From: an uncultured virus (IMG/VR IMGVR_UViG_2617271265_000001)
Taxonomy: Duplodnaviria > Heunggongvirae > Uroviricota > Caudoviricetes
Direction: 5' to 3' (one strand)
DNA: 64,000 nt
Virus record (IMG/VR): IMGVR_UViG_2617271265_000001
Part shown: positions 1-64,000 of the stretch, piece by piece
Position numbering within the stretch: the first letter of the stretch is position 1
How the letters are laid out: every line of letters begins with the position of its first letter
Position numbers and translations under genes: made by a program
The notes under the pieces: generated by a model
The model's input: the letters and a program-made list of their open reading frames with translations, nothing else
The model's database searches: none
What the model was told of the DNA's origin: nothing

Positions 1-3000
1 TTACCATTGATAACCCACGCCGACGGAACCACCCACATCGCCCTGCGTATTGGCATTACCCTGTAGCTTCAGGATCACTTTACCGTTATCGCTGGCGCGG
101 GAATAGCCCACCGCCACGGCGCTTTGACCTTTGAAGGTACCGGCTGATGCCGCCACCATGGATTTACCCGGAATATATACTTGCGGTAAACCGGCTGCGG
201 CATTCGCACCGGCGATACCTGCGCGAAGATCTTTATTGTTGCGGTTGAGCCGGTTGTACACATCGCCCATGCTTTGTTTCAGCTGGCTGACGTTCACCGC
301 ATCGGTATCCGCCGAACCGCCTTTCACATTGTGGATCTGACGGGCTTCACCGTTATTGCCGGCAATGCTGATTCCGCTCTCGTTGGAAGAGATCGTAGTC
401 GCATTATTGCCGCTGCCGATTTTCACGGAATCGAATGTCGGGTTCATTGAGGTTGCAATGGCGACATCGTTGCCTTTGCGGGTGATCTCAATATTGTTAC
501 CGGCATTAATATTCACCGTATTACCGGCTTTCACTTTCGCCGCTTTCGTATCGCTGCTGTCGGTCACTTTACCGCTGCTGCCTTCAACTTTGGTAGAGTG
601 CAGATTCCAGCTGACATTGTTCACCGTATTGGCAACGGTGGTCGCATTCACCACGCTTGAACCGTCGGTCGGCGCCGCGACGGTGCCGTTGTCATTCACG
701 GTTAAATCCGTCGTTTTCACGTCATAAGACACGCTGGTGACGCCGTCTTTGGTGGTGACGTTGGCGGAGGTGCCTTTACCGTTCACATAGTTCACGCTGT
801 CACCCGGATTAATCAGCGAAGTGGAACCGTCGCTATTGGTTGTGCGCCAGCCGCTGTTGTTAATCGCGTTGATCACATCACCGGTGGTGGCAATCTTAGT
901 CGGTGTAATATCACCGGATGCCACGCCCGTGGTGGTATTGGTCGTGATATTGCCGGTATCCACGTTATATGTCACGTTAGTACCGTTCACTACCGCAACG
1001 GTGCCTGTGCCATTATTAAAGCTGACGGTCTGATTGCCGACGGTCGTCGCGTTGGCATCATCATTATTGCCCGTCAGTTTCCATTTCACCGATTCCGTCG
1101 CATTGGCAATATTATTGTTAATATTGGTGATGTTTTCTTTCAGCTGATCCACATTCACCGCATCCGTGCCGTTTGTACCGGCAGATACGTTGGTGATTTG
1201 GTTGCCGCCCATATCCACCGTTGAATTAGGCGCCACGCTGAAGTTATGTACCTGCGTGTCACCGGTCACCGTTAAGTTTTTAAAGGTGACGTTTTCTTTC
1301 GTTGCGTAGGTATAAGTCACATTGCCGTTGGCATCAACGCTTTGTGTCACCTGCATATTGTCGCCCGCTTCGAAATTCACCGCTTTACCCGGATTAATCA
1401 CGGTTTCGGTTGCGCCGCCGGTTGCGGTGGTCGAATTGGTGATCCAGCCGGACTTATTAATCGCATCAACCACATTGGTGGCGTTGACAAAATTAGAGCC
1501 GTCGGTGTTATCGGCAACTTTCACCGTTCCGTTCGGATTGGTGGTGACGTTACCGGCTAAGGCGTTCTTCACGTTGGTGGTATTCACACTTAAGTTTACG
1601 GAACCGTCGGTATTATTGGTTACGCTGACGGAATTATCGCCGGACACCAGATTCACATCAAAGGTCACATTCGAACCGCTGACATTGGATTTCGTACCGA
1701 CACCGTTGACAAAGTTCACCTGATCGCCGAATTTAATCTGCGCCGTTTCAGTCCCGGCGTTATTGCCGACTTTCCAATAACCGCTGTTCACCGCGTTGAT
1801 AATATCGGTCACGGTAGCAAAACCGTCATTACCCGCCACTAAAGCACCGTTGGTCGTGTTGCCAAAGGATCCGGTTTTTACCGATAAATCGTAAATCGTC
1901 TGACCGTTGGCGCCGGTAGAGTTGGTGACGTTTACGGTGTTATCTTTAGACGTCACTTCCGTTTTCGCCGCCGCAACGGATTTATTTAACTGATTCAGAT
2001 TCACCGCATCCGTACCGTTAGTGCCGTTTGCGACATTGGTAATGGTGGTGTTGCCTGCGTCAATGCCGGTTGAATTGATTGTCACCGGCCCGACCACTAC
2101 GCTGTCAAAACTTGAGTTCATATTGGTCGCGATAGAGATTTTATTCGCCGATTGGGTAACATTAATGTTTTTACCTGCATCAATCGTCACCACTTCACCC
2201 GCTTTAATCTGCTCTTCTGTCGTACCCGTTACATTACCGTCAGATTTTGAAGTCGTCAGATTCCAAGACACATTATTTACCGTATTGACAATATCACCCA
2301 CGGTCGCCACTTTATTTTCATCACCACTTTTCGCTGCGGCCGTACCATTGGCATTCACTTGCGAACCGCCGGTGATCACTTCCAGTTTACCGGTGGTGCT
2401 ATTGGTGTTAATGGTTGTGCCGTCGGTGTTGACCGCTAAGTCATAAATATTCGCACCGGTGGTGGCGTTTTGTGAAACATTGACCGTCACGGATTTATCT
2501 TTTGACGTCACTTCTTCTTTAGATGCCGCCACGGATTTATTTAACTGATCCAGATTCACCGCATCCGTGCCGTTGGTGCCCGCAGTCACATTGGTGATTT
2601 GCGTATTACCCGCGTCAATACCACTGGAATTAATCGTCACATTGCCGACTTTCACACTGTTAAAGTTGACATCATCGGTCGTGGACAGATTAAAGGTTGT
2701 CCCGTTTTGTACAATCTTGATATTTTTACCTGCATTATAAGTCACGGTTTCGCCGGCTTTCACTTTGGCGGTCGCATTGCCTTCCACCTCACCATTAGTG
2801 CCGTCAACTTTACCCGCAACGGTATTCCACGACACATTATTAATGGTGTTGACAATATCACCGATGGTCGCCACATCCGTAGTGTTGCTGCCGTCCTCAA
2901 CTTCGGCTGTACCGTTGTCATTAGTAGTGGTATTACCGCTCACCACTTCCAGCGCACCGGTGGTGCTGTTCGGTTTAATTGTCGTATTATCCGTATTCAC

Positions 3001-6000
3001 TTCAACGTTATAAACCGTCTGACCGTTTTTGCCGGTAGAGTTTGTGACATTAATGGTATTATTTGTTGAAGTCACTTCCGTTTTTGCAGCCGCCACGGAT
3101 GAGTTCAACTGACTAACATTCACCGCATCCGTTGCATTGGTACCCGCAGTGACATTAGTAATTTTGGTGTTACCTGCATCAATGCCTGTGGTGGAATTAA
3201 TCGTCACATTGCCGACTTTCACACTGTTAAAGCTCACATCATCTGCCGTGGCATAAGTAAAGGTACCGTTTTCCTGTTTCACTTTCAGGTTTTTACCCGC
3301 TTGGAATTTCAGGGTTTCACCGGCTTTCACTTTGTACTCAGATTTACCCTCCTGATCGGTAAAATCAGTTGCATCTGTGCCGATTGTCGCTACAAAAGAA
3401 GCATTGTTAATCGCATTGGTTACTGTGCTTGCATTAACCAGATTAGCGCCGTCGCCGCCGTCCACTTTTACTGTGCCGTTATCATTAACAGCCAGATTTG
3501 TGGTATTGGCAACGATTTTATCGCCGTCCGTTTTGATAGTGGAATTATCCACATTCACACTGTAGGACACGTTGGATACCGTACCGTTTTCGGTAACAGT
3601 CACATTCGCCACCGTATTGCTACCGTTAACAAAGTTAATCTGATCACCGGCTTTTACATCATCGACTTTAGTGCCGCTGTTATCACCCAGTTTCCAGGAT
3701 ACATTGTTCGCCACATTTACCAAAGTAGTGGCATTTACCAGCTGATCGCCGGCAGTCGCATTATTGGTAATATTCGGTACAACTGCTGTTCCGTTACCGT
3801 CCACAGTAGCATTACCGGTAATATTATTACGCACCTGAGTCTCGTTAACCGAAATATTGACATAACGGATATTGTCATTCGTTACCCCGGTAACATTAAC
3901 CGCACCTTCGCCAACAAATTTCACTTCATTGGCGTTTTTCACCGTATCGGTATAATTATTACCCAGAGCAGAAACCACCCAGCCCATATTCTGCAGATCA
4001 CGCACGGTGGCGGCGGAATTTAAGGTCGTTTCCGGTAAGTTGGTTAAATTCACTAAAGTCGAGCTACTTGCAGTTCCGTTCGGATTGGTATTAACGGTTT
4101 GTGTATTTAATACCGAACCTACACCGGTAATCTGTGTCGGCTTACCGTTAGTGGTAATATTCAGTGCGTTCACCGGCATATTGCTTGCATTATTGTTCGT
4201 AGCGTTTGTGGCCGCTTCCGCACTAAAGTTGACTGTCGGCGCACTGCTGTTTGCCACATTACCGACGGTCAGCGTGGTAGTATTCACATTATTAAATGTG
4301 ACATTATCTTCCGTAGCATAAGTGAAAGTACCGTTATCCTGTTTCACTTTCAGGTTTTTACCCGCTTGGAATGTCAGGGTTTCACCGGCTTTCACTTTGT
4401 AGCTGGATTTACCGTCCTGATCAGTAAAATCAGTTGCATCTTTGCCGATTGTCGCCACAAAGGAAGCGTTGTTAATCGCATTGGTTACTGTGCTTGCATT
4501 AACTAGATTCGAACCGTTAGCATCATCCACTTTTACCGTGCCGTTGTCATTTACCGTCAGATTAGTAGTGTTCGCAGTAACTTTGCCGTCATCACCGGTT
4601 TTAATAGTGGAATTATCCACATTTACACTGTAAGATACATTAGATACCGTACCGTCATCATTTACAGTCACATTCGACACGGTATTAGTACCGTTAATAA
4701 AATTCACCTGATCGCCGGCTTTTACATCATCAACTTTTTGAGCTGTGCTGTTACCCAGTTTCCAGGATACATTGTTAATCGTGTTAACAATATCACCGAC
4801 TGTTGCCACACTGCTTACGTTACTACCATTCGCTACAGCTGCGGTACCGTTAGTATTGGTTGTGGTGTTACCTGTTACCACTTCCAATGCGCCAGTCGTA
4901 GAATTTGGCTTAATGGTTGTATTATCCGTATTCACTTCAACGTTATAAATAGTCTGACCTTTATCACCTGTCGAACTGGTAACATTAACGGTATTGTTCG
5001 CTGAGGTTACTTCAGTTTTGGTTGCATTTAACTGGCTGAGATTTACCGCATCCGTTGCATTAGTGCCGTTAGATACGTTGGTAATTGTCGTATTGCCTGC
5101 GTCAATGCCGGTTGTATTGTTAATTTTTACCGGGCCGACAGTTAAGGTATCATTAACCGTCACGTTGGTAAATGTTGGTGTCGCGCTGACGGAATAAGTA
5201 AAGTTCTGGCCATCCTGCTTAATCACCATATTGTCACCGGCTAATAGAGTAACGGTCTCGCCGGCTTTAACCTGTTCATCGGATTTAGTACCGGCTTGAG
5301 TACCCGTACCGTTGGTGCCTGAAGTGATATTCCAAGACACATTATTCATGGTATTAACAATATCGCCGATAGTCGCCACATCCGTATTATTGCTGCCGTC
5401 CGCCACTTTCGCCGTGCCATTACTATTGGTTGTGGTGTTACCGCTAACTACTTCCAGCGCGCCGGTGCTGCTGTTAGTGTTAATGGTTTTACCGTCCGCA
5501 TTGACTTCAACATTATAAATCGTCTGCCCCTCTGTACCGGTAGAGTTCGTTACCGTCACAGTTTGGTTTGCTGACTTCACTTCCGTTTTAGTTGAATTTA
5601 ACTGGCTGAGATTCACCGCATCCGTTGCGTTAGTGCCGTTTGCAACATTGGTAATGGTGGTGTTACCTGCATCAATACCTGTGGTGGAATTAATTGTTAC
5701 ATTGCCGACTTTAACGTTCTCAAAACTTACATTATCTTCCGTAGCATAAGTAAAGGCGCCATTTTCCTGTTTCACTTTCAGGTTCTTACCTGCTTGGAAT
5801 ACCAGAGTTTCACCGGCTTTTACCGTATAATTAGATTTACCGTCCTGATTAGCAAAAGTCGTCGTATTGGTGCCGATTGTCGCCACAAATGAGGCATTGT
5901 TAATGGCGTTAATCACGGTGCTGGCATTCACCAGATTTGACCCGTTTCCATTGTCATCAACTTTTACCGTACCGTTATTATTTACTGTCAGATTAGTAGT

Positions 6001-8949
6001 ATTTGCCGTAACGTTGCCGTCATCACCGGTTTTAATGGTGGAGTTATCCACTTTCACACTGTAAGACACATTGGATACCGTATTGTTTTCGGTAACAGTC
6101 ACATTCGACACCGTATTGGTACCGTTAACAAAATTCACCTGATCACCGGCTTTTACATCATCAACTTTAGTGCCGCTATTATTACCCAGTTTCCAGGATA
6201 CATTATTTACATAATCCGTTAGATTATTCGCAACCATATAAAGCTGTGAACCGTTAATCGCTTCGGTAGAGCCGGCAGTGATATTCCCCGCCGCAACATT
6301 GATAATTTTGCGTTCATCACCTTTAGCACCAATGCTGACATATTCGCCGGAATCTACGCTGGTACCGGCAAATCCAGTATAAGTAATATTATTTACCGTT
6401 GCGGTAGTACAACCGACCACCGACGCATCGCCTTGAGAAGAATCCCCCAAGATCACGGAATCTTTGGTTGTCGCATTCACATTGTTACCCAGCACGCTGG
6501 TATTTTGTGCAGCCGAAGAAATGGTATTGTTGTTACCAATGGCACTGGAATTCACGCCGGATACATTGTTGCTGCTGCCAATCGCAATAGACTGTGTGCC
6601 TGAAGCGTTCGCCTCTTTACCGATAGCAATACTGCTATCTTTGCTCGCATTGGCGTGATACCCCTGAGCGATGGCACTTTCCCCGCTTGCGTTTGCATTA
6701 TTACCCAGCGCAATGGTGCTTTCATTGCTTGCCTTGGCATAATAGCCGCCGGCAAAAGCATAATCGCTGCTTGCATTAGCATAACTGCCCACAGCTGAAG
6801 AATAATTTGCCGAAGCATTGGCATTACCGCCTAATGCCGATGAATAGTCTGCTGAAGCATTTGCATTTGCGCCCAGTGCTGCCGACTGAATGCCGCCGGC
6901 TTTTGCCTGACTACCGATAGCCGTTGCATAATCCTTTGTAGCCTTAGCATAATAACCCATGCTTACCGTGCTGTTTCCTGTCGCCTCCCCTTGATAACCG
7001 ACATTTACCGCACCGGTGCCGGTGCTGTTACCGGCAAGCGCAATAGCAGAATTTCCTGTGGCATTGGCTTTATTCCCCACCGCAACCGCGTTATCACCAT
7101 CGGCATTGGTATGAATACCGAATGCCAACGCGCCTCCTTGGCTGCTTGTATTAGCTGAGTTATTCGTATTAGTTTTAGCACCATAACCGACCGCAATATC
7201 ATCATTCATTGTTGCATTAGACAATTCACCGATTGCAACCGTTCTTAATCCGGCTGCTTTAGATTCATTACCAATAGAAACACTGCCTATACCGGACGCA
7301 GTCGAATTAATCCCGATAGCCGTTGCATTAGCACCGCTAGCATTAGCCGCAACGCCGGCAGCTAATGCATTAACGCCTGTAGCACCATCATTTTTATAGT
7401 TAGCTTGCTGTGTGCCATTATCATTCACACTATAGTAATGCACGCCAGTTGAAGATATGGTGAAATTACCGTTGCTTTGCGTAATATTAATATTATCCCC
7501 GGCAATAAAGGTCACGGTGTCACCCGGATTAATCAATTCATTGCTTGAACCGGTATTATTCCCCGTTCCGGTTTTGTTAGAAGTTGCATACCAACCCGCA
7601 CTTTGCACCGCAGCAGCCACATCAGCAACCGTTGCCACACCGGTCTGGCTGGTATTGGCAACTACCGTACCGTCAGTTGTAGTATTAAAGCTGCCTTGTT
7701 TAACATTTACCGTTACCGTTGCATTAACGCCTCCGTCTTTCGCAGCGGCAACAACTTCGGTTAAATTACCATCTTTAAATTGGATATGAGAATTATTATT
7801 AATACGAGCAACAGAGCTATCACTCGTGTTATGCACATTAAAGCCCATATAATTTAAAACATGATAAAGCTGTGAACCGTTAATCGCATCGGTAGAATTT
7901 TCTGTCACCCGACCTGCTGCCACATATTGAATCTGGCGTTCGGAATCTGCTGCCCCAATAGCCAATACACTGGTACCATTGGCTTGGCTTGCAGCCATTA
8001 ATTTATTGGAATCAGTAGTCGGTATTGTTACCGCCTTATAAGTTCCGGCATATTCCTTGGTTTCATTCACCCCTGAAGCATTTAAAAAGGTCACATTGGT
8101 GGAAGATTGTTCATTATTAAATGCCCCTGCCACCGATTTCGCCCCTAACGCCACCGATAGCGCAGAAGTATTGCTGACTGAAGACGACTGACCAATAGCA
8201 ACGCTCAAATCGCCATAAGCATGGCTACGGGTACCAATAGAAACAGAACCATGACCTTCAGACTGAGCAATATCAATTGTCGGAATATTTATACCATTCT
8301 TTAATGTTCGACCACTTCCTTGAGTAGTATTTGCCCCAGATGAACGTCCGATAGCAATAGATCCTGCTTTTGACGTTGCCGCCATCACCCCTTGCGCTAT
8401 AGAGCTGTTCTCTGTTGCTTTAGAAAATGCGCCTATGGCTAATGCATATTCGCCTTCCGAATAAGCCCCGTTACCAATCGCAGTACTAGGAGAGGTTGCA
8501 CCTCCAGCCTTACCTTTTGTATTCGCCGTTGCACCAGCACCAAATGCCAGTGAGTCAGCACCGGCAAAAGCATCTAAACCAACAGATACACCACTTCCTA
8601 CCGCAGTGGAACTAGAACCAATTGCTATACCGCCGGAAGTAGTCCCCCCTGTACTATCTGAGGTAGAAACTGTCGAAGTATTAACAACCTGAGACCCTTT
8701 ACCAATTGCAACTTCCATATCAACATCGGTTGAACTTGTTACCTCACCAGCAATATTCATTGCCGTTGCCGCAACAGCCGCCCCGCCGATTAAACAGCCG
8801 CCCGTCGCCGCAACGGAAAGCGCCAACACCGCAACGCCTTTTTTCCGGCCGGAAGAGGATTTCGTTTTCCCTTTCGCTTTATCTAATTCCGAAACAGCAA
8901 CCCAGGTTTGTGTAGCATGATTCCAAATTACTTTAAAAATTTTGTTCAT
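1..8949 (-). CDS. Trimeric autotransporter adhesin (Hia/Hsf/YadA-like), ~2982 aa
   Basis: Starts MNKIFKVIWNHATQTWVAVSEL (extended signal peptide). Has YadA-like head repeats (AIG/ALG), neck motifs (TDAVNxxQL), repeated stalk blocks and a C-terminal anchor ending GVGYQW. Start taken at ATG 8949, not the ORF-track 8991. Confidence 0.96.
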   Translation of the reverse strand: MNKIFKVIWNHATQTWVAVSELDKAKGKTKSSSGRKKGVAVLALSVAATGGCLIGGAAVAATAMNIAGEVTSSTDVDMEVAIGKGSQVVNTSTVSTSDSTGGTTSGGIAIGSSSTAVGSGVSVGLDAFAGADSLAFGAGATANTKGKAGGATSPSTAIGNGAYSEGEYALAIGAFSKATENSSIAQGVMAATSKAGSIAIGRSSGANTTQGSGRTLKNGINIPTIDIAQSEGHGSVSIGTRSHAYGDLSVAIGQSSSVSNTSALSVALGAKSVAGAFNNEQSSTNVTFLNASGVNETKEYAGTYKAVTIPTTDSNKLMAASQANGTSVLAIGAADSERQIQYVAAGRVTENSTDAINGSQLYHVLNYMGFNVHNTSDSSVARINNNSHIQFKDGNLTEVVAAAKDGGVNATVTVNVKQGSFNTTTDGTVVANTSQTGVATVADVAAAVQSAGWYATSNKTGTGNNTGSSNELINPGDTVTFIAGDNINITQSNGNFTISSTGVHYYSVNDNGTQQANYKNDGATGVNALAAGVAANASGANATAIGINSTASGIGSVSIGNESKAAGLRTVAIGELSNATMNDDIAVGYGAKTNTNNSANTSSQGGALAFGIHTNADGDNAVAVGNKANATGNSAIALAGNSTGTGAVNVGYQGEATGNSTVSMGYYAKATKDYATAIGSQAKAGGIQSAALGANANASADYSSALGGNANASANYSSAVGSYANASSDYAFAGGYYAKASNESTIALGNNANASGESAIAQGYHANASKDSSIAIGKEANASGTQSIAIGSSNNVSGVNSSAIGNNNTISSAAQNTSVLGNNVNATTKDSVILGDSSQGDASVVGCTTATVNNITYTGFAGTSVDSGEYVSIGAKGDERKIINVAAGNITAGSTEAINGSQLYMVANNLTDYVNNVSWKLGNNSGTKVDDVKAGDQVNFVNGTNTVSNVTVTENNTVSNVSYSVKVDNSTIKTGDDGNVTANTTNLTVNNNGTVKVDDNGNGSNLVNASTVINAINNASFVATIGTNTTTFANQDGKSNYTVKAGETLVFQAGKNLKVKQENGAFTYATEDNVSFENVKVGNVTINSTTGIDAGNTTITNVANGTNATDAVNLSQLNSTKTEVKSANQTVTVTNSTGTEGQTIYNVEVNADGKTINTNSSTGALEVVSGNTTTNSNGTAKVADGSNNTDVATIGDIVNTMNNVSWNITSGTNGTGTQAGTKSDEQVKAGETVTLLAGDNMVIKQDGQNFTYSVSATPTFTNVTVNDTLTVGPVKINNTTGIDAGNTTITNVSNGTNATDAVNLSQLNATKTEVTSANNTVNVTSSTGDKGQTIYNVEVNTDNTTIKPNSTTGALEVVTGNTTTNTNGTAAVANGSNVSSVATVGDIVNTINNVSWKLGNSTAQKVDDVKAGDQVNFINGTNTVSNVTVNDDGTVSNVSYSVNVDNSTIKTGDDGKVTANTTNLTVNDNGTVKVDDANGSNLVNASTVTNAINNASFVATIGKDATDFTDQDGKSSYKVKAGETLTFQAGKNLKVKQDNGTFTYATEDNVTFNNVNTTTLTVGNVANSSAPTVNFSAEAATNATNNNASNMPVNALNITTNGKPTQITGVGSVLNTQTVNTNPNGTASSSTLVNLTNLPETTLNSAATVRDLQNMGWVVSALGNNYTDTVKNANEVKFVGEGAVNVTGVTNDNIRYVNISVNETQVRNNITGNATVDGNGTAVVPNITNNATAGDQLVNATTLVNVANNVSWKLGDNSGTKVDDVKAGDQINFVNGSNTVANVTVTENGTVSNVSYSVNVDNSTIKTDGDKIVANTTNLAVNDNGTVKVDGGDGANLVNASTVTNAINNASFVATIGTDATDFTDQEGKSEYKVKAGETLKFQAGKNLKVKQENGTFTYATADDVSFNSVKVGNVTINSTTGIDAGNTKITNVTAGTNATDAVNVSQLNSSVAAAKTEVTSTNNTINVTNSTGKNGQTVYNVEVNTDNTTIKPNSTTGALEVVSGNTTTNDNGTAEVEDGSNTTDVATIGDIVNTINNVSWNTVAGKVDGTNGEVEGNATAKVKAGETVTYNAGKNIKIVQNGTTFNLSTTDDVNFNSVKVGNVTINSSGIDAGNTQITNVTAGTNGTDAVNLDQLNKSVAASKEEVTSKDKSVTVNVSQNATTGANIYDLAVNTDGTTINTNSTTGKLEVITGGSQVNANGTAAAKSGDENKVATVGDIVNTVNNVSWNLTTSKSDGNVTGTTEEQIKAGEVVTIDAGKNINVTQSANKISIATNMNSSFDSVVVGPVTINSTGIDAGNTTITNVANGTNGTDAVNLNQLNKSVAAAKTEVTSKDNTVNVTNSTGANGQTIYDLSVKTGSFGNTTNGALVAGNDGFATVTDIINAVNSGYWKVGNNAGTETAQIKFGDQVNFVNGVGTKSNVSGSNVTFDVNLVSGDNSVSVTNNTDGSVNLSVNTTNVKNALAGNVTTNPNGTVKVADNTDGSNFVNATNVVDAINKSGWITNSTTATGGATETVINPGKAVNFEAGDNMQVTQSVDANGNVTYTYATKENVTFKNLTVTGDTQVHNFSVAPNSTVDMGGNQITNVSAGTNGTDAVNVDQLKENITNINNNIANATESVKWKLTGNNDDANATTVGNQTVSFNNGTGTVAVVNGTNVTYNVDTGNITTNTTTGVASGDITPTKIATTGDVINAINNSGWRTTNSDGSTSLINPGDSVNYVNGKGTSANVTTKDGVTSVSYDVKTTDLTVNDNGTVAAPTDGSSVVNATTVANTVNNVSWNLHSTKVEGSSGKVTDSSDTKAAKVKAGNTVNINAGNNIEITRKGNDVAIATSMNPTFDSVKIGSGNNATTISSNESGISIAGNNGEARQIHNVKGGSADTDAVNVSQLKQSMGDVYNRLNRNNKDLRAGIAGANAAAGLPQVYIPGKSMVAASAGTFKGQSAVAVGYSRASDNGKVILKLQGNANTQGDVGGSVGVGYQW

Positions 8950-9537
8950 TATATGATCCTTAATTGAGATAAAAGTGAGAGCGCGCCGCATGTACCGGAG
9001 GGAGTGAAGACTAAACCTTCCCTGTTTTTATCCTTTTACATTGAAATGCCTGATGATGTTTTGAGGATATGATTTTTACGCTGAGGATAACACGATGACT
9101 AACTCTAAAATCCCTGCCATATTATAGACAATTAGTTTTTATTCAATTAAGAACACCAATATTTGCACTTCTTTACATAACCTGAAACAGATTTTAGAAA
9201 TCATGCGTTTCTTATTCATTTAAATGAATTTTTTTCATTTTAATTGACACAATTCAGCACCGAATCCCCCCAGAAAAAGCCACACCCCACCGCTCGAATT
9301 TCCGCCTTAACGAAGGTTCCGGGCAATCAGTCATTACCTTGCGGATTTCGCTAACCCCGCTTATTATTTTGATAAAAGTGCGGTCAATAAATTCCTGGTT
9401 TTCTCTCAATTATGTCCGCACTTTTAAAGGATACCCGCTCTGATTTTTAAGTTATCGGAAGAACATCCGAGCGGGTTGGATAGTAAAAATTAACGTTAAA
9501 AGATTGACTAATGGATTAGCGCTTCGTTTTTGATAGT

Positions 9538-9648
9538 TTAGAGTTTGAGGCTCTGCATCCATTTAAAGATGGTAACGGCAGAATAGGAAGAATGTTAATT
9601 ACTTTAATGTTATGGTCTTCTAAGCAAATATCGGTACCTCATTATTTT
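9538..9648 (+). pseudogene. Fic-domain gene fragment
   Basis: Translates [25 protein letters not shown], containing the HPFxDGNGRxxR Fic motif. No start codon; in-frame stop upstream at 9517. Confidence 0.8.
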
Positions 9649-9845
9649 AGTGCAAACATTGATTGAGATAGTTTTAAACTTTCTCGAATTGCTTTGATTT
9701 CGCTTGCTTTCATCTCAAGCAGTTCCGGGCGGTTTAGTGTGTAACTGGGTAACTCGATTTTGCCTTTTTGGTGCGCTTGAATTTCTTTTAAGCCTGTCAT
9801 CAGTGCTTTTTGTTGTTCATTGCTCAAGTCGTCAATCTCGCTTTT
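9642..9845 (-). pseudogene. Truncated XRE/HigA-2-like antitoxin, apparently fused to a toxin C-terminal remnant
   Basis: LMTGLKEIQAHQKGKIEL...[19 protein letters not shown] stops in the middle of the HTH. It is preceded in frame by KSEIDDLSNEQQKAL, which resembles HigB-2/RelE toxin C-termini. Confidence 0.6.
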
Positions 9846-9868
9846 TTGGTGGGTTAGGCAAGCAGGAA

Positions 9869-9889
9869 AAGGGGCGTTATTGCCCCATT
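9869..9889 (-). terminator. Intrinsic terminator downstream of the TA operon
   Basis: GGGGC-AATAAC-GCCCC followed by TTTT on the minus strand. Confidence 0.55.
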
Positions 9890-9970
9890 TATGTGGATTG
9901 TTGAGCTTGTGCAGTTTTGACTTGTAAGATTAACTCAATATTCAACACATTTAGAATTTTGCGGATTGTT

Positions 9971-10315
9971 TCAAATCTTGGCTTTTGGCTTGATACTGAA
10001 CATCAACTCATAACCTAAAGCCTGCGCTAAACGTTGCATAGTGCTAAATTTAGGCTCGGTTTTGCCAGATAACGTTCTGTAAAGGTTTTCCCGCGCAATG
10101 CCCGCTTTTGCGGCTGTTTGCGTCATTCCTTTCGCTCTTGCCACCGTTTTAAAGGCTTGTAGAATTTCTGCCTGATTTGCAGTTTCTAACGCATTTTTCA
10201 AATAAAGCTCGGTTAATGCTTCATCTTCGTTTAAATATTCTGCTGCATCAAATTGGCTGACTTGTAGATCCTCTTCGTCTAACTCAATGCCATTTACGAT
10301 GATTGTCTTTCCCAT
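9971..10315 (-). CDS. Addiction-module antidote protein (HI1420-like HTH antitoxin)
   Basis: FDAAEYL...VARAKGMTQTAAKAGIARENLYRTLSGKTEPKFST motif; GGGGA RBS. Confidence 0.88.
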   Translation of the reverse strand: MGKTIIVNGIELDEEDLQVSQFDAAEYLNEDEALTELYLKNALETANQAEILQAFKTVARAKGMTQTAAKAGIARENLYRTLSGKTEPKFSTMQRLAQALGYELMFSIKPKAKI

Positions 10316-10331
10316 TATATCCCCCTATTGC

Positions 10332-10649
10332 TCATTTAAGTGTTGGTTTGAGTAGCTGGCATATCGCTTTAGCTTTCTCTATGTCAGTTTGTTGCGTAGA
10401 TTTATCTCCGCCGCAAAGTAGCCAATACGTTACCCCATTTTGCTGGGTAAAATAGACCCGATAGCCTTTGCCTACAAATACTCTCATTTCATACACGCCA
10501 TTGCCTACGCTTTTATGATCCCCTAGATTCCCTTGTTCTGCTCGTTCTATGCGTTTTAATATGGCTTCTTTGGCGATTAAGTCTTTTAGGGATTTTAGCC
10601 ATTTTCTAAAGCCGCTAAGTTGATAAACAGTAATGGCGTTATTGTTTAT
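10332..10649 (-). CDS. Addiction-module killer toxin (HI1419-like, RelE/HigB fold), 105 codons, ATA at the start position
   Basis: Manual translation: FRKWLKSLKD...GNLGDHKSVGNGVYEMRVFVGKGYRVYF...LLCGGDKSTQQTDIEKAK. Absent from the ORF track because no ATG/GTG/TTG lies upstream in frame. Confidence 0.8.
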   Translation of the reverse strand: MNNNAITVYQLSGFRKWLKSLKDLIAKEAILKRIERAEQGNLGDHKSVGNGVYEMRVFVGKGYRVYFTQQNGVTYWLLCGGDKSTQQTDIEKAKAICQLLKPTLK

Positions 10650-10660
10650 TTCTTTCCTTG

Positions 10661-10708
10661 TGTATCAAACATGACTACATTGTATCAAATAGGATTACAT
10701 TGTATCAA
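10661..10708. promoter_or_regulatory. Operator-like 20-bp-period repeat upstream of the TA operon
   Basis: TGTATCAA at 10661, 10681 and 10701. The first two units are imperfect palindromes TGTA...TACA. Confidence 0.55.
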
Positions 10709-10955
10709 GATTATATTTTGCAAAGTTTCACCTATGGATCAGTGTGAAGATTTCCAGCACAAAAAAATAAAAAAAGTGTATATATAATAGAAAAACACCG
10801 GGTACACTTTACCATAGCGTTTAAATGACCGGAGTGAACTGTACTGTTTCGAAAATGAGAAAAGTAGACAATAACGTGAGAGGAAGATTCAACAAACACA
10901 TCATAAGTTACGAGTAGCAAAAGTACGATAAAGCCTTATAAAATGCAGAAAAAAC

Positions 10956-10984
10956 AAAACCCCGCGATTAATTACGCGGGGCTA
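10956..10984 (-). terminator. Terminator downstream of the tRNA 3' fragment
   Basis: CCCCGCG-8 nt-CGCGGGG followed by a T-rich tract on the minus strand. Confidence 0.7.
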
Positions 10985-10996
10985 TGTTCAGTTTAA

Positions 10997-11124
10997 TGGT
11001 GCTCTGAGCGTGAAAATAATCACTATATTTATCAAAGCATTATTCAAATCTTGGTGCAAATTTTAATGAACCAAATATTTTTACATTTTTTGATTAAAAA
11101 AATATAGAGACTTGAACTCGCACG
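10997..11124 (-). other. Split tRNA 3' end (probably tRNA-Leu); putative prophage att site
   Basis: 11107-11124 and 10997-11010 join on the minus strand into CGTGCGAGTTCAAGTCTCGCTCAGAGCACCA (T-arm + acceptor strand + CCA), separated by ~97 bp of AT-rich DNA. The Leu identity is from recollection of Pasteurellaceae tRNAs. Confidence 0.7.
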
Positions 11125-11143
11125 TTTAAAACCAATCAAAAAA

Positions 11144-11250
11144 TGCGTTTTTCTGCGTTGATTTGCGTTGAAAGATCTAAAAGTCAGGATCTGAAAGGCG
11201 CTATATCTGAAAAGGCTTGATTGAGGATCGCAATTTGCGTTGAAATCAAC
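11144..11250. repeat. TGCGTTG(A) direct repeats, possible integrase arm-type sites
   Basis: TGCGTT at ~11144, 11154, 11164 and 11236, between the att-like site and cos. Confidence 0.4.
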
Positions 11251-11264
11251 ACATTTAGTGCGCG

Positions 11265-11287
11265 GGCGTGGCGAGGGTTTGACTGCG
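11265..11287 (+). other. Putative cos site
   Basis: GGCGTGGCGAGGGTTTGACTGCG resembles the P2/186 cohesive ends (GGCG[AT]GGCGGGGAAAGCA) and lies just beyond the portal gene, as in P2. Confidence 0.65.
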
Positions 11288-11419
11288 ATTTTTCGTGCGT
11301 GAAAGTGGCTGAAAATCAGGGAAAAATAAGGTTTTCACCTTTGTGTTATGGGGTGTTTTGATATAATAAACTGGGGCAGAATTAAATAAATAAGGGGCAA
11401 AAACCCTTTCATTTGCAAT

Positions 11420-11448
11420 AAAAAACCCGTGGTAGGCACGGGCATTTT
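11420..11448 (-). terminator. Terminator of the P-Q operon
   Basis: CCCGTG-CCTAC-CACGGG followed by TTTTTT on the minus strand. Confidence 0.75.
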
Positions 11449-11468
11449 TATTTTAAAAGGATCTGTTT

Positions 11469-12479
11469 TTATTCAAACAGTTTATATTCGCTGAAAGTGA
11501 TCACTTCCTTTCCAACAATCGCATTAATTTCTTTCAAGCGTTCTTGTAGCGGAATAATCTCATTGACAAAAAACACTTTGGTCGCTTTTTCCACATCACC
11601 AAAACCGCCGGTATTATTCGGGATAATCCCCATCAGTTGAGGTGGTACACGGTGCGCAGCTAACACATCATCACGGCTTGCATTTTTAATATTGAGAAAA
11701 TCATCTTTAGCTATAGCATCGGAAAGGGGAATCACTTGCAACCCGTCTTTCTTGCCATCAGGAATATGAATAAACAAATTCTTAAAATTGCCTGTGCCTT
11801 TGGTTTGTCGAATTTGCGCTTTAATCGCATCAACATCATCTTTGTTTTGAGTAGGATCCGTTAAATAGATTATTGAACCCGCATGCGCACCATTCAAATA
11901 ATATTTACGGCGGAACAATGTTGCACTCTCATTTAAAAATGCAGACTGCAATGCGGCCAAATATTCCGGCACACCATAAACCTCTTGATTCACGTCCGGA
12001 TTAACCAAATTGAAAACCGAACCTTTTGCAAACTCGTGTTCATCAACTCCATTCACCACTTGATAAAATACGCCCCGCTCTACACCAACCCGCATATATT
12101 TCGCCAGAGGTGCATTTAATGCCATCACATTGCCAAAGCGATTACGCTTAATTTCAATGTAGGCATTACCAAAAACCAAATAATCCTGTACCAATTTTTC
12201 CAACTGTGTGCGTGGCAAAAGTGCGGTCGTTTTACAAGTTGAAAGCAAAATATTTTTCTTCACCGTGATCGCACTTTGATGATGTGCCGAGGCATTCAAT
12301 GCTTTAGAGAGATAACTCAAATTAATCGGCGGATTGTAATATTTTTGATACATCAGCACCGGCTCAAAATAATTGAGGATTTCCGCACGATCAAGCACGG
12401 GAATCGGCTCACCAAAACTAAAGGCTTCCGTTCTGGCTTGTGAAGAAAGTGCGGTCGTTTTTTTACGTGATTTTTTCAT
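11469..12479 (-). CDS. Portal protein (P2 gpQ-like)
   Basis: EAFSFGEPIPV, YYLNGAHAG, AAHRVPPQLMG motifs; gene order. Confidence 0.95.
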   Translation of the reverse strand: MKKSRKKTTALSSQARTEAFSFGEPIPVLDRAEILNYFEPVLMYQKYYNPPINLSYLSKALNASAHHQSAITVKKNILLSTCKTTALLPRTQLEKLVQDYLVFGNAYIEIKRNRFGNVMALNAPLAKYMRVGVERGVFYQVVNGVDEHEFAKGSVFNLVNPDVNQEVYGVPEYLAALQSAFLNESATLFRRKYYLNGAHAGSIIYLTDPTQNKDDVDAIKAQIRQTKGTGNFKNLFIHIPDGKKDGLQVIPLSDAIAKDDFLNIKNASRDDVLAAHRVPPQLMGIIPNNTGGFGDVEKATKVFFVNEIIPLQERLKEINAIVGKEVITFSEYKLFE

Positions 12480-12488
12480 TATTAAATC

Positions 12489-14267
12489 CTATTCAAAGGT
12501 GAAAATTGTTGTTTGTGCGCTGCCGACAACATCGCCGCCGGAGCCGTAAGGAACGTTTAAAATGCAGTTCATGATCGCCCACGATAAATCACCGTGGCTT
12601 GCTTCTTCCGAACGGTCGGAAACATAAGTGATTCTGCCTGTGCCGGTTGTGCGTTTTTTTACTGTCATAAAACTAGTGATAATTTCTTTGCCGTCAAATT
12701 TTAGACGGCGTTTCTGAATGAGGTTTTGCGTTTTCAGTACCATTTCGTTTTTCAGGTCGACGTTATAATCTAGCCCTTGCGCCATTGGATAAAATTTCCT
12801 TACCTCTTGATACACGCCCGACCCCATTCCCGTTTTATCAATCACAATACGAGTGATGTTATAGTCATCACAAAATTGTTTGATTCGATTTGCTTGCGCT
12901 TCATAATCCATTCCGTGAAAAGTTTGCCAATGCAACACACGATAGTCGCCCCCTTCCACTTTAGGCGGTGCAACAATAGCGAGTGCCGCACGGTCGCCAG
13001 TAAATGCCGGGTCATAACCGAGCCATACCTCCCGATTGCCGAAAGGTCGTTGCCAAAATGGTTTATAATCCTCCCACTCTTCTAGGCTATCCACTTGACA
13101 CAACTGAAGATCAGCAAATTTGAAAGCGGAGCTATCATCATCAGCAAATTGGCACAAAAACAGCTGATTAAACTCTTCCTTGCTGTTTTCCGCAATCAAA
13201 TCATCAATGTTAAACAAGTTGCAGCCGCCTTCCATCGCATCGTAAATGCTGACAATCTGTTTCCACTGACGATCCGCACAGAGCTTGCCGGCACGTAAAT
13301 TTTCGTGGGAAATATCAATTTCCACTTTTTCCAATTTTGCACGGTTGCGATTAAAGGCTTTGCCGCAAAAAAACGCATAGGCAGGGTGCGCAATGGTTGT
13401 CGGCGTAGAAAAGTAAGTTTGACGATACATCTTTTGTGCCGCCATACCCGATGCCACTTTGCGCATCACATCAAATTTCGGCACCCAAAACACTTCGTCA
13501 AAGTACAAATTGCCGTGATACGATTGGGCTGTTGCCGAGTTCGTGCCAAGAAAAATCAACTCCGCCCCATTCGGCAGTTTGATGGTTTCCCCTTTCAAAT
13601 CCACATCTGCGGTTTGTTTGGCATAATTCACAATGTAAGAACGGAACTGCAACGCCTGTTTTTTACTGGCCGAAAGGAAAATTTGATTATGGCCTGTTGT
13701 CAGCGCATCAACAAAGGCTTCATGAGCAAAATAATAAGTCGCCCCAATCTGACGACTTTTCAAAATATTGCGGATTCGATGTTCTTTTGCCTTATGCCAC
13801 ACCCGTTGATAATTAAACATTCCCTCAAGAAAGCCATTAATCAACAATTCCTCTTGCTCTTCGCTGATGGCGTTTTGCTCCGCTTTTTTGCGTTCGCCTT
13901 TATTCCGATTGGCAAGTTTCGGGTTCAAATCAACTTCATTGCCTTCGCCAAAAGAATATTTTTTCACCCTAGCCATCCGTTCCATTTGGCGACCGAGTAA
14001 ATCAATTTCTTTGTAATCTGCCCCGCTCTTGTTTTCTTTCAGAATGAGCAAGTTCAAACGGCTTTCAAGGGTCAGTTCCACACGCCCGACCGGTGCGAAA
14101 TCATCCCATTTTTCACGCTCTTTCCAACTGGAAATAGTCGATGTTGGAATATTTAACTGACGTGATATTTCCGCAATTTTATAACCGCTGAAATACATCA
14201 CTTGCGCTCGGCGTTTGGTATCTGCCGTGTTTTCCGGTTGAGGTGGATTGTTGATAGGTTCTGTCAT
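12489..14267 (-). CDS. Terminase ATPase subunit (P2 gpP-like)
   Basis: ILKSRQIGAT Walker A, LYFDE Walker B, GYDPA nuclease motif, HGDLSWA. Confidence 0.96.
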   Translation of the reverse strand: MTEPINNPPQPENTADTKRRAQVMYFSGYKIAEISRQLNIPTSTISSWKEREKWDDFAPVGRVELTLESRLNLLILKENKSGADYKEIDLLGRQMERMARVKKYSFGEGNEVDLNPKLANRNKGERKKAEQNAISEEQEELLINGFLEGMFNYQRVWHKAKEHRIRNILKSRQIGATYYFAHEAFVDALTTGHNQIFLSASKKQALQFRSYIVNYAKQTADVDLKGETIKLPNGAELIFLGTNSATAQSYHGNLYFDEVFWVPKFDVMRKVASGMAAQKMYRQTYFSTPTTIAHPAYAFFCGKAFNRNRAKLEKVEIDISHENLRAGKLCADRQWKQIVSIYDAMEGGCNLFNIDDLIAENSKEEFNQLFLCQFADDDSSAFKFADLQLCQVDSLEEWEDYKPFWQRPFGNREVWLGYDPAFTGDRAALAIVAPPKVEGGDYRVLHWQTFHGMDYEAQANRIKQFCDDYNITRIVIDKTGMGSGVYQEVRKFYPMAQGLDYNVDLKNEMVLKTQNLIQKRRLKFDGKEIITSFMTVKKRTTGTGRITYVSDRSEEASHGDLSWAIMNCILNVPYGSGGDVVGSAQTTIFTFE

Positions 14268-14335
14268 GCGTTATCTCTTAAATTTTAATAACGGCATAGT
14301 AGAAAGGATAAATGCGGTCGTCTTTCAGGGCGTTT

Positions 14336-14354
14336 TGTGAAACCAAAAGCAACA
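14336..14354. promoter_or_regulatory. Ogr-family late activator site candidate (divergent P/O promoter)
   Basis: TGT-N13-ACA dyad; the same spacing recurs upstream of V at 59036. The P2 consensus is TGT-N12-ACA. Confidence 0.45.
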
Positions 14355-14426
14355 ATGGCAAGCACTCGCACAGGTGTAAAAAGTCTTTCAGAATGGGCGC
14401 AACTTGAACCATAAAAAGGATAACCC

Positions 14427-15248
14427 ATGCCGAAAAAATCGAAATGGTTTGTCGTTGCGACAGAGGGCGCAACCACAGACGGTCGCGAAATTCAGCGTAA
14501 GTGGATTGAGGAAATGGCTGAAAGCTATGATCCAAAAAATACTTACGGTGCACGCATTAATTTAGATCACATCAAATTCACCCTGTTTTTTGAAGATATG
14601 CCAAACGCTCATTGTTTTGGTGATGTGATTGCACTGAAATCCCAAGAACGTAAAGATGGCAAACTGCAATTATTAGCTGAAATTATCCCAACGGAAAGTT
14701 TGATTAAGCTCAATCAGGCAGGGCAAAAAGTCTATACATCCGTTGAAATCGACACCAATTTCGCCGACACCGGCAAAGCCTATTTGGTCGGTCTTGCGGT
14801 AACGGACAATCCGGCAAGTCTTGGCACGGAAATGCTTTCCTTCTCGCACAACGGCTTGGCGTCCCGCAAATTAAAAGCGGAAAACCTGTTCACTGCTGCC
14901 GTGGAAACGTTGCTTGAATTTGAAGACATTGAAGAAAAACCGAATTTCTCCGTGTTTGAAAAAATCAAGGCGTTGTTCAGTAAAAAAGAAAAATCCGATG
15001 ACGAACGCTTTGCGGATCATGAAAAATCCATTGAGCTTTTAGCGGAACAAACCAAAGAAACCTTGGAAAAACTGACCGCACTTTCTGCCGATTTTGAAAA
15101 ACAAAAAGCGGAATTTGCAAAAATGCAAGAAACCCAAGAAGCGATTCAAAGCAAGTTTACCCAACTTGAACAAACGCCATCTGCCGACTATACCGAACGC
15201 CCTTTAGTTGCGGGCGAAACAACCGAAGCAGACGGTCGTTTCTTCTAA
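14427..15248 (+). CDS. Capsid scaffolding protein/protease (gpO-like)
   Basis: ATEGATTDGR, YLVGLAVTDNPASLGTEML. Confidence 0.95.
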   Translation: MPKKSKWFVVATEGATTDGREIQRKWIEEMAESYDPKNTYGARINLDHIKFTLFFEDMPNAHCFGDVIALKSQERKDGKLQLLAEIIPTESLIKLNQAGQKVYTSVEIDTNFADTGKAYLVGLAVTDNPASLGTEMLSFSHNGLASRKLKAENLFTAAVETLLEFEDIEEKPNFSVFEKIKALFSKKEKSDDERFADHEKSIELLAEQTKETLEKLTALSADFEKQKAEFAKMQETQEAIQSKFTQLEQTPSADYTERPLVAGETTEADGRFF

Positions 15249-15269
15249 TTATCACCACAGGAAGCCAAA

Positions 15270-16325
15270 ATGAATAAATTTACCAAAACTAAATTAGCCC
15301 ATTATTTCGCCGGTGTAGCAACAGACAATGGCGAATCCGTAGAATTTATCGCTGCAGGCGGTCAATTCACCGTTGAGCCAACTATTCAACAAAAACTCGA
15401 AAACGCCGTCTTGGAAAACTCCGACTTTCTAAAACGCATTAATGTAGTGATGGTGACGGAAATGAAAGGTGCGACTTTGCGTTTAGGAGTATTAGGCCCT
15501 ATTGCAAGCCGAACCGATACCAACAAAAAAGAGCGTGAAACCAGAGACATTCACAGTCTTGAAGAAAACACCTACTCTTGCGAGCAAACCAACTTCGACA
15601 CCCATTTGAACTACGCCACTTTGGATAGTTGGGCGAAATTCCCTGATTTTGCCGCTCGAATTGGCAATCTCAAAGCTGAACGCATTGCACACGACCGCAT
15701 TATGATCGGTTTTAACGGTTCAAGTGTTGCCGCAACAACTAACCTCAAAACAAACCCATTATTGCAAGATGTCAATGTTGGCTGGTTACACCAAATCGAA
15801 ACCAAAGCCACTGCCCGTGTAATGACAGAAGAAACCAAAGGTAGCGGCAAAATCGAAATCGGCACAGGTAAAACCTACAAAAATCTTGATGCCTTTGTGT
15901 TCGCCCTTAAAGAAGACTTTATCCCTGCACAATACCGTGATGACACAAAACTCGTGGCGATCATGGGTAGCGATTTATTAGCAGATAAATACTTCCCATT
16001 AATCAATCAAGAAAAACCAAGCGAGCAAGTCGCCGGTGATACGGTCATCAGCCAAAAACGCGTGGGCGGTTTACAAGCGGTTTCCGTACCGTATTTCCCG
16101 AAAGGCACAGTGCTTATCACCGCATTGGATAACTTGTCAATCTACGTACAAGAAGGAAGAGTGCGCCGTCACTTTAAAGACAAACCGGAACGCAATCGTG
16201 TAGAAGACTATTTATCCTCAAATGAGGCGTATGTAGTCGAAAACTATGAGGCAGTCGCACTGGCGAAAAACATCACGATTGTTGACGCGCCGGCTAGCGA
16301 AACCACTAACGGCGCAACGGAATAA
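15270..16325 (+). CDS. Major capsid protein (gpN-like)
   Basis: DRIMIGFNG, NPLLQDVNVGWL, SSNEAYVVE. Confidence 0.95.
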   Translation: MNKFTKTKLAHYFAGVATDNGESVEFIAAGGQFTVEPTIQQKLENAVLENSDFLKRINVVMVTEMKGATLRLGVLGPIASRTDTNKKERETRDIHSLEENTYSCEQTNFDTHLNYATLDSWAKFPDFAARIGNLKAERIAHDRIMIGFNGSSVAATTNLKTNPLLQDVNVGWLHQIETKATARVMTEETKGSGKIEIGTGKTYKNLDAFVFALKEDFIPAQYRDDTKLVAIMGSDLLADKYFPLINQEKPSEQVAGDTVISQKRVGGLQAVSVPYFPKGTVLITALDNLSIYVQEGRVRRHFKDKPERNRVEDYLSSNEAYVVENYEAVALAKNITIVDAPASETTNGATE

Positions 16326-16329
16326 GCCA

Positions 16330-16986
16330 ATGCGACCGACTAAACGTCATTTTATCGAAGTCTCTGCCGCTTTAGCCAATGCGGCAGAAACCGAAGATTT
16401 AAGCCAATTTAGCGAATACGACAAAATGCTCCGCTTGCTTGCCCGCCACAAAAAGGATTTAAAACAAATCCAATCCACGGTGCGCAAAGCAGAATTTAAA
16501 AAACGTATTTTGCCGGATTATTTGCCTTGGATTGAGGGCGCATTATCTGCTGGAACGGGTAAACAAGATAATGTGGTGATGACGTGGTGCGTATGGGCGA
16601 TTGACTGTGGGGAATATCACCTTGCTTTAACCATTGCCGACTATGCCGTTTTTCACGATTTGCGACTGCCTGAACCGTTCAGCCGAACATTAGGCACACT
16701 TATCGCTGAAGAATTTGCCGACCAAGCCAAAGCGGCGCAGGCAGCAAATCAACCTTTTGAAGTGGCGTATTTGGAACAAGCCAACCGCATCACCGCCGAT
16801 TGTGATATGCCGGACGAAAGCCGTGCAAGATTATTGCGGGAATTGGGGTTGCTCACTATTGAGAAAAACCCCACTCAAGCCCTTGAATATCTCGAACGAG
16901 CACTCGGCTTAGATCAGAAAATCGGCGTGAAAGGCGAGATAAAAAAACTCCGTAAGCAACTTGAGAAAAACGAGAGTGAATCTTGA
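16330..16986 (+). CDS. Terminase small subunit (gpM-like)
   Basis: LPDYLPWIEG, CDMPDESRARL, GVKGEIKKL; start at MRPTKRHF. Confidence 0.92.
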   Translation: MRPTKRHFIEVSAALANAAETEDLSQFSEYDKMLRLLARHKKDLKQIQSTVRKAEFKKRILPDYLPWIEGALSAGTGKQDNVVMTWCVWAIDCGEYHLALTIADYAVFHDLRLPEPFSRTLGTLIAEEFADQAKAAQAANQPFEVAYLEQANRITADCDMPDESRARLLRELGLLTIEKNPTQALEYLERALGLDQKIGVKGEIKKLRKQLEKNESES

Positions 16987-16997
16987 TGTTGTTTAAG

Positions 16998-17161
16998 CCC
17001 CGTGTAAATCGCCCGACTGTGAATGAATTTTTAGGGAAATTTGTCCTGTTTGAGCGCAGCGAGTTGACAAATTTCCCGTAAAGAAAATTCATTCTAAGGG
17101 CGGAAAAGCGATTTAGTCGGGGTGTGTTCTTTGGTTCTTTCTTGCACAAGCAAGAAAGAAC
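16998..17161. repeat. Long structured palindromic insert (extended hairpin plus a 12-bp hairpin)
   Basis: Nested complementary arms 17034-45/17066-77, 17021-31/17084-94, 17005-12/17108-15, 16998-17002/17118-22; perfect hairpin 17134-17161. Confidence 0.8.
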
Positions 17162-17276
17162 GTAATCCAAGCAAACCACGCAGCCGCGGGGCGGATTCAA
17201 AGTGCGGTCAAAATTTTCTAAATTTCTACACCGCATTTGATGAATCCCCACCCCGCTTTTTTTATAGGTAAACACA

Positions 17277-17786
17277 ATGTCAGACGGTGCAATCTCAATC
17301 AAACTTACTCCCGATTATGAAATGGGCGCAGTGCAAAAACAGGTAGAAACCTATCCTAACACCGATGATTTAATCAGCAATGAACCCTTTTTCCCTGATT
17401 TTTCGATCTCTCAATGCCGCAATCAAATGCGTATTGATGGCACAGTGACCGAATTTCGCTTAAAAGATTCTCTGATTGAGGCAATGGCTTCGGTCAATGA
17501 AGAATTGAGCGCATTCCAGCAGGAAAATGCGAAATACGGTCATTTGGCAAGTATTCCGGCTCCACGCATAAATGACGAAAGCATTTTAGTGCAACGCTAT
17601 CAACGTGCCGTGATTTGCCTTGCCGTTGCCAATTTATACGAACGCTACGCAAGTTACGACAGCACCAATGAGGGTGATAAGAAAATGGAACAGCTCAAAG
17701 ACATCATTGACCAACTCCGCCGTGATGCCCGTTTTGCTATCAGCGATATGTTGAAACGCCGAAGAATTGACGTGGAGCTGATCTGA
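17277..17786 (+). CDS. Head completion protein (gpL-like)
   Basis: MRIDGTVT, RDARFAISDML...RIDVELI; gene order. Confidence 0.92.
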   Translation: MSDGAISIKLTPDYEMGAVQKQVETYPNTDDLISNEPFFPDFSISQCRNQMRIDGTVTEFRLKDSLIEAMASVNEELSAFQQENAKYGHLASIPAPRINDESILVQRYQRAVICLAVANLYERYASYDSTNEGDKKMEQLKDIIDQLRRDARFAISDMLKRRRIDVELI

Positions 17787-17995
17787 TGAAAGTGCGAGCC
17801 CAACAAAATGACAATCTCGATGCCATTGTTTACCGCCATTTAGGCAAAAGCCAAGGCTATTTAGAAATCGCATGCGAACTGAATCCGCACTTGATGAATT
17901 TGCCGATAATCCCTATCGGCACAGAAGTGAATTTGCCCGATCCTGACACCGAAAAGATCAGCGTTGCACAAGATACGTTGCAGTTATGGAGCTAA
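17786..17995 (+). CDS. Tail protein X
   Basis: MKVRAQQNDNLDAIVYRHLG...LQLWS. Confidence 0.9.
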   Translation: MKVRAQQNDNLDAIVYRHLGKSQGYLEIACELNPHLMNLPIIPIGTEVNLPDPDTEKISVAQDTLQLWS

Positions 17996-17999
17996 CAAA

Positions 18000-18227
18000 A
18001 TGAAAGACATTCAAAGCAATGCGCCTTATGTATCAGGCGGTTTTACCGCATTTATGGGAGTGATCAGCAATATGTTAAGCGATGTTACGCTTGCCGATGT
18101 TGGCGTTATCGTTGGGATTATCGTCACCATCGCAACGTGGGTGGTGAATTGGTATTACAAGAAAAAAGATTTTGAATTAAGAAAATTAGAAGTAGAAGGA
18201 AAAATCAATGATAAGAAAAAGCGCTAA
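18000..18227 (+). CDS. Holin (HP1-like)
   Basis: Transmembrane segment, ATWVVNWYYKKK, basic tail; directly before the lysozyme. Confidence 0.85.
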   Translation: MKDIQSNAPYVSGGFTAFMGVISNMLSDVTLADVGVIVGIIVTIATWVVNWYYKKKDFELRKLEVEGKINDKKKR

Positions 18228-18554
18228 ATGGGCGTGCGGTATCACCGCCATTGTCGGCTTAACATTCGCTTTATACGGCAATGAATTGCAAACCTCAAAA
18301 CAAGGCTTGCTCTTAATCGGTAATGCTGAAGGCTGTCAGCGAAAGCCCTATCACTGCCCTTCTGATGTCCTAACTTTTGGCATCGGCACAACGGAAGCTG
18401 TAGAAAAAATCATACCAAATAAAATTTATACCAATGAAGAAATCGCCAGAGCTTTCGCCAAAGGCATTAAGCAAGCGGAAAGATGTGTCAATACTTACGC
18501 CAACGGGCAAAAAATGCCGCAAGGGGCGTTTGATGCGCTGATCTCTATCACCTT
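18208..18554 (+). pseudogene. Lysozyme (GH24, SAR-type N-terminus), 5' part, disrupted by the Mu-like insertion
   Basis: EGC...Y.CPSDVLTFGIGTT catalytic region; the frame is broken after ...DALISIT at the TG left end of the Mu-like element. Confidence 0.95.
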
Positions 18555-18760
18555 TGTATCCAACCACTAAAGATGAGAAAAACAAAAAGAAATAGGGATT
18601 TGGTTGAAATAAGCGGGAATATGTTGGCAGGAACCAGATAAAACGGGGGTTGGCAGAGTGTCAGCCCCTTTTTTATTTGTTGAGGAAAAGAAGAATAATG
18701 AAATGGGAAAAATTTTAAGGTTTGGCGGAAAATGGCAAAATAACCACTTGAAATGAGAAA
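18555..18760 (+). promoter_or_regulatory. Mu left end with transposase-binding repeats
   Basis: ACCACTAAAGATGAGAAA (18563) and ACCACTTGAAATGAGAAA (18743) match the right-end copies. Confidence 0.75.
18646..18674 (+). terminator. Terminator inside the Mu left end
   Basis: GGGGTTGGCA-GAG-TGTCAGCCCC followed by TTTTTT. Confidence 0.65.
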
Positions 18761-18795
18761 TTTAAATTCGGCTTTAAATTTTGTTTAAATCCGGT

Positions 18796-19479
18796 TTAAG
18801 TGAGATTTTTGCCGATGTGCACTACCTGCCCGATAACCTGTAAATCTTCCGCCTCGGCTTGCGTTAAGCGGATTGGCGGGTATTCATCTTTGTTATCTGA
18901 AATCAGTTCCAGCCCGTCCCAATTGATTTTAAGGCGTTTCACCCACACGCTGGCACCGTTTTGCACCAAGTAAATTTTATCGCCTTTAATCTCTTTCTTT
19001 GATAAATCCACCAACATCTGATCGCCGTCGTCAATGGTCGGGCGCATTGAAACGCCATCCGCCCAGAAAACGGCGCCGTGGCGCGGTTTTACGCTGAGTT
19101 TATGTAACAGTTCATCCGAATACGGTACTTGCCCGTCGGGCTGTGTCACGCCCTCATTAAAGCTGCCGTAACCCGCTGAAACATTAATGGAAGAAAAACT
19201 GTCAATCATTGTCACGCCGCTAATATCTTGAGTTATATTTACAGGTTCGGGATCTCCTTGTCCTGAGATTAGCCAACCAGCACTTACTCCCGAAGCTTCA
19301 GATATTCGGAATAAACTTGTTCTAGTAGGATCCGATTCGCCCTTAATCCATTTTACTAAGGATGGCTGTTGAACCCCAACAGCTCTAGAAAATTTACTGT
19401 AGTTACCATCAAATTTAGTATTTAAAAGAAATTGCATTCTTTTGGCAAACTCTTGGTCATAAACTTTAGCTTTACTCAT
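18796..19479 (-). CDS. Phage repressor, HTH + S24 peptidase (CI/LexA-like)
   Basis: N-terminal HTH, SAG cleavage-type site, GVSMRPTI (Ser) and VKRL (Lys). Confidence 0.92.
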   Translation of the reverse strand: MSKAKVYDQEFAKRMQFLLNTKFDGNYSKFSRAVGVQQPSLVKWIKGESDPTRTSLFRISEASGVSAGWLISGQGDPEPVNITQDISGVTMIDSFSSINVSAGYGSFNEGVTQPDGQVPYSDELLHKLSVKPRHGAVFWADGVSMRPTIDDGDQMLVDLSKKEIKGDKIYLVQNGASVWVKRLKINWDGLELISDNKDEYPPIRLTQAEAEDLQVIGQVVHIGKNLT

Positions 19480-19497
19480 CTCTATCTCCGCGTTAAT

Positions 19498-19661
19498 GGT
19501 AAATCTTAATAATTGGAAAGATTTACCTTTTTTAAGTAAAAAATATTTATGGTAAAACTAAATACAAACCATTGTTTTAATTGGTTTAAATAATTTTAAA
19601 GGTTTATTTTTAAAATAATTTAAGTTTTACCATTGACTTTATTAAAGTTTTACCGTTTAAT
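19498..19661. promoter_or_regulatory. Immunity control region: operators and early promoter
   Basis: Five AG(A/T)TTTACC boxes (19498 and 19551 inverted; 19518, 19622, 19645 direct). TTGACT-17-TTTAAT at 19633-19661. Confidence 0.65.
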
Positions 19662-19695
19662 ACACGCATTAGATACATAAAAAGGAGTGTATTCA

Positions 19696-19974
19696 ATGAG
19701 TGTATTAGACGGCGCTAAAAAAACCGCAAATCGAGACTGGCACCGAGCGGATATTTTAGCGGCATTACGAAAAAACGGATGGTCGTTACGTTCTTTAGCA
19801 AACGCTGGCAACGTTAGCTATAACACATTGAAATCGGCGTTAGATAAACCTTATCCAAAAATGGAAAGATTGATTGCTAATGCCGTCGGAGTTGCCCCTG
19901 AGGAAATCTGGGCGGCGCGGTCGCTTGAGCGGATTGAACGTAATCGTAAACCTGTTTTAACGAATAAGTTTTAA
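19696..19974 (+). CDS. ner: Ner/Nlp-family regulator
   Basis: DWHRADILAALRKNGWSLRSL...PYPKMERLIANAVGVAPEEIW. Confidence 0.92.
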   Translation: MSVLDGAKKTANRDWHRADILAALRKNGWSLRSLANAGNVSYNTLKSALDKPYPKMERLIANAVGVAPEEIWAARSLERIERNRKPVLTNKF

Positions 19975-20018
19975 TCATAAATGAAAATAAACTTAAAAGA
20001 TACAAAAAAGGATCTTTT

Positions 20019-22040
20019 ATGAGTAATTTAACTTTAAAAAGTCACTATACCGTCGCTGAGCTATTGCAGCTTCAAGTTTTAAGTTTACCTAAAACACATA
20101 AAGGCATATTAGGTAAAGCTGCTAGAGAAAAATGGGATAGTAGAAAACGGTCAAGTCGAGGCGGCGGCTATGAGTATGCCGTGAAATCCATGCCGGAAGC
20201 CGTGCAAGCCGAAATCGTTGTGAAATTCAATAAAAGTGCGGTGGAAAATTTACCTATTTTAGCCGAGCCAAAAGCCCCGGTCGAAGCGCAGTTGTTGTGG
20301 GCGCAGTACGAACAAGGCACCACCAAGGCGCAGAATGCGGCGAAGCTGAAACTGGGCACCATGTTTGCCGTGGCGGAATTGGTGAATGCCGGCGTAAAAC
20401 TGCTGGACGCCTTTGAACTGGTGTGCGGTAAGTATAACCGCGAATGCGCCGAAAAAGGGGAAAAACCGCTCTCTGTCGGATCATTAAAACGCTGGTGGTA
20501 TCACATTAAAAACGCCGACCGCAGCCTGTGGTTGCCGCTGTTGATGAGCGAACAAGGCAGCAACGGCAAAAGCCGTGAAGCCGCCTTCAGTGACGAAGCC
20601 TGGGCATTTTTCAAAGCGGACTATTTCCGCAACGAACGCCCGCAATTCGGCAGTTGTTACGAACGGTTGAAACGCGCCTCCAAGGCGAACGGCTGGGACA
20701 TCCCAAGCCCGTCCAGCATTAAACGCAAGATTGAGCGCGAAATCCCGAAAACCCACCAGGTGTACTTGCGCGAAGGGGAATATGCCATGAGCCGCTATTT
20801 CCCGGCATTGGTGCGCACCGTGGCAGATATAGATGCCATGGAATGGGTGAACGGTGACGGTTACAAACACAACGTGTGGGTGGAATGGCACAACGGCCAT
20901 ATTATCCGCCCGAAAACCTGGCTGTGGCAGGATGTGCGCACGCGCAAGGTGCTTGCCTACCGCTGCGATGAAACGGAAAACACCAACATGATCCGCCTGG
21001 CGCTGTTGGATGTGGTGGGCAAATATGGCATACCGAAACATCTCACCATCGACAACACCAAAGCGGCCGCCAACAAGAAAATGACGGGCGGGGTGAAAAA
21101 CCGTTACCGCTTTAAAGTGCGCGAAGACGAAGTGCAAGGGATTATCCCCGCTTTGGGTATCGAACTGCACTGGACAACGGTGCGCTACGGGCGCGGACGC
21201 GGGCAGGCCAAGCCGATTGAACGGGCGTTTTCGCACGGCGGCTTGGGCGAGCTGGTGGACAAACACCCGAGCCTTGCCGGGTTCCACGCCGGCGACAACC
21301 CGTTAGACAAGCCGGACAACTACCAAGGCAATAAAGCGGGCGCTGCCTATGCGGATTTTATCCTGGCTCTGGAAGAAGGCATTCAGATGTTCAACGAGCG
21401 CATCAACCGCGAAACGGAAATCTGCCAAGGGAAATTAAGTTTTAACGAGGCTTTTGAGCGAGATTTCGCTTTAATAGAAAAACGGTTCGCCACGCCGGAA
21501 CAGTTGCGCTATCTGCTGACCTTACACGAAGAAGTCACCTTAAAAGCCAACGGCACCTTTGAATTGAAGGCAGGCGGCAAAGTGAACGGTTTGCAAAACC
21601 GCTACGAAGCCTACGATTTAATCGGCACGCCGCATAAACACGTGGTAGTGCGGTTTGACCCTAACAATTTACACGACAAAGTGTGGGTGTATAGCTTAGA
21701 TGGTGCGTATTTAGCAGAAGCGACCTGTACACAAAGGGCGGGCTTCGGCGACACCAACGCCGCCCAAGACCACTCGCGTAAAGAACGCGAATTTGTGCGC
21801 CACACCAAAAAAGCCGCCCTTGCCGCACAGGAAATGGCGGCGCAACAAGCGGCGCAGTATTTGCCGGAAGTGGAATTCGACGACACTTCGAACGTGCCGC
21901 AAATGTGGGAAGTGATCCACCAGGAAGGCAGCACCCTGCGCAAGCGTGAAGTCGTATTGGAAGAGGATGAACAAGTCTCACCGTTCCAACAAGGCATCAA
22001 TAATTATTTAACCATGGCTAAAAAAGAAAAAGGGCTTTAA
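20019..22040 (+). CDS. Mu-like DDE transposase A
   Basis: N-terminal Mu HTH (GGGYEY), NGDGYKHN, TIDNT, AKPIERAF. Confidence 0.95.
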   Translation: MSNLTLKSHYTVAELLQLQVLSLPKTHKGILGKAAREKWDSRKRSSRGGGYEYAVKSMPEAVQAEIVVKFNKSAVENLPILAEPKAPVEAQLLWAQYEQGTTKAQNAAKLKLGTMFAVAELVNAGVKLLDAFELVCGKYNRECAEKGEKPLSVGSLKRWWYHIKNADRSLWLPLLMSEQGSNGKSREAAFSDEAWAFFKADYFRNERPQFGSCYERLKRASKANGWDIPSPSSIKRKIEREIPKTHQVYLREGEYAMSRYFPALVRTVADIDAMEWVNGDGYKHNVWVEWHNGHIIRPKTWLWQDVRTRKVLAYRCDETENTNMIRLALLDVVGKYGIPKHLTIDNTKAAANKKMTGGVKNRYRFKVREDEVQGIIPALGIELHWTTVRYGRGRGQAKPIERAFSHGGLGELVDKHPSLAGFHAGDNPLDKPDNYQGNKAGAAYADFILALEEGIQMFNERINRETEICQGKLSFNEAFERDFALIEKRFATPEQLRYLLTLHEEVTLKANGTFELKAGGKVNGLQNRYEAYDLIGTPHKHVVVRFDPNNLHDKVWVYSLDGAYLAEATCTQRAGFGDTNAAQDHSRKEREFVRHTKKAALAAQEMAAQQAAQYLPEVEFDDTSNVPQMWEVIHQEGSTLRKREVVLEEDEQVSPFQQGINNYLTMAKKEKGL

Positions 22041-22076
22041 AACGGGTTTAAAGCCGAGCTAAGTGAGGATAAAACT

Positions 22077-22394
22077 ATGTTAACTGAAAACATAAAAACC
22101 ATTCAAACCGATGATTCCCCTTTTGATGATGAATTTCAAGCACGTTTTTTTATCGGTTTAGAGAAGATGAAAAAAATGCGGGGTCATCAAACTCAGGAAG
22201 CCAGTCGGGCAACTGAAAATCAATGGCACGCTGAATGTTTGTCAACGCTAGCAAGAAAGTGGGAATTGGCTGAAGAGCTTGTTCATCTCGAATCAAGTTG
22301 TCTGTCAATGAAAGGCACTCTTCAAGAATATCAAGCCGCATTACGAAACGCCATTGTAGATAGAGTAAAAGGGAAATCATTAACTCTCCCCTAA
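22077..22394 (+). CDS. Hypothetical protein (105 aa) between A and B
   Basis: ORF with GAGG RBS; overlapped by an antisense ORF. Confidence 0.5.
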   Translation: MLTENIKTIQTDDSPFDDEFQARFFIGLEKMKKMRGHQTQEASRATENQWHAECLSTLARKWELAEELVHLESSCLSMKGTLQEYQAALRNAIVDRVKGKSLTLP

Positions 22395-22659
22395 AGCCAA
22401 AATGTTTTGATAGCTGCTTAAGGTAATCGTTTCGCTCTTGTTCAGATTTAATGCTCATGAATGTTCCGCGATAGTGATGCCAATCTATTTCTAACTGATG
22501 AATAGAGGTTGAGCAGCTTAAAAATAAAAAGCGATATAAACGTTTCATGATTTTAGGATTAAGTCCTTCAAATAGAGCGGATGATTGTTTTGCTGACTTG
22601 TTGATTAGTGTTTCAAATTCATCTTGTTCAATGTTCAGGAATGAAGAGAAATTAGACAT
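22150..22659 (-). CDS. Hypothetical protein (169 aa), antisense to the early operon
   Basis: Starts MSNFSSFLNIEQ with AAGGGTAGG upstream; AT-rich. Confidence 0.6.
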   Translation of the reverse strand: MSNFSSFLNIEQDEFETLINKSAKQSSALFEGLNPKIMKRLYRFLFLSCSTSIHQLEIDWHHYRGTFMSIKSEQERNDYLKQLSKHFGFRGELMISLLLYLQWRFVMRLDILEECLSLTDNLIRDEQALQPIPTFLLALTNIQRAIDFQLPDWLPEFDDPAFFSSSLNR

Positions 22660-22699
22660 AGATATAAACCTACCCTTAAAAGAAAACAAGGACAATATT

Positions 22700-23617
22700 A
22701 TGACACTCATTGACCAAATTAAACCACTTTTAGAACAACAAATTTTCACCCAACGCGATATTGCCCAGCAAAGCGGCATTTCCGCCGGTGCGTTGAGCAC
22801 CTACTTAAAAGGCGTTTACAAAGGCAATATCGACAACATTGAAAGCGCGCTTGCCAACTGGCTTGACACGCGCAAAAAGAAAGAACAAGTGTTTGTGGAA
22901 GCACCGCACTTTATTGAAATTCCGACTGCGAAAAAGGTGTTTGCCTCGCTTGATATGGCAAAAATCCTGCCGACCATGGTCACCGTTTACGGCGCAAGCG
23001 GCGTAGGCAAAACCAAAGCCTGCCAAGAGTATGCGAAGAACAACCACAACGTGTGGATGATTACGGCAAGCCCAAGCAGAGCGACATTAAGCAGTATTTT
23101 GTATGAACTGGCGTTAGAACTCGACGTTAACGATGCACCTCGTCGCAAAGACCGCTTATCACGCATGATCACTAAGAAACTTAAAGGTACGCAAGGCTTA
23201 GTGATTATCGACGAAAGCGACCACTTGCCTTATGACGCGCTTGAAGAGATCCGAATCATACAAGAAGAGACCGAAACCGGCTTTGCGCTGATCGGCAACG
23301 ACAAAGTGTACACCCGCATTCAGGGCGGCGTGAACCAAGCCCATGAATACGCCCGGTTATGGTCTCGCATTGGCAACAATTGCGGCGTAAAAGCCTCGAC
23401 ACGTGGCGATATTAAAGCCATTGCACAGGCGTGGGGCTTAGATATTGCCGACAAAGACCTAATGACGGTGCTTTACGACATAGGCGGCAAAGCGGGCGGA
23501 TTACGCGCTTTAACCCAATATTTACGCCTTGCAGGCATGACAGCCAAGGGGCAAGACACAGTAATTACTTTAGACCTGATTTTAACCGCCCAAGCACAAA
23601 TGAAAGGAGCAAATTAA
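22700..23617 (+). CDS. Mu B-like transposition ATPase
   Basis: N-terminal HTH, GASGVGKT Walker A, IIDESD Walker B. Confidence 0.95.
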   Translation: MTLIDQIKPLLEQQIFTQRDIAQQSGISAGALSTYLKGVYKGNIDNIESALANWLDTRKKKEQVFVEAPHFIEIPTAKKVFASLDMAKILPTMVTVYGASGVGKTKACQEYAKNNHNVWMITASPSRATLSSILYELALELDVNDAPRRKDRLSRMITKKLKGTQGLVIIDESDHLPYDALEEIRIIQEETETGFALIGNDKVYTRIQGGVNQAHEYARLWSRIGNNCGVKASTRGDIKAIAQAWGLDIADKDLMTVLYDIGGKAGGLRALTQYLRLAGMTAKGQDTVITLDLILTAQAQMKGAN

Positions 23618-23946
23618 TGGGAAATATCAGAAAAATCGACCGCACTTTAGTGAAACAACGCCAACCACACCCGGTGTTTGGCGGTTGCAACAAAATCGCA
23701 CTGGGCTATTTATCACAAACGCAAAAATGCGTTTATGTCCTCAACAAAATGGGCTTGCATGTGGCAAGCATTGACTTTGACAAAATCAAACCCCGTGTAC
23801 GGGTCGATACCAATAGTATCACCGAAAAACTGGAAAAAACCGGACAGGCCCTTGCCTACATCCAAGGCAATGACGGTGCGCATTGGATGGAATACCAGAT
23901 GATGGTAGAAGGCATCAAAGTCGTTTGGCGCAGTTATTTACATTAA
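23617..23946 (+). CDS. Mu-like early hypothetical protein
   Basis: Coupled to B (TAATG); GGAG RBS. Confidence 0.7.
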   Translation: MGNIRKIDRTLVKQRQPHPVFGGCNKIALGYLSQTQKCVYVLNKMGLHVASIDFDKIKPRVRVDTNSITEKLEKTGQALAYIQGNDGAHWMEYQMMVEGIKVVWRSYLH

Positions 23947-23966
23947 ACAACTACAGGAGAAAGACA

Positions 23967-24215
23967 ATGAGCATGAACTGGCAAAGAGAATACATCATGG
24001 AAACCTATGATCTACCATTCTTGCGAAAAGGCTTAAATATTAAGTGCGGTCAAGACAGCGGAAAAATCATTGGATTTAGCAACGGCAAAATCAAAGTGAA
24101 ATTAGACTTCGGCGGTCAAGCATTTTTCCATCCTACTTGGGAAATGATTTACCTCAAAGGCAGTGAAGTGTTAGCAGATTTTACAACTAAAACAACAGGA
24201 GAAAACCATGGCTAA
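23967..24215 (+). CDS. Hypothetical protein
   Basis: AGGAG RBS; ends with an FHPTWEMIY motif. Confidence 0.65.
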   Translation: MSMNWQREYIMETYDLPFLRKGLNIKCGQDSGKIIGFSNGKIKVKLDFGGQAFFHPTWEMIYLKGSEVLADFTTKTTGENHG

Positions 24216-24729
24216 AAAAGCAACCCGAATTAAAACCGACACCTTCGCAGTGCGTTATCAAACCCGCGATGAAGTGGAAACCGCCATTAAACAAATCGGC
24301 GATTTAAACCGTGAGCTGGAACGCTTGGCAATCGAACAAAACGACCGTTTGGCGGTAATCACTGAAGAATACGCGCCATTAATGAACGAAGTGAAAGAGA
24401 AAACCAAACCGATGATGGAAGCGGTGCAAGCGTGGTGTGAAAGCCACCGTGACGAACTCACAAATAACGGCAAAATCAAAACCGGCACATTTAATACCGG
24501 CGAAGTGCAATGGCGTCAACGCCCGCCTTCCGTGAGTATTCGCGGCACGGAAAGCGTGATTGATAGCTTGCACAAACTCGGGTTTGAAGAGTTTGTTCGC
24601 ACGAAGGAAGAAGTGAACAAAGAAGCCATGTTGCTCAACCCGGAACGCGCCAAAATGGTGGATGGCATCACCATTAAAACAGGCGTAGAAGATTTTGTGA
24701 TTACGCCGTTTGAACAAGAGGTGGCGTAA
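24208..24729 (+). CDS. gam: Host-nuclease inhibitor Gam
   Basis: VQAWCESHRDELT..GKIKT..FNTGEVQWRQRPPSV, EEVNKEAML. Confidence 0.92.
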   Translation: MAKKATRIKTDTFAVRYQTRDEVETAIKQIGDLNRELERLAIEQNDRLAVITEEYAPLMNEVKEKTKPMMEAVQAWCESHRDELTNNGKIKTGTFNTGEVQWRQRPPSVSIRGTESVIDSLHKLGFEEFVRTKEEVNKEAMLLNPERAKMVDGITIKTGVEDFVITPFEQEVA

Positions 24730-24876
24730 TGTGGTTTGAAACCTTCATTATCACAGGCTTTACCCTTTCCGGTAGCGGTATGATTTGGCTCATTATTAAC
24801 GATTAAAGCCCTTTTCAATGCGCTTTAAACCCGATTTAAGGCGCATTTATAAAGCGTTTTTACACAGGAGAACCTT

Positions 24877-25074
24877 ATGAACAAAAACATCAACAAGTTT
24901 GATCGCTTTAAGTATTACAGCGAGAAAGCAGCAAAAAGTGAGCGCAAAGGCGAATTGCTTGATGCAAAAGAACAATGGCTGGTGGCAGAACTGAATGCTA
25001 TCGGACCGAAAAATAGAGAATGGTGCAAACGCCGCGCGGCATTTTGCGACCGAGTATTAAGAAACCCATTTTAA
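24877..25074 (+). CDS. ANR-family small regulator
   Basis: AAKSERKG...A..W...N.EWC..RAAFC pattern. Confidence 0.7.
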   Translation: MNKNINKFDRFKYYSEKAAKSERKGELLDAKEQWLVAELNAIGPKNREWCKRRAAFCDRVLRNPF

Positions 25075-25084
25075 GGTGGACACA

Positions 25085-25249
25085 ATGGCGAAATATATAG
25101 CCTGTTTTTATTGCTTAGTTGAAGCAGTTGTTGAATCTGAAAGCAATGAGCAAGTATTAGATAAATGTGATTTAAACACATTCAACATAAACAACTTACC
25201 GCACACCATCACTGAAATTGATGACGTCGTCGAAGTGGAGGAAGTATGA
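25085..25249 (+). CDS. Small hypothetical protein (54 aa)
   Basis: MAKYIACFYCLVEAVVE...; AAGGTGG RBS; below the ORF-track cutoff. Confidence 0.55.
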   Translation: MAKYIACFYCLVEAVVESESNEQVLDKCDLNTFNINNLPHTITEIDDVVEVEEV

Positions 25250-25413
25250 CAACACAAGAAAAAACGCGTTTAGATGAACAGCTTGAAAACGCAGCAAAAC
25301 AACTGATTCACGCCTTACGCGCCCTACGCCAAGGGCAAACACAACACGCAGCGGTATATGTGGGCAATGTGCAAAATCAGTTGCCGGGGTTGAGAATGAG
25401 ATTGGTGAGATAA
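25246..25413 (+). CDS. Small hypothetical protein (55 aa)
   Basis: ATGA overlap and GGAGG RBS; MTTQEKTRLDEQLE... Confidence 0.55.
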   Translation: MTTQEKTRLDEQLENAAKQLIHALRALRQGQTQHAAVYVGNVQNQLPGLRMRLVR

Positions 25414-25423
25414 GGGGATAACA

Positions 25424-25690
25424 ATGACAAAACAAGAGTTCTTTCGCAATAATTCATTAGCTGGTTCTTTGGCTATTTTAGCACTAGATGAAGGTGGCGA
25501 TCGGCTTAATGAGCTTTATCAAGCTCTTTTAGATTATAGAAATATGCCTATCAAAGACTTTTTAAGCGAATTTGATGAAGAGATGAGTGAGAAAGAGTTT
25601 TTATCTTATGTTAACTGTAGCTTGAACGACGTGGCAGAACAGATAAAACAAGTCAGAAAGTTTATTTGTTTAAGAATGCTTGTCTTATAA
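25424..25690 (+). CDS. Hypothetical protein (AT-rich)
   Basis: ORF with AAGGGG RBS. Confidence 0.55.
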   Translation: MTKQEFFRNNSLAGSLAILALDEGGDRLNELYQALLDYRNMPIKDFLSEFDEEMSEKEFLSYVNCSLNDVAEQIKQVRKFICLRMLVL

Positions 25691-25758
25691 ACCCCATTTA
25701 CAGCCCACTTAAATCCGTTTCAGTGGGCTGAATAATGTGTTTTAACAGGAAGAAAACA

Positions 25759-26214
25759 ATGTATCAAACCAAACCCAAACTAATACAGCTGATCCACATT
25801 GCTAAGCAAAAGCTATCAATGGATGAATTTAGTTATCGCGCTATGCTGGAGCGATTAACCGGCAAAACATCTTGCAAGGAAATGACCATCGCAGAATTAA
25901 TGCGCGTACAAGCTGAAATGGAAGCTAAAGGATTTAAAAAAACAAGCCGTCGCCACCATTCACCAAGTGGCAAAAGTGCGGTAGTAAAAAGCAATATTGC
26001 CCATAAAATCCGTGCTATTTGGATTGAAATGGCGAAAAAAGGCATGGTGCGCGACGGTTCAGAAACTGCGTTAAATGCGTGGGTGCGTGGTGTGGTGAAT
26101 CCAATCTTAACCGCTCAAAACAAACCGCTTGCGCTAAACGTGGGCGCATTAAACGACCAAATAGCAAGTTTAGTGCTGGAACGCCTGAAAAAATGGCAAG
26201 CAAGGGGGAAATAA
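25759..26214 (+). CDS. Mu gp16/GemA-family protein
   Basis: LIQLIHIAKQKL..D...YRAML...TGKTSC, KIRAIW, LERLKKW. Confidence 0.85.
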   Translation: MYQTKPKLIQLIHIAKQKLSMDEFSYRAMLERLTGKTSCKEMTIAELMRVQAEMEAKGFKKTSRRHHSPSGKSAVVKSNIAHKIRAIWIEMAKKGMVRDGSETALNAWVRGVVNPILTAQNKPLALNVGALNDQIASLVLERLKKWQARGK

Positions 26215-26754
26215 ATGAAGTTATGCCGTTGTCCGATATGCCATTCTGATATTCACCTCGACCAACTCTTAGAAGATGACGCAGGGCGTGAATTATTAGG
26301 GCTCATCACTGAATTAAAATATGGCGTGGCACGCCCTTTAGTCAGTTATATCGCATTATTCCGCCCCGATAAATCCGCGTTAAGCAACTCAAGAGCGGTT
26401 AAATTAATGCGAGAAGTGCTGGCAATGTTTCCACCGTCTCAATTATTAGCCCATTCTTTGAGTGAGACGGTGAATGCGGTACAGAAGAAACGCAAAGAAA
26501 GCCGAAATCTTGCGCCATTGAATAATCACCGGTACTTAATGCAAGTGATGGAAACCAATAAACCGCTCTTTTCAGGCGTAGGTTCTGCAGCAATCAACAA
26601 TGAGGAGCGTAAACAAGCCGAGCGTGTGGCGGAAAATGATGAAATGGAAAACACCGTTTTATACATTGAACGCTTTCACAAACTGGGGCAACCGGTGGAA
26701 CATTTACCGGGCTATGAAGTATGGAAAAAATGGAAAAGCCAACAAGCTAAATAA
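26215..26754 (+). CDS. Mu-like hypothetical protein (CxxC N-terminus)
   Basis: MKLCRCPICH, YIALFRP, PLNNHRYL. Confidence 0.75.
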   Translation: MKLCRCPICHSDIHLDQLLEDDAGRELLGLITELKYGVARPLVSYIALFRPDKSALSNSRAVKLMREVLAMFPPSQLLAHSLSETVNAVQKKRKESRNLAPLNNHRYLMQVMETNKPLFSGVGSAAINNEERKQAERVAENDEMENTVLYIERFHKLGQPVEHLPGYEVWKKWKSQQAK

Positions 26755-26763
26755 ACTTTTTTT

Positions 26764-26786
26764 AACCGCCAAAATGGCGGTTTTTC
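26764..26786 (+). terminator. End-of-early-operon terminator
   Basis: AACCGCCA-AAA-TGGCGGTT followed by TTTT. Confidence 0.75.
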
Positions 26787-26907
26787 TTTTATAAATCAGC
26801 GTGTTATTTATTATCATTAATTCCCTTCTTGAAAATATTTCACTATAAGCGATTCAAAATTGCTAGAATTTTCATCAATAGTGATCAAATTCCCAGTTGA
26901 GGTGTTT

Positions 26908-27279
26908 ATGTTGAACGAACAAGTCGAAACATTTAACGAAAAAGCGCCTGAAATTTTAGCCGATTTAGCAAAACATACTGAAGTAAAAATCAAAGAGCGC
27001 ATTGCAGATATTGATCCGGCATTGGCGCAACAAATCAGCGTGGAAGTAGCAAGCCAAATCGCCCAAAGCTGGGGTGGTGAGGTGATTTATATTCCACGTA
27101 ATCTTGTGCTGTTATTAAGCGAACGCGACCGCAAAATTTTTAATGAATTTAACGGCACAAACCACCGCGAACTGGCGAGAAAGTACAATGTTTCTATGCA
27201 GTGGATTTATCAAATTGTGAAGAAGATCACAAAAGAAGAAATTGCCCGCCGGCAGTTTGATATGTTTGCAGAAAATTAA
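26908..27279 (+). CDS. mor: Mor/C-family transcription activator
   Basis: WGGEVIYIP, RDRKIFNEFNGTNHRELARKY..S.QWIYQIVK. Confidence 0.9.
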   Translation: MLNEQVETFNEKAPEILADLAKHTEVKIKERIADIDPALAQQISVEVASQIAQSWGGEVIYIPRNLVLLLSERDRKIFNEFNGTNHRELARKYNVSMQWIYQIVKKITKEEIARRQFDMFAEN

Positions 27280-27298
27280 TCGCTAAACGTGAAAAAAT

Positions 27299-27320
27299 AC
27301 GCCCGAAAGGGCGTTTTTTT
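27299..27320 (+). terminator. Terminator after mor
   Basis: ACGCCC-GAAA-GGGCGT followed by TTTTTT. Confidence 0.8.
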
Positions 27321-27346
27321 ATAAGCAAAATTTCCCCACTCTGTTC

Positions 27347-27390
27347 TTTAAACGACTTTAAAATATCTTCTATCGCAAACTCTTTAAACT
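27347..27390 (+). promoter_or_regulatory. Putative activator-dependent late promoter 1 (lysis operon)
   Basis: TTTAAA-N4-TTTAAA-N22-TAAACT; same architecture at 35068, 40494 and 46992. Confidence 0.7.
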
Positions 27391-27429
27391 GTCTTTTAAA
27401 CCCATTTAAAGAATTTTTAAGGAGTTTAT

Positions 27430-27978
27430 GTGAAATCTCAAATTGCCAAAATCGTTATTCACTGTTCGGCTACCCGAAACGGCAAACAATTACGCACCGC
27501 AACCCAAACCGCCGCGCAGCGTATCAACGAATGGCATAAACAGCGAGGCTTTAAACGGCAGGCCTACAATACCAGACAGTTCAATTCGCACTTGCAACAT
27601 ATTGGCTACCACTTTGTGATTGACACCGACGGCACCATCGAAACCGGTCGCCGAGAAGGTGAAACCGGCGCACACGTTAAGGGGCATAATCTTAACAGCC
27701 TTGGCATTTGTTTGGTCGGTGGTATCACTAAAGATAAACGCAATCACGGCGAATATACCACTGAACAATGGCTTGCCTTGCATAAATTACTGCGTCAGCT
27801 TGAAGCCAAATATCCCAATGCCCGCATTTGTGGACATCGCGATTTAAGCCCTGATTTAAACTGCGATGGCACTATTACGCCTAATGAATGGATTAAAGAT
27901 TGTCCGTGCTTTGATGTGTGGAGCTGGTTGGATACCGAGCAAGTTATCAATGTTGATCATTTGTTTAAGGGGGAATGA
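27430..27978 (+). CDS. N-acetylmuramoyl-L-alanine amidase (endolysin)
   Basis: IVIHCSAT, IGYHFVI, GAHVKGHN, GHRD, KDCPCF. Confidence 0.93.
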   Translation: MKSQIAKIVIHCSATRNGKQLRTATQTAAQRINEWHKQRGFKRQAYNTRQFNSHLQHIGYHFVIDTDGTIETGRREGETGAHVKGHNLNSLGICLVGGITKDKRNHGEYTTEQWLALHKLLRQLEAKYPNARICGHRDLSPDLNCDGTITPNEWIKDCPCFDVWSWLDTEQVINVDHLFKGE

Positions 27979-28118
27979 TGAGTGCTTCCATGCGTTTTCC
28001 CAATTATAAGAGCCACTTTACACGGGGTTGGCGTATGAGTAATAACGCTAAGAAAAATAAATCTATTAATGGCGGCACAACTGCTGCAAAGGCCTTTTAC
28101 TTACGCTGGAGTTACTAA
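27978..28118 (+). CDS. Small basic hypothetical protein (46 aa)
   Basis: Stop/start-coupled on both sides (TGATG, TAATG). Confidence 0.5.
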   Translation: MSASMRFPNYKSHFTRGWRMSNNAKKNKSINGGTTAAKAFYLRWSY

Positions 28119-28345
28119 TGGCATTAAAAGAACTGATTACCAATGCTGACGGGCGCTTATCAACTACGGCATTTATCCAATTCTTCGGTGCGCTGCTGAT
28201 GGCGGGTATCCTGGTGTTTTGCGTGTGGCTCAACCGCCCGTATGTGCCGGAACTGTTTATGACTTTCGCCGTTTTCAGCGCGGGCGGCGCGGCGACCAAA
28301 GGGTTTGCCAACGCCATCAACCGCAAAGGGGAAAACAATGATTAA
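28118..28345 (+). CDS. Putative holin (DUF2644-like)
   Basis: LITNADGRLSTTAFIQFFG; two TM segments; inside the lysis cassette. Confidence 0.7.
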   Translation: MALKELITNADGRLSTTAFIQFFGALLMAGILVFCVWLNRPYVPELFMTFAVFSAGGAATKGFANAINRKGENND

Positions 28346-28589
28346 CCTATACGTCATCGGGGCGGTGCTGGCCTTGATTATCGGCAGCATGGTGTACACC
28401 CGCCGGCAAGCTGCCAAAATCCGCAAGCAACAGGAAGAAATAGAATTGGTAAAACGTGAAGCGGCAGCCGTCGCACAGGAACTGGAAAATGCTGATATAT
28501 CGAAAAACATTGCCGAAACTAACCGCACTTTGTCTGCTAAGTCTGTTGATGAGCGGTTGCAGTCAAAAGGTTATTTCCGTGAAGACTAG
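28338..28589 (+). CDS. Putative inner-membrane spanin (DUF2681-like)
   Basis: N-terminal TM followed by a coiled coil; overlapped by a lipoprotein gene. Confidence 0.6.
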   Translation: MINLYVIGAVLALIIGSMVYTRRQAAKIRKQQEEIELVKREAAAVAQELENADISKNIAETNRTLSAKSVDERLQSKGYFRED

Positions 28590-28710
28590 CGGTTGTTCCG
28601 CCTTCGGCCTGATTTATCCGAGCCGCAAAGACACTGACGAAACCAAACGGCAGGTGCTGAACCATAACCTGACCTACGAAAAAATCTGCAAGAAGGAAAC
28701 CGTTAAATGA
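28489..28710 (+). CDS. Putative outer-membrane spanin lipoprotein
   Basis: Signal peptide and lipobox LLMSG-C; overlaps the previous gene in another frame (Rz/Rz1 arrangement). Confidence 0.6.
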   Translation: MLIYRKTLPKLTALCLLSLLMSGCSQKVISVKTSGCSAFGLIYPSRKDTDETKRQVLNHNLTYEKICKKETVK

Positions 28711-29033
28711 TGGACTTATTAGAGTTTATCCAAAAGCACTGGGGCTTGGTTGCCACCGTGATGGGGTCGGTTTGGGCAGGCATGAAGCTGTCGATGGACA
28801 GCAAATACCCGAAGCGGAGCGAAATTGATGAGATCCGCAAGAATATCGACCAAGTGGAACAGCGTTTAACCAAAGTGGAAGATACCTTGGAACATATGCC
28901 GACCAAAGAAGATTTAAGTGCATTAAAGATTTTAATGACCGAAATCAAAGGCGAAACCAATACCACCAATGCACGCCTTTCTACGCTAAGCCATCAAGTC
29001 GCATTGCTCATTGAAGAGCGTGTTAAGGGGTAA
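28707..29033 (+). CDS. DUF2730-like protein (Mu gp25 position)
   Basis: TM segment plus coiled coil, HMPTKED; gene order. Confidence 0.7.
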   Translation: MMDLLEFIQKHWGLVATVMGSVWAGMKLSMDSKYPKRSEIDEIRKNIDQVEQRLTKVEDTLEHMPTKEDLSALKILMTEIKGETNTTNARLSTLSHQVALLIEERVKG

Positions 29034-29035
29034 CG

Positions 29036-29326
29036 ATGAGAGATATTTTTATTAAAGACCAACGTTTAGTGATTCTGCGCTCCCTTGTGGACGCCAGTTA
29101 TGACGCCAACGAATCCATTTTAGACGATTGCCTGGCGATGTACGGCCATCATATCAGCCGAGATTTAGTGCGTAATCATTTGAGCTGGCTCGAAGAACAA
29201 GGCTTAGTCAGCATTGAGCGATTAAGCAATGGTTTTATGATTGCGACCATCACCCAGCGAGGTTTAGATGTGGCTAACGGTGAGGCGGTTGTTGAGGGCG
29301 TAAAACGCCCATTACCCAAAATTTAA
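29036..29326 (+). CDS. Mu gp26-like winged-helix protein
   Basis: DQRLVILRSL, WLEEQGLV, RGLDVANG. Confidence 0.8.
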   Translation: MRDIFIKDQRLVILRSLVDASYDANESILDDCLAMYGHHISRDLVRNHLSWLEEQGLVSIERLSNGFMIATITQRGLDVANGEAVVEGVKRPLPKI

Positions 29327-29348
29327 ACCGCATTTAAAGGAGCTTTAA

Positions 29349-29918
29349 ATGACGGATAAAACCACCCGCGGACGCGCCAGTAAAGTGGATTTGTTGCCGC
29401 CGAATATCAAAACCCAACTGGCGATGATGTTGCGCGATAAACAATTTTCACAGGCGGAAATCTTGGAAGAGATTAACGATTTAATCCGTGATTGCGGGCT
29501 GCCGGAAAGTGCCTGTTTAAGTAAAACGGGACTCAATCGTTATGCCAGCCGAATGGAAAAAGTGGGCGCAAAAATTCGGCAAGCCCGTGAAGTGGCTGAA
29601 GTGTGGACGCGTCAATTTGGTGACATGCCGCAAACCGACATTGGTAAAACGGTAATTGAGCTGGTGAAACACCTTGCTTTTGAAATGTCGTCGCAATATG
29701 CCGAAAAAGGCATTGCCGAACCGAAAGAGTTGGCAATGTTGGCGGTCACAGTTCAACGCTTGGAGCAGGCGGAAAGTCTATCCCATAAACGTGAACAAGC
29801 AATTCGCAAAGAAATGGCGCAATTAGCGGCAGAAACTGCAGAAAAAGTGGTGGTGCAAGCAGGATTATCCGCTGACACTGTCAAAACAATTAAAGAGCAG
29901 ATTTTAGGTATTGCGTAA
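29349..29918 (+). CDS. Terminase small subunit (Mu gp27/DUF3486-like)
   Basis: RGRASKVDLLP, LSKTGLNRYA, IKEQILGI. Confidence 0.85.
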   Translation: MTDKTTRGRASKVDLLPPNIKTQLAMMLRDKQFSQAEILEEINDLIRDCGLPESACLSKTGLNRYASRMEKVGAKIRQAREVAEVWTRQFGDMPQTDIGKTVIELVKHLAFEMSSQYAEKGIAEPKELAMLAVTVQRLEQAESLSHKREQAIRKEMAQLAAETAEKVVVQAGLSADTVKTIKEQILGIA

Positions 29919-31477
29919 TGGCATTATTAAATAACAGACCGTTAAATGAATTATCCCCTGAATGCCAGTCATTTCTTAATGCCATTCATGCGTTTAATCC
30001 ATTGGAGCTGTTACTGGGTTATCAAAAGCGTTGGATTGCAGATGAAAGCCAACTAAAAATTGCCGAGAAAACTCGGCGATGTGGCTTAACTTGGGCGGAG
30101 GCGTCAGATAATTCTTTAGCGGCAAGTACTAAGCGTAGAGATGGAGGCGATAATGTATTTTATGTGGGGTCAAACAAAGAGATGGCACGTGAATACATTG
30201 ATGCTGCAGCAATGTGGTCAAAAGCATTCAACTATGCAGCAAGCGAAACGCAAGAAGAAGTCTTAACCGATGAAAAAGAAGGGAAAGATATTCTCACTTT
30301 TGTGATCCATTTTGCATCAGGTTTTAAGATTAAAGCATTATCTAGCCGACCATCAAATTTACGCGGTATGCAAGGTATTGTTGTAATTGATGAAGCTGCT
30401 TTCCATGATGATTTAGCTGCTTTGCTTAAAGCTGCTCTTGCTTTAACTATGTGGGGGTCTAAAGTCAGAATTATCTCAACACACAACGGTGCAGATAACC
30501 TATTTAATCGACTGATCCAAGATAGCCGTGCAGGTCGTAAACGTTATTCTGTTCATACAATCACTATTGAAGATGCGTGTCGTGATGGACTGTATCAACG
30601 CATTTGCCAAGTAACTAAACAAACGTGGTCGCCTGAGAAGGAAAAAGAGTGGATTGATAATCTACTCAATGATACGGCAAGCGAAGAAGATGCCCTTGAA
30701 GAGTATTTCTGTGTTCCGAAAAATTGTTCAGGTTTATGGCTTTCTCGGGCGTTAATTGAACGCCAAATGAGCGAAGACACGCCAGTTGTTCGAATGACGG
30801 CAAAAGATGGTTTTAGCCTTGTGCCAGAACCGACTCGTTATACGGAAATACAAGACTGGTGTAACAAAACGCTAAAACCTGTACTGGAAACCTTAGACGA
30901 TACGCAACTACATTTTTTAGGCGAAGACTTTGCTCGTAGCGGCGATATGACTTCTTTTGTGGTATTAGCTCAACAACAAAATCTAATCAAAAGCGTCCGC
31001 TTTATTGTGGAGCTAGGCAATATGCCTTATAAGCAACAAGAGCAAATTGTACTGTTTATTCTCAAACATTTACCACGTTTTGCAGGGGCTGCCTTTGATG
31101 CTCGTGGTAATGGCGGATATTTAGCAGAGTCGGCACGTGATGAGTACAGTTCACTCATTGATTGTGTGCAATTATCTGAAAAATGGTATCGGGAACATAC
31201 TGCGCCATTTAAAGCAGCATTAGAAGATGGCGAGTTAGACAGCATTCCAAAAGATGCCGATATTCTTGCTGATTTACGCTCGTTCCAAGTTGTAAAAGGC
31301 GTACCACGTATTCCTGATAAACGGACTAAAAGCAGTGATGGCAAAACCAAACGCCACGGCGACACCGCAATTTCATTACTACTTGCCCATTATGCGAGTC
31401 GTCAATTAGTACAAATGCCTATCGCTCCACTGGCACGTTGCCCACGCCGTAGCCGACAACTAACAGAAGGATATTAA
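29918..31477 (+). CDS. Terminase large subunit (Mu gp28-like)
   Basis: EKTRRCGLTW, VVIDEAAFH, GEDFARSGD, RHGDTAI. Confidence 0.93.
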   Translation: MALLNNRPLNELSPECQSFLNAIHAFNPLELLLGYQKRWIADESQLKIAEKTRRCGLTWAEASDNSLAASTKRRDGGDNVFYVGSNKEMAREYIDAAAMWSKAFNYAASETQEEVLTDEKEGKDILTFVIHFASGFKIKALSSRPSNLRGMQGIVVIDEAAFHDDLAALLKAALALTMWGSKVRIISTHNGADNLFNRLIQDSRAGRKRYSVHTITIEDACRDGLYQRICQVTKQTWSPEKEKEWIDNLLNDTASEEDALEEYFCVPKNCSGLWLSRALIERQMSEDTPVVRMTAKDGFSLVPEPTRYTEIQDWCNKTLKPVLETLDDTQLHFLGEDFARSGDMTSFVVLAQQQNLIKSVRFIVELGNMPYKQQEQIVLFILKHLPRFAGAAFDARGNGGYLAESARDEYSSLIDCVQLSEKWYREHTAPFKAALEDGELDSIPKDADILADLRSFQVVKGVPRIPDKRTKSSDGKTKRHGDTAISLLLAHYASRQLVQMPIAPLARCPRRSRQLTEGY

Positions 31478-31479
31478 TT

Positions 31480-31611
31480 ATGAGATATGTACCACTTTGC
31501 TTAATGATGTGTGCAACATTTTACCTATTTATTCACAATATGAATGGCTGGGGTTGGAGCATTTTTATTTCTTTAATTTTAGCGAGTGCAGCTTATGGCA
31601 GCGAAAAATAA
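31480..31611 (+). CDS. Small membrane protein (43 aa)
   Basis: MRYVPLCLMMCATFYLFIHNMNGWGWSIFISLILAS; AAGGA RBS. Confidence 0.5.
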   Translation: MRYVPLCLMMCATFYLFIHNMNGWGWSIFISLILASAAYGSEK

Positions 31612-33055
31612 AAACCTTGTAAACGAAATCGCTACCCGAGCGAGAAGTATTGATTACTGGGCATTTGGCTATTACCTGCCAAACCCCGATCCCATTCTTA
31701 AAAAAATGGGTAAAGACATCGCAGTCTATCGCGAGTTGCTTTCCGACGGTCAAGTTCGCTCAGGCGTACGCCGTCGCAAAGCAGCCATCAAAGGCTTAGA
31801 GTGGCGAATTACGACCACCAATAATGAAAAGGTGGATGCGAAAATTTCGCAAATTTTCGACCGTTTGCCGATGAACAATATCATCACGGAAATGCTCAAT
31901 GCTACGCTTTACGGCTATCAAGTCAGCGAAGTAATGTGGGGCGAACGTGATGGCTTATTTGTGCCAGTGGAAATTATCGGCAAAAAACCTGAATGGTTTG
32001 TTTTTGATGACGAAAACCGCCTACGCTTTCGCACCAAAGAAAGCTGGGTAAATGGCGAGCTCTTGCCTGATGATAAGTTTTTATTGACTACCCAAGAAGC
32101 CACCCAAGACAACCCGTACGGCTTGGGCGATTTATCGCTCTGCTTTTGGGCGGCGACGTTCAAAAAAGGCGGCTTTAAATTTTGGTTGGAATTTACAGAA
32201 AAATACGGCTCACCGTGGATTATTGGTAAGCACCCAATCCAAAATAATGATACGGATAAAAACCGCCTTGCTGATCAGTTAGAAGCAATGATTGGTTCAG
32301 CCATTGCTGTTATTCCTGAAGGTAGTAGCGTCGAAATCAAAGAAGCCGCAGGTAAATCAGCCAGCACCGATGCCTTTGAAAAATTCCTGAATTTCTGCAA
32401 GGCGGAAATCAACATCGCCTTACTCGGTCAAAACCAAACCACCGAGCAAGAAAGCAACCGCGCATCAGCCACCGCTGGGCTTGAAGTCTTAGACAGCATT
32501 CGTTCGGACGACCAAGCGATTGTCGAAGCGACTTTTAATCAGCTTTTACAATGGATTGTGAAATACAATTTCAATGTAGAACAACTGCCGAGGTTTGAGT
32601 TTTACGAGCAGGAAGAAATCAACACTGCCCAAGTAGAACGTGATACCAAGCTACATTCAATGGGTGTACTTTTTACGAAAGAATACTTCCAACGTGAATA
32701 TGGCTTTGAAGATGGCGATATTACGGTGCAAACAGAGACAGAAAATGCAGTCACAAACCCGCAAGTTTCTGAGTTTGCTGAACCCAACCACCAAGGCTTA
32801 CACCCGATTGCTGCTGGCATTATTGAACAGCTAGAAATTGAAGGCGAAAGCCACGTGGACGATTGGCTTCAATCCATTAAAGACCAACTGGGGCAAGCCG
32901 AAAGCCTAGAAGATTTTCGCAACCAACTCGACAGTTTAATCCCTGAATTGAGCTTTGCGGAATATGGCGAGTTGTTGGCGTGGGGTTCGACCGTTGCCGA
33001 ATTGGCAGGTCGCCAGTCGGTAAATGATGAGCGTAAGGCAAAAGGCGATGAGTAA
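31595..33055 (+). CDS. Portal protein (Mu gp29/DUF935-like)
   Basis: LPNPDPIL, NPYGLG, FTEKYGSP, ALLGQNQTT. Confidence 0.9.
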   Translation: MAAKNKNLVNEIATRARSIDYWAFGYYLPNPDPILKKMGKDIAVYRELLSDGQVRSGVRRRKAAIKGLEWRITTTNNEKVDAKISQIFDRLPMNNIITEMLNATLYGYQVSEVMWGERDGLFVPVEIIGKKPEWFVFDDENRLRFRTKESWVNGELLPDDKFLLTTQEATQDNPYGLGDLSLCFWAATFKKGGFKFWLEFTEKYGSPWIIGKHPIQNNDTDKNRLADQLEAMIGSAIAVIPEGSSVEIKEAAGKSASTDAFEKFLNFCKAEINIALLGQNQTTEQESNRASATAGLEVLDSIRSDDQAIVEATFNQLLQWIVKYNFNVEQLPRFEFYEQEEINTAQVERDTKLHSMGVLFTKEYFQREYGFEDGDITVQTETENAVTNPQVSEFAEPNHQGLHPIAAGIIEQLEIEGESHVDDWLQSIKDQLGQAESLEDFRNQLDSLIPELSFAEYGELLAWGSTVAELAGRQSVNDERKAKGDE

Positions 33056-34316
33056 ATTTACCTTTGAAAACCAAGCCAAATACTTTGAGAAAAAACTCAA
33101 CCTTAAAACCAACAGCTATTTGGATATTTTGGGCGAAGAACACGACTATTTTTTCGTGGTTGCTGGAGCGAACCGCAACGAAGTGCTAACCGAATTTCGC
33201 CAAGCAATCGATGAGGCAATTCTTAACGGTGAAACTTTGGAAAGTTTCCGCAAGCGTTTTGATGAAATCGTGGCAAAAACCGGCTGGGAATATAACGGCG
33301 GTCGCAACTGGCGAACACGGATTATTTACGACACCAACGTTTATAGCTCGTATAACCGAGGACGATTACAACAGCACCTAGAGCTTGCTGAAAATATGCC
33401 CTATTGGGAATATCAACACAACGATAATGCTCACCCACGTTTGGAACATATGGCGTGGGACGGTTTAGTGTTGCGTTATGACGACCCGTGGTGGCGTTAT
33501 CATTACCCTGTGAAAGCCTACGGTTGTCACTGCACCGTGATTGCCCACGATGAGATGGACTTAGACCACTACGGCAAAAAGCTCGGCACCGCACCACCTG
33601 TTGAAATGGAACAGAAAACCGTGGGCATTCGTTCTGGCAATCCACGCACGGTAACTATTCCCAAAGGCACGGACGTGGGCTTCACACCCCATAACTTTGA
33701 GAATATCAAAGCAGGCAGAAATACCAGTATTGACAGCGTGCTAATGCAAAAGCTCGTTACTGCCGAGCCGAAGTTCGCGAGTTTGCTCGTAGAAAACATT
33801 TTGCAACGACCGCAAGCGGTGGCGATGTTAAATTTGGCAATGAAAGATATGGTGGATAAGGTTGCCGTTGAGAAAGTGGCCCGTGGCTCAATGAAATATG
33901 TGGGCGTTGTGCCACCTGATGTCATCACCAAACTTGAAGCAAAAGAACTCTCACCGCAAACGGCAGTCATTGCTGTACGTGATGAAGATGTGTTGCACGC
34001 TTTGCGTGATACAAAACAAGGCAAAGGCATTAACTTGCCTATTGAGTTTTGGGAGAATTTACCCGAAAAGTTACGTAGCCCAACGGCTATTTTGCTTGAT
34101 ACAACTCAGGCTAAGAATGCTTTGATTTTTGTTTATGATGATGACGCTGGCAAAGTGTTAGTGACAATGGACTATTCAGTCAAAATCAAAGACCCTATTT
34201 CAAAAACGAAACAGCGTGCAGAATTGAATATTGTAAAAACAGGTGGCTTAATTACGCAGGAAAATGAGTGGAAAAATTTGAAAAATGCGTATGAGATTTT
34301 GTGGGGAGAATTATAG
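33048..34316 (+). CDS. MuF (gp30) head morphogenesis protein with C-terminal extension
   Basis: TRIIYDTN, PYWEY..HPRLEH.AWDG, P..YGCHC MuF core, followed by ~190 extra residues. Confidence 0.9.
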   Translation: MSKFTFENQAKYFEKKLNLKTNSYLDILGEEHDYFFVVAGANRNEVLTEFRQAIDEAILNGETLESFRKRFDEIVAKTGWEYNGGRNWRTRIIYDTNVYSSYNRGRLQQHLELAENMPYWEYQHNDNAHPRLEHMAWDGLVLRYDDPWWRYHYPVKAYGCHCTVIAHDEMDLDHYGKKLGTAPPVEMEQKTVGIRSGNPRTVTIPKGTDVGFTPHNFENIKAGRNTSIDSVLMQKLVTAEPKFASLLVENILQRPQAVAMLNLAMKDMVDKVAVEKVARGSMKYVGVVPPDVITKLEAKELSPQTAVIAVRDEDVLHALRDTKQGKGINLPIEFWENLPEKLRSPTAILLDTTQAKNALIFVYDDDAGKVLVTMDYSVKIKDPISKTKQRAELNIVKTGGLITQENEWKNLKNAYEILWGEL

Positions 34317-34317
34317 C

Positions 34318-34394
34318 ACACGGTGGTTTGCCTGATTCGAACAGGATCATACGGGCGAAACCGCAACCTTTCCAGTAGGAAACCCCCACCGTGT
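34318..34394 (-). ncRNA. Putative tRNA-like cloverleaf small RNA
   Basis: 9-bp closing stem ACACGGTGG/CCACCGTGT enclosing three hairpins, including CCTG-TTCGAAT-CAGG (T-loop consensus); promoter immediately upstream. Confidence 0.6.
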
Positions 34395-34399
34395 TTTCC

Positions 34400-34428
34400 A
34401 CTATACGCCACTCAAATTTGAAAGGCAA
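34400..34428 (-). promoter_or_regulatory. sigma70-type promoter for the cloverleaf RNA
   Basis: TTGCCT-17 nt-TATAGT; predicted +1 at ~34393-34394. Confidence 0.65.
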
Positions 34429-34432
34429 TACT

Positions 34433-34897
34433 ATGATTAAAATTACTTTAGACGACACGCAAGCAGTCAAATCTTTAAGAGAAATTGCAAGCCAACTGCA
34501 AAAACCACGCCGTTTATATGGCATTTTAGGTGAAACTTTAAAGAAAATCCACACCGACCGTTTTAAGGCAGAAACCGACCCCGAAGATAAGAAGTGGAAA
34601 CGGCTTTCAGACCGCACGCTTGCACTCAAACGCAAGCGTGGTAAATCTACCAAGATTTTGCGTCAAGATGGTTACCTTGCAGATAAGACTGCTTACAATG
34701 TCAGTAATGACAGTGTTGAATTTGGTTCGCAAGAAATCTACGCAAGGTTACATCAATTTGGTGGTAAAGCTGGGCGTAGTAAAAAAGTAAACATTCCGGC
34801 TCGCCCGTGGCTCGGCGCAGGTGAGAAAGACGAGCAATTACTATTACGCAAAGCAGAGTGGCATTTAAGCCAAATTATCAGTCGAATGGGGAGATAA
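34433..34897 (+). CDS. Virion morphogenesis protein (Mu gpG-like)
   Basis: RFKAETDP..KWK.LS, YARLHQFGG, IPARPWLG. Confidence 0.9.
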   Translation: MIKITLDDTQAVKSLREIASQLQKPRRLYGILGETLKKIHTDRFKAETDPEDKKWKRLSDRTLALKRKRGKSTKILRQDGYLADKTAYNVSNDSVEFGSQEIYARLHQFGGKAGRSKKVNIPARPWLGAGEKDEQLLLRKAEWHLSQIISRMGR

Positions 34898-35067
34898 TCC
34901 CCAAAAATCAAAAATAACGCATAAAACCGCCTACGTGGCGTTTTTGTGTTAATTAAATGAATTTATCATTTTAAAAAATTTAAACGCTATAAAAACGATT
35001 TAAACGGCATTTAAACGGTATTGTAGTTCATTTTAAATATCCATTCCTCTATACCTCATTTCAAAAC

Positions 35068-35111
35068 TTTAAACGACTTTAAAAGCGGTTTTCTCACCGA
35101 CTAATTATTAT
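35068..35111 (+). promoter_or_regulatory. Putative late promoter 2 (protease/capsid operon)
   Basis: TTTAAA-CGAC-TTTAAA-N22-TATTAT. Confidence 0.7.
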
Positions 35112-35131
35112 TGCCCCATAACGGAGGCAAT

Positions 35132-36241
35132 ATGACCCAAATCGAAATTTTCAAAGCAGGTAAACGATACGATGCCAAAGGAAAGCTCATCGAAATTACC
35201 GTCGACCAACTTAAACAAACCGTCGAAACCTACAACCCAGAATTTCACGAAGCACCGTTGGTGATCGGGCACCCAAAAGCCAATAACCCGGCATGGGGCT
35301 GGGTGAAAGGCTTAAGCCTTGACGGTGATGTACTGAAAGCCGATGTGGATAAAGTGGACGCCGAATTTGCCGAAATGGTGAAAAGCGGCAAATTCAAAAA
35401 AGTTTCTGCGGCATTTTATCTGCCGGACAGCCCGAATAATCCGCACAAAGGCGTACTGTCACTGCGCCACGTGGGATTTCTGGGGGCAATGCCCCCGGCC
35501 GTTAAGGGCTTGAAACAGGTGGAATTCGCCGAAGATGACGACTTCCTGGAATTCAGCGACTGGGGGCAAGCCAGCCTGTTCAGCCGTCTGCGCGAATGGA
35601 TTATCGGCAAGTTCGGCATTGAAGACGCCGACAAAGCCCTACCCCACTTTGAAGTGGAATGGTTGAAAGAAGACGCGATGCGCGACCAGATTCAGAAACA
35701 GGTGCAGTCCGAACAAGTCACACCTGAACCGATTTTTAACGAACCCCAGCAACCCGAAGGAGAAACTGGAATGACACCTGAAGAAATCGAAGCCTTAAAG
35801 GCGGAGAACGAAAAACTGAAAGCAGAAAAAGCGAAAGCGGAAGCCGCCCAGGCGGAAGCGGCGTTGGCGGTGGAAAAAGCCGGTAATGCGGAATTTGCCG
35901 AAGGCTTGGTTAAACAGGGCAAACTTGCCCCGGTCGTGAAAGACGCTTTAGTGCGCGCACTCGACAATCTTGCCGACCTGAAAGCGGGGAAAGACCCGGA
36001 ATTCGGGGAAGGCGAAGAACAGGACGTATTAAGCCAATTTAAGACCGCACTTTCGCAATCGCCGAAAATCATTGAATTCGGTGAAGTGGCGACCTCGGAC
36101 AAAACGAAAGACACGCCGCCGGACGAAGTGGAATATGCGGAAACGGACGACCCGACCCGCATTGAACTCGATCGCCGTATTCGTGCGTACATGAAAGAAC
36201 ATAATGTGGATTATGTCACCGCTTTAGGCGCCGTGAAGTAA
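35132..36241 (+). CDS. Head protease (Mu gpI-like) with probable internal scaffold start at 35771
   Basis: EAPLVIGHP..NNPAWGWV, LRHVGFLGAMPPAVKGL; GGAG-ATG MTPEEIEALK at 35771. Confidence 0.88.
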   Translation: MTQIEIFKAGKRYDAKGKLIEITVDQLKQTVETYNPEFHEAPLVIGHPKANNPAWGWVKGLSLDGDVLKADVDKVDAEFAEMVKSGKFKKVSAAFYLPDSPNNPHKGVLSLRHVGFLGAMPPAVKGLKQVEFAEDDDFLEFSDWGQASLFSRLREWIIGKFGIEDADKALPHFEVEWLKEDAMRDQIQKQVQSEQVTPEPIFNEPQQPEGETGMTPEEIEALKAENEKLKAEKAKAEAAQAEAALAVEKAGNAEFAEGLVKQGKLAPVVKDALVRALDNLADLKAGKDPEFGEGEEQDVLSQFKTALSQSPKIIEFGEVATSDKTKDTPPDEVEYAETDDPTRIELDRRIRAYMKEHNVDYVTALGAVK

Positions 36242-36283
36242 TTGACACGTTAATCCTATCAATATCAACCAAAGGAAACAAAA

Positions 36284-37228
36284 ATGGCAGGACAAAAAGT
36301 AACAACGCGCCTAACAGATCCCGTCTTAACGCAATATGCGTTGGGTTATCACAACAATGAATTCGTGGGCGAATTATTATTGCCAATCGCCGACGTACCG
36401 AAAGAAGGCGCACGCTTGCCTAAATTCGGTAAAGAAGCTTTTGTCACTGAAAACGACGAACGCGAATTGCATGCGGCAAGCAATAAAATCACGCCGGCAA
36501 AAGTCACTACGGAAGACATCGCATTAGGCGAAAAAGATTTAGCCTATCCGATTGATTACCGCGAAGGTAAAGAAGCGGACTTCGACTATGAACAATTTGC
36601 CATCGATTTAGTGATGGAAAAAATGGCGCTGAATCGCGAATTGCGTATCAAAGCCTTAGTCACTAATGAAGCCGCATACGGTGCGAAAAATAAAATCGTG
36701 TTATCCGGTACCAGCCAGTTTAGTCATGCGGATTCACAATTATTTAAAGTCTTCGATGACGCGTTCGAAGCTGTGCGCATGGCAAGCGGCAAAAGCGTGA
36801 ACCGTATTGTGATTTCCTCAAATGTCTGGAAGGCGATCCGCAACCACAAAGAAGTGCTGGAAATCTTAAAAGAACGCGGTTTGAAATCCCTTTCACCGTC
36901 ATTATTCGCCGAACTAATCAAAGGTGAAGGTCAGGACGATTTGCAAATCGCTATCGGTCGTGCAAGTTACACCACCCAATTAGACCAAGATACGCAACCG
37001 GTATGGGAAAACGACATCGTGATGGCGTACGTACCGCAAAAAGCGGCGGACGGCAAACACAAAATGTATAAACCGTCCTTCGGTTATACCTTCCGTCGTC
37101 AGGGCGCCTTTGTGGTGGACAAATACGACGAAGTGGGCGGCAAAGTGTACAACGCGCGCGCCACCGACATCAACAAAGAATATTTGTTAATGGCAGACGC
37201 CGGTTACTTAATTAAATCCGCGGTGTAA
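36284..37228 (+). CDS. Major capsid protein
   Basis: DPVLTQYALGY.N, KPSFGYT, AGYLIKSAV; position after the protease. Confidence 0.8.
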   Translation: MAGQKVTTRLTDPVLTQYALGYHNNEFVGELLLPIADVPKEGARLPKFGKEAFVTENDERELHAASNKITPAKVTTEDIALGEKDLAYPIDYREGKEADFDYEQFAIDLVMEKMALNRELRIKALVTNEAAYGAKNKIVLSGTSQFSHADSQLFKVFDDAFEAVRMASGKSVNRIVISSNVWKAIRNHKEVLEILKERGLKSLSPSLFAELIKGEGQDDLQIAIGRASYTTQLDQDTQPVWENDIVMAYVPQKAADGKHKMYKPSFGYTFRRQGAFVVDKYDEVGGKVYNARATDINKEYLLMADAGYLIKSAV

Positions 37229-37342
37229 AACTTCCGAAATTTTGACCGCACTTTAGGCAAATGCGCCGACGTCGGCGCATTTCAGAAGGATATGAGCTGA
37301 GACAGCTTAAACAGAAACAACATTACACATAAGGAAACAATC

Positions 37343-37579
37343 ATGGCAAAAGTAACTGCAACCGTAAAAGGCAGCCCGTTATTGCACAATGGCAAACGTT
37401 ATGACATCGGCGCCACTATCGAATTGGACGAAGCGCAGGCGGAAAACCTGGGGATTTATTTGGACATCGTAAAACCGGCAGAAGACGGCAATAAGCAAAC
37501 CGGCAATAAACAAACCGATGGCGGGAAAAAAACGCAACAAAAAGACGCCGGTAAAGGCGACGAATCTAAGGTTGAATAA
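37343..37579 (+). CDS. Hypothetical head-associated protein
   Basis: PLLHNGKRY.IG motif; position. Confidence 0.65.
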   Translation: MAKVTATVKGSPLLHNGKRYDIGATIELDEAQAENLGIYLDIVKPAEDGNKQTGNKQTDGGKKTQQKDAGKGDESKVE

Positions 37580-38013
37580 TGTACGTAACGATTGATGAGC
37601 TCACCACGGCATTTGCCCGTAAAACGCTGGTGCAGTTAAGCAATGACGAGCCGACGGCGACGGAGCCGAATTTAACCGTGCTGGACACTGCGATTAAAGT
37701 GGCGAACGAACGGATTGATGCGGCGTTACGTTCCCGTTACACCCTGCCGCTTACGCAGGTGCCGACGCTCATCAGTCAACACGCATTAACCCTTGCCCGC
37801 TATTGGCTCTATGCGCGCCGCCCGGAAACCAAAATGCCGGAAACCGTGAAAGAAACCTACACCCAGGCGGTGAAGGAACTGGAACAAATTGCTAACGGCA
37901 AATTGCATTTAGGCATTGCGGAAAGTGCGGTAGAAAAATCGGACGATTTACTGCCGGATAACAGCGAATACGAAGTGCGGGCAACTCAGCGCATAAATAC
38001 GGACGGATATTAA
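37579..38013 (+). CDS. Head-tail adaptor (Mu gp36-like)
   Basis: IDAAL.SRY.LPL, LARYWLY, L..IANGKLHLG. Confidence 0.85.
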   Translation: MYVTIDELTTAFARKTLVQLSNDEPTATEPNLTVLDTAIKVANERIDAALRSRYTLPLTQVPTLISQHALTLARYWLYARRPETKMPETVKETYTQAVKELEQIANGKLHLGIAESAVEKSDDLLPDNSEYEVRATQRINTDGY

Positions 38014-38015
38014 CG

Positions 38016-38522
38016 ATGTCAGCCACCCAACCAATTCTGAACGATATTGCACAATATTTGAAAGAAAATTTGCCGGAATGGGATGTGGAACTCTTTCCCA
38101 ACAATCCCGGGACGTATTCTTTATCGCATATTAACGGGGCGGTGCTGATTAGTTACCTGGCGAGTAAATTCGAAAAACCGCGTACCACGGAATCGGTGCT
38201 GCAAACCCGGCATGTTCAGGTTGCCCTAACGGTACTGACCCGTGATTTGCATGACGACGCGGGCGCGTTGAATTTACTGGATAAGTTGCGCTTGTTGATG
38301 GTGGGATTTCGCCCTGCAAACTGCACCGAATGTTGGCTGGTGAACGAATTTTTCAACGGTACCGACGAAGAAACCGGTATCTGGCAATATCAACTGATAT
38401 TGCAAACGGAAACACAACAGGTGCAACAGATCCAGGCGCCGGATTTGCCGAAATTTGTCACCGCACACTTACGCCGCGCAGATCAACCTGTGCGACCGGA
38501 TTTAAAACCTAAGAAACCATAG
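38016..38522 (+). CDS. Mu gp37-like tail terminator
   Basis: Position; GAVLISY, LVGFRP-like, WQY motifs. Confidence 0.75.
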   Translation: MSATQPILNDIAQYLKENLPEWDVELFPNNPGTYSLSHINGAVLISYLASKFEKPRTTESVLQTRHVQVALTVLTRDLHDDAGALNLLDKLRLLMVGFRPANCTECWLVNEFFNGTDEETGIWQYQLILQTETQQVQQIQAPDLPKFVTAHLRRADQPVRPDLKPKKP

Positions 38523-38531
38523 GAGAAGATT

Positions 38532-39926
38532 ATGGCTTTTCACCACGGCTCGGAAACCAAACGTGTAAACGGCGGTTCCGTAGCAGTCAGCACCGTAGAT
38601 GGTGCGATTATCGGTATCGTCGGCACTGCACCCATGGGCGCAGTAAACGAATTGACCGTATGTTTAACCAAAAAAGACTTTTCGCAGTTCGGTACCATTT
38701 TAGACCAGGGCTTTACTTTGCCTGATGCCTTCGACATTTTGGCGCGCTACGCCAGCGGTCAGGTGTATGTGGTCAATGTGTTAGACCCGGCGAAACACCG
38801 TACGACAGTGACGGACGAAGTGTTAACTCAGGACAGCAACACCCTTGTGGCGAAGACCGCGAAGAAAGGCTTAATTAGCGTCACTAATGTCAAATTAGGC
38901 GGTTCGCTATTAACCGAAGGCGAAACTTACAGCGTCAATCTCGAAGCGGGTGAAATCACTTTAACCGTGGCGGCGGGCGAACAAGGCTTAACCGCAAGCT
39001 ATGTGTATGCCGACCCTGAAAAGGTCACTGAAGATGACATCAAAGGCGGCGTGGACAGTTTAACCGGTAAACGCCAGGGCTTTGAACTTTTACGTGACGG
39101 TTTTAACCTGTACGGTGCGGACGCCAAAATTTTAATCTGCCCTGAATATGACAAAACCGCCAGCTGTGCGGCAGCCCTTGCTACTCTTGCCGACCAAATG
39201 CACGCTAAAGCGTACATTCAGTTGCCGAAAGGCACGAGCCTATCGAAAGCCATTGCTGGGCGTGGTCCACTTGGCACAATTAATGCATCGGCATCGAATG
39301 AAAACGTGCGCCATTTCTTCCCGTATGCGATTGGTTCAACTAATAATCTTGAAAGCCTTGCCACTCACGCAGCCGGTTTACGTATGAAAGTGGACGTGGA
39401 TGCAGGTTATTGGTTCTCAACCTCGAACCACGAACTCAGCGGCGTCATTGGCATGGAAATTCCGTTGACCGCACGTGTCGACGACAAGCAATCGGAAACC
39501 AACCACTTAAATGCAGTGGGGATTACCACTATTTTTAACAGCTTTGGCACAGGCTTCCGCTTATGGGGCAACCGTTCGTCTAACTTCCCAACGGTAACCC
39601 ATATCAGCTGCTTTGAAGTGGCAAGCCGTACGGGGGATATTATTGATGAGAGTATTCGTCAAGCAGAATTGCAGTTTATTGATAAACCGATTGATGACGC
39701 TTTAATTGATAGCTTTGTGGAAACCATTGATACTTTCTTGCGTAGTCAAAAATCCCTTGTGGGTCATTCTGTAAGTTTGGACTATGAATATGATTTAGTG
39801 GATGCCTTTAGCCAAGGTCAAATTCCGCTGATTTATGACTACACGCCAAAAATTCCGGGCGAACGTATCAGCAATAAATCGGTAATGACCCGTAAATACT
39901 TGGCAAACTTAGTGTCAGCAAAATAA
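38532..39926 (+). CDS. Tail sheath protein
   Basis: FHHG, IGIVGTAP, LNAVGITT, GFRLWGNRS. Confidence 0.92.
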   Translation: MAFHHGSETKRVNGGSVAVSTVDGAIIGIVGTAPMGAVNELTVCLTKKDFSQFGTILDQGFTLPDAFDILARYASGQVYVVNVLDPAKHRTTVTDEVLTQDSNTLVAKTAKKGLISVTNVKLGGSLLTEGETYSVNLEAGEITLTVAAGEQGLTASYVYADPEKVTEDDIKGGVDSLTGKRQGFELLRDGFNLYGADAKILICPEYDKTASCAAALATLADQMHAKAYIQLPKGTSLSKAIAGRGPLGTINASASNENVRHFFPYAIGSTNNLESLATHAAGLRMKVDVDAGYWFSTSNHELSGVIGMEIPLTARVDDKQSETNHLNAVGITTIFNSFGTGFRLWGNRSSNFPTVTHISCFEVASRTGDIIDESIRQAELQFIDKPIDDALIDSFVETIDTFLRSQKSLVGHSVSLDYEYDLVDAFSQGQIPLIYDYTPKIPGERISNKSVMTRKYLANLVSAK

Positions 39927-39927
39927 C

Positions 39928-39950
39928 GTAGGGACACACGGTGTGTGTCC
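39928..39950 (+). repeat. Single GTAG-type REP-like hairpin
   Basis: GTAG followed by GGACACAC-GGT-GTGTGTCC. Confidence 0.45.
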
Positions 39951-39971
39951 GTATCACAAAAGGACAAAAAA

Positions 39972-40490
39972 ATGAGTATTGCAATTAACCAAATCGTAAA
40001 CGGTAATGTTTACATCAACGGCAACAGCCAAATGGGGCGTGCGAACGAAGTCAAGATTCCTGATATTGAATTTGAATATATTGAGCATAAAGGCTTGGGA
40101 ATGTTTGGTACAGTTAAACTTCCAGCTGGAGCGAATACCGTTGAAGCAGAAATTACGTGGGATAGCTTCTATCCTGATGTTCGTGCCGTGTTGTACAACC
40201 CCTTCAAAGCTACACAATTGATGATCCGCTCAAACCTACAAGTGTTTAATTCCATGGGGTTAGCCGCAGAAGAAGCGATGGTAACCACGATGAATGTGAT
40301 GTCGCAAAAAGTCGGTGGTACAGGACATAAAAATAAAGAAAATGCTGAGTTTCAGGATACCTTGACGGTACATTCCATTAAACAAACTGTTGCAGGCAAA
40401 GAAATTTTATTTATTGATTTTATGGCAAATATTTTCCGTGTCAACGGGCAAGATGTGTTGCAAAAATACCGCACCAACATCGGGCAATAA
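39972..40490 (+). CDS. Tail tube protein (P2 FII-like)
   Basis: NVYINGNS.MG.A.EVK.P, NIFRVNGQDVL; follows the sheath gene. Confidence 0.9.
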   Translation: MSIAINQIVNGNVYINGNSQMGRANEVKIPDIEFEYIEHKGLGMFGTVKLPAGANTVEAEITWDSFYPDVRAVLYNPFKATQLMIRSNLQVFNSMGLAAEEAMVTTMNVMSQKVGGTGHKNKENAEFQDTLTVHSIKQTVAGKEILFIDFMANIFRVNGQDVLQKYRTNIGQ

Positions 40491-40493
40491 TTC

Positions 40494-40537
40494 TTTAAAC
40501 CAGTTTAAAAGCTAAACTGACCGCACTTTTATAAACT
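40494..40537 (+). promoter_or_regulatory. Putative late promoter 3 (chaperone/tape measure)
   Basis: TTTAAA-CCAG-TTTAAA-N22-TAAACT. Confidence 0.7.
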
Positions 40538-40579
40538 CCTTTGTGAAAGTTAAACAACATACTCACAAAGGAGTTTTTT

Positions 40580-40834
40580 ATGTCTGACGTTATTGTCGCC
40601 CTTGATTTTCCAATTCAAGATGGTGAGGGTAATCCAATCACCGAGTTAAAAATTCGTCGTCCTAAAGTAAAAGATATTCGCAAAATGACAGGAAAAACCG
40701 ATGCAGAACAAAGTATTAGTTTACTTGCCATCTTAACCGGTTTAGTGCCTGAAGATCTTGACGCATTGGATATTGCTGACTTTAAGCGTGCGGCGGAAGT
40801 GGTTGAAAAAATGCAGAAGGGAAAGTTGAAATAA
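40580..40834 (+). CDS. Tail assembly chaperone
   Basis: L.IRRPKVKD, EDLDALDIADF; position. Confidence 0.85.
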   Translation: MSDVIVALDFPIQDGEGNPITELKIRRPKVKDIRKMTGKTDAEQSISLLAILTGLVPEDLDALDIADFKRAAEVVEKMQKGKLK

Positions 40835-40983
40835 CCCAACTTGATGCGGCATTAGCAGATTTGGCGTTTTGGTTTGGTTTTCCGCATTCTGACCTGGAAG
40901 AAATGACCCTTAATGACCTTGAACGCTGGCTTAAGCAAGCCCAACGGCAAATAAAAGCCAATTACACGAAAGCCGCTATTTAA
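40819..40983 (+). CDS. -1 frameshift extension of the chaperone (gpE'-like)
   Basis: G GGA AAG slippery site at 40819-25; the -1 frame reads ...ALADLAFWFGFPHSDLEEMTLNDLERW... Confidence 0.85.
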   Translation, partial: GKVEITQLDAALADLAFWFGFPHSDLEEMTLNDLERWLKQAQRQIKANYTKAAI

Positions 40984-40990
40984 GCGGCTT
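40970..40990. terminator. Bidirectional terminator-like hairpin
   Basis: AAGCCGCT-ATTTA-AGCGGCTT. Confidence 0.65.
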
Positions 40991-40995
40991 TGTGG

Positions 40996-41322
40996 TTATT
41001 TGTGAGCGTTGTTGTATCCATTTTTAAAGGAACGCCATAAGCGTTGTTGGATTTTATCAAGCGGTGGATTTTTCGCTTGCAGGCATTGGGGCATTTCATC
41101 AGCCGAAGTCATTTTTGCTGACAGCTTATTTAGCCCACGATTTAAGAAATCAAGCATGGGGAGCAGAATTGGAGAAAGTAATCCTAAACCGAATACGACA
41201 CCAATTACAGTCGTGATAGTTGGGTAATAAGAATACGCCACACTGCCCCCAATTACCAACAAAAGGAAGCCAATAATGACGCCAATTATGCCAACTATTT
41301 CATCAATCAGTTTCATTAACAT
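40996..41322 (-). CDS. Antisense membrane protein (108 aa, two TM), moron-like
   Basis: AAGGAG RBS; own promoter TTGCAA-17-TATAGT (41385-41357). Confidence 0.8.
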   Translation of the reverse strand: MLMKLIDEIVGIIGVIIGFLLLVIGGSVAYSYYPTITTVIGVVFGLGLLSPILLPMLDFLNRGLNKLSAKMTSADEMPQCLQAKNPPLDKIQQRLWRSFKNGYNNAHK

Positions 41323-41366
41323 TGTGGTTCTCCTTACAGTTGAATAATTTAATAGGACTATAAACG

Positions 41367-44051
41367 ATGTCATCAAATCTTGCAATTAGTTTAGTCATTG
41401 GTGCGGCAGTCGGTGGGGCGATCTCAGGTATTAACCAAATCAAAAATACGCTGAAATCATTGACCGATTCTACGCAATCTATCGGACAACGAATGGCGAC
41501 GTTAAATCAGCTTTCTATTGCTGGAATGAAAAGTAGCGCGGCATCTCTGACTGCGTTAGGTGGTTCAGTTGTGGCATTGGCAAAGCCTGCTATTGAATTT
41601 GAAAGTGCGATGGCGGATGTAAAAAAAGTTGTGGATTTTAAAACACCCGAGGGGTTTAAAAAACTTTCTAAAGATCTCCTTGATTTAACCCATACGATTC
41701 CAATGACAGGTAAGGAACTCGCGGCTATTGCCGCTTCGGGGGGACAACTTGGCGTAGCAGAAGAGGATATCACAGCCTTTACGACTACCATTGCGAAAAT
41801 GTCTGTCGCCTTTGATATGTCAGCCGACCAAAGCGGTGAAGCTATGGCAAAACTGGCTAATGTGTACAAAATCCCCATTAGCGAAATTGGTAAACTTGGC
41901 GATGCCATTAACGATTTATCCAACTCAAGCCCGGCAAAAGCCTCTGATATTGTCAACACTCTAGGGCGAATTGGGGGAACGGCGAAGCAATTCGGTTTAA
42001 CGGAAAATGCGGCAGCCGCACTTTCTAATACCTTTATCTCATTGGGTAAAACACCTGAAGTGGCAGGCACGGCAATTAATGGAATGCTGACCAAATTAAT
42101 GACCGCCGAAAAAGGCGGCAAAGCCTTTCAAGGTGCATTAAAGAAAATGGGTATTTCAGCCAAACAGCTGAAGAAAAATATCGCTAAAGATGGTGAAGGG
42201 GCGATTGTTGATTTCGTCAAACGCGTGGAGAAATTACCGAAAGATCAGGCAATGGGGATTTTAGTCGACATCTTTGGGCGAGAATATGCTGATGATGTGG
42301 CGGTGCTTGCTGGCAATACCGAACTGTTAGAAAAAAGCCTTAAACAGCTGAAAGAAACCGATGAGAACGGCAATTTACGCTATTTAGGCAGTATGGATAA
42401 AGAGTTTAATGCTCGAGCAGCGACCACTGAAGCGTCATTAACTAAATTGACGAATAGTTTTACTAGTCTCGCTATTGGCATTGGAAATTATGTATTGCCT
42501 GTGATCAACGATTTTGTTAGTTGGTTACAACCTATTATTATTAGCGTTACCGACTTCATCAATACCAATACAGATTTAATGGGAGAAATTGCCAAATGGG
42601 GAACTTATGCCGTTGGTGCGGTTGCCGGTTTTTCTGCGGTCATCGGCGGGTTAAGTTTTTTAACTTGGGGGACATTGAAAGTGATTTCAGTGTTCAAAAT
42701 GGCATGGTCAGTATTGTCTTTTGGCGGTTCAATCATTGCCTTAGTGAGCAAAGGTATTTTGGGGCTTGTGGGCTTTATCGGAAAATTATTGTTACCTGTT
42801 GTGCTTAAACTTGCCTATGGCTTTGGTTATTTAATCGGTTGGTTAGGTAAATCTATTTTATTTGCTGCTCGATTAGGGCAAATGTTCGCCGGCGCCTTAC
42901 TCAAGGGATTATTGCTTGTTGGTAAGGCTATTATTTTTGTCGGTCGCGCTTTTCTCGCTAACCCTATCGGCATTGCGGTTGCCGTCATTGCAGGGCTTGC
43001 CTATTTACTTTGGGATAATTGGGACTGGGTCAGCGAAAAATTCAGCCAAATGTGGCAATGGATTGGTGAAAAATCCACTCAATGCGGACAAGTGATTTCT
43101 GATATTTGGAATGGGGTCACAACTTTCTTTAGTGGCGTATGGGAAAACATCACCACTGTCTTCAACTCAGGCATCGGTAACATCACCGCCACCATTCTCA
43201 ACTGGTCACCATTGGGCCTGTTCTATCAAGCCTTTGCAGGCGTGCTTTCTTGGTTTGGGATTGATTTGCCTGCGAAGTTTACTGAATTTGGTTCGAACCT
43301 GATTAGTGGTTTAGTCAATGGTATTCGCAATGCGTGGGATGGGGCGAAAGAATGGGTTATCGGCTTAGGTAAATCTATCAAAGGTTGGTTTACTGGCGAA
43401 ATGGATATTCATTCTCCTTCGCGGGTGTTTAAAGGCTACGGCGAAAATATCGTCTCAGGGCTTGCCATTGGGATTGCAGAAAATGTCCTTCAAGCCACAC
43501 AGGCGGTCGATAAAATGGGGAAAAAGATCAAGAAAGCCGCACCAAAAACAGTTGCTGCACCTGCGATAAAAGCCCCAAAAATGCCAACGGTCGAGCCGCT
43601 TGTGGCAAAAAGTACGGTCAAATTCGAACCCGTTTTAAACGGTATTGAAACCGCCTTTAAACCGATTTTCAACGAGAAAAAAGGCCTTTTCGGTTCGCTG
43701 TGGGATGACATTAAATTTGGGGCGAATTTTATCGGTAATCTATTGGGCATCAATCAGCCGACGGATTACCGCACGCCTGATTTTAATCCGAACTCAAGCA
43801 GTCAAAATTCGTCACTTTTTAGTGATTATCAACCGCTAAACAGAAACGCCGTTACCCATAATGAAACCACGCAAAATGGCGGTATTGTGGTGAACTTTAA
43901 CCCGACGATTCATCTAAGCGGCAACCAAAATCCGGACAGTCTTTTAAGCCAATTGCAAGATGCCCTGTTTGCCAGTAAACAGGATTTAGCCCGTTTTATT
44001 GTGGAAACAATAAGACGTGAAGAAGATCAATATAGACGGAGAGCATACTGA
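41367..44051 (+). CDS. Tape measure protein (Mu-like phage)
   Basis: FESAMADVKKVV core, hydrophobic region, W/F periodic repeats, IHSPSRVF. Confidence 0.93.
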   Translation: MSSNLAISLVIGAAVGGAISGINQIKNTLKSLTDSTQSIGQRMATLNQLSIAGMKSSAASLTALGGSVVALAKPAIEFESAMADVKKVVDFKTPEGFKKLSKDLLDLTHTIPMTGKELAAIAASGGQLGVAEEDITAFTTTIAKMSVAFDMSADQSGEAMAKLANVYKIPISEIGKLGDAINDLSNSSPAKASDIVNTLGRIGGTAKQFGLTENAAAALSNTFISLGKTPEVAGTAINGMLTKLMTAEKGGKAFQGALKKMGISAKQLKKNIAKDGEGAIVDFVKRVEKLPKDQAMGILVDIFGREYADDVAVLAGNTELLEKSLKQLKETDENGNLRYLGSMDKEFNARAATTEASLTKLTNSFTSLAIGIGNYVLPVINDFVSWLQPIIISVTDFINTNTDLMGEIAKWGTYAVGAVAGFSAVIGGLSFLTWGTLKVISVFKMAWSVLSFGGSIIALVSKGILGLVGFIGKLLLPVVLKLAYGFGYLIGWLGKSILFAARLGQMFAGALLKGLLLVGKAIIFVGRAFLANPIGIAVAVIAGLAYLLWDNWDWVSEKFSQMWQWIGEKSTQCGQVISDIWNGVTTFFSGVWENITTVFNSGIGNITATILNWSPLGLFYQAFAGVLSWFGIDLPAKFTEFGSNLISGLVNGIRNAWDGAKEWVIGLGKSIKGWFTGEMDIHSPSRVFKGYGENIVSGLAIGIAENVLQATQAVDKMGKKIKKAAPKTVAAPAIKAPKMPTVEPLVAKSTVKFEPVLNGIETAFKPIFNEKKGLFGSLWDDIKFGANFIGNLLGINQPTDYRTPDFNPNSSSQNSSLFSDYQPLNRNAVTHNETTQNGGIVVNFNPTIHLSGNQNPDSLLSQLQDALFASKQDLARFIVETIRREEDQYRRRAY

Positions 44052-44989
44052 TGTATTTTATGTTAGGCAATATTGCCTTTGAGCCGGTCAACCTGACGGA
44101 TTTTTCTGAAAACCATGCTGCAGATTTTGCCGAACACGCAGTACTGAAAGGCAAACCACGCTTACAGGCAATGGGCGAAAAGCTGACGGAATTGTCTTTT
44201 GCCATTCGCCTGCACCATAAAATTGGCGGGGTGGAAAGTCGCTATCAAGCCTTGCTTGCCGCCAAAGCCAAGCAAGAAGCTCTCGCCTTGATTTGGGGGG
44301 CGGGCAAATATAAAGGCAATTATGTGATCACCGATATTTATTCCGCAACGTTGTTCACGGATAAGTTAGGCAACTCCTTGGCTCGTGAAATGACAATCAA
44401 CCTGCGCGAATATGTGGGTGATATCGACGATAACCCGCTCGGCGCAGCATTGAACTTAGGCAGTAATTCATTACTTGGTTCAATTCTGCCGGATGGGGCG
44501 GTAAAGGTGCTGTCTGATATGAAAGAAACTGTGCAAAAAGGTGCAGAACTCTTTAACCAAGGCCGGCAAATTGTGAATGAAGTCAGAAACACCATCGCGA
44601 TTGTTCGCCAGTTGACCGATGACCCGACGGCGGCGTTAGCTTATTTGCCGGATGTGTTGGGTAATCTTGACGGTGCATTAGACAAGTTTGGTGAACTTAC
44701 CGACATGAGTGAACTGTTCGGCAGTATTTGTAAAGTGTTACCAGCAGTCGGCGAATTTAGTCGAGAAATGGGCGGAATTTATGACAATTTAATGATTATA
44801 AAAGACAGCCTGACATTTGGCAATCAATCCGACGGTGCGAACTGGAATGACTGGTTTACGCCCGCCGATAATGCACTAAGTGACATTAACGAACGCATTG
44901 ATAATGCCGCTACACCCGTCGCCGCCATGACGGCATGGATTGTGCTACGCGAAGACGAGGAAGTAACGAATGACACAGACCGTACTTAA
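44051..44989 (+). CDS. P2 gpU-like tail protein with C-terminal extension
   Basis: MYFMLGNIAF, FAEHAVLKGKPRLQ. Confidence 0.8.
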   Translation: MYFMLGNIAFEPVNLTDFSENHAADFAEHAVLKGKPRLQAMGEKLTELSFAIRLHHKIGGVESRYQALLAAKAKQEALALIWGAGKYKGNYVITDIYSATLFTDKLGNSLAREMTINLREYVGDIDDNPLGAALNLGSNSLLGSILPDGAVKVLSDMKETVQKGAELFNQGRQIVNEVRNTIAIVRQLTDDPTAALAYLPDVLGNLDGALDKFGELTDMSELFGSICKVLPAVGEFSREMGGIYDNLMIIKDSLTFGNQSDGANWNDWFTPADNALSDINERIDNAATPVAAMTAWIVLREDEEVTNDTDRT

Positions 44990-45203
44990 ACACACCGTAA
45001 AACAAGGCGAACGGTGGGATAACCTCGCCTATTACTACTACGGTAACGCGCTGGAATTTGCGCGGATTATCAACGCAAACCCACACATTAGCCTGTGCGA
45101 AGTATTGCCTACCGGCGCGACCGTTTATATCCCTGTGTTAAACATTAAACCGACCAACAACGAATCCATGCCGCCATGGTTAAGAGGTAGCGATGAGCAA
45201 TAA
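44970..45203 (+). CDS. Tail protein X-like
   Basis: GERWDNLAYYYYG, IINANP, PPW. Confidence 0.85.
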   Translation: MTQTVLKHTVKQGERWDNLAYYYYGNALEFARIINANPHISLCEVLPTGATVYIPVLNIKPTNNESMPPWLRGSDEQ

Positions 45204-46374
45204 TGTCCCAACGCCTGATTTTTCGATGATGTATGAGAAAACCAACATCACGGCAGACATTGAACCGTATTTGATTGAGCTGATGTACACCGACAATCTT
45301 GAGGGCGAATCAGACGAGCTGACGATATCTTTTGAAGACATAAAAGGCAAATGGATTCGGCAATGGTATCCGACCCAAGGAAATAAACTGAAAGCGGCTA
45401 TCGGATATAAGGGTGAGCAACTCACTGATATTGGAGCATTTGAAATTGATGAGGTGGAATATAGTTATCGTCCGTCATATATTCAAATTAAAGCGTTAAG
45501 TACGGGTATTGCGAAAGCCAATCGCACGCTGAAACCAAAAGCCTATGAGAATACTACGCTAAAACAAATCGTCGGCATTATTGCCGGACGATTAAAGCTG
45601 AAAGTTGTTGGCACAATCAAAAGCATCCGAATTAAACGAGCAACGCAATATTTAGAGCGCGACGTTGAATTTTTGGCACGCCTTGCCCGTGAATATCATC
45701 ACAGTTTCAAGATTGTAGGCGATCAGTTAGTTTTTACCGACAAAGATGAATTGGGTAAAAGTGAAGCGGTGGTGACGCTAGAAGAAAAAGACACTATATC
45801 TATCAGCTTACGCGACCGAATTAAAGACACCGCAAAAGAAGTGGATGTCAGCGGCTACGACGCCAACGGTAAAAAAGTCATTAAGAAACGCAAGAAAGCT
45901 AAAGCCTTGCGCGAAAACATGAAGCAGGCACAAGCCGCAAGCGGTGACACGCTAAAAGTCGTCACACGCGGGGAAACCCAAGAACAAATTGATGCCCGCG
46001 CCGACGCCGCACTGGCGGAGCAAAACGACGACCAGACCGCAGGCAATATCACTGTGATCGGGAATCCGAAATTAGTGGCTGGCAGTACGCTTGCACTACG
46101 TAACATGGGGGTTTTTAGCGGCAAATATCTGATTAAATCATCCCGACATAGCATTGTGCGCGGCGGTGGTTACACTACAAGTCTTGAGGTGCGAATGCTC
46201 GAATTTATCCCGGATGATTTACAAAACACCGGAGTGCTGACCGAACCGAAACCATTGGATACACTCAACGGCAAGCCTGATTTGCGTTATGTGGATGACC
46301 GCTTGTTACAAACGAACGCTGATGACTACGCCTTAGCACAACAACAGCGCCGTGAAACAGGAGTAATCAAATGA
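45193..46374 (+). CDS. Baseplate hub (gpD-like)
   Basis: YTDNLEGESDEL, DVEFLARLA, GNPKLVAG. Confidence 0.88.
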   Translation: MSNNVPTPDFSMMYEKTNITADIEPYLIELMYTDNLEGESDELTISFEDIKGKWIRQWYPTQGNKLKAAIGYKGEQLTDIGAFEIDEVEYSYRPSYIQIKALSTGIAKANRTLKPKAYENTTLKQIVGIIAGRLKLKVVGTIKSIRIKRATQYLERDVEFLARLAREYHHSFKIVGDQLVFTDKDELGKSEAVVTLEEKDTISISLRDRIKDTAKEVDVSGYDANGKKVIKKRKKAKALRENMKQAQAASGDTLKVVTRGETQEQIDARADAALAEQNDDQTAGNITVIGNPKLVAGSTLALRNMGVFSGKYLIKSSRHSIVRGGGYTTSLEVRMLEFIPDDLQNTGVLTEPKPLDTLNGKPDLRYVDDRLLQTNADDYALAQQQRRETGVIK

Positions 46375-46988
46375 TGAACACGCATAATTTTGGCGCAACT
46401 TACCAAGAAGGCATTGTGTCTGCCGTTGACCCGGCAAGTCATAAAGTGCGGTGCAAAATTCCTGCGCTTGAAGATTTGGAAACGGCGTGGCTTTCTTATC
46501 TCACGCCGAATGCGGGTGGCAATCAGTTTTACTGTCTGCCCGACGTGGGCGAATTGGTCGCGTTACTCCTCGACGCACGGGGCGAAGGTGGATGTGTGTT
46601 AGGCGCCATCTACAATACACAAGACCCCACACCGACAGCAAATCCCAATATCTGGATGAAAAAATTCAGTAACGGAACCGTAATTAAACACGACCGAACT
46701 TCCGGCAATGTAGAAGTGTCTGCCATGGGTGACGTGTTGATAAAATCGCCGTCGAAAGTCACTATTGACTGCCCGGAAACCGAAACCACCGGAAACTTGC
46801 TTGTGAGCGGTTCCTTAACCTATATGCAAGGCATGACCGGTAACGGTAGCGGTTCGGGTGCAACGGCAACTATCAACGGCGAGTTGACAGTTCAAGACGG
46901 TGATGTGAAAGCCGATAATATCAGCTTGAAACAACACAAACACACCGAACAAGGCGACGGCAAACAAACGTCATCAGCCCAACCGTAA
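46371..46988 (+). CDS. Baseplate spike (gpV-like)
   Basis: LPDVGELV, C-terminal HKH. Confidence 0.88.
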   Translation: MMNTHNFGATYQEGIVSAVDPASHKVRCKIPALEDLETAWLSYLTPNAGGNQFYCLPDVGELVALLLDARGEGGCVLGAIYNTQDPTPTANPNIWMKKFSNGTVIKHDRTSGNVEVSAMGDVLIKSPSKVTIDCPETETTGNLLVSGSLTYMQGMTGNGSGSGATATINGELTVQDGDVKADNISLKQHKHTEQGDGKQTSSAQP

Positions 46989-46991
46989 TTC

Positions 46992-47035
46992 TTTAAATCA
47001 GTTTAAAATCCAGTCCACTCATAGCCTTGTATCAT
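46992..47035 (+). promoter_or_regulatory. Putative late promoter 4 (baseplate/fibre operon)
   Basis: TTTAAA-TCAG-TTTAAA-N22-TATCAT. Confidence 0.7.
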
Positions 47036-47042
47036 CAAGGCT

Positions 47043-47408
47043 ATGAATACACAAAGTACCATCCTTACAACCCACTGGCAACTTGCCCCGAGCTTAGATA
47101 ACCAAGCGGTGCAAGGTATTGATGATATTCATCAGTGTATTGCCAATATTCTCAACACGCTAAAAGGCACAGACGTGCTACGCCCTGAGTTTGGCTCAGA
47201 TCATTTTCAATATATCGACCAGCCGGAAGATGTGGCTATCCCGAATATGGTGCGGGAAATTACCCTTGCTTTACAAAAATGGGAAACTCGCATTGAGGTT
47301 GACAGCGTGCAAGTAAGCGGCACTGCGCCCCATTTTGAACTATTGATTAGTTGGTCGCTGGTTGATGATGTGTATCGTGAGATTTATTCCACCGAGGTGA
47401 AACAATGA
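47043..47408 (+). CDS. Baseplate wedge gpW/gp25-like
   Basis: ILNTLKGTDVLRPEFGS, WETRI. Confidence 0.88.
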   Translation: MNTQSTILTTHWQLAPSLDNQAVQGIDDIHQCIANILNTLKGTDVLRPEFGSDHFQYIDQPEDVAIPNMVREITLALQKWETRIEVDSVQVSGTAPHFELLISWSLVDDVYREIYSTEVKQ

Positions 47409-48511
47409 ACCGACATGAAGTAAAAGCCGTTGATGACAACGTGGAACGCATTTTGCGTGATGCGATTGCCGATTATGAAAAACGCACGGGCAAAATCTTA
47501 CAGCCCGCACACATTGAACGCTTGTTGATTAATGTGTACGCCTTTCGGGAAAGTTTAGCCCGCCAAGGGATTAATGAAGCCTTTCGCCAGACCTTTCCGC
47601 AATATGCGACCGGTTTAGCCTTGGATTTATGTGGCGAAACTTTCGGTTGTTATCGTCTATTGGATAAACCTGCACGAACGATTTTGCGCTTTAGTGTTAA
47701 AGGTGAGCATCCGTCTATTTTTATCCCTAAAGGCACGCGAGTAGCGGCCACTGATGAAATTGAGTTTATCACTCTTAATGATGATGTGATCACGCCATTA
47801 ATCTCTTATGTTGAAATCGAAGCCGCTTGTAATAAAACTGGTGCAGTGGGCAATGGCTGGGAGCTTGGACGGGTAAAAACGCTCAAAAGTGCGGTCAATT
47901 TTGACGGTGAAATCACGGTCACCAACATTGATGTGCCAAGCGGTGGTTTAGCACGCGAAGAAGATGACGATTACCGCAAGCGCATTCTCGCCGCGCCGGA
48001 AGCTTTTACATCTTGCGGCTCCATCGCCGCTTATGATTATCACGTGCGCGCCGTATCACAAGACATCGCAGACATAAATATTTCTAACCCTCGTGGTGGT
48101 TTAGTGCGCATTACAGTACTCACCAAAACAGGCTTGCCAGATGGTCGCTTACTGAATGATGTGAAGCAATATGTTAGCCCGGAACGTCGTCGTCCGTTAT
48201 GTGATACCGTCGAAGTGATTGCACCCACTAAGCGCGATTATCAAATCAATGCCACGCTCACCTTATTAGACGGCTATCATGAAGACATTGTCAAAACCAA
48301 AGCCCGTGATGCGTTGCAACTGTATTTATCCGATAAAACCAAGAAACTCGGTATTGATGTTGTGCCATCGGCAATTATCAGCGCATTGCGGGTGGAAGGC
48401 GTCTATGACGTGCATCTGATTGCGCCGGCAAAAATCGTTGTAGGCGAAACCGAATGGGCAAACTGCACCGCAATTAACGTAGATGTCGCACCGGAGCGTA
48501 GCAATGGCTAA
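47405..48511 (+). CDS. Baseplate J-like protein
   Basis: ATGLALD, EDDDDYRKRI..APE, RRPLCD.V. Confidence 0.9.
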   Translation: MNRHEVKAVDDNVERILRDAIADYEKRTGKILQPAHIERLLINVYAFRESLARQGINEAFRQTFPQYATGLALDLCGETFGCYRLLDKPARTILRFSVKGEHPSIFIPKGTRVAATDEIEFITLNDDVITPLISYVEIEAACNKTGAVGNGWELGRVKTLKSAVNFDGEITVTNIDVPSGGLAREEDDDYRKRILAAPEAFTSCGSIAAYDYHVRAVSQDIADINISNPRGGLVRITVLTKTGLPDGRLLNDVKQYVSPERRRPLCDTVEVIAPTKRDYQINATLTLLDGYHEDIVKTKARDALQLYLSDKTKKLGIDVVPSAIISALRVEGVYDVHLIAPAKIVVGETEWANCTAINVDVAPERSNG

Positions 48512-49070
48512 ATTGACTTATGCGGACATCATTGCACGCGAGACCAAATATAAAACCTTGGCTGACTTAAGCGATCGTATGGCGGCGTTGGATAAAAGCA
48601 AGGTGATGACGACACTCGTCGAGCTGCTCGACGATGAATTTATTCCGTTGCTTGCCGAAAAGTGGAGTGTAACTGGTTATGACGGCTCATTTTTAGCTGA
48701 AAACGACCAATCCAAGCGTAGCTTAATCAAAGTCGCCATCGAATTGCACCGATACAAGGGCACACCGTGGTCAATTCGCGAAGTATTACGCCGTTTAGGG
48801 TTTGGTGAAATTGAAATCGACGAAGGCTTGAAAGCACGAACCTACGAACACAAGTTTGTGCAAACCATCCCGCTAAGCGACAAGTGGGCATATTACGCCA
48901 TCCGCTTAAATCAACCGATTACCAACGAACAAGGGCAACAACTGCGCAAAATATTACGCAATTTCTCACCGGCGCGTTGCACATTAGCGGTGCTGGATTA
49001 CAAATCCGTGCCGGTACGTTACAACAACAAAGCCCGTTATAACGGCAGTTATAACCATGGTTCAAACTAA
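48504..49070 (+). CDS. Tail protein I-like
   Basis: AIELHRYKGTPWSIR, PARC.L. Confidence 0.85.
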   Translation: MAKLTYADIIARETKYKTLADLSDRMAALDKSKVMTTLVELLDDEFIPLLAEKWSVTGYDGSFLAENDQSKRSLIKVAIELHRYKGTPWSIREVLRRLGFGEIEIDEGLKARTYEHKFVQTIPLSDKWAYYAIRLNQPITNEQGQQLRKILRNFSPARCTLAVLDYKSVPVRYNNKARYNGSYNHGSN

Positions 49071-49108
49071 GTTAAAACAAGGTTTAAACGACATTTAAAG
49101 GATGTTTT

Positions 49109-51007
49109 ATGGCGAATTTAAAAGAACAAGAAAAGTGGGACGGCATCTACCAAATCGAAGAAAACGACCCTGTACTCGGGGGTGAAAACGGGATTACAAA
49201 CAAGCCGATCAAACAGCTTGCTAACCGAACTTTATGGCTTAAAAAAGCCCTTGAATTATTAACGGGCAAATCTAAACCCAAAGATTTAACAGCAGAAAGC
49301 ACCAGTGTTGCAGATAAAAATGGTCATAGTCATGCACTCCCAAAAAGTTCGACAAGCCAGCAAGGTGTTGTGCAATTAGATTCGGCAACAAACAGCACGG
49401 CGGAAGATAAAGCGGCAACGCCGAAAGCAGTAAAAATAGCTTATGATAAAGGCGTCGAAGCTAAATCTACAGCGGATAAAGCACAAAAAACTGCAGAGGA
49501 AAAGCTGCCTCTTTCCGGCGGGAAACTAACGGGTAATCTGTCTATAGACAACGGGAGTAATTACAATAGTATTTATCACTACAATACGTCAGGTAAGTAC
49601 ACATTATCACAAGGCAGCCCAGATACGTCGCCTAATTTCTATGCGATTGCTTATTTTAATACAGATGGCACAAGAGAGAACGCTGCTTTTTTCCCAAAAA
49701 GTGGCGCCACGGAATTCGTTGCTTATCAAAGTTGGGTGACAGATAAAATATCCGATTATATTCCGAATAGTAAAAGATCAAACGCAACTAATAGTGCTAG
49801 TCGCGATACGGTTGCGACGAGTTTTGCTGCTAAGACCGCCTTTGACAAAGGTGTTGAAGCTAAACATGCAGCTGATACTGCAAATGATAACGCAAATGGC
49901 CGAGTATCAAAATCAGGCGACACGATGACCGGACATTTAACTATAAAAGCCAATGGTTCTGACTATTCTTCAATGCGGACATATAATACGGCAGGCAGAC
50001 ACGCCCGCTGGGAAAGCGCGCCGGAATCGTCAAGTTATTTTGCTGCGATTATCAACGTGAATAGTGATGGAGCAATTGAGCACCGGGCGTTAATCAGAAA
50101 AAGAAGTGGCACATTAGCATTTGATGAAGATGTGGCTCTGAAAGCGCCGAAATCGGAACCCGTGTTTATAACCGATAAAATATATACGAATTTGGATGCC
50201 GTCCCCGATGGCACATCATTTTTCGGGTTTCATAGTACTGCAAAAAATATTCCGTCGGATTGGATTAATTCAAATGCGGATTTGAACGGCTTCCAAGTCG
50301 GTGCAAGTTATCAAAAATTCCAAATCGTTGTCGCCACTGCGGGTGATATCAGAATCAGACTCAATGATGATGGCACTAATTGGTCATCGTGGGAAAAATT
50401 TGCCATGATATCCGATGTTAAATGGGCAACACTCAAAGACAAACCGGCGACTGCGACACGCTGGCCGACTTGGAGCGAGGTAACGAGTAAACCCTCAACA
50501 TTCCCGCCATCATCGCATAATCACGCATGGACACAAATTACAAATGCACCGTCAACTGCGACGCGCTGGCCAACTTGGAGCGAGGTAACGAGTAAACCCT
50601 CAACATTCCCGCCATCATCGCATAATCACGCATGGACACAAATTACAAATGCACCGTCAACTGCGACACGCTGGCCGACTTGGAGCGAGGTAACGAGTAA
50701 ACCCTCAACATTCCCGCCATCATCGCATAATCACGCATGGACACAAATTACAAATGCACCGTCAACTGCGACGCGCTGGCCAACTTGGAGCGAGGTAACA
50801 GGGAAACCGCAAGTTGTGCAAGATGTGCGTCTGGGCGCAACGGTCAGCAGAAAATTAGGTGATGAAGAGTGGCAAACTCATGGTGCGGGTTATGTTGTGA
50901 CCGGATTTTATAATTACACCAGTGATTTAAATAGTAATGACTGGGTTTATGTTAAACCAATCCAGAAAAATATAAACGGCACATGGGTGACTGTGGCAAA
51001 TGCGTGA
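49109..51007 (+). CDS. Tail fibre protein (Mu-like phage)
   Basis: DPVLGG...KQLANRT N-terminus, GVVQL..AATPKAVK, 35-aa HxH repeats, VQDVRLG tip. Confidence 0.92.
   Translation: MANLKEQEKWDGIYQIEENDPVLGGENGITNKPIKQLANRTLWLKKALELLTGKSKPKDLTAESTSVADKNGHSHALPKSSTSQQGVVQLDSATNSTAEDKAATPKAVKIAYDKGVEAKSTADKAQKTAEEKLPLSGGKLTGNLSIDNGSNYNSIYHYNTSGKYTLSQGSPDTSPNFYAIAYFNTDGTRENAAFFPKSGATEFVAYQSWVTDKISDYIPNSKRSNATNSASRDTVATSFAAKTAFDKGVEAKHAADTANDNANGRVSKSGDTMTGHLTIKANGSDYSSMRTYNTAGRHARWESAPESSSYFAAIINVNSDGAIEHRALIRKRSGTLAFDEDVALKAPKSEPVFITDKIYTNLDAVPDGTSFFGFHSTAKNIPSDWINSNADLNGFQVGASYQKFQIVVATAGDIRIRLNDDGTNWSSWEKFAMISDVKWATLKDKPATATRWPTWSEVTSKPSTFPPSSHNHAWTQITNAPSTATRWPTWSEVTSKPSTFPPSSHNHAWTQITNAPSTATRWPTWSEVTSKPSTFPPSSHNHAWTQITNAPSTATRWPTWSEVTGKPQVVQDVRLGATVSRKLGDEEWQTHGAGYVVTGFYNYTSDLNSNDWVYVKPIQKNINGTWVTVANA
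50450..50799 (+). repeat. 105-bp tandem repeat x3.3 within the tail fibre
   Basis: Units start at 50450, 50555, 50660 and 50765. Confidence 0.95.
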
Positions 51008-51017
51008 GGACGATAAA

Positions 51018-51737
51018 ATGATTTTAAAAAACTGCAAACCATATGAGCCGGTAGAAAAAATCTACGGCGAAGATGTTATCTATTTACAAGATGAAAGCGG
51101 TGCGGATTGGTATGAATCACAAAAAGAATTTAAAGCTGACACCATGAAAGCTGTATATGACAAACACGGCGTGATTGTCTCTTGCTCAAGAGATGTGTCG
51201 GCACTGTTCCCGCTTGATTGTAGCGTTATTGAAGTTGATACGGATAAAGCTGACTTGCTTGGGTTGTATGTTATCAACGAGAATGTGATTTTTGAGCCGA
51301 AGCCATCAAATGCGCATGAATGGAACGGTAAAGGCTGGATTATTTCAGCTGAAAATCAGACCGCGCTTTTAACACAAAAGAAAGACGAGTTAATTGAGCA
51401 ACTCGCAAAAAAGACTGACACGCTCAAATCATCGTTGTTAGTCGGCTACCCGCAAACCGAAATCGACAGCTTTTACCGCCAAGAAAAAGAAGCCTTGGCT
51501 TATCAGGTCAATTCGAAAGCTGATACGCCAATGCTGCGCCAGATTGCGCAAGTGCGCGGTATCCCGTTTGATGTGTTAGTCGCAAAAGTGATTGAAAAAT
51601 CGAGCCAATTTGCAGTTACCATTGGGGCAATAATCGGCGCACGACAGGCGTTTGAAGATCGGATTCTGGCGGCAACTGAACAATCACAGCTTGACGAAAT
51701 TGAAAGAGAGGTCAACGCATGGCAACTGTCTATTTAG
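51018..51737 (+). CDS. Tail fibre assembly protein
   Basis: YLQDESGADWYESQ, SALFP, HEWNGKGW. Confidence 0.85.
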   Translation: MILKNCKPYEPVEKIYGEDVIYLQDESGADWYESQKEFKADTMKAVYDKHGVIVSCSRDVSALFPLDCSVIEVDTDKADLLGLYVINENVIFEPKPSNAHEWNGKGWIISAENQTALLTQKKDELIEQLAKKTDTLKSSLLVGYPQTEIDSFYRQEKEALAYQVNSKADTPMLRQIAQVRGIPFDVLVAKVIEKSSQFAVTIGAIIGARQAFEDRILAATEQSQLDEIEREVNAWQLSI

Positions 51738-52201
51738 CGCTATACAAAGACGCCGGCGGCAGCCTTTATGACCGATTGAGTGATTGGCTAATCCGAAAAA
51801 TTACCCGTGGACAATATTCACACTGTGAAATCGCAGTGGAGAGACTGGAAAATTGGGGAGAATATGACTATCGTCCGGTTTATGACTGCTATAGCGCAAG
51901 CCCAAGAGACGGTGGCGTGCGGTGTAAGCAAATCAATATTAAAGATGGCAAGTGGGATGTCATCCCGCTTGATAATATCAGCCCCCAACAAATCATAGCC
52001 TATTTTAACCGCACTTTGGGCGCAAAATATGACTGGTGGGGAGCAATAGGTATTGCGTTAGGCATCAACCAAAAACGCTCAAAATATTTTTGCAGCGAAT
52101 GGTGTTTTAATGCAATTCACAATTGTGAGGAGGGTTGGCGATTTAGTCCAAATCAGTTGGCTGTGATACATCAGATGGAGGTTTACCCTGCACAAAGTTA
52201 A
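51719..52201 (+). CDS. Permuted papain-like (NlpC/P60-related) protein
   Basis: YSHCEI (His) precedes KYD and FCSEW (Cys). Confidence 0.6.
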   Translation: MATVYLALYKDAGGSLYDRLSDWLIRKITRGQYSHCEIAVERLENWGEYDYRPVYDCYSASPRDGGVRCKQINIKDGKWDVIPLDNISPQQIIAYFNRTLGAKYDWWGAIGIALGINQKRSKYFCSEWCFNAIHNCEEGWRFSPNQLAVIHQMEVYPAQS

Positions 52202-52270
52202 ACAATAAAAAGACGGCGATAACAACCACACTGCAATGCGGTTGTTACCAGCTACGCAGACATACCTGCT

Positions 52271-52381
52271 GATGACAAATGGGATAATTGGCAGGTGTTT
52301 GAGGACTATCAACGTATTACATTACAGACAAATGCAAATTACAACAGTCGATACGAAGATAATTTAGTCTATAAGTTTTAG
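52271..52381 (+). pseudogene. C-terminal remnant of a mom-position DNA adenine methylase (HI1523/Hia5-like)
   Basis: DDKWDNWQVFEDYQRITLQTNANYNSRYEDNLVYKF* resembles the recalled FluMu HI1523 C-terminus; no start codon or catalytic part remains. Confidence 0.7.
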
Positions 52382-52387
52382 AGAAGA

Positions 52388-52412
52388 AAGGCTTAGTTGT
52401 TCGCTAAGCCTT
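52388..52412. terminator. Bidirectional terminator
   Basis: AAGGCTTAG-TTGTTCG-CTAAGCCTT. Confidence 0.7.
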
Positions 52413-52417
52413 ATTCA

Positions 52418-52684
52418 TTATTCTTCATCTAATTCGGATAATAGGCAATAAAACGGTGAGGCAAAAGGGGCAAGTGTCGAGATAAATTTTACCACGCTGT
52501 CTTTACGACCATCTTCAACAAATCGAATATCTAAAAAAGCTATATCATAAATAAAGGTTTGTCCACGTCCGTTAGGTAGGGAATATTGTGAACCGTCCGC
52601 GATAAAATCAACCTGTTCTTTTACGGCAATCAGGGCTAATTCTTGCATCATTTCTTGTTCGCTTCTCATTTTAAATGTGGTCAT
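52418..52684 (-). CDS. Hypothetical protein (88 aa) at the Mu right end
   Basis: MTTFKMRSEQEMM...; AGGAAA RBS. Confidence 0.6.
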   Translation of the reverse strand: MTTFKMRSEQEMMQELALIAVKEQVDFIADGSQYSLPNGRGQTFIYDIAFLDIRFVEDGRKDSVVKFISTLAPFASPFYCLLSELDEE

Positions 52685-52847
52685 TTTGTTGTTTCCTGTT
52701 TTGCTTAATATGTGTACAGGATTGCTCTGTTCGGTGGGTATAGCAAGTCTTGATTGAGGAAATAACAACTGACTGCGGTCAATTTAAACTGGGGAGAGAT
52801 GGACGGCTGAATTTAAATGTCCTTTAATGATGATTTAAAGAGCATTT

Positions 52848-52953
52848 TGTTTCTCATATTTAGTGAATTTTAACCACTTAAAATGGGAAATTCGCAAATT
52901 TTAAATTTCCCATTTTTTGTGGTTGAGTTTCTCAAAATTCGTGGTCGGCAACA
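52848..52953 (-). promoter_or_regulatory. Mu right end with transposase-binding repeats
   Basis: Inverted ACCACGAATTTTGAGAAA and ACCACAAAAAATGGGAAA, plus an oppositely oriented copy at 52873; terminal CA at 52952-53. Confidence 0.8.
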
Positions 52954-53130
52954 ACCTTCAATGTCGGGTGCGGCAAACTGAAAAACAGCACACTATTTAA
53001 AATGGCAAGAAAAGGTTACAGCAAATCAATGTGCGGTCAATTTGAACGTTGGATTTACGCAAACGGAAAACCGCTAAAAGGCTTGATTGACCGCAGACAA
53101 AAGGAGAAAGCACTATGTTTAACTTCCTAA
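52954..53130 (+). pseudogene. Lysozyme, 3' part
   Basis: TFNVGCGKLKNSTLFK...CGQFERWIYANGKPLKGLIDRRQKEKALCLTS*; joins the 5' part in frame (172 aa in total). Confidence 0.95.
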
Positions 53131-53465
53131 CTTCAAAAGAAAAATGGGTGTTATTAGTTGGCCCGCTACTGCTCTTGCTTCTCATCTTGTTTCAAGGTTG
53201 GCAGGCTAACCACTGGCGCGCTGAAATGGTGAAAGAAGAACAGCTCAAAGCCAAATGGCAGGCTTCTTATATGGCGTTAAATGAACATGTACAACAATTT
53301 GCCGAACAGCAAAAGCAACTGACCCAAGCCGTCAATGAGCTAAAACATCAGCAAACAAAGCAAACACAGGATTTAAAAAATGCACTTAAACAACATCAAA
53401 CTTGGGCTGACAGCCCTATTCCTGACGGTGTGCGCGGCGTGCTCAACCGCCCCGCAAATCATTAA
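53115..53465 (+). CDS. Inner-membrane spanin (LysB/Rz-like)
   Basis: N-terminal TM, coiled coil, WADSPIPDGV. Confidence 0.85.
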   Translation: MFNFLTSKEKWVLLVGPLLLLLLILFQGWQANHWRAEMVKEEQLKAKWQASYMALNEHVQQFAEQQKQLTQAVNELKHQQTKQTQDLKNALKQHQTWADSPIPDGVRGVLNRPANH

Positions 53466-53649
53466 ACAGCCGATACTCTGCCCGCAAACGGCAGAGTGTG
53501 GTCAATTTTCGCCACAAATTCGCACTAACGGCGAACTGGCGGAAGCCTATCAACAGGCACAGCACCGTTTAAATTTATGCGTGGTTGAAAATCACAGCCT
53601 AAAAAAATGTATTGATGATTTTAATCAAAAGGAAAAAAACAATGACTGA
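53380..53649 (+). CDS. Outer-membrane spanin (LysC/Rz1-like lipoprotein)
   Basis: Lipobox CAA-C, CPQ..C, TNGEL; overlaps the Rz-like gene. Confidence 0.85.
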   Translation: MHLNNIKLGLTALFLTVCAACSTAPQIIKQPILCPQTAECGQFSPQIRTNGELAEAYQQAQHRLNLCVVENHSLKKCIDDFNQKEKNND

Positions 53650-53857
53650 TCAATTTGACCGTGCGCAACAATTAGAAGAAATGCAACGGGAAATCGCCCT
53701 GAAAAAACACCGCACTTTTAAGGCAGTCAGCCGTCTTTACTGTGAAGATTGCGATGCACCCATTCCCGAAAAACGCCGACAGCTTATTCACGGCGTCACC
53801 CGTTGTGTGATATGCCAAGAACGGGAAGAAAAACGCCAACGGAATTTTAGAAAATGA
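53642..53857 (+). CDS. TraR/DksA C4 zinc-finger protein
   Basis: DRAQ, CEDC..PIPE.RR, RCVICQ. Confidence 0.9.
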   Translation: MTDQFDRAQQLEEMQREIALKKHRTFKAVSRLYCEDCDAPIPEKRRQLIHGVTRCVICQEREEKRQRNFRK

Positions 53858-54321
53858 AAAAACCCAACCAACTGCGAAAAATCCTTGAGCAAAGTTTGCC
53901 GGATTTCATTGAAAACCCCGACCGCTTACAGCTTTACACGGACGGCGGGCAAATTATCGCTACCGGAGCAAACTCGTTCAGTTTTGAATATCGCTACACA
54001 CTCAACATCATTGTGACCGATTACGCCGGTGATATTGCTGCTTTGGTTGTACCGATGATTGCCTATCTTCGCACCAATCAACCGGAAATCTTTGAAAACC
54101 CCCAGTTGCGTGAAAATGCCTTCAAGTTTCAGGTGGATTACAACAATAACGACACGGCAGACATCAGTTTTGAAATCAAACTCACCGAACGTGTAGTATC
54201 GAAAAAAGACGGCGACAGCGTGCAACTTAATTATGCAAAAGAACCGGTGCTTGATGATCCGCGCCTTGTAAAAGTTTATTTGCAGACTTGGGATAATTTG
54301 ATTTTTGAGGGTGAAGTCTGA
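53854..54321 (+). CDS. Tail completion protein R
   Basis: MKKPNQLR, SFEYRYTLN, LTERV. Confidence 0.9.
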   Translation: MKKPNQLRKILEQSLPDFIENPDRLQLYTDGGQIIATGANSFSFEYRYTLNIIVTDYAGDIAALVVPMIAYLRTNQPEIFENPQLRENAFKFQVDYNNNDTADISFEIKLTERVVSKKDGDSVQLNYAKEPVLDDPRLVKVYLQTWDNLIFEGEV

Positions 54322-54779
54322 TGGCAACGGTGCAAGAAATCCAAGGAAAATTGACCGCACTTGTCAATAATCTATCGCCACAGTCTCGAAGACAACTGGC
54401 ACGCAACATCGGGCAAGCATTACGAAAAAGCCAATCGGCACGCATTGCAAGGCAACAAAATCCCGATGGATCAGCATTTGAGCCCCGCAAACCTCGTAAA
54501 AATTTTATACAAAAACAAGGACGAATTAAGCGCAAAGCCATGTTTGCCAAGCTCCGCACCGCCAAGCATTTAAAAGTGCGGTCAAATGGCAATGAAGTTT
54601 CAGTGGGCTTTAACGGCTCAAGTGCAGCGATTGCGGCAGTCCATCAATACGGGTTGAAATCAAGCCCGTCAAAAAACAAGGATTTTAAAGTGCAATATGC
54701 CCAACGGGAATTGTTGGGCTTTAGTGAAAATGATTTGGAAATAATTGAAGATTTAATTATTGAGCAATTAAGCCGTTAG
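54321..54779 (+). CDS. Tail completion protein S
   Basis: QQNPDGSAFEPRK, IAAVHQYG, RELLGF. Confidence 0.9.
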   Translation: MATVQEIQGKLTALVNNLSPQSRRQLARNIGQALRKSQSARIARQQNPDGSAFEPRKPRKNFIQKQGRIKRKAMFAKLRTAKHLKVRSNGNEVSVGFNGSSAAIAAVHQYGLKSSPSKNKDFKVQYAQRELLGFSENDLEIIEDLIIEQLSR

Positions 54780-55017
54780 ATTTTAGATGGTTACGAATGA
54801 TGTGCAACCAATAAGCATAAACAACTAACGCTGCCATTCCAAGAAAGAAATTAACTTCAACAAACCACAACACAGAACCAATCATCAACATATAAATGAA
54901 GATAGCCGGTGCAGCAATAATAAGAGAGACAAACCAAGGCATCGCAATTACGCCAAAACCGATTGCAAGCCCAAGTAAGCCAACAGTCAGAATAAATAGT
55001 GAAAGTATTGCAATCAT
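54757..55017 (-). CDS. Antisense hydrophobic membrane protein (86 aa), moron-like
   Basis: Almost entirely hydrophobic; AGGGGG RBS; TTGACA-18-AATAAT promoter (55068-55039). Confidence 0.75.
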   Translation of the reverse strand: MIAILSLFILTVGLLGLAIGFGVIAMPWFVSLIIAAPAIFIYMLMIGSVLWFVEVNFFLGMAALVVYAYWLHIIRNHLKSNGLIAQ

Positions 55018-55086
55018 ATTTCCCCCTTTGTTTAGCTGATTATTGAGCTAAATAATCAACCTTGTCAATAGAAAAGTGAGTAAAAA

Positions 55087-57786
55087 ATGAATAATTTACA
55101 ACTTACCGTTTTGTTAAATGCCATTGATAAAATTTCTGCGCCATTAAAAAACGCCAATAAACAGGTTTCCGAACTTTCCCAAAAACTAAAAGAAAATAAA
55201 TCCATTCGTGCGCAACTTGTAAAACAAGATAAAGCGAATGAAACTGCTATCAAAAAATATGCTGCTACATTAAACCCTCTTAAAAGCAAATTAAGTGTGG
55301 TAAACCAAGAATTATTACAAGCACAGCAAAAAGCGAAACATTATACGCAACAGTTAGCCAACGCCAAAAATCCAACAAATGAATTTAAAGCAAAGGTTTT
55401 AAATGCACAAAATGCTGTTAAAAAGTTAAAAATTGAACAGGGTCAGGCTGCACTTAAGTTACGACAAGCACGGCAAGAATTAAACGCTTCAGGGATCTCT
55501 GCAAAAACACTTGGGCAACGTCAATACGAATTGCGAAATAAGCTAAAAGGTGCAAATCAACAGATTAAACAGCAAGAAGTTGCTTTAACAAAACTCAATG
55601 CAAAACAAGCTGCTTACAATAAATACCGAGGTCAAGTTGAAACGCTCAAAGATATAAGCGGAAAAGCACAAATGATTGGTGCGCAAGCCTCCGCAGCGGG
55701 TACAACAATTATTGCACCTATCACAAATTCAGTGAAAGATTTTATGAGTTTTGAAGATGCCATGGTTGGGGTTGCACGGCAGGTTCAAGGTCTAAAAGAT
55801 GATGCCGGCAACTTCACCCAAGAATTTGAAGAATGGAAAAATAAAATTCAATCTCTTTCAACTGAACTGCCTTTAACCACAGTAGAAATAGCCAATATGA
55901 TTGAAAGTGCGGCAAGAATGGACGTACCTAAAGATCAGCTGGAAGAATTTGTGCGATTAAATACACAAATGGCAACCGCATTTGATGCGATAAGTCCCGA
56001 TGAATTAGTTGAACAATTCGGTAAAGTTACAAAAAACTTTAAATTATCATCTGCAGCATCAAGGGAATTAGCAGACGCTATCAACTATTTAGATGATAAC
56101 GCAATTTCAAAAGGAACGGGGATTATCGGTTTTATGAATCGGGTATCGGGAATTGCCGGTATTGCTAAAATCACCGAAAAAAATATGGCGGCACTAGGTT
56201 CAACATTACAAACTGCAGGAGCAGGAGAGGAACAATCAGCCACTGCAGTGAACGCAATCTTTACGAGATTATCATCAGCAAGCAAAAAGAAACCTGTCAA
56301 AAATGCTCTGAAAGCAATAGGATTGACTGCAGATCAAGTTGAATTAGGTATGGTAAAAGATGCTCAAGGCACATTGATGAAAATTGTGGATACATTGAAA
56401 AGTATGCCGGAACAAAAACGCCTTGGGTTTATCGCTGATTTAGTTGGAACAGAACATACAAAAACCCTTGCTTTACTTGTATCAAACACTGAAGAATGGC
56501 GCAGACAAATTGAACTTGCTAATAGCGAGGCGGCAAAAGGCTCAATGGACCGTGAATTTGAAACCCGAATGAAAGCCCTATCATCAACATGGGGAATTTT
56601 CAAAAATCAACTGTTCAACTTAAATTCAACAATTGGCGGAACACTTGCTCCAACACTTGATTCTCTATTGAAAAAAATTGGGGGATTAATTGAGAAGGGT
56701 AATAATTGGATTAAAGCAAATCCTAAATTGGCTCAAAATATTTTATTAGTTGCAGGTGCAATCGGTGGCTCATTGACATTATTTGGTGCATTAAGCCTTG
56801 CATTAAGTTTTATACTTTACCCCGTCGCACGCCTATTTTTAGGATTATCAAAGCTAAATGTGATACTTCCAAAATTTTCAGGACATTTGGCATCTGCAGG
56901 TCGGTTAATTTTAAGAGGATTACTTTCCCCATTAAAATTAATTACATTGGCTATTAGCCCCTTAGGGATCGTTTTATTAACCGTTGCGACATTAATTTAT
57001 AAATACTGGCAACCTATCAAAGCCTTTTTCAGTGGTTTCTTTGAGGGACTAAAATCCGGTCTTGCCCCTGTTATTGAAAAATTCAAACCATTGGGTGATC
57101 TGTTTGGTGTTGTGGTCGGTTGGATTGAAAAAGCTGTAAAATGGTTTACTGATTTACTCTCACCGGTAGAAAACACCACTGTTGAATTACTGGCAGCCTC
57201 TAGAGCCGGTAGAGATTTTGGGGAATGGTTAGCCAAAGGTATTGACTTCGCTCTCAAACCACTCCAACTTTTAATTGATGGGGTTAAATGGCTAATTGAT
57301 AATATGCCGAGCGTAGGTGATATTGCTACAAAACTTGTGCCAAAACAACATGCGGAACAAATCCAAAAAACGGCAGATATGGCTGCAATGACAGGATTTT
57401 CTAAAGGCGGTTACACCGGCAATGGTGGCAAATATCAACCCATGGGAATTGTTCACGGTGGCGAATATGTGATGACAAAAGAAGCCACTTCACGCCTTGG
57501 CATTCATACCTTAAACGCCCTCAATTACGGCAAACAAGCCTTAATTGCAGGCGGATTGGGTATCAGTGTCGCCACAGCTGCACCGGTGCAAGTGGATCAC
57601 CGACCGCCAATTTCGGCACGTCCGGTCGTAACACAGGTTGCACAGCCGATGAATGTGCAAATCACGGTCAATGCGGCACAAGGTATGGACGAGCGAATGA
57701 TTGCACAGCAAGTCGCAAAAGAGCTGCAACGTATCCAAAACCAACAACAAGCACGCACACGCAATAGTTTGCGTGATCGGGTCTAA
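55087..57786 (+). CDS. Tape measure protein (P2-like phage)
   Basis: LNAIDKISAP N-terminus, FEDAMVGVARQV core, YKYWQPIKAFF. Confidence 0.93.
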   Translation: MNNLQLTVLLNAIDKISAPLKNANKQVSELSQKLKENKSIRAQLVKQDKANETAIKKYAATLNPLKSKLSVVNQELLQAQQKAKHYTQQLANAKNPTNEFKAKVLNAQNAVKKLKIEQGQAALKLRQARQELNASGISAKTLGQRQYELRNKLKGANQQIKQQEVALTKLNAKQAAYNKYRGQVETLKDISGKAQMIGAQASAAGTTIIAPITNSVKDFMSFEDAMVGVARQVQGLKDDAGNFTQEFEEWKNKIQSLSTELPLTTVEIANMIESAARMDVPKDQLEEFVRLNTQMATAFDAISPDELVEQFGKVTKNFKLSSAASRELADAINYLDDNAISKGTGIIGFMNRVSGIAGIAKITEKNMAALGSTLQTAGAGEEQSATAVNAIFTRLSSASKKKPVKNALKAIGLTADQVELGMVKDAQGTLMKIVDTLKSMPEQKRLGFIADLVGTEHTKTLALLVSNTEEWRRQIELANSEAAKGSMDREFETRMKALSSTWGIFKNQLFNLNSTIGGTLAPTLDSLLKKIGGLIEKGNNWIKANPKLAQNILLVAGAIGGSLTLFGALSLALSFILYPVARLFLGLSKLNVILPKFSGHLASAGRLILRGLLSPLKLITLAISPLGIVLLTVATLIYKYWQPIKAFFSGFFEGLKSGLAPVIEKFKPLGDLFGVVVGWIEKAVKWFTDLLSPVENTTVELLAASRAGRDFGEWLAKGIDFALKPLQLLIDGVKWLIDNMPSVGDIATKLVPKQHAEQIQKTADMAAMTGFSKGGYTGNGGKYQPMGIVHGGEYVMTKEATSRLGIHTLNALNYGKQALIAGGLGISVATAAPVQVDHRPPISARPVVTQVAQPMNVQITVNAAQGMDERMIAQQVAKELQRIQNQQQARTRNSLRDRV

Positions 57787-57788
57787 CC

Positions 57789-57809
57789 AAAGGGCGAAAG
57801 CCCTTTTTT
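57789..57809 (+). terminator. Terminator after the tape measure gene
   Basis: AAAGGGC-GAAA-GCCCTTT followed by TTT. Confidence 0.8.
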
Positions 57810-57810
57810 G

Positions 57811-57839
57811 TTGCACATCGCAGAAAATAGTTTTATATT
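57811..57839 (+). promoter_or_regulatory. sigma70-type promoter of the moron
   Basis: TTGCAC-17-TATATT. Confidence 0.6.
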
Positions 57840-57886
57840 TGGGCAAAAGGTTGTAAACTTCGCAAACTTTTATTCTTTGGTGACTT

Positions 57887-58441
57887 ATGACAAATCTATC
57901 ATTAAATCCTATTTTTGAAAGTTTTGCTCCAATTTTTAAGCAATTAAAAACTGCGGCAATGTCTGCATTATTGATTGTACCATTGGCAGAAAATCATCCT
58001 GTTCCTAACACGACACAGTCTGTGAATATTTTTAGTGTACAAGCAGATAAAAGCAAATTGAGCAATCAAGATATAGAAAAAATTATTGATATGGTAAGAG
58101 CCGTTTCTGCTATTACTGATTTTGTTATTACATCAATTACACCTGAATCATTAAGTAATATTGATTTAAGTGATGTTCTAACATTAGAAGATAAAATCAA
58201 TAGATATGATGATTTAGCTTATAAAATTATGGCTAATACAAACTCTCCAGAGTTATCATCAACACTACAATCATTCAGCAATAAAATGCATACCCTTTGC
58301 AATATGATGAAATCAGAAAAATATAAACAACAATCAGATGAAGTGGTTTTATCCCGCCTTTACAATTCGAATCAAGATGTAGGCTATACTTATAATTCAT
58401 CACACTCTTTTGATGACTTCAAAAAAGCAATGATAATGTAG
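57887..58441 (+). CDS. Hypothetical moron protein (184 aa)
   Basis: AT-rich ORF behind its own promoter. Confidence 0.7.
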   Translation: MTNLSLNPIFESFAPIFKQLKTAAMSALLIVPLAENHPVPNTTQSVNIFSVQADKSKLSNQDIEKIIDMVRAVSAITDFVITSITPESLSNIDLSDVLTLEDKINRYDDLAYKIMANTNSPELSSTLQSFSNKMHTLCNMMKSEKYKQQSDEVVLSRLYNSNQDVGYTYNSSHSFDDFKKAMIM

Positions 58442-58450
58442 GTTTTGCGG

Positions 58451-58891
58451 ATGAAAGTTGAATTGTCAAAACAATTTAAAGAAGGGCGTTTAAATACGCC
58501 TTTTTTTAAAGATATTCAAGTAATGACCGATGATGAATTAAAACTTATTTTCGACTTTATGCAAGCTGTTGAACAAGGTAAACCCTTGCGTGGAAAAAAT
58601 AAACCCTCTTGGATAGATGACAATCTCAACAAGATTATCCATACCGAGCTTTATCAAGAAAATAATATTTGGCATTATCATTGTGGCCCTTACAATGCTA
58701 CAAGTACAAAATATCATGCCGTATCAAGACTAAAATTAAATTTGGAAGGGGAAACTTCAGGTCCTATTATTCACTATCAAAAAATATCGGATGATCATAT
58801 TCTTATCATCGCATTTTCACCGAAACATGAACCTTTCCCACGAGAATGGGATGTACCTAATCCACTAATTGACCGGAGAGAAAATGAGTGA
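58451..58891 (+). CDS. Putative ribonuclease toxin (YafO/RelE-like, tentative)
   Basis: GKNKPSW, WHYHCGP, TSG.IIHY and H.PFP His-rich motifs. Confidence 0.5.
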   Translation: MKVELSKQFKEGRLNTPFFKDIQVMTDDELKLIFDFMQAVEQGKPLRGKNKPSWIDDNLNKIIHTELYQENNIWHYHCGPYNATSTKYHAVSRLKLNLEGETSGPIIHYQKISDDHILIIAFSPKHEPFPREWDVPNPLIDRRENE

Positions 58892-59024
58892 ATTATTGAC
58901 AATGATCCATAAAAATGCGACAGATTTATATAAAGCCGAACTGATGGATAAAGAAACCATGCAAAAATTTGATGAATTATGTCTAACTGTCACTAAATCA
59001 AACAATACAAAGCAAGTTAACTAG
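58884..59024 (+). CDS. 46-aa peptide resembling the N-terminal part of XRE-type antitoxins (HTH absent)
   Basis: GGAG RBS; MSELLTMIHKNATDLYKAELMDKETMQKFDELCLT. Confidence 0.55.
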   Translation: MSELLTMIHKNATDLYKAELMDKETMQKFDELCLTVTKSNNTKQVN

Positions 59025-59036
59025 GCTTGCTTTTTT
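59010..59036 (+). terminator. Moron terminator
   Basis: AAGCAAG...CTTGCTT followed by TTTT. Confidence 0.65.
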
Positions 59037-59126
59037 GTTACACCTCAATTCACACTTCCCCATCCTCGCATTTATCCCCTATCTCGCCAACAATAACGCT
59101 ATTTATTACAACTGAAAAAAGGTTTT

Positions 59127-59717
59127 ATGTTCGCCGAATTTAACCGCCGATTAGATAACCTCATTCGCTTTGGCACGATTGCCGAGGTAGATTATGCGAC
59201 CGCCCGTGTGCGGGTAAAGAGCGGTCAGATTCTGACGAATTTTTTACCTTTTATTACGCTCCGTGCTGGCACAACAAAAACGTGGTCTCCGCCTACTGTG
59301 GATGAACAATGTGTGATTTTGGCGGCAAGTGGTGAATTCACCACTGCTTGTGTATTGGTTGGGCTTTACACGCAAAACAGCCCAAGCCACTCCCCCGATT
59401 TACACGTGATCCAATTTGCTGACGGTGCAACCATTGAATACAACCAAGCAATCGGGCGATTAAATGTTATTGGGATTAAATCCGCCTTTATCAATGCCAG
59501 TGAACAAATTGATATTTTCTGCCCGACAGTAAACATCAAAGGCAATGTCAATATTAATGGTTCACTTTCAACCAGCGGTACAAGCACAACAAAAGGCAAT
59601 GTCAGTACACAGGGCAGTGTAACGGCAAGCGGAGATATCAAAGGCGGCAGTATTAGCCTACAAAATCACAAACACCTTGAACAAGGTGACGGACAAGAGA
59701 CAAGCAAAGCAAGATGA
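59127..59717 (+). CDS. Baseplate spike gpV
   Basis: NLIRFGTIAEVD, WSPPTVDEQ, HKH tip. Confidence 0.92.
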   Translation: MFAEFNRRLDNLIRFGTIAEVDYATARVRVKSGQILTNFLPFITLRAGTTKTWSPPTVDEQCVILAASGEFTTACVLVGLYTQNSPSHSPDLHVIQFADGATIEYNQAIGRLNVIGIKSAFINASEQIDIFCPTVNIKGNVNINGSLSTSGTSTTKGNVSTQGSVTASGDIKGGSISLQNHKHLEQGDGQETSKAR

Positions 59718-60052
59718 ATCGATATACCGGCGAAAATCTGACAGATGAAGGGCAACATATCAAACAATCTATTGCCGATATTCTACTCACACCCATAGGC
59801 TCACGTATTCAACGGCGGGAATATGGCAGCCTGATTCCCATGCTGATTGACCGCCCGATTAGTAGCACGCTTCTACTACAACTTGCCGCTTGTGCCGTTA
59901 CAGCTCTCAACCGTTGGGAACCCCGTGTGCAAATTACCCAATTTAAACCGCAACTAACAGAGCGAGGCATTAGTGCAAGTTATGTGGTGCGTTATCGCAA
60001 AAATAATCAAGAAATTCGCAATGAACAACTTTTACTCGGTGGCAAACAATGA
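59714..60052 (+). CDS. Baseplate gpW
   Basis: HIKQSIADILLTPIGSR..RREYGS, RWEPR. Confidence 0.92.
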   Translation: MNRYTGENLTDEGQHIKQSIADILLTPIGSRIQRREYGSLIPMLIDRPISSTLLLQLAACAVTALNRWEPRVQITQFKPQLTERGISASYVVRYRKNNQEIRNEQLLLGGKQ

Positions 60053-60963
60053 GCGAACTAGTCGATTTATCAAAACTTGATGCACCCAAAGTGCTTGAAG
60101 ATTTAAATTTTGAAACCTTATTGGCAGAACGCAAAGCAGAATTTATCGCTTTATTTCCGCAAGAAGAACGCACATTTTGGCAAGCCCGATTAAGTCTTGA
60201 AAGCGAGCCCATTACCAAGTTACTGCAAGAAGTCGTTTATCTGCAATTACTTGAACGCTCTCGCATTAACCAAGCGGCACAGGCGACTATGTTGGCGTAT
60301 GCCTCGGATTCGGATCTTGATGTCATCGCAGCCAACTTCAACGTGAAACGCCAAGTCATTCAAGCAGAAGACAACAGTGTCACGCCAAAAATATCGGCTA
60401 TTTTAGAAGATGACACCTCATTACGATTACGCACGCAGCTTGCATTTGAGGGGCTTTCTGTCGCTGGTCCACGCTCTGCTTATGTGTTCCATGCACTTTC
60501 AGCACACCCCGAAGTCGCCGATGTTTCAGTGGTTTCCCCCGAACCGGCACAAGTCACTGTCACGATTTTAAGCCGAATCGGGCAAGGTGTTGCAAGCGAA
60601 CAAGTGTTAAACGCCGTGCGCAATAAACTCAACGATGACAATATTCGTCCCATCGGTGATCGGGTCAAGGTGCAAAGTGCGGTCATTCAAAATTACGAAA
60701 TCCGCGCAAAATTGCATTTATACCGTGGGCCAGAATACGAACCCATTAAAGCACAAGCCTTGAAAAATCTCACCGCCTACACGGAAGAAAAACGCCGCTT
60801 AGGGCGCGATGTCAGCCTTTCCGGCATTTATGCCGCCTTGCATTTAGAGGGCGTGCAACGTGTGGAATTATTAAGCCCAACAGCGGACATTGTGCTGCCA
60901 AGCTCAAAATCCGCCTATTGCAGCAACATCAATATTGAGATTACGACAAGCGATGATTACTAA
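60049..60963 (+). CDS. Baseplate gpJ
   Basis: LESEPITKLLQE, FEGLSVAGP, RPIGDRV. Confidence 0.93.
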   Translation: MSELVDLSKLDAPKVLEDLNFETLLAERKAEFIALFPQEERTFWQARLSLESEPITKLLQEVVYLQLLERSRINQAAQATMLAYASDSDLDVIAANFNVKRQVIQAEDNSVTPKISAILEDDTSLRLRTQLAFEGLSVAGPRSAYVFHALSAHPEVADVSVVSPEPAQVTVTILSRIGQGVASEQVLNAVRNKLNDDNIRPIGDRVKVQSAVIQNYEIRAKLHLYRGPEYEPIKAQALKNLTAYTEEKRRLGRDVSLSGIYAALHLEGVQRVELLSPTADIVLPSSKSAYCSNINIEITTSDDY

Positions 60964-61486
60964 CCATTTATTGCCAATCGGTTCAACGCCGTTAGAAAAA
61001 CGCGCAGCGGAAATTTTAAAAAGTGCGGTTGAAAATCCGATTATTATTGCTGATTTAATCAATCCTGACCGTTGTCCGGTTGCATTGCTCCCTTATTTAG
61101 CTTGGGCGTTTTCCGTAGATAAATGGGATGAAAGTTGGACGGAAGAAGTCAAACGCATTGCAATCAAGCAATCTTATTTCGTGCATAAACACAAAGGCAC
61201 AATTGCCGCGGTCAAGCGCGTGATTGCGCCCATCGGCTATTTAGTTGAATTGAAAGAATGGTTTACTACAACCCCACAAGGCACACCCGGCACATTCAGC
61301 ATAACCATTGAAGTTCCGGAAAGCGGCTTAAACGAACAAACTTACAATGAACTGGTGCGCTTAATCAACGATGTAAAGCCGGTATCTCGGCATCTTAATC
61401 AATTGGCTATCGCAATATCGCCGACCGGGCAAATGTGTACATTTATCGGACAAAATAGCGGCGACATTATCACGGTTTATCAATAA
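60953..61486 (+). CDS. Tail protein I
   Basis: CPVALLPYLAWAFSVDKWD, HKHKGT, KPVSRHL. Confidence 0.93.
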   Translation: MITNHLLPIGSTPLEKRAAEILKSAVENPIIIADLINPDRCPVALLPYLAWAFSVDKWDESWTEEVKRIAIKQSYFVHKHKGTIAAVKRVIAPIGYLVELKEWFTTTPQGTPGTFSITIEVPESGLNEQTYNELVRLINDVKPVSRHLNQLAIAISPTGQMCTFIGQNSGDIITVYQ

Positions 61487-61498
61487 ACAGGCTAAGTT

Positions 61499-63445
61499 AT
61501 GACAAAACAATTTTTTGCCGTATTAACCCATTACGGTACCCAAACAATTGCAAGTGCGGTTGCCAATAAACAACCGTTAAAAATCACACATATGGCGGTC
61601 GGCGATGGTAACGGAAGCGCCGTTGTGCCGACTGCCGCGCAGACAAAACTGACAAAAGAGGTGTATCGCTCGACAATTAGCGCTGTCAGCGTCGATCCGC
61701 GTAACAATAAACAGGTGATCTTTGAATTAACCATCCCCGAAACTGTCGGCGGATTTTATGTACGGGAAATGGGGATCTTTGATAGCAATAATAAGCTGGT
61801 TGCCATTGCCAACTGTCCGGAAAGTTATAAACCTGCATTGGCCAGCGGCAGCGGTAAAGTACAGGTGCTACGGATGATACTGACTGTCAGCACATCAGAT
61901 GCCATCACATTAACCGTGGATGATACGGTAATCTTTGTCACACGCGGACAGCTCACGCCGCAAACCATTACCGCAACCAGCGCAAACGGCTTTGACAACA
62001 ACGGTCACACTCATGAAATCGACAAAGCCGACACAACTAAAGCGGGCATCGTACAACTCACAAGCGACACGGGACTAGACAGCGAAAAACTGGCGCTTAC
62101 CGCTCGCGCCGGTCGCAAACTGGCACAACTCATTGCGTCAATACAACAGGCGCTGCATAACTACATCCCACTTAATAACCGGTCATCCGCCGTCAACAGC
62201 ACAAGCACTGAGAACGTGGCCACATCGGCTGCGGCAAAAACCGCGTATGATAAAGGCGTGGAGGCTAAATCTGCAGCGGACAATGCACAACGCACCGCAA
62301 ATAGTGCAAATAATAACGCAAACAGCAGGGTGTCAAAAAACGGTGATACGATGACCGGACATTTACACGTTAAAAACGGCGACTATTCATCGCTGAGAAC
62401 TTATAATCAATCTGGATATGGTGTGAGATGGGAGTCGGCGCCAGAAAGTGCAAATAATATTGCCGCTATCGTACAAACAGATCCGAATGATAAGGTAATA
62501 TATAAATATCTAATCCCAAGTAAAAGTGGTACCGCTGCGTTACTTGAAGATTTGAGCTGGGGTAATCTGAGGGGGATTCCGAATACTGCGAGCCGTTGGC
62601 CTGCTTGGAATGAAGTAACAAGTAAACCGTCCACATTTCCGCCGTCATCGCATAATCACGCATGGACACAAATTACAAATGCGCCGGCAACTGCAACCCG
62701 TTGGCCTGCTTGGAGTGAGGTAACGAGTAAGCCAACCACAATCGCTGGCTATGGAATAGCTGACTTTATAGTAAAAAATCTCGGTACTGAAGATTTAGAC
62801 AAAATCACAACAGTAGGGTTATATGGCCAGGCAGCAAATGCAAATACTGCTTCGCAACGTCATTACCCGGAAAATCAGGCGGGTTCTCTGATTGTTACGC
62901 TGTCAGCATATGGTGTACAACAAGAATACACAACATATGGATCAAAAAATAAGTATGTGCGGGGGCGTAACGAAAACGCATGGACTGCATGGAAACGCAT
63001 TGACGGGTCAGACTGGAACGAAATTCGAAGCAAGCCCTCAACATTTCCGCCGTCATCACATAATCACGCATGGACACAAATTACAAATGCGCCGGCAACC
63101 GCAACCCGGTGGCCGACTTGGAGCGAGGTAACGAGTAAACCTTCAACATTCCCGCCATCATCGCATAATCACGCATGGACACAAATTACAAATGCACCGG
63201 CAACTGCGACGCGCTGGCCGACTTGGAATGAAGTATCAGGTAAGCCGCAAGTTGTGCAAGATGTGCGTTTAGGTGCGACTGTCAGCCGGAAATTGGAAAA
63301 TAAGGAATGGCAAACGCATGGTGCGGGTTACGTTGTGACCGGATTTTACAATTATAGCGATGATTTGCATGCGAACGATTGGGTTTATGTCAAACCGATC
63401 CAGAAAAACATAAACGGTACATGGGTGACTGTGGCTAATGCATAG
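61499..63445 (+). CDS. Tail fibre protein H (P2-like phage)
   Basis: MAVGDGNG, NCPESYKP N-terminus, HxH repeats, VQDVRLG tip. Confidence 0.93.
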   Translation: MTKQFFAVLTHYGTQTIASAVANKQPLKITHMAVGDGNGSAVVPTAAQTKLTKEVYRSTISAVSVDPRNNKQVIFELTIPETVGGFYVREMGIFDSNNKLVAIANCPESYKPALASGSGKVQVLRMILTVSTSDAITLTVDDTVIFVTRGQLTPQTITATSANGFDNNGHTHEIDKADTTKAGIVQLTSDTGLDSEKLALTARAGRKLAQLIASIQQALHNYIPLNNRSSAVNSTSTENVATSAAAKTAYDKGVEAKSAADNAQRTANSANNNANSRVSKNGDTMTGHLHVKNGDYSSLRTYNQSGYGVRWESAPESANNIAAIVQTDPNDKVIYKYLIPSKSGTAALLEDLSWGNLRGIPNTASRWPAWNEVTSKPSTFPPSSHNHAWTQITNAPATATRWPAWSEVTSKPTTIAGYGIADFIVKNLGTEDLDKITTVGLYGQAANANTASQRHYPENQAGSLIVTLSAYGVQQEYTTYGSKNKYVRGRNENAWTAWKRIDGSDWNEIRSKPSTFPPSSHNHAWTQITNAPATATRWPTWSEVTSKPSTFPPSSHNHAWTQITNAPATATRWPTWNEVSGKPQVVQDVRLGATVSRKLENKEWQTHGAGYVVTGFYNYSDDLHANDWVYVKPIQKNINGTWVTVANA

Positions 63446-63457
63446 TATGGAGAGTAT

Positions 63458-64000
63458 ATGCTAAAACATATTAAAAACTTAACACAATATACGCCGGAAG
63501 AAAAAGAGTTCGGTGAAGACGTACTTTACTTAAAAGGTGAAAGCGGAGAGGACTGGTATCATGCACAATCCGAGTTTAAAACTGATACTGTAAAAGTGGC
63601 TTACAATAACGACGGTCTGATTGTTTCACAATCTAATGATGTTACTGCTCTTTTTCCCCTTGGTCTCAGTGTCATCGAAATAGAAAGTGAAAATCGACAG
63701 GATTTAATTGGGAAATATATCAAAAATGGAATGTTGATAGACGCACCGCCATCAAATTTACACGAATGGAACGGCAAAGGCTGGATAATATCCGCTGAAA
63801 ATAAGACCGCGCTTTTGGTAAAAAAGAAAGACGAGTTAATTAAGCAGCTCGCAAAAAAGACTGACACACTCAAATCATCATTGTTAGTCGGCTACCCGCA
63901 AACCGAAATCGACAGCTTTTATCGTCAAGAATCTGAAGCGTTAGCATGGCAAGCTGATAACAATGCTGCCACACCGATGCTTAAGCAAATTGCTGCCAAT
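63458..64000 (+). CDS. Tail fibre assembly protein (partial, runs off the window)
   Basis: MLKHIKNLTQYTP...YLKGESGEDWY...HEWNGKGW; paralog of 51018-51737. Confidence 0.85.
   Translation, partial: MLKHIKNLTQYTPEEKEFGEDVLYLKGESGEDWYHAQSEFKTDTVKVAYNNDGLIVSQSNDVTALFPLGLSVIEIESENRQDLIGKYIKNGMLIDAPPSNLHEWNGKGWIISAENKTALLVKKKDELIKQLAKKTDTLKSSLLVGYPQTEIDSFYRQESEALAWQADNNAATPMLKQIAAN

Follow-up and report, generated by a model that had tools for sequence, protein, structure and literature searches.

In type III toxin-antitoxin systems of the ToxIN kind, an RNA antitoxin inhibits an endoribonuclease, and the toxin gene is preceded on its own strand by pseudoknot RNA repeats, with a terminator between the two. 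Other small RNAs are related to the element described here by their architecture. In P1 c4 and P4 CI RNA (Rfam family C4), a closing stem encloses hairpins in a small phage RNA, while YrlA, a bacterial Y-RNA-like molecule, and the tRNA-like domain of tmRNA, which we take to resemble the element and compared with it through Rfam alone, presumably share with it a tRNA-like T-arm module or a closing stem around hairpins.

On the protein side, two papers describe MuF polymorphic toxins with a downstream immunity gene (Jamet et al., 2017; PMC5576092) and polyvalent proteins (Iyer et al., 2017; PMC5512222). Mu GpF is treated as a monodomain protein in the former (Jamet et al., 2017). In the latter, the C-terminus of Mu gp30 is named a PBECR domain (“MuF-C”) with a colicin-D-like fold, and an RNA-binding role is predicted for inactive MuF-C (Iyer et al., 2017). 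The locus analyzed here belongs to a Mu-like prophage in which an RNA gene lies directly after MuF.

The MuF-gpG Locus

The window is a stretch of 64,000 nucleotides from an uncultured virus of the Caudoviricetes (IMG/VR record IMGVR_UViG_2617271265_000001), and the features that concern us are the following.

33048..34316, plus strand: MuF (Mu gp30/F-like minor head protein), 422 aa, from Pfam Phage_Mu_F and phrog_220
33945..34313, plus strand: MuF-C domain (~aa 300-422), predicted PBECR/BECR-like RNase, from His/Thr conservation, a structural model, weak Pfam matches, and PMC5512222
33996-33998 and 34239-34241, plus strand: codons of the conserved His317 and Thr398
34318..34394, minus strand: tRNA-like small RNA gene, 77 nt, from fold, family alignment, pair counts, covariance model, and strand assignment
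34394-34386 with 34326-34318, minus strand: closing stem P1, in which ACACGGTGG at 34318-34326 pairs with CCACCGTGT at 34386-34394
34385-34383, minus strand: GGG linker
34382-34369, minus strand: D-arm-like segment UUUCCUACUGGAAA
34365-34350, minus strand: variable hairpin P3, the arm in the anticodon position
34345-34331, minus strand: T-arm, CCUG-UUCGAAU-CAGG
34330-34327, minus strand: CAAA linker
34400..34428, minus strand: sigma-70-type promoter of the RNA, with −35 TTGCCT at 34428-34423, a 17-nt spacer, and −10 TATAGT at 34405-34400
34433..34897, plus strand: gpG-like virion morphogenesis/tail completion protein, the next late gene, from Pfam Phage_tail_S (E 6.3e-30) and phrog_26

MuF matches Pfam Phage_Mu_F over residues 49-165 (E 2.8e-15) and phrog_220 over residues 3-421 (E 1.9e-93), and it ends with a TAG stop codon at 34314-34316. 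An in-frame ATG upstream, at 33024, is a possible alternative start; homologues align from residues 1-3 of the protein that starts at 33048. An earlier sequence-only reading of this DNA, all of whose sequence features are present where it placed them, had counted ~190 residues past the MuF core and described them as an extension. The count is corrected here to ~255 residues past the Pfam core, and because phrog_220 spans residues 3-421, the C-terminal region is standard for the family; Mu F orthologues ordinarily end in this domain, which is neither an add-on nor a special fusion. That reading had also noted the lack of a protein immunity gene between MuF and gpG, and the ORF list of the 116-nt gap agrees: there is no separate plus-strand ORF of at least 40 aa, and the sole ORF listed is gpG itself, extended in frame from a GTG start (34391-34897). 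The arrangement resembles that of MuF polymorphic toxins in having an N-terminal MuF head domain, an exchangeable C-terminal putative effector, and a downstream neighbor that is swapped too, but in this locus that neighbor is an opposite-strand RNA gene and not a protein ORF.

A tRNA-Like RNA Gene on the Minus Strand

On the minus strand, the arms enclosed by the closing stem are UUUCC-UACU-GGAAA, (U)GCGG-UUUCGC-CCGU(A), and CCUG-UUCGAAU-CAGG, and the four-way cloverleaf that they form is exactly the minimum free energy structure of that strand (−28.2 kcal/mol). Single-sequence z-scores are modest (−1.8 for the minus strand, −3.3 for the plus strand), and the case for more than chance is therefore built on comparison across copies. 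The D-arm-like segment has two possible folds that are not firmly separable, UUUCC/GGAAA with a UACU loop and CCU/AGG with an ACUGGAA loop, and the relatives L229 and L018 favor the second. A covariance model gives the window element 91.7 bits, its sole strong match in the genome.

The candidate promoter, TTGCCT-17-TATAGT, scores 9/12 in a promoter scan; its −10 hexamer ends 5 nt before the closing stem, and it overlaps the ribosome-binding region of gpG. Of 78 unique promoter-proximal flanks, 71 have an equivalent promoter scoring at least 9/12, with differing −35 hexamers and a constant spacing of 16-18 nt. In L010, a non-phage copy, the RNA runs straight into an intrinsic terminator on its own strand, and in phage copies the stem is not followed by a terminator. 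The public sequencing runs found, an RNA run (share 0.06) and another two whose kind is unrecorded (share 0.23), consist of contigs; over 33700-35000 these are relatives’ DNA or RNA contigs that give neither strand nor starts and ends, and one RNA-library contig stops inside the element, at 34373.

The element shares with a canonical tRNA the cloverleaf, a GG in a D-loop-like position, and a T-arm in which G53-C61 closes a 7-nt loop of the UUCRANY type (UUCGAAU). This T-arm is identical to that of a real tRNA-Met, and the covariance model of the RNA aligns end to end with both tRNA-Met and tRNA-Gln. However, where a canonical tRNA has a 7-nt anticodon loop (U33, purine 37) on a 5-bp stem, the window RNA has a 6-nt loop, UUUCGC, on an unconserved arm; where the tRNA acceptor stem has 7 bp and abuts the T-stem, the closing stem has 9 bp and is set off by the GGG and CAAA linkers, 3-4 extra nt on each side, next to a T-stem of 4 bp; and no CCA follows the stem in the place of the tRNA discriminator and CCA. 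ARAGORN finds no tRNA in the window and calls tRNAs in two divergent (type-2) relatives alone, and the Rfam tRNA model has no match to the window copy at E up to 10, so that neither resource recognizes the element. The earlier description, of a minus-strand RNA with its own promoter that resembles a tRNA without being a normal one, is supported.

The choice of strand comes mainly from P3. Of the 55 unique versions of this hairpin, 37 are more stable on the minus strand and 16 on the plus strand, with two ties, and several versions fold on the minus strand alone (e.g., −12.3 vs. −0.6 kcal/mol). At its base, G·U cells number 31 and A·C cells 8, and the tetraloops number 9 GNRA and 2 UNCG on the minus strand against one of each on the plus strand. 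P1 by itself lacks the power to decide, because its wobble totals are equal between strands (8 and 8), although the plus-strand wobbles fall mostly in a doubtful outer extension and positions 1-7 give 5 vs. 1. Since complementarity, with minus-strand wobbles alone allowed, guided the trimming of P1 in alignment A1, the 100% pairing and 7 G·U cells of that alignment are biased and were kept out of the strand call. Judged by G·U pairs, GNRA/UUCG tetraloops, and hairpin stability, the minus strand is the RNA. Gene, fold, and strand are accordingly shown for 34318-34394, as is the conservation of the promoter.

Conservation and Distribution of the RNA

A total of 158 copies were collected (91 unique with flanks, 55 unique cores), from hosts in the Pasteurellaceae, Neisseriaceae, Cardiobacteriaceae, and Moraxellaceae and from Pelistega, and a blastn search of 201 genomes from the bacterial family found the element in 32. 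Compensatory changes occur in 10 of 10 P1 pairs and in four of five pairs at the base of P3, and paired cells make up 95.5%; shuffling lowers this share to 76.3%, and sliding the partners to 33-46%. The stem covariation expected of a folded RNA is therefore found in homologues, in P1 and at the base of P3. The nucleotide identity of the element reaches 97% where the MuF proteins are merely 58-69% identical. Neutral decay is excluded by such identity across phages with ~60%-identical proteins together with the compensatory changes.

Conservation is uneven along the molecule. The T-arm (G53-C61, UUCGAAU) and the D-arm-like segment are invariant in the main type, and conserved single-stranded segments are merely 3-7 nt long. 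P3 is hypervariable across the 55 unique versions, with loops of 3-8 nt that are often GNRA or UUCG, and the closing stem ranges from 6 to 12 bp. In divergent relatives the T-stem itself covaries (CCUG/CAGG, AAGG/CCUU, GAGG/CCUC, GGCG/CGCC), a G-C pair always closing the loop; their T-loops are still canonical and their D-loop is AGUUGGUAA. Some loci have tandem arrays of two to three RNA units under one promoter. By eye, P3 type is associated with the last ~25 residues of MuF, an association that is indistinguishable from physical linkage.

This small RNA family is previously undescribed. A scan of 34100-34600 against Rfam 15 at E up to 10 returned three chance lncRNA matches and no family, and seven related loci searched at E up to 0.1 gave nothing except in L190, where 17 nt of the T-arm matched tmRNA. 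A covariance-model search of 150 genomes across the class found real tRNA-Met genes alone (25.9 bits), and the family was not found in the literature searched. One copy has been annotated as a 30-aa ORF, and certain relatives have wrongly been called suppressor tRNAs or Ile tRNAs.

The C-Terminal Domain of MuF

Two residues proposed to be catalytic, His317 and Thr398, are invariant in 18 relatives (alignment A2). In an AlphaFold model of MuF-C (pLDDT 71), the His is part of helix 123-129, and the Thr belongs to strand 205-213. The top VIA-align matches of this model are colicin D tRNase (Z 5.5 and 4.7), BrnT (4.7), and CdiA-CT tRNases (4.4 and 4.2), followed by the RelE, YafQ, HigB, and ParE toxins, all below the noise guide of the tool (7-8). 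Colicin D, with its ImmD, and the CdiA-CT tRNases thus match the model best, at low scores (Z ≤5.5), with the difference that immunity there is a protein and that the RNase here is a prediction. Pfam scores of the window protein fall below the gathering cut-offs for both MuF_C (16.5 bits, cut-off 27.6) and PBECR2 (14.9, cut-off 27.1); weak matches to the two are found in 13/18 and 2/18 relatives, respectively. Foldseek of the model against the PDB gave nothing at E ≤ 0.001, the A2 profile against PDB sequences nothing below E 0.1, and hhalign of A2 against PBECR2 relatives (A5) a probability of 0.2%, with the segment LPEKLRSPTAIL / LAEALKFPDEIW alone aligned. The suggestion that the C-terminal region is PBECR-like is supported by the name published for the C-terminus of Mu gp30 (PMC5512222), by the weak Pfam matches, and by the best, though low-scoring, VIA-align matches. 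As a nuclease assignment it is weak on the statistics given above, and MuF-C is treated below as a putative RNase.

Association of the RNA With MuF-C

Directly after the stop codon, the RNA is found in 74 of the 80 viral loci that encode this MuF-C domain; five of the other six have a different T-arm unit there, and one is at a contig end. All aligned RNA-bearing MuFs retain the His and the Thr, including those of a 33%-identical lineage and of Campylobacter phage CAM-P21, where a 125-nt gap after MuF holds a closing stem and a T-arm. The MuFs of Mu, JBD67, MP42, and Klebsiella phage ST405-OXA48phi1.1 are without the His, and F and G overlap or abut in these phages. Ralstonia phage YO381_1 keeps the His, has Ala for Thr, and has no room for the RNA; for Pseudoalteromonas phage HS6 and Chromohalobacter phage YPCBV-1, the domain searches were uninformative. 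The 74/80 loci and the His-less phages without an F-G gap favor a link between the RNA and His/Thr MuF-C, as the sequence-only reading had implied for RNA and extension, with an outgroup comparison of 10 phages and co-occurrence confounded by phage lineage. At the level of gene content, co-occurrence of the RNA with His/Thr-bearing MuF-C is established in the loci compared.

Other MuFs of the same bacterial family combine a PBECR2 C-half (E 2.5e-28) with an N-half that is 53% identical. The tRNA-like RNA is present at none of seven such loci, and six of the seven have another structured minus-strand RNA at the same spot. This pairing of PBECR2-type MuFs with a different RNA suggests that the putative nuclease domain and the RNA are exchanged as a module, like toxin-immunity cassettes, and a joint exchange of C-terminal domain and downstream partner is indeed seen among related MuF genes. 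The F-G junction is a general insertion site for many unrelated morons, and adjacency alone is for that reason weak evidence. The RNA also occurs away from MuF, as stand-alone chromosomal copies with their own promoters between housekeeping genes, including six copies in genome G352 and three in G355, where no MuF was found by the MuF query used, and as one copy inside a primase/Mor element.

Possible Functions of the RNA

The best-supported reading, which we infer from these patterns, is that the RNA serves as an immunity RNA or decoy. More specifically, we propose tentatively, and with somewhat less than even confidence, that it is a non-cleavable tRNA mimic that binds and neutralizes the RNase domain of the adjacent MuF. 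A trans-acting, tRNA-derived RNA, made from its own constitutive-type promoter, would have kept the parts that give a tRNA its L shape (acceptor-like closing stem, D-arm-like GG segment, canonical T-arm), lost those needed for decoding (7-nt anticodon loop, CCA), and gained junction nucleotides. It would bind the colicin-D-like (PBECR/MuF-C) domain at the C-terminus of MuF and so keep MuF-C harmless in the producing or lysogenic cell as the RNA counterpart of an immunity protein; orphan copies elsewhere would give stand-alone protection. Transcription in vivo, formation of the 3′ end by processing, RNase activity of MuF-C, and its binding and inhibition by the RNA are presumed in this proposal. 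The mode of action would be like that of a type III antitoxin, in that a structured small RNA would neutralize a protein RNase and that RNA units occur in tandem at some loci. However, the RNA lies downstream of the putative nuclease gene and on the opposite strand, its units are tRNA-like cloverleaves and not pseudoknot repeats, and the putative nuclease, whose inhibition is a proposal, forms part of a virion protein. Counting against immunity, MuF is a late protein and the promoter of the RNA looks constitutive; the weak nuclease statistics, the absence of a terminator in phage copies, and phage YO381_1 weigh on the same side. A broader version, in which a virion-carried RNase is neutralized by a tRNA-derived “immunity RNA,” a pseudo-substrate with the tRNA elbow kept and a tetraloop replacing the cleavable anticodon loop, orphan copies have been captured by bacteria or satellites against Mu-like phage RNases, and a second, unrelated RNA serves PBECR2-type MuFs, is doubtful.

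It is rather unlikely, on our assessment, that the tRNA-mimic RNA is unrelated to MuF and is moron-like cargo at a permissive F-G junction. Such an RNA might act on a host factor that reads the elbow or the T-arm of tRNAs (e.g., RNase P, CCA-adding enzyme, TruB, TrmA, EF-Tu), consistent with the invariance of the T-arm and D-like arm, the parts that host tRNA enzymes read. Alternatively, it might be a decoy against CDI/bacteriocin tRNases, anticodon nucleases, or other defenses, of which an anticodon-nuclease decoy is unlikely because the arm in the anticodon position is not conserved. The variety of morons at the junction, the copy in the primase/Mor element, and the stand-alone copies with promoters, including those of the two genomes without a MuF found, all suit independence from MuF, although the orphan copies fit orphan immunity equally well. 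Conversely, four T-arm RNA sequence types occupy the same place after His/Thr MuF-C, as far as Campylobacter, PBECR2-type MuFs have another RNA there, and phages with a His-less MuF-C have none.

The same co-occurrence would be expected if the RNA were a partner of MuF-C and not its inhibitor, either a substrate that it processes, as ToxN does ToxI, or a ligand in packaging, assembly, or ejection. The tandem arrays under one promoter, which require processing, and the RNA-binding role predicted for inactive MuF-C in PMC5512222 point in this direction. However, orphan copies exist in genomes where no MuF was found, and Mu, with its inactive “RNA-binding” domain, has no such RNA, which leaves such a partnership improbable.

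The sequence-only reading had named as its alternative an antisense regulator of the P4 CI or P1 c4 kind, here a cis-antisense RNA, pairing with the F-G portion of the late mRNA, or transcriptional interference, either of them controlling late genes or morons. The promoter does oppose the late operon, with its −35 in the ribosome-binding region of the next gene, and antisense transcription into MuF is conceivable given that no terminator follows the phage stem. This alternative is nonetheless disfavored and appears highly improbable: the Rfam C4 model has no match here, selection falls on nucleotides of tertiary structure (T-loop, GG) and not on pairing sequences, and stand-alone genes lie far from MuF, antisense to nothing comparable, so that a role in cis-antisense alone is excluded by the chromosomal orphans. 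An mRNA element of the plus strand between F and G (terminator, stabilizer, or processing site), a DNA site, or a decaying tRNA pseudogene is scarcely credible, since the better plus-strand z-score and the TTTT after the stem in the window are set against a T-run that is not conserved and the minus-strand signals in G·U pairs, tetraloops, and hairpin stability. A counterpart of the strong gyrase site of Mu, an idea that came from the mid-prophage position, was rejected because the Mu site lies between G and I and the covariation here is of the RNA type.

Implications for Mu-Like Phages

The RNA forms a widespread, strongly constrained family, found in at least five bacterial families of animal mucosa, in which a tRNA gene appears to have been remodeled into a product without decoding ability. 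Of the domains of the classical Mu F protein, MuF-C is the least understood, and the strict placement of the RNA beside it makes the role of that domain testable, as well as whether RNA controls the BECR RNases that phages inject. If the immunity reading is true, RNA antitoxins of the type III kind would be extended to polymorphic-toxin-like phage effectors, and the chromosomal copies would be identified as “orphan immunity RNAs.”

Prophage setting of the RNA

In the window, a 77-nt element with a tRNA-like cloverleaf fills most of the 116-nt gap between the genes for MuF, a 422-aa Mu gp30/F-like minor head protein, and gpG, the next late gene, within the following setting:

about 18.8-52.2 kb: complete Mu-like prophage, which also encodes Gam, an amidase, and the small and large terminase
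18796-19479, minus strand: CI-like repressor
20019-22040: transposase A
22547-23617: B protein
31586-33055: Mu portal
33048-34316: MuF
34318-34394, minus strand: the element
34433-34897: gpG
after gpG: head protease, major head protein, sheath, tape measure, baseplate, and tail fibre

A 213-nt gap (34898-35110) that runs from gpG to the head protease gene lies near mid-prophage; in the annotation of phage Mu its counterpart, the G-I gap, carries a terminator and the late promoter as well as the gyrase cut site. Past the tail-fibre end, a tail-terminator-like gene (phrog_65; 53854-54321) and a long ORF beyond 55087 possibly belong to a second phage-derived region. The MuF-gpG junction is also a moron hot spot in relatives (fetched loci L004-L031): many different small-ORF cassettes separate gpG from the RNA promoter block, directly after the conserved block ACTATACGCC...TTTTTTAATCAATAGGAG, and some of them carry convergent small genes with a common hairpin, AAGCGTGG...CCACGCTT.

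Fold, distribution, and covariation

The stems, loops, and promoter hexamers listed in the sequence-only reading were all found at their coordinates, and the minus-strand cloverleaf that it drew is the minimum-energy fold, a four-way structure of -28.2 kcal/mol; single-sequence fold z was -1.8 for the minus strand and -3.3 for the plus strand. ARAGORN called no tRNA in the window, and the element had no match in Rfam 15 apart from three chance lncRNA rows (E 4.8-6.2).

The window's own genome (2.5 Mb) has a single copy of the element. Of 201 genomes searched from the same bacterial family, blastn detected the element in 32, counting the window's own. It lay directly 3′ of the MuF gene in 26 of the 27 fetched loci with a full element, L010 being the exception, and in Pasteurella phage AFS-2018a it sits in an unannotated gap. 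Its identity reaches 97% between loci whose MuF proteins share 58-69%. A search with an exact two-anchor pattern matched 46 loci from named genomes (many Pasteurellaceae genera, four Neisseria species, Conchiformibius, Cardiobacterium, Moraxella, Faucicola, Pelistega, and a Pseudomonadales MAG) and, among viral contigs, at least 64. Adding the window and 31 earlier loci gave at least 158 copies, at least 91 of them unique with flanks and at least 55 unique as cores. Units often stand in tandem, in arrays of two or three; at L015 and L021, second RNA copies come with partly duplicated MuF 3′ ends.

In an alignment of 79 distinct copies, pairing holds in 95.5% of cells; shuffles reach 76.3%, and slid partners 33-46%. 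Two-sided changes occurred in 10 of 10 pairs of the closing stem (P1/P1′), whose rows were trimmed by complementarity, and in four of the five pairs at the base of P3, the variable hairpin in the anticodon position. The D-like arm and the T-arm showed zero variation in the main type; both are demanded by the pattern search, and the same invariance was seen in the blastn-derived set from the 201-genome search. The resulting consensus, 5′ to 3′, is P1 (6-12 bp)-GGG-UUUCCUACUGGAAA-GGU-P3 (variable)-U(U/G)AU-CCUG UUCGAAU CAGG-C(A/G)A(A/G/U)-P1′.

Strand, promoter, and ends

Wobble pairs in the closing stem have equal totals on both strands, with five to one for the minus strand at positions 1-7, and this stem is not decisive. 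The variable hairpin is. On the minus strand it keeps one register in nearly all versions, and it is more stable there in 37 of 55 versions, as against 16 for the plus strand and 2 ties (mean energy difference between minus and plus -1.48 kcal/mol), several versions folding only as the minus strand. At its base, 31 cells hold G·U and 8 hold A·C, and its tips form nine GNRA and two UNCG loops on the minus strand compared with one of each on the plus strand. The minus strand is thus the RNA.

Upstream on the same strand, a sigma-70-type promoter scoring at least 9/12 was found in 71 of 78 unique promoter-proximal flanks; 39 of these 71 have TTGATT-17-TATAGT, and TTGTCT, TTGCCT, TTGCGT, and TTGATA are other -35 hexamers with the same spacing. 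Chromosomal copies have TTGCAT-16-TATAAT. In most copies the end of the -10 lies 15-19 nt from the junction, which places +1 on the first bases of P1, and tandem arrays have a single promoter ahead of all units. No terminator was found downstream of P1′ in phage copies, and the T-run that follows it in the window is not conserved; the 3′ end of these copies is presumably a product of processing. At L010, an intrinsic terminator directly follows the RNA on the same strand.

Likeness to tRNA and divergent relatives

A covariance model of the RNA scored 91.7 bits on the window copy, and the rest of the genome gave only a tRNA-Gln at 18 bits. Over 150 genomes of the class its only matches were tRNA-Met(CAU) genes (25.9 bits), which align with the model end to end and have a 15-nt T-arm in common with it. 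Divergent members (type 2; L150, L152, L153, and L229-L231) have covarying T-stems (AAGG/CCUU, GAGG/CCUC, GGCG/CGCC) below T-loops that are still canonical (UUCGAGU, UUCGAUU, UGCGAGU), a linker of only CG between T-stem and P1′, and a D-loop of AGUUGGUAA or AAUUGGUAA. The D-like segment admits two folds. At L229 a change of GG to AG is accompanied by U to G in the T-loop, and L018 has a double change from C-G to U-A; both favour a tRNA-like stem of CCU/AGG whose loop contains GG.

The C-terminal domain of MuF

The Pfam match to MuF is confined to its core (aa 49-165), and phrog_220 spans aa 3-421. In the relevant passages of Iyer et al. (2017; PMC5512222), the PBECR domain that ends Mu gp30 is named "MuF-C" and is described as inactive in Mu itself. 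In the window protein the corresponding region (about aa 300-422) carries His317 and Thr398, both invariant in 18 aligned relatives; an AlphaFold model (pLDDT 71, pTM 0.67) puts the His within a helix and the Thr within a late strand. Foldseek with this model returned nothing at E <= 0.001. In an exhaustive VIA-align comparison, the top rank was colicin D tRNase (Z 5.5, 85 residues at rmsd 2.8 Å; another entry at Z 4.7), followed by BrnT, two CdiA-CT tRNases, RelE, YafQ, HigB, ParE, and MqsR, all with Z below the tool's noise guide. Pfam MuF_C matched weakly in 13 of the 18 relatives and PBECR2 weakly in two, and hhalign of MuF-C against bona fide PBECR2 relatives gave no significance. Support for the proposal that the extension is a PBECR-type RNase therefore comes from a consistent family of hits, the His/Thr pattern, and the published profile analysis (PMC5512222), and not from a significant score.

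Co-occurrence of the RNA with MuF-C

Co-occurrence of RNA and extension, one of the checks proposed at the outset, spoke for an association: a model match directly follows the stop codon in 74 of 80 viral loci encoding the MuF-C domain. L190 and L191 have another unit there, with the T-arm GUGGG-UUCGAGU-CCCAC (150 nt; about 150 nt after MuF in L190, L149, and L151), L238-L240 have a third type of 65 nt (GAUGGCG...GUUGG-UUCAAAU-CCAAC...CGCCAUC-UUUU), and the remaining locus, L222, runs to the contig end. Among 33 full-length close MuF genes in the bacterial-family sample, 31 have the RNA and 2 the L190-type unit.

At 14 places in that sample, the MuF N-half is 51-55% identical and the C-half unalignable; in both cases tested the latter is a bona fide PBECR2 (E 2.5e-28, 2.7e-30). 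None of seven such loci examined matched the covariance model, and six of the seven have a different minus-strand RNA, with a hairpin loop complementary to the loop of the next terminator and covarying with it (CUGCCA/UGGCAG, CCGCCA/UGGCGG, CCGACA/UGUCGG). This unrelated RNA (L154-L159) is about 85 nt long, has a -10 like TATAGT and an intrinsic terminator whose U-run extends to the MuF stop codon, and is present in two copies at L158.

The outgroups are ten phages only, and lineage confounds the pattern they show. The His is missing from Mu, JBD67, MP42, and Klebsiella phage ST405-OXA48phi1.1, in which gene F overlaps or abuts gene G; in JBD25, MuF-C is unalignable and a single base separates the two genes; in BcepMu and YPCBV-1, the F protein is short and without the domain, and there is no gap. 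Campylobacter phage CAM-P21 (MW462221.2) keeps His and Thr and has a 125-nt gap reading, on the minus strand, AGAUAAGG...GUGAG-UGCAAGU-CUCAC-CG-CCUUAUCU. This gap (L250 2200-2330) is annotated as a 30-aa hypothetical ORF; its minus strand contains a closing stem along with a T-arm-like hairpin. Ralstonia phage YO381_1 is the exception, with His kept, Ala at the Thr position, and no gap.

Copies away from MuF

Among the matches listed, 97 of 110 pattern loci have a MuF C-terminus within 400 nt of the element and 13 are without one; at two of the 13 (L098, L118), a short MuF-tail-like ORF still ends beside it. The L010 copy (1498-1573) is an orphan flanked by a D5_N/DUF5906 primase-like gene on one side and a Mor gene on the other. 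Other orphans lie among housekeeping or defence genes (L252-L265) in Faucicola, the Pseudomonadales MAG (six copies at three sites), Conchiformibius, and Pelistega, with neighbours including rhodanese beside a tRNA-tufB cluster, an rnfC-like gene, purD/mnmE, dus/recA, and a type I restriction R subunit, the last adjoining the Pelistega copy. A search with the window MuF detected no homologue in two orphan-bearing genomes. A processed antisense regulator had been the alternative offered initially; the orphan copies exclude a mechanism that depends on cis-antisense action, and are compatible with orphan immunity or with a function independent of MuF. The main rival explanation, that the RNA is a tRNA-mimic cargo gene with no relation to MuF, is rather unlikely.

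Possible function

The RNA keeps the tRNA elbow, drops the anticodon, and travels with a predicted colicin D-type nuclease domain. Known colicin D-type nuclease relatives cut tRNAs. Another nuclease domain goes with another RNA, and domains predicted to be catalytically dead go with none, a correspondence that is confounded by lineage. On some direct functional link between RNA and MuF-C, of any kind, opinion is evenly balanced. The most economical reading, to which we lean only tentatively, is that the RNA is a putative pseudo-substrate, which would bind MuF-C and silence it. A literature search yielded no description of this RNA in the portions of articles it covered.

For the RNA family at large, the type-2 members bear on annotation. 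ARAGORN called L150 1292-1363 and L153 953-1026 tRNA-Stop(tta) and tRNA-Ile(aat); because the anticodon-position loops differ between members and no CCA follows them, we do not read these as decoding tRNAs. Genome annotations with such tRNA-Stop(tta) or tRNA-Ile(aat) calls probably contain members of this RNA family instead.
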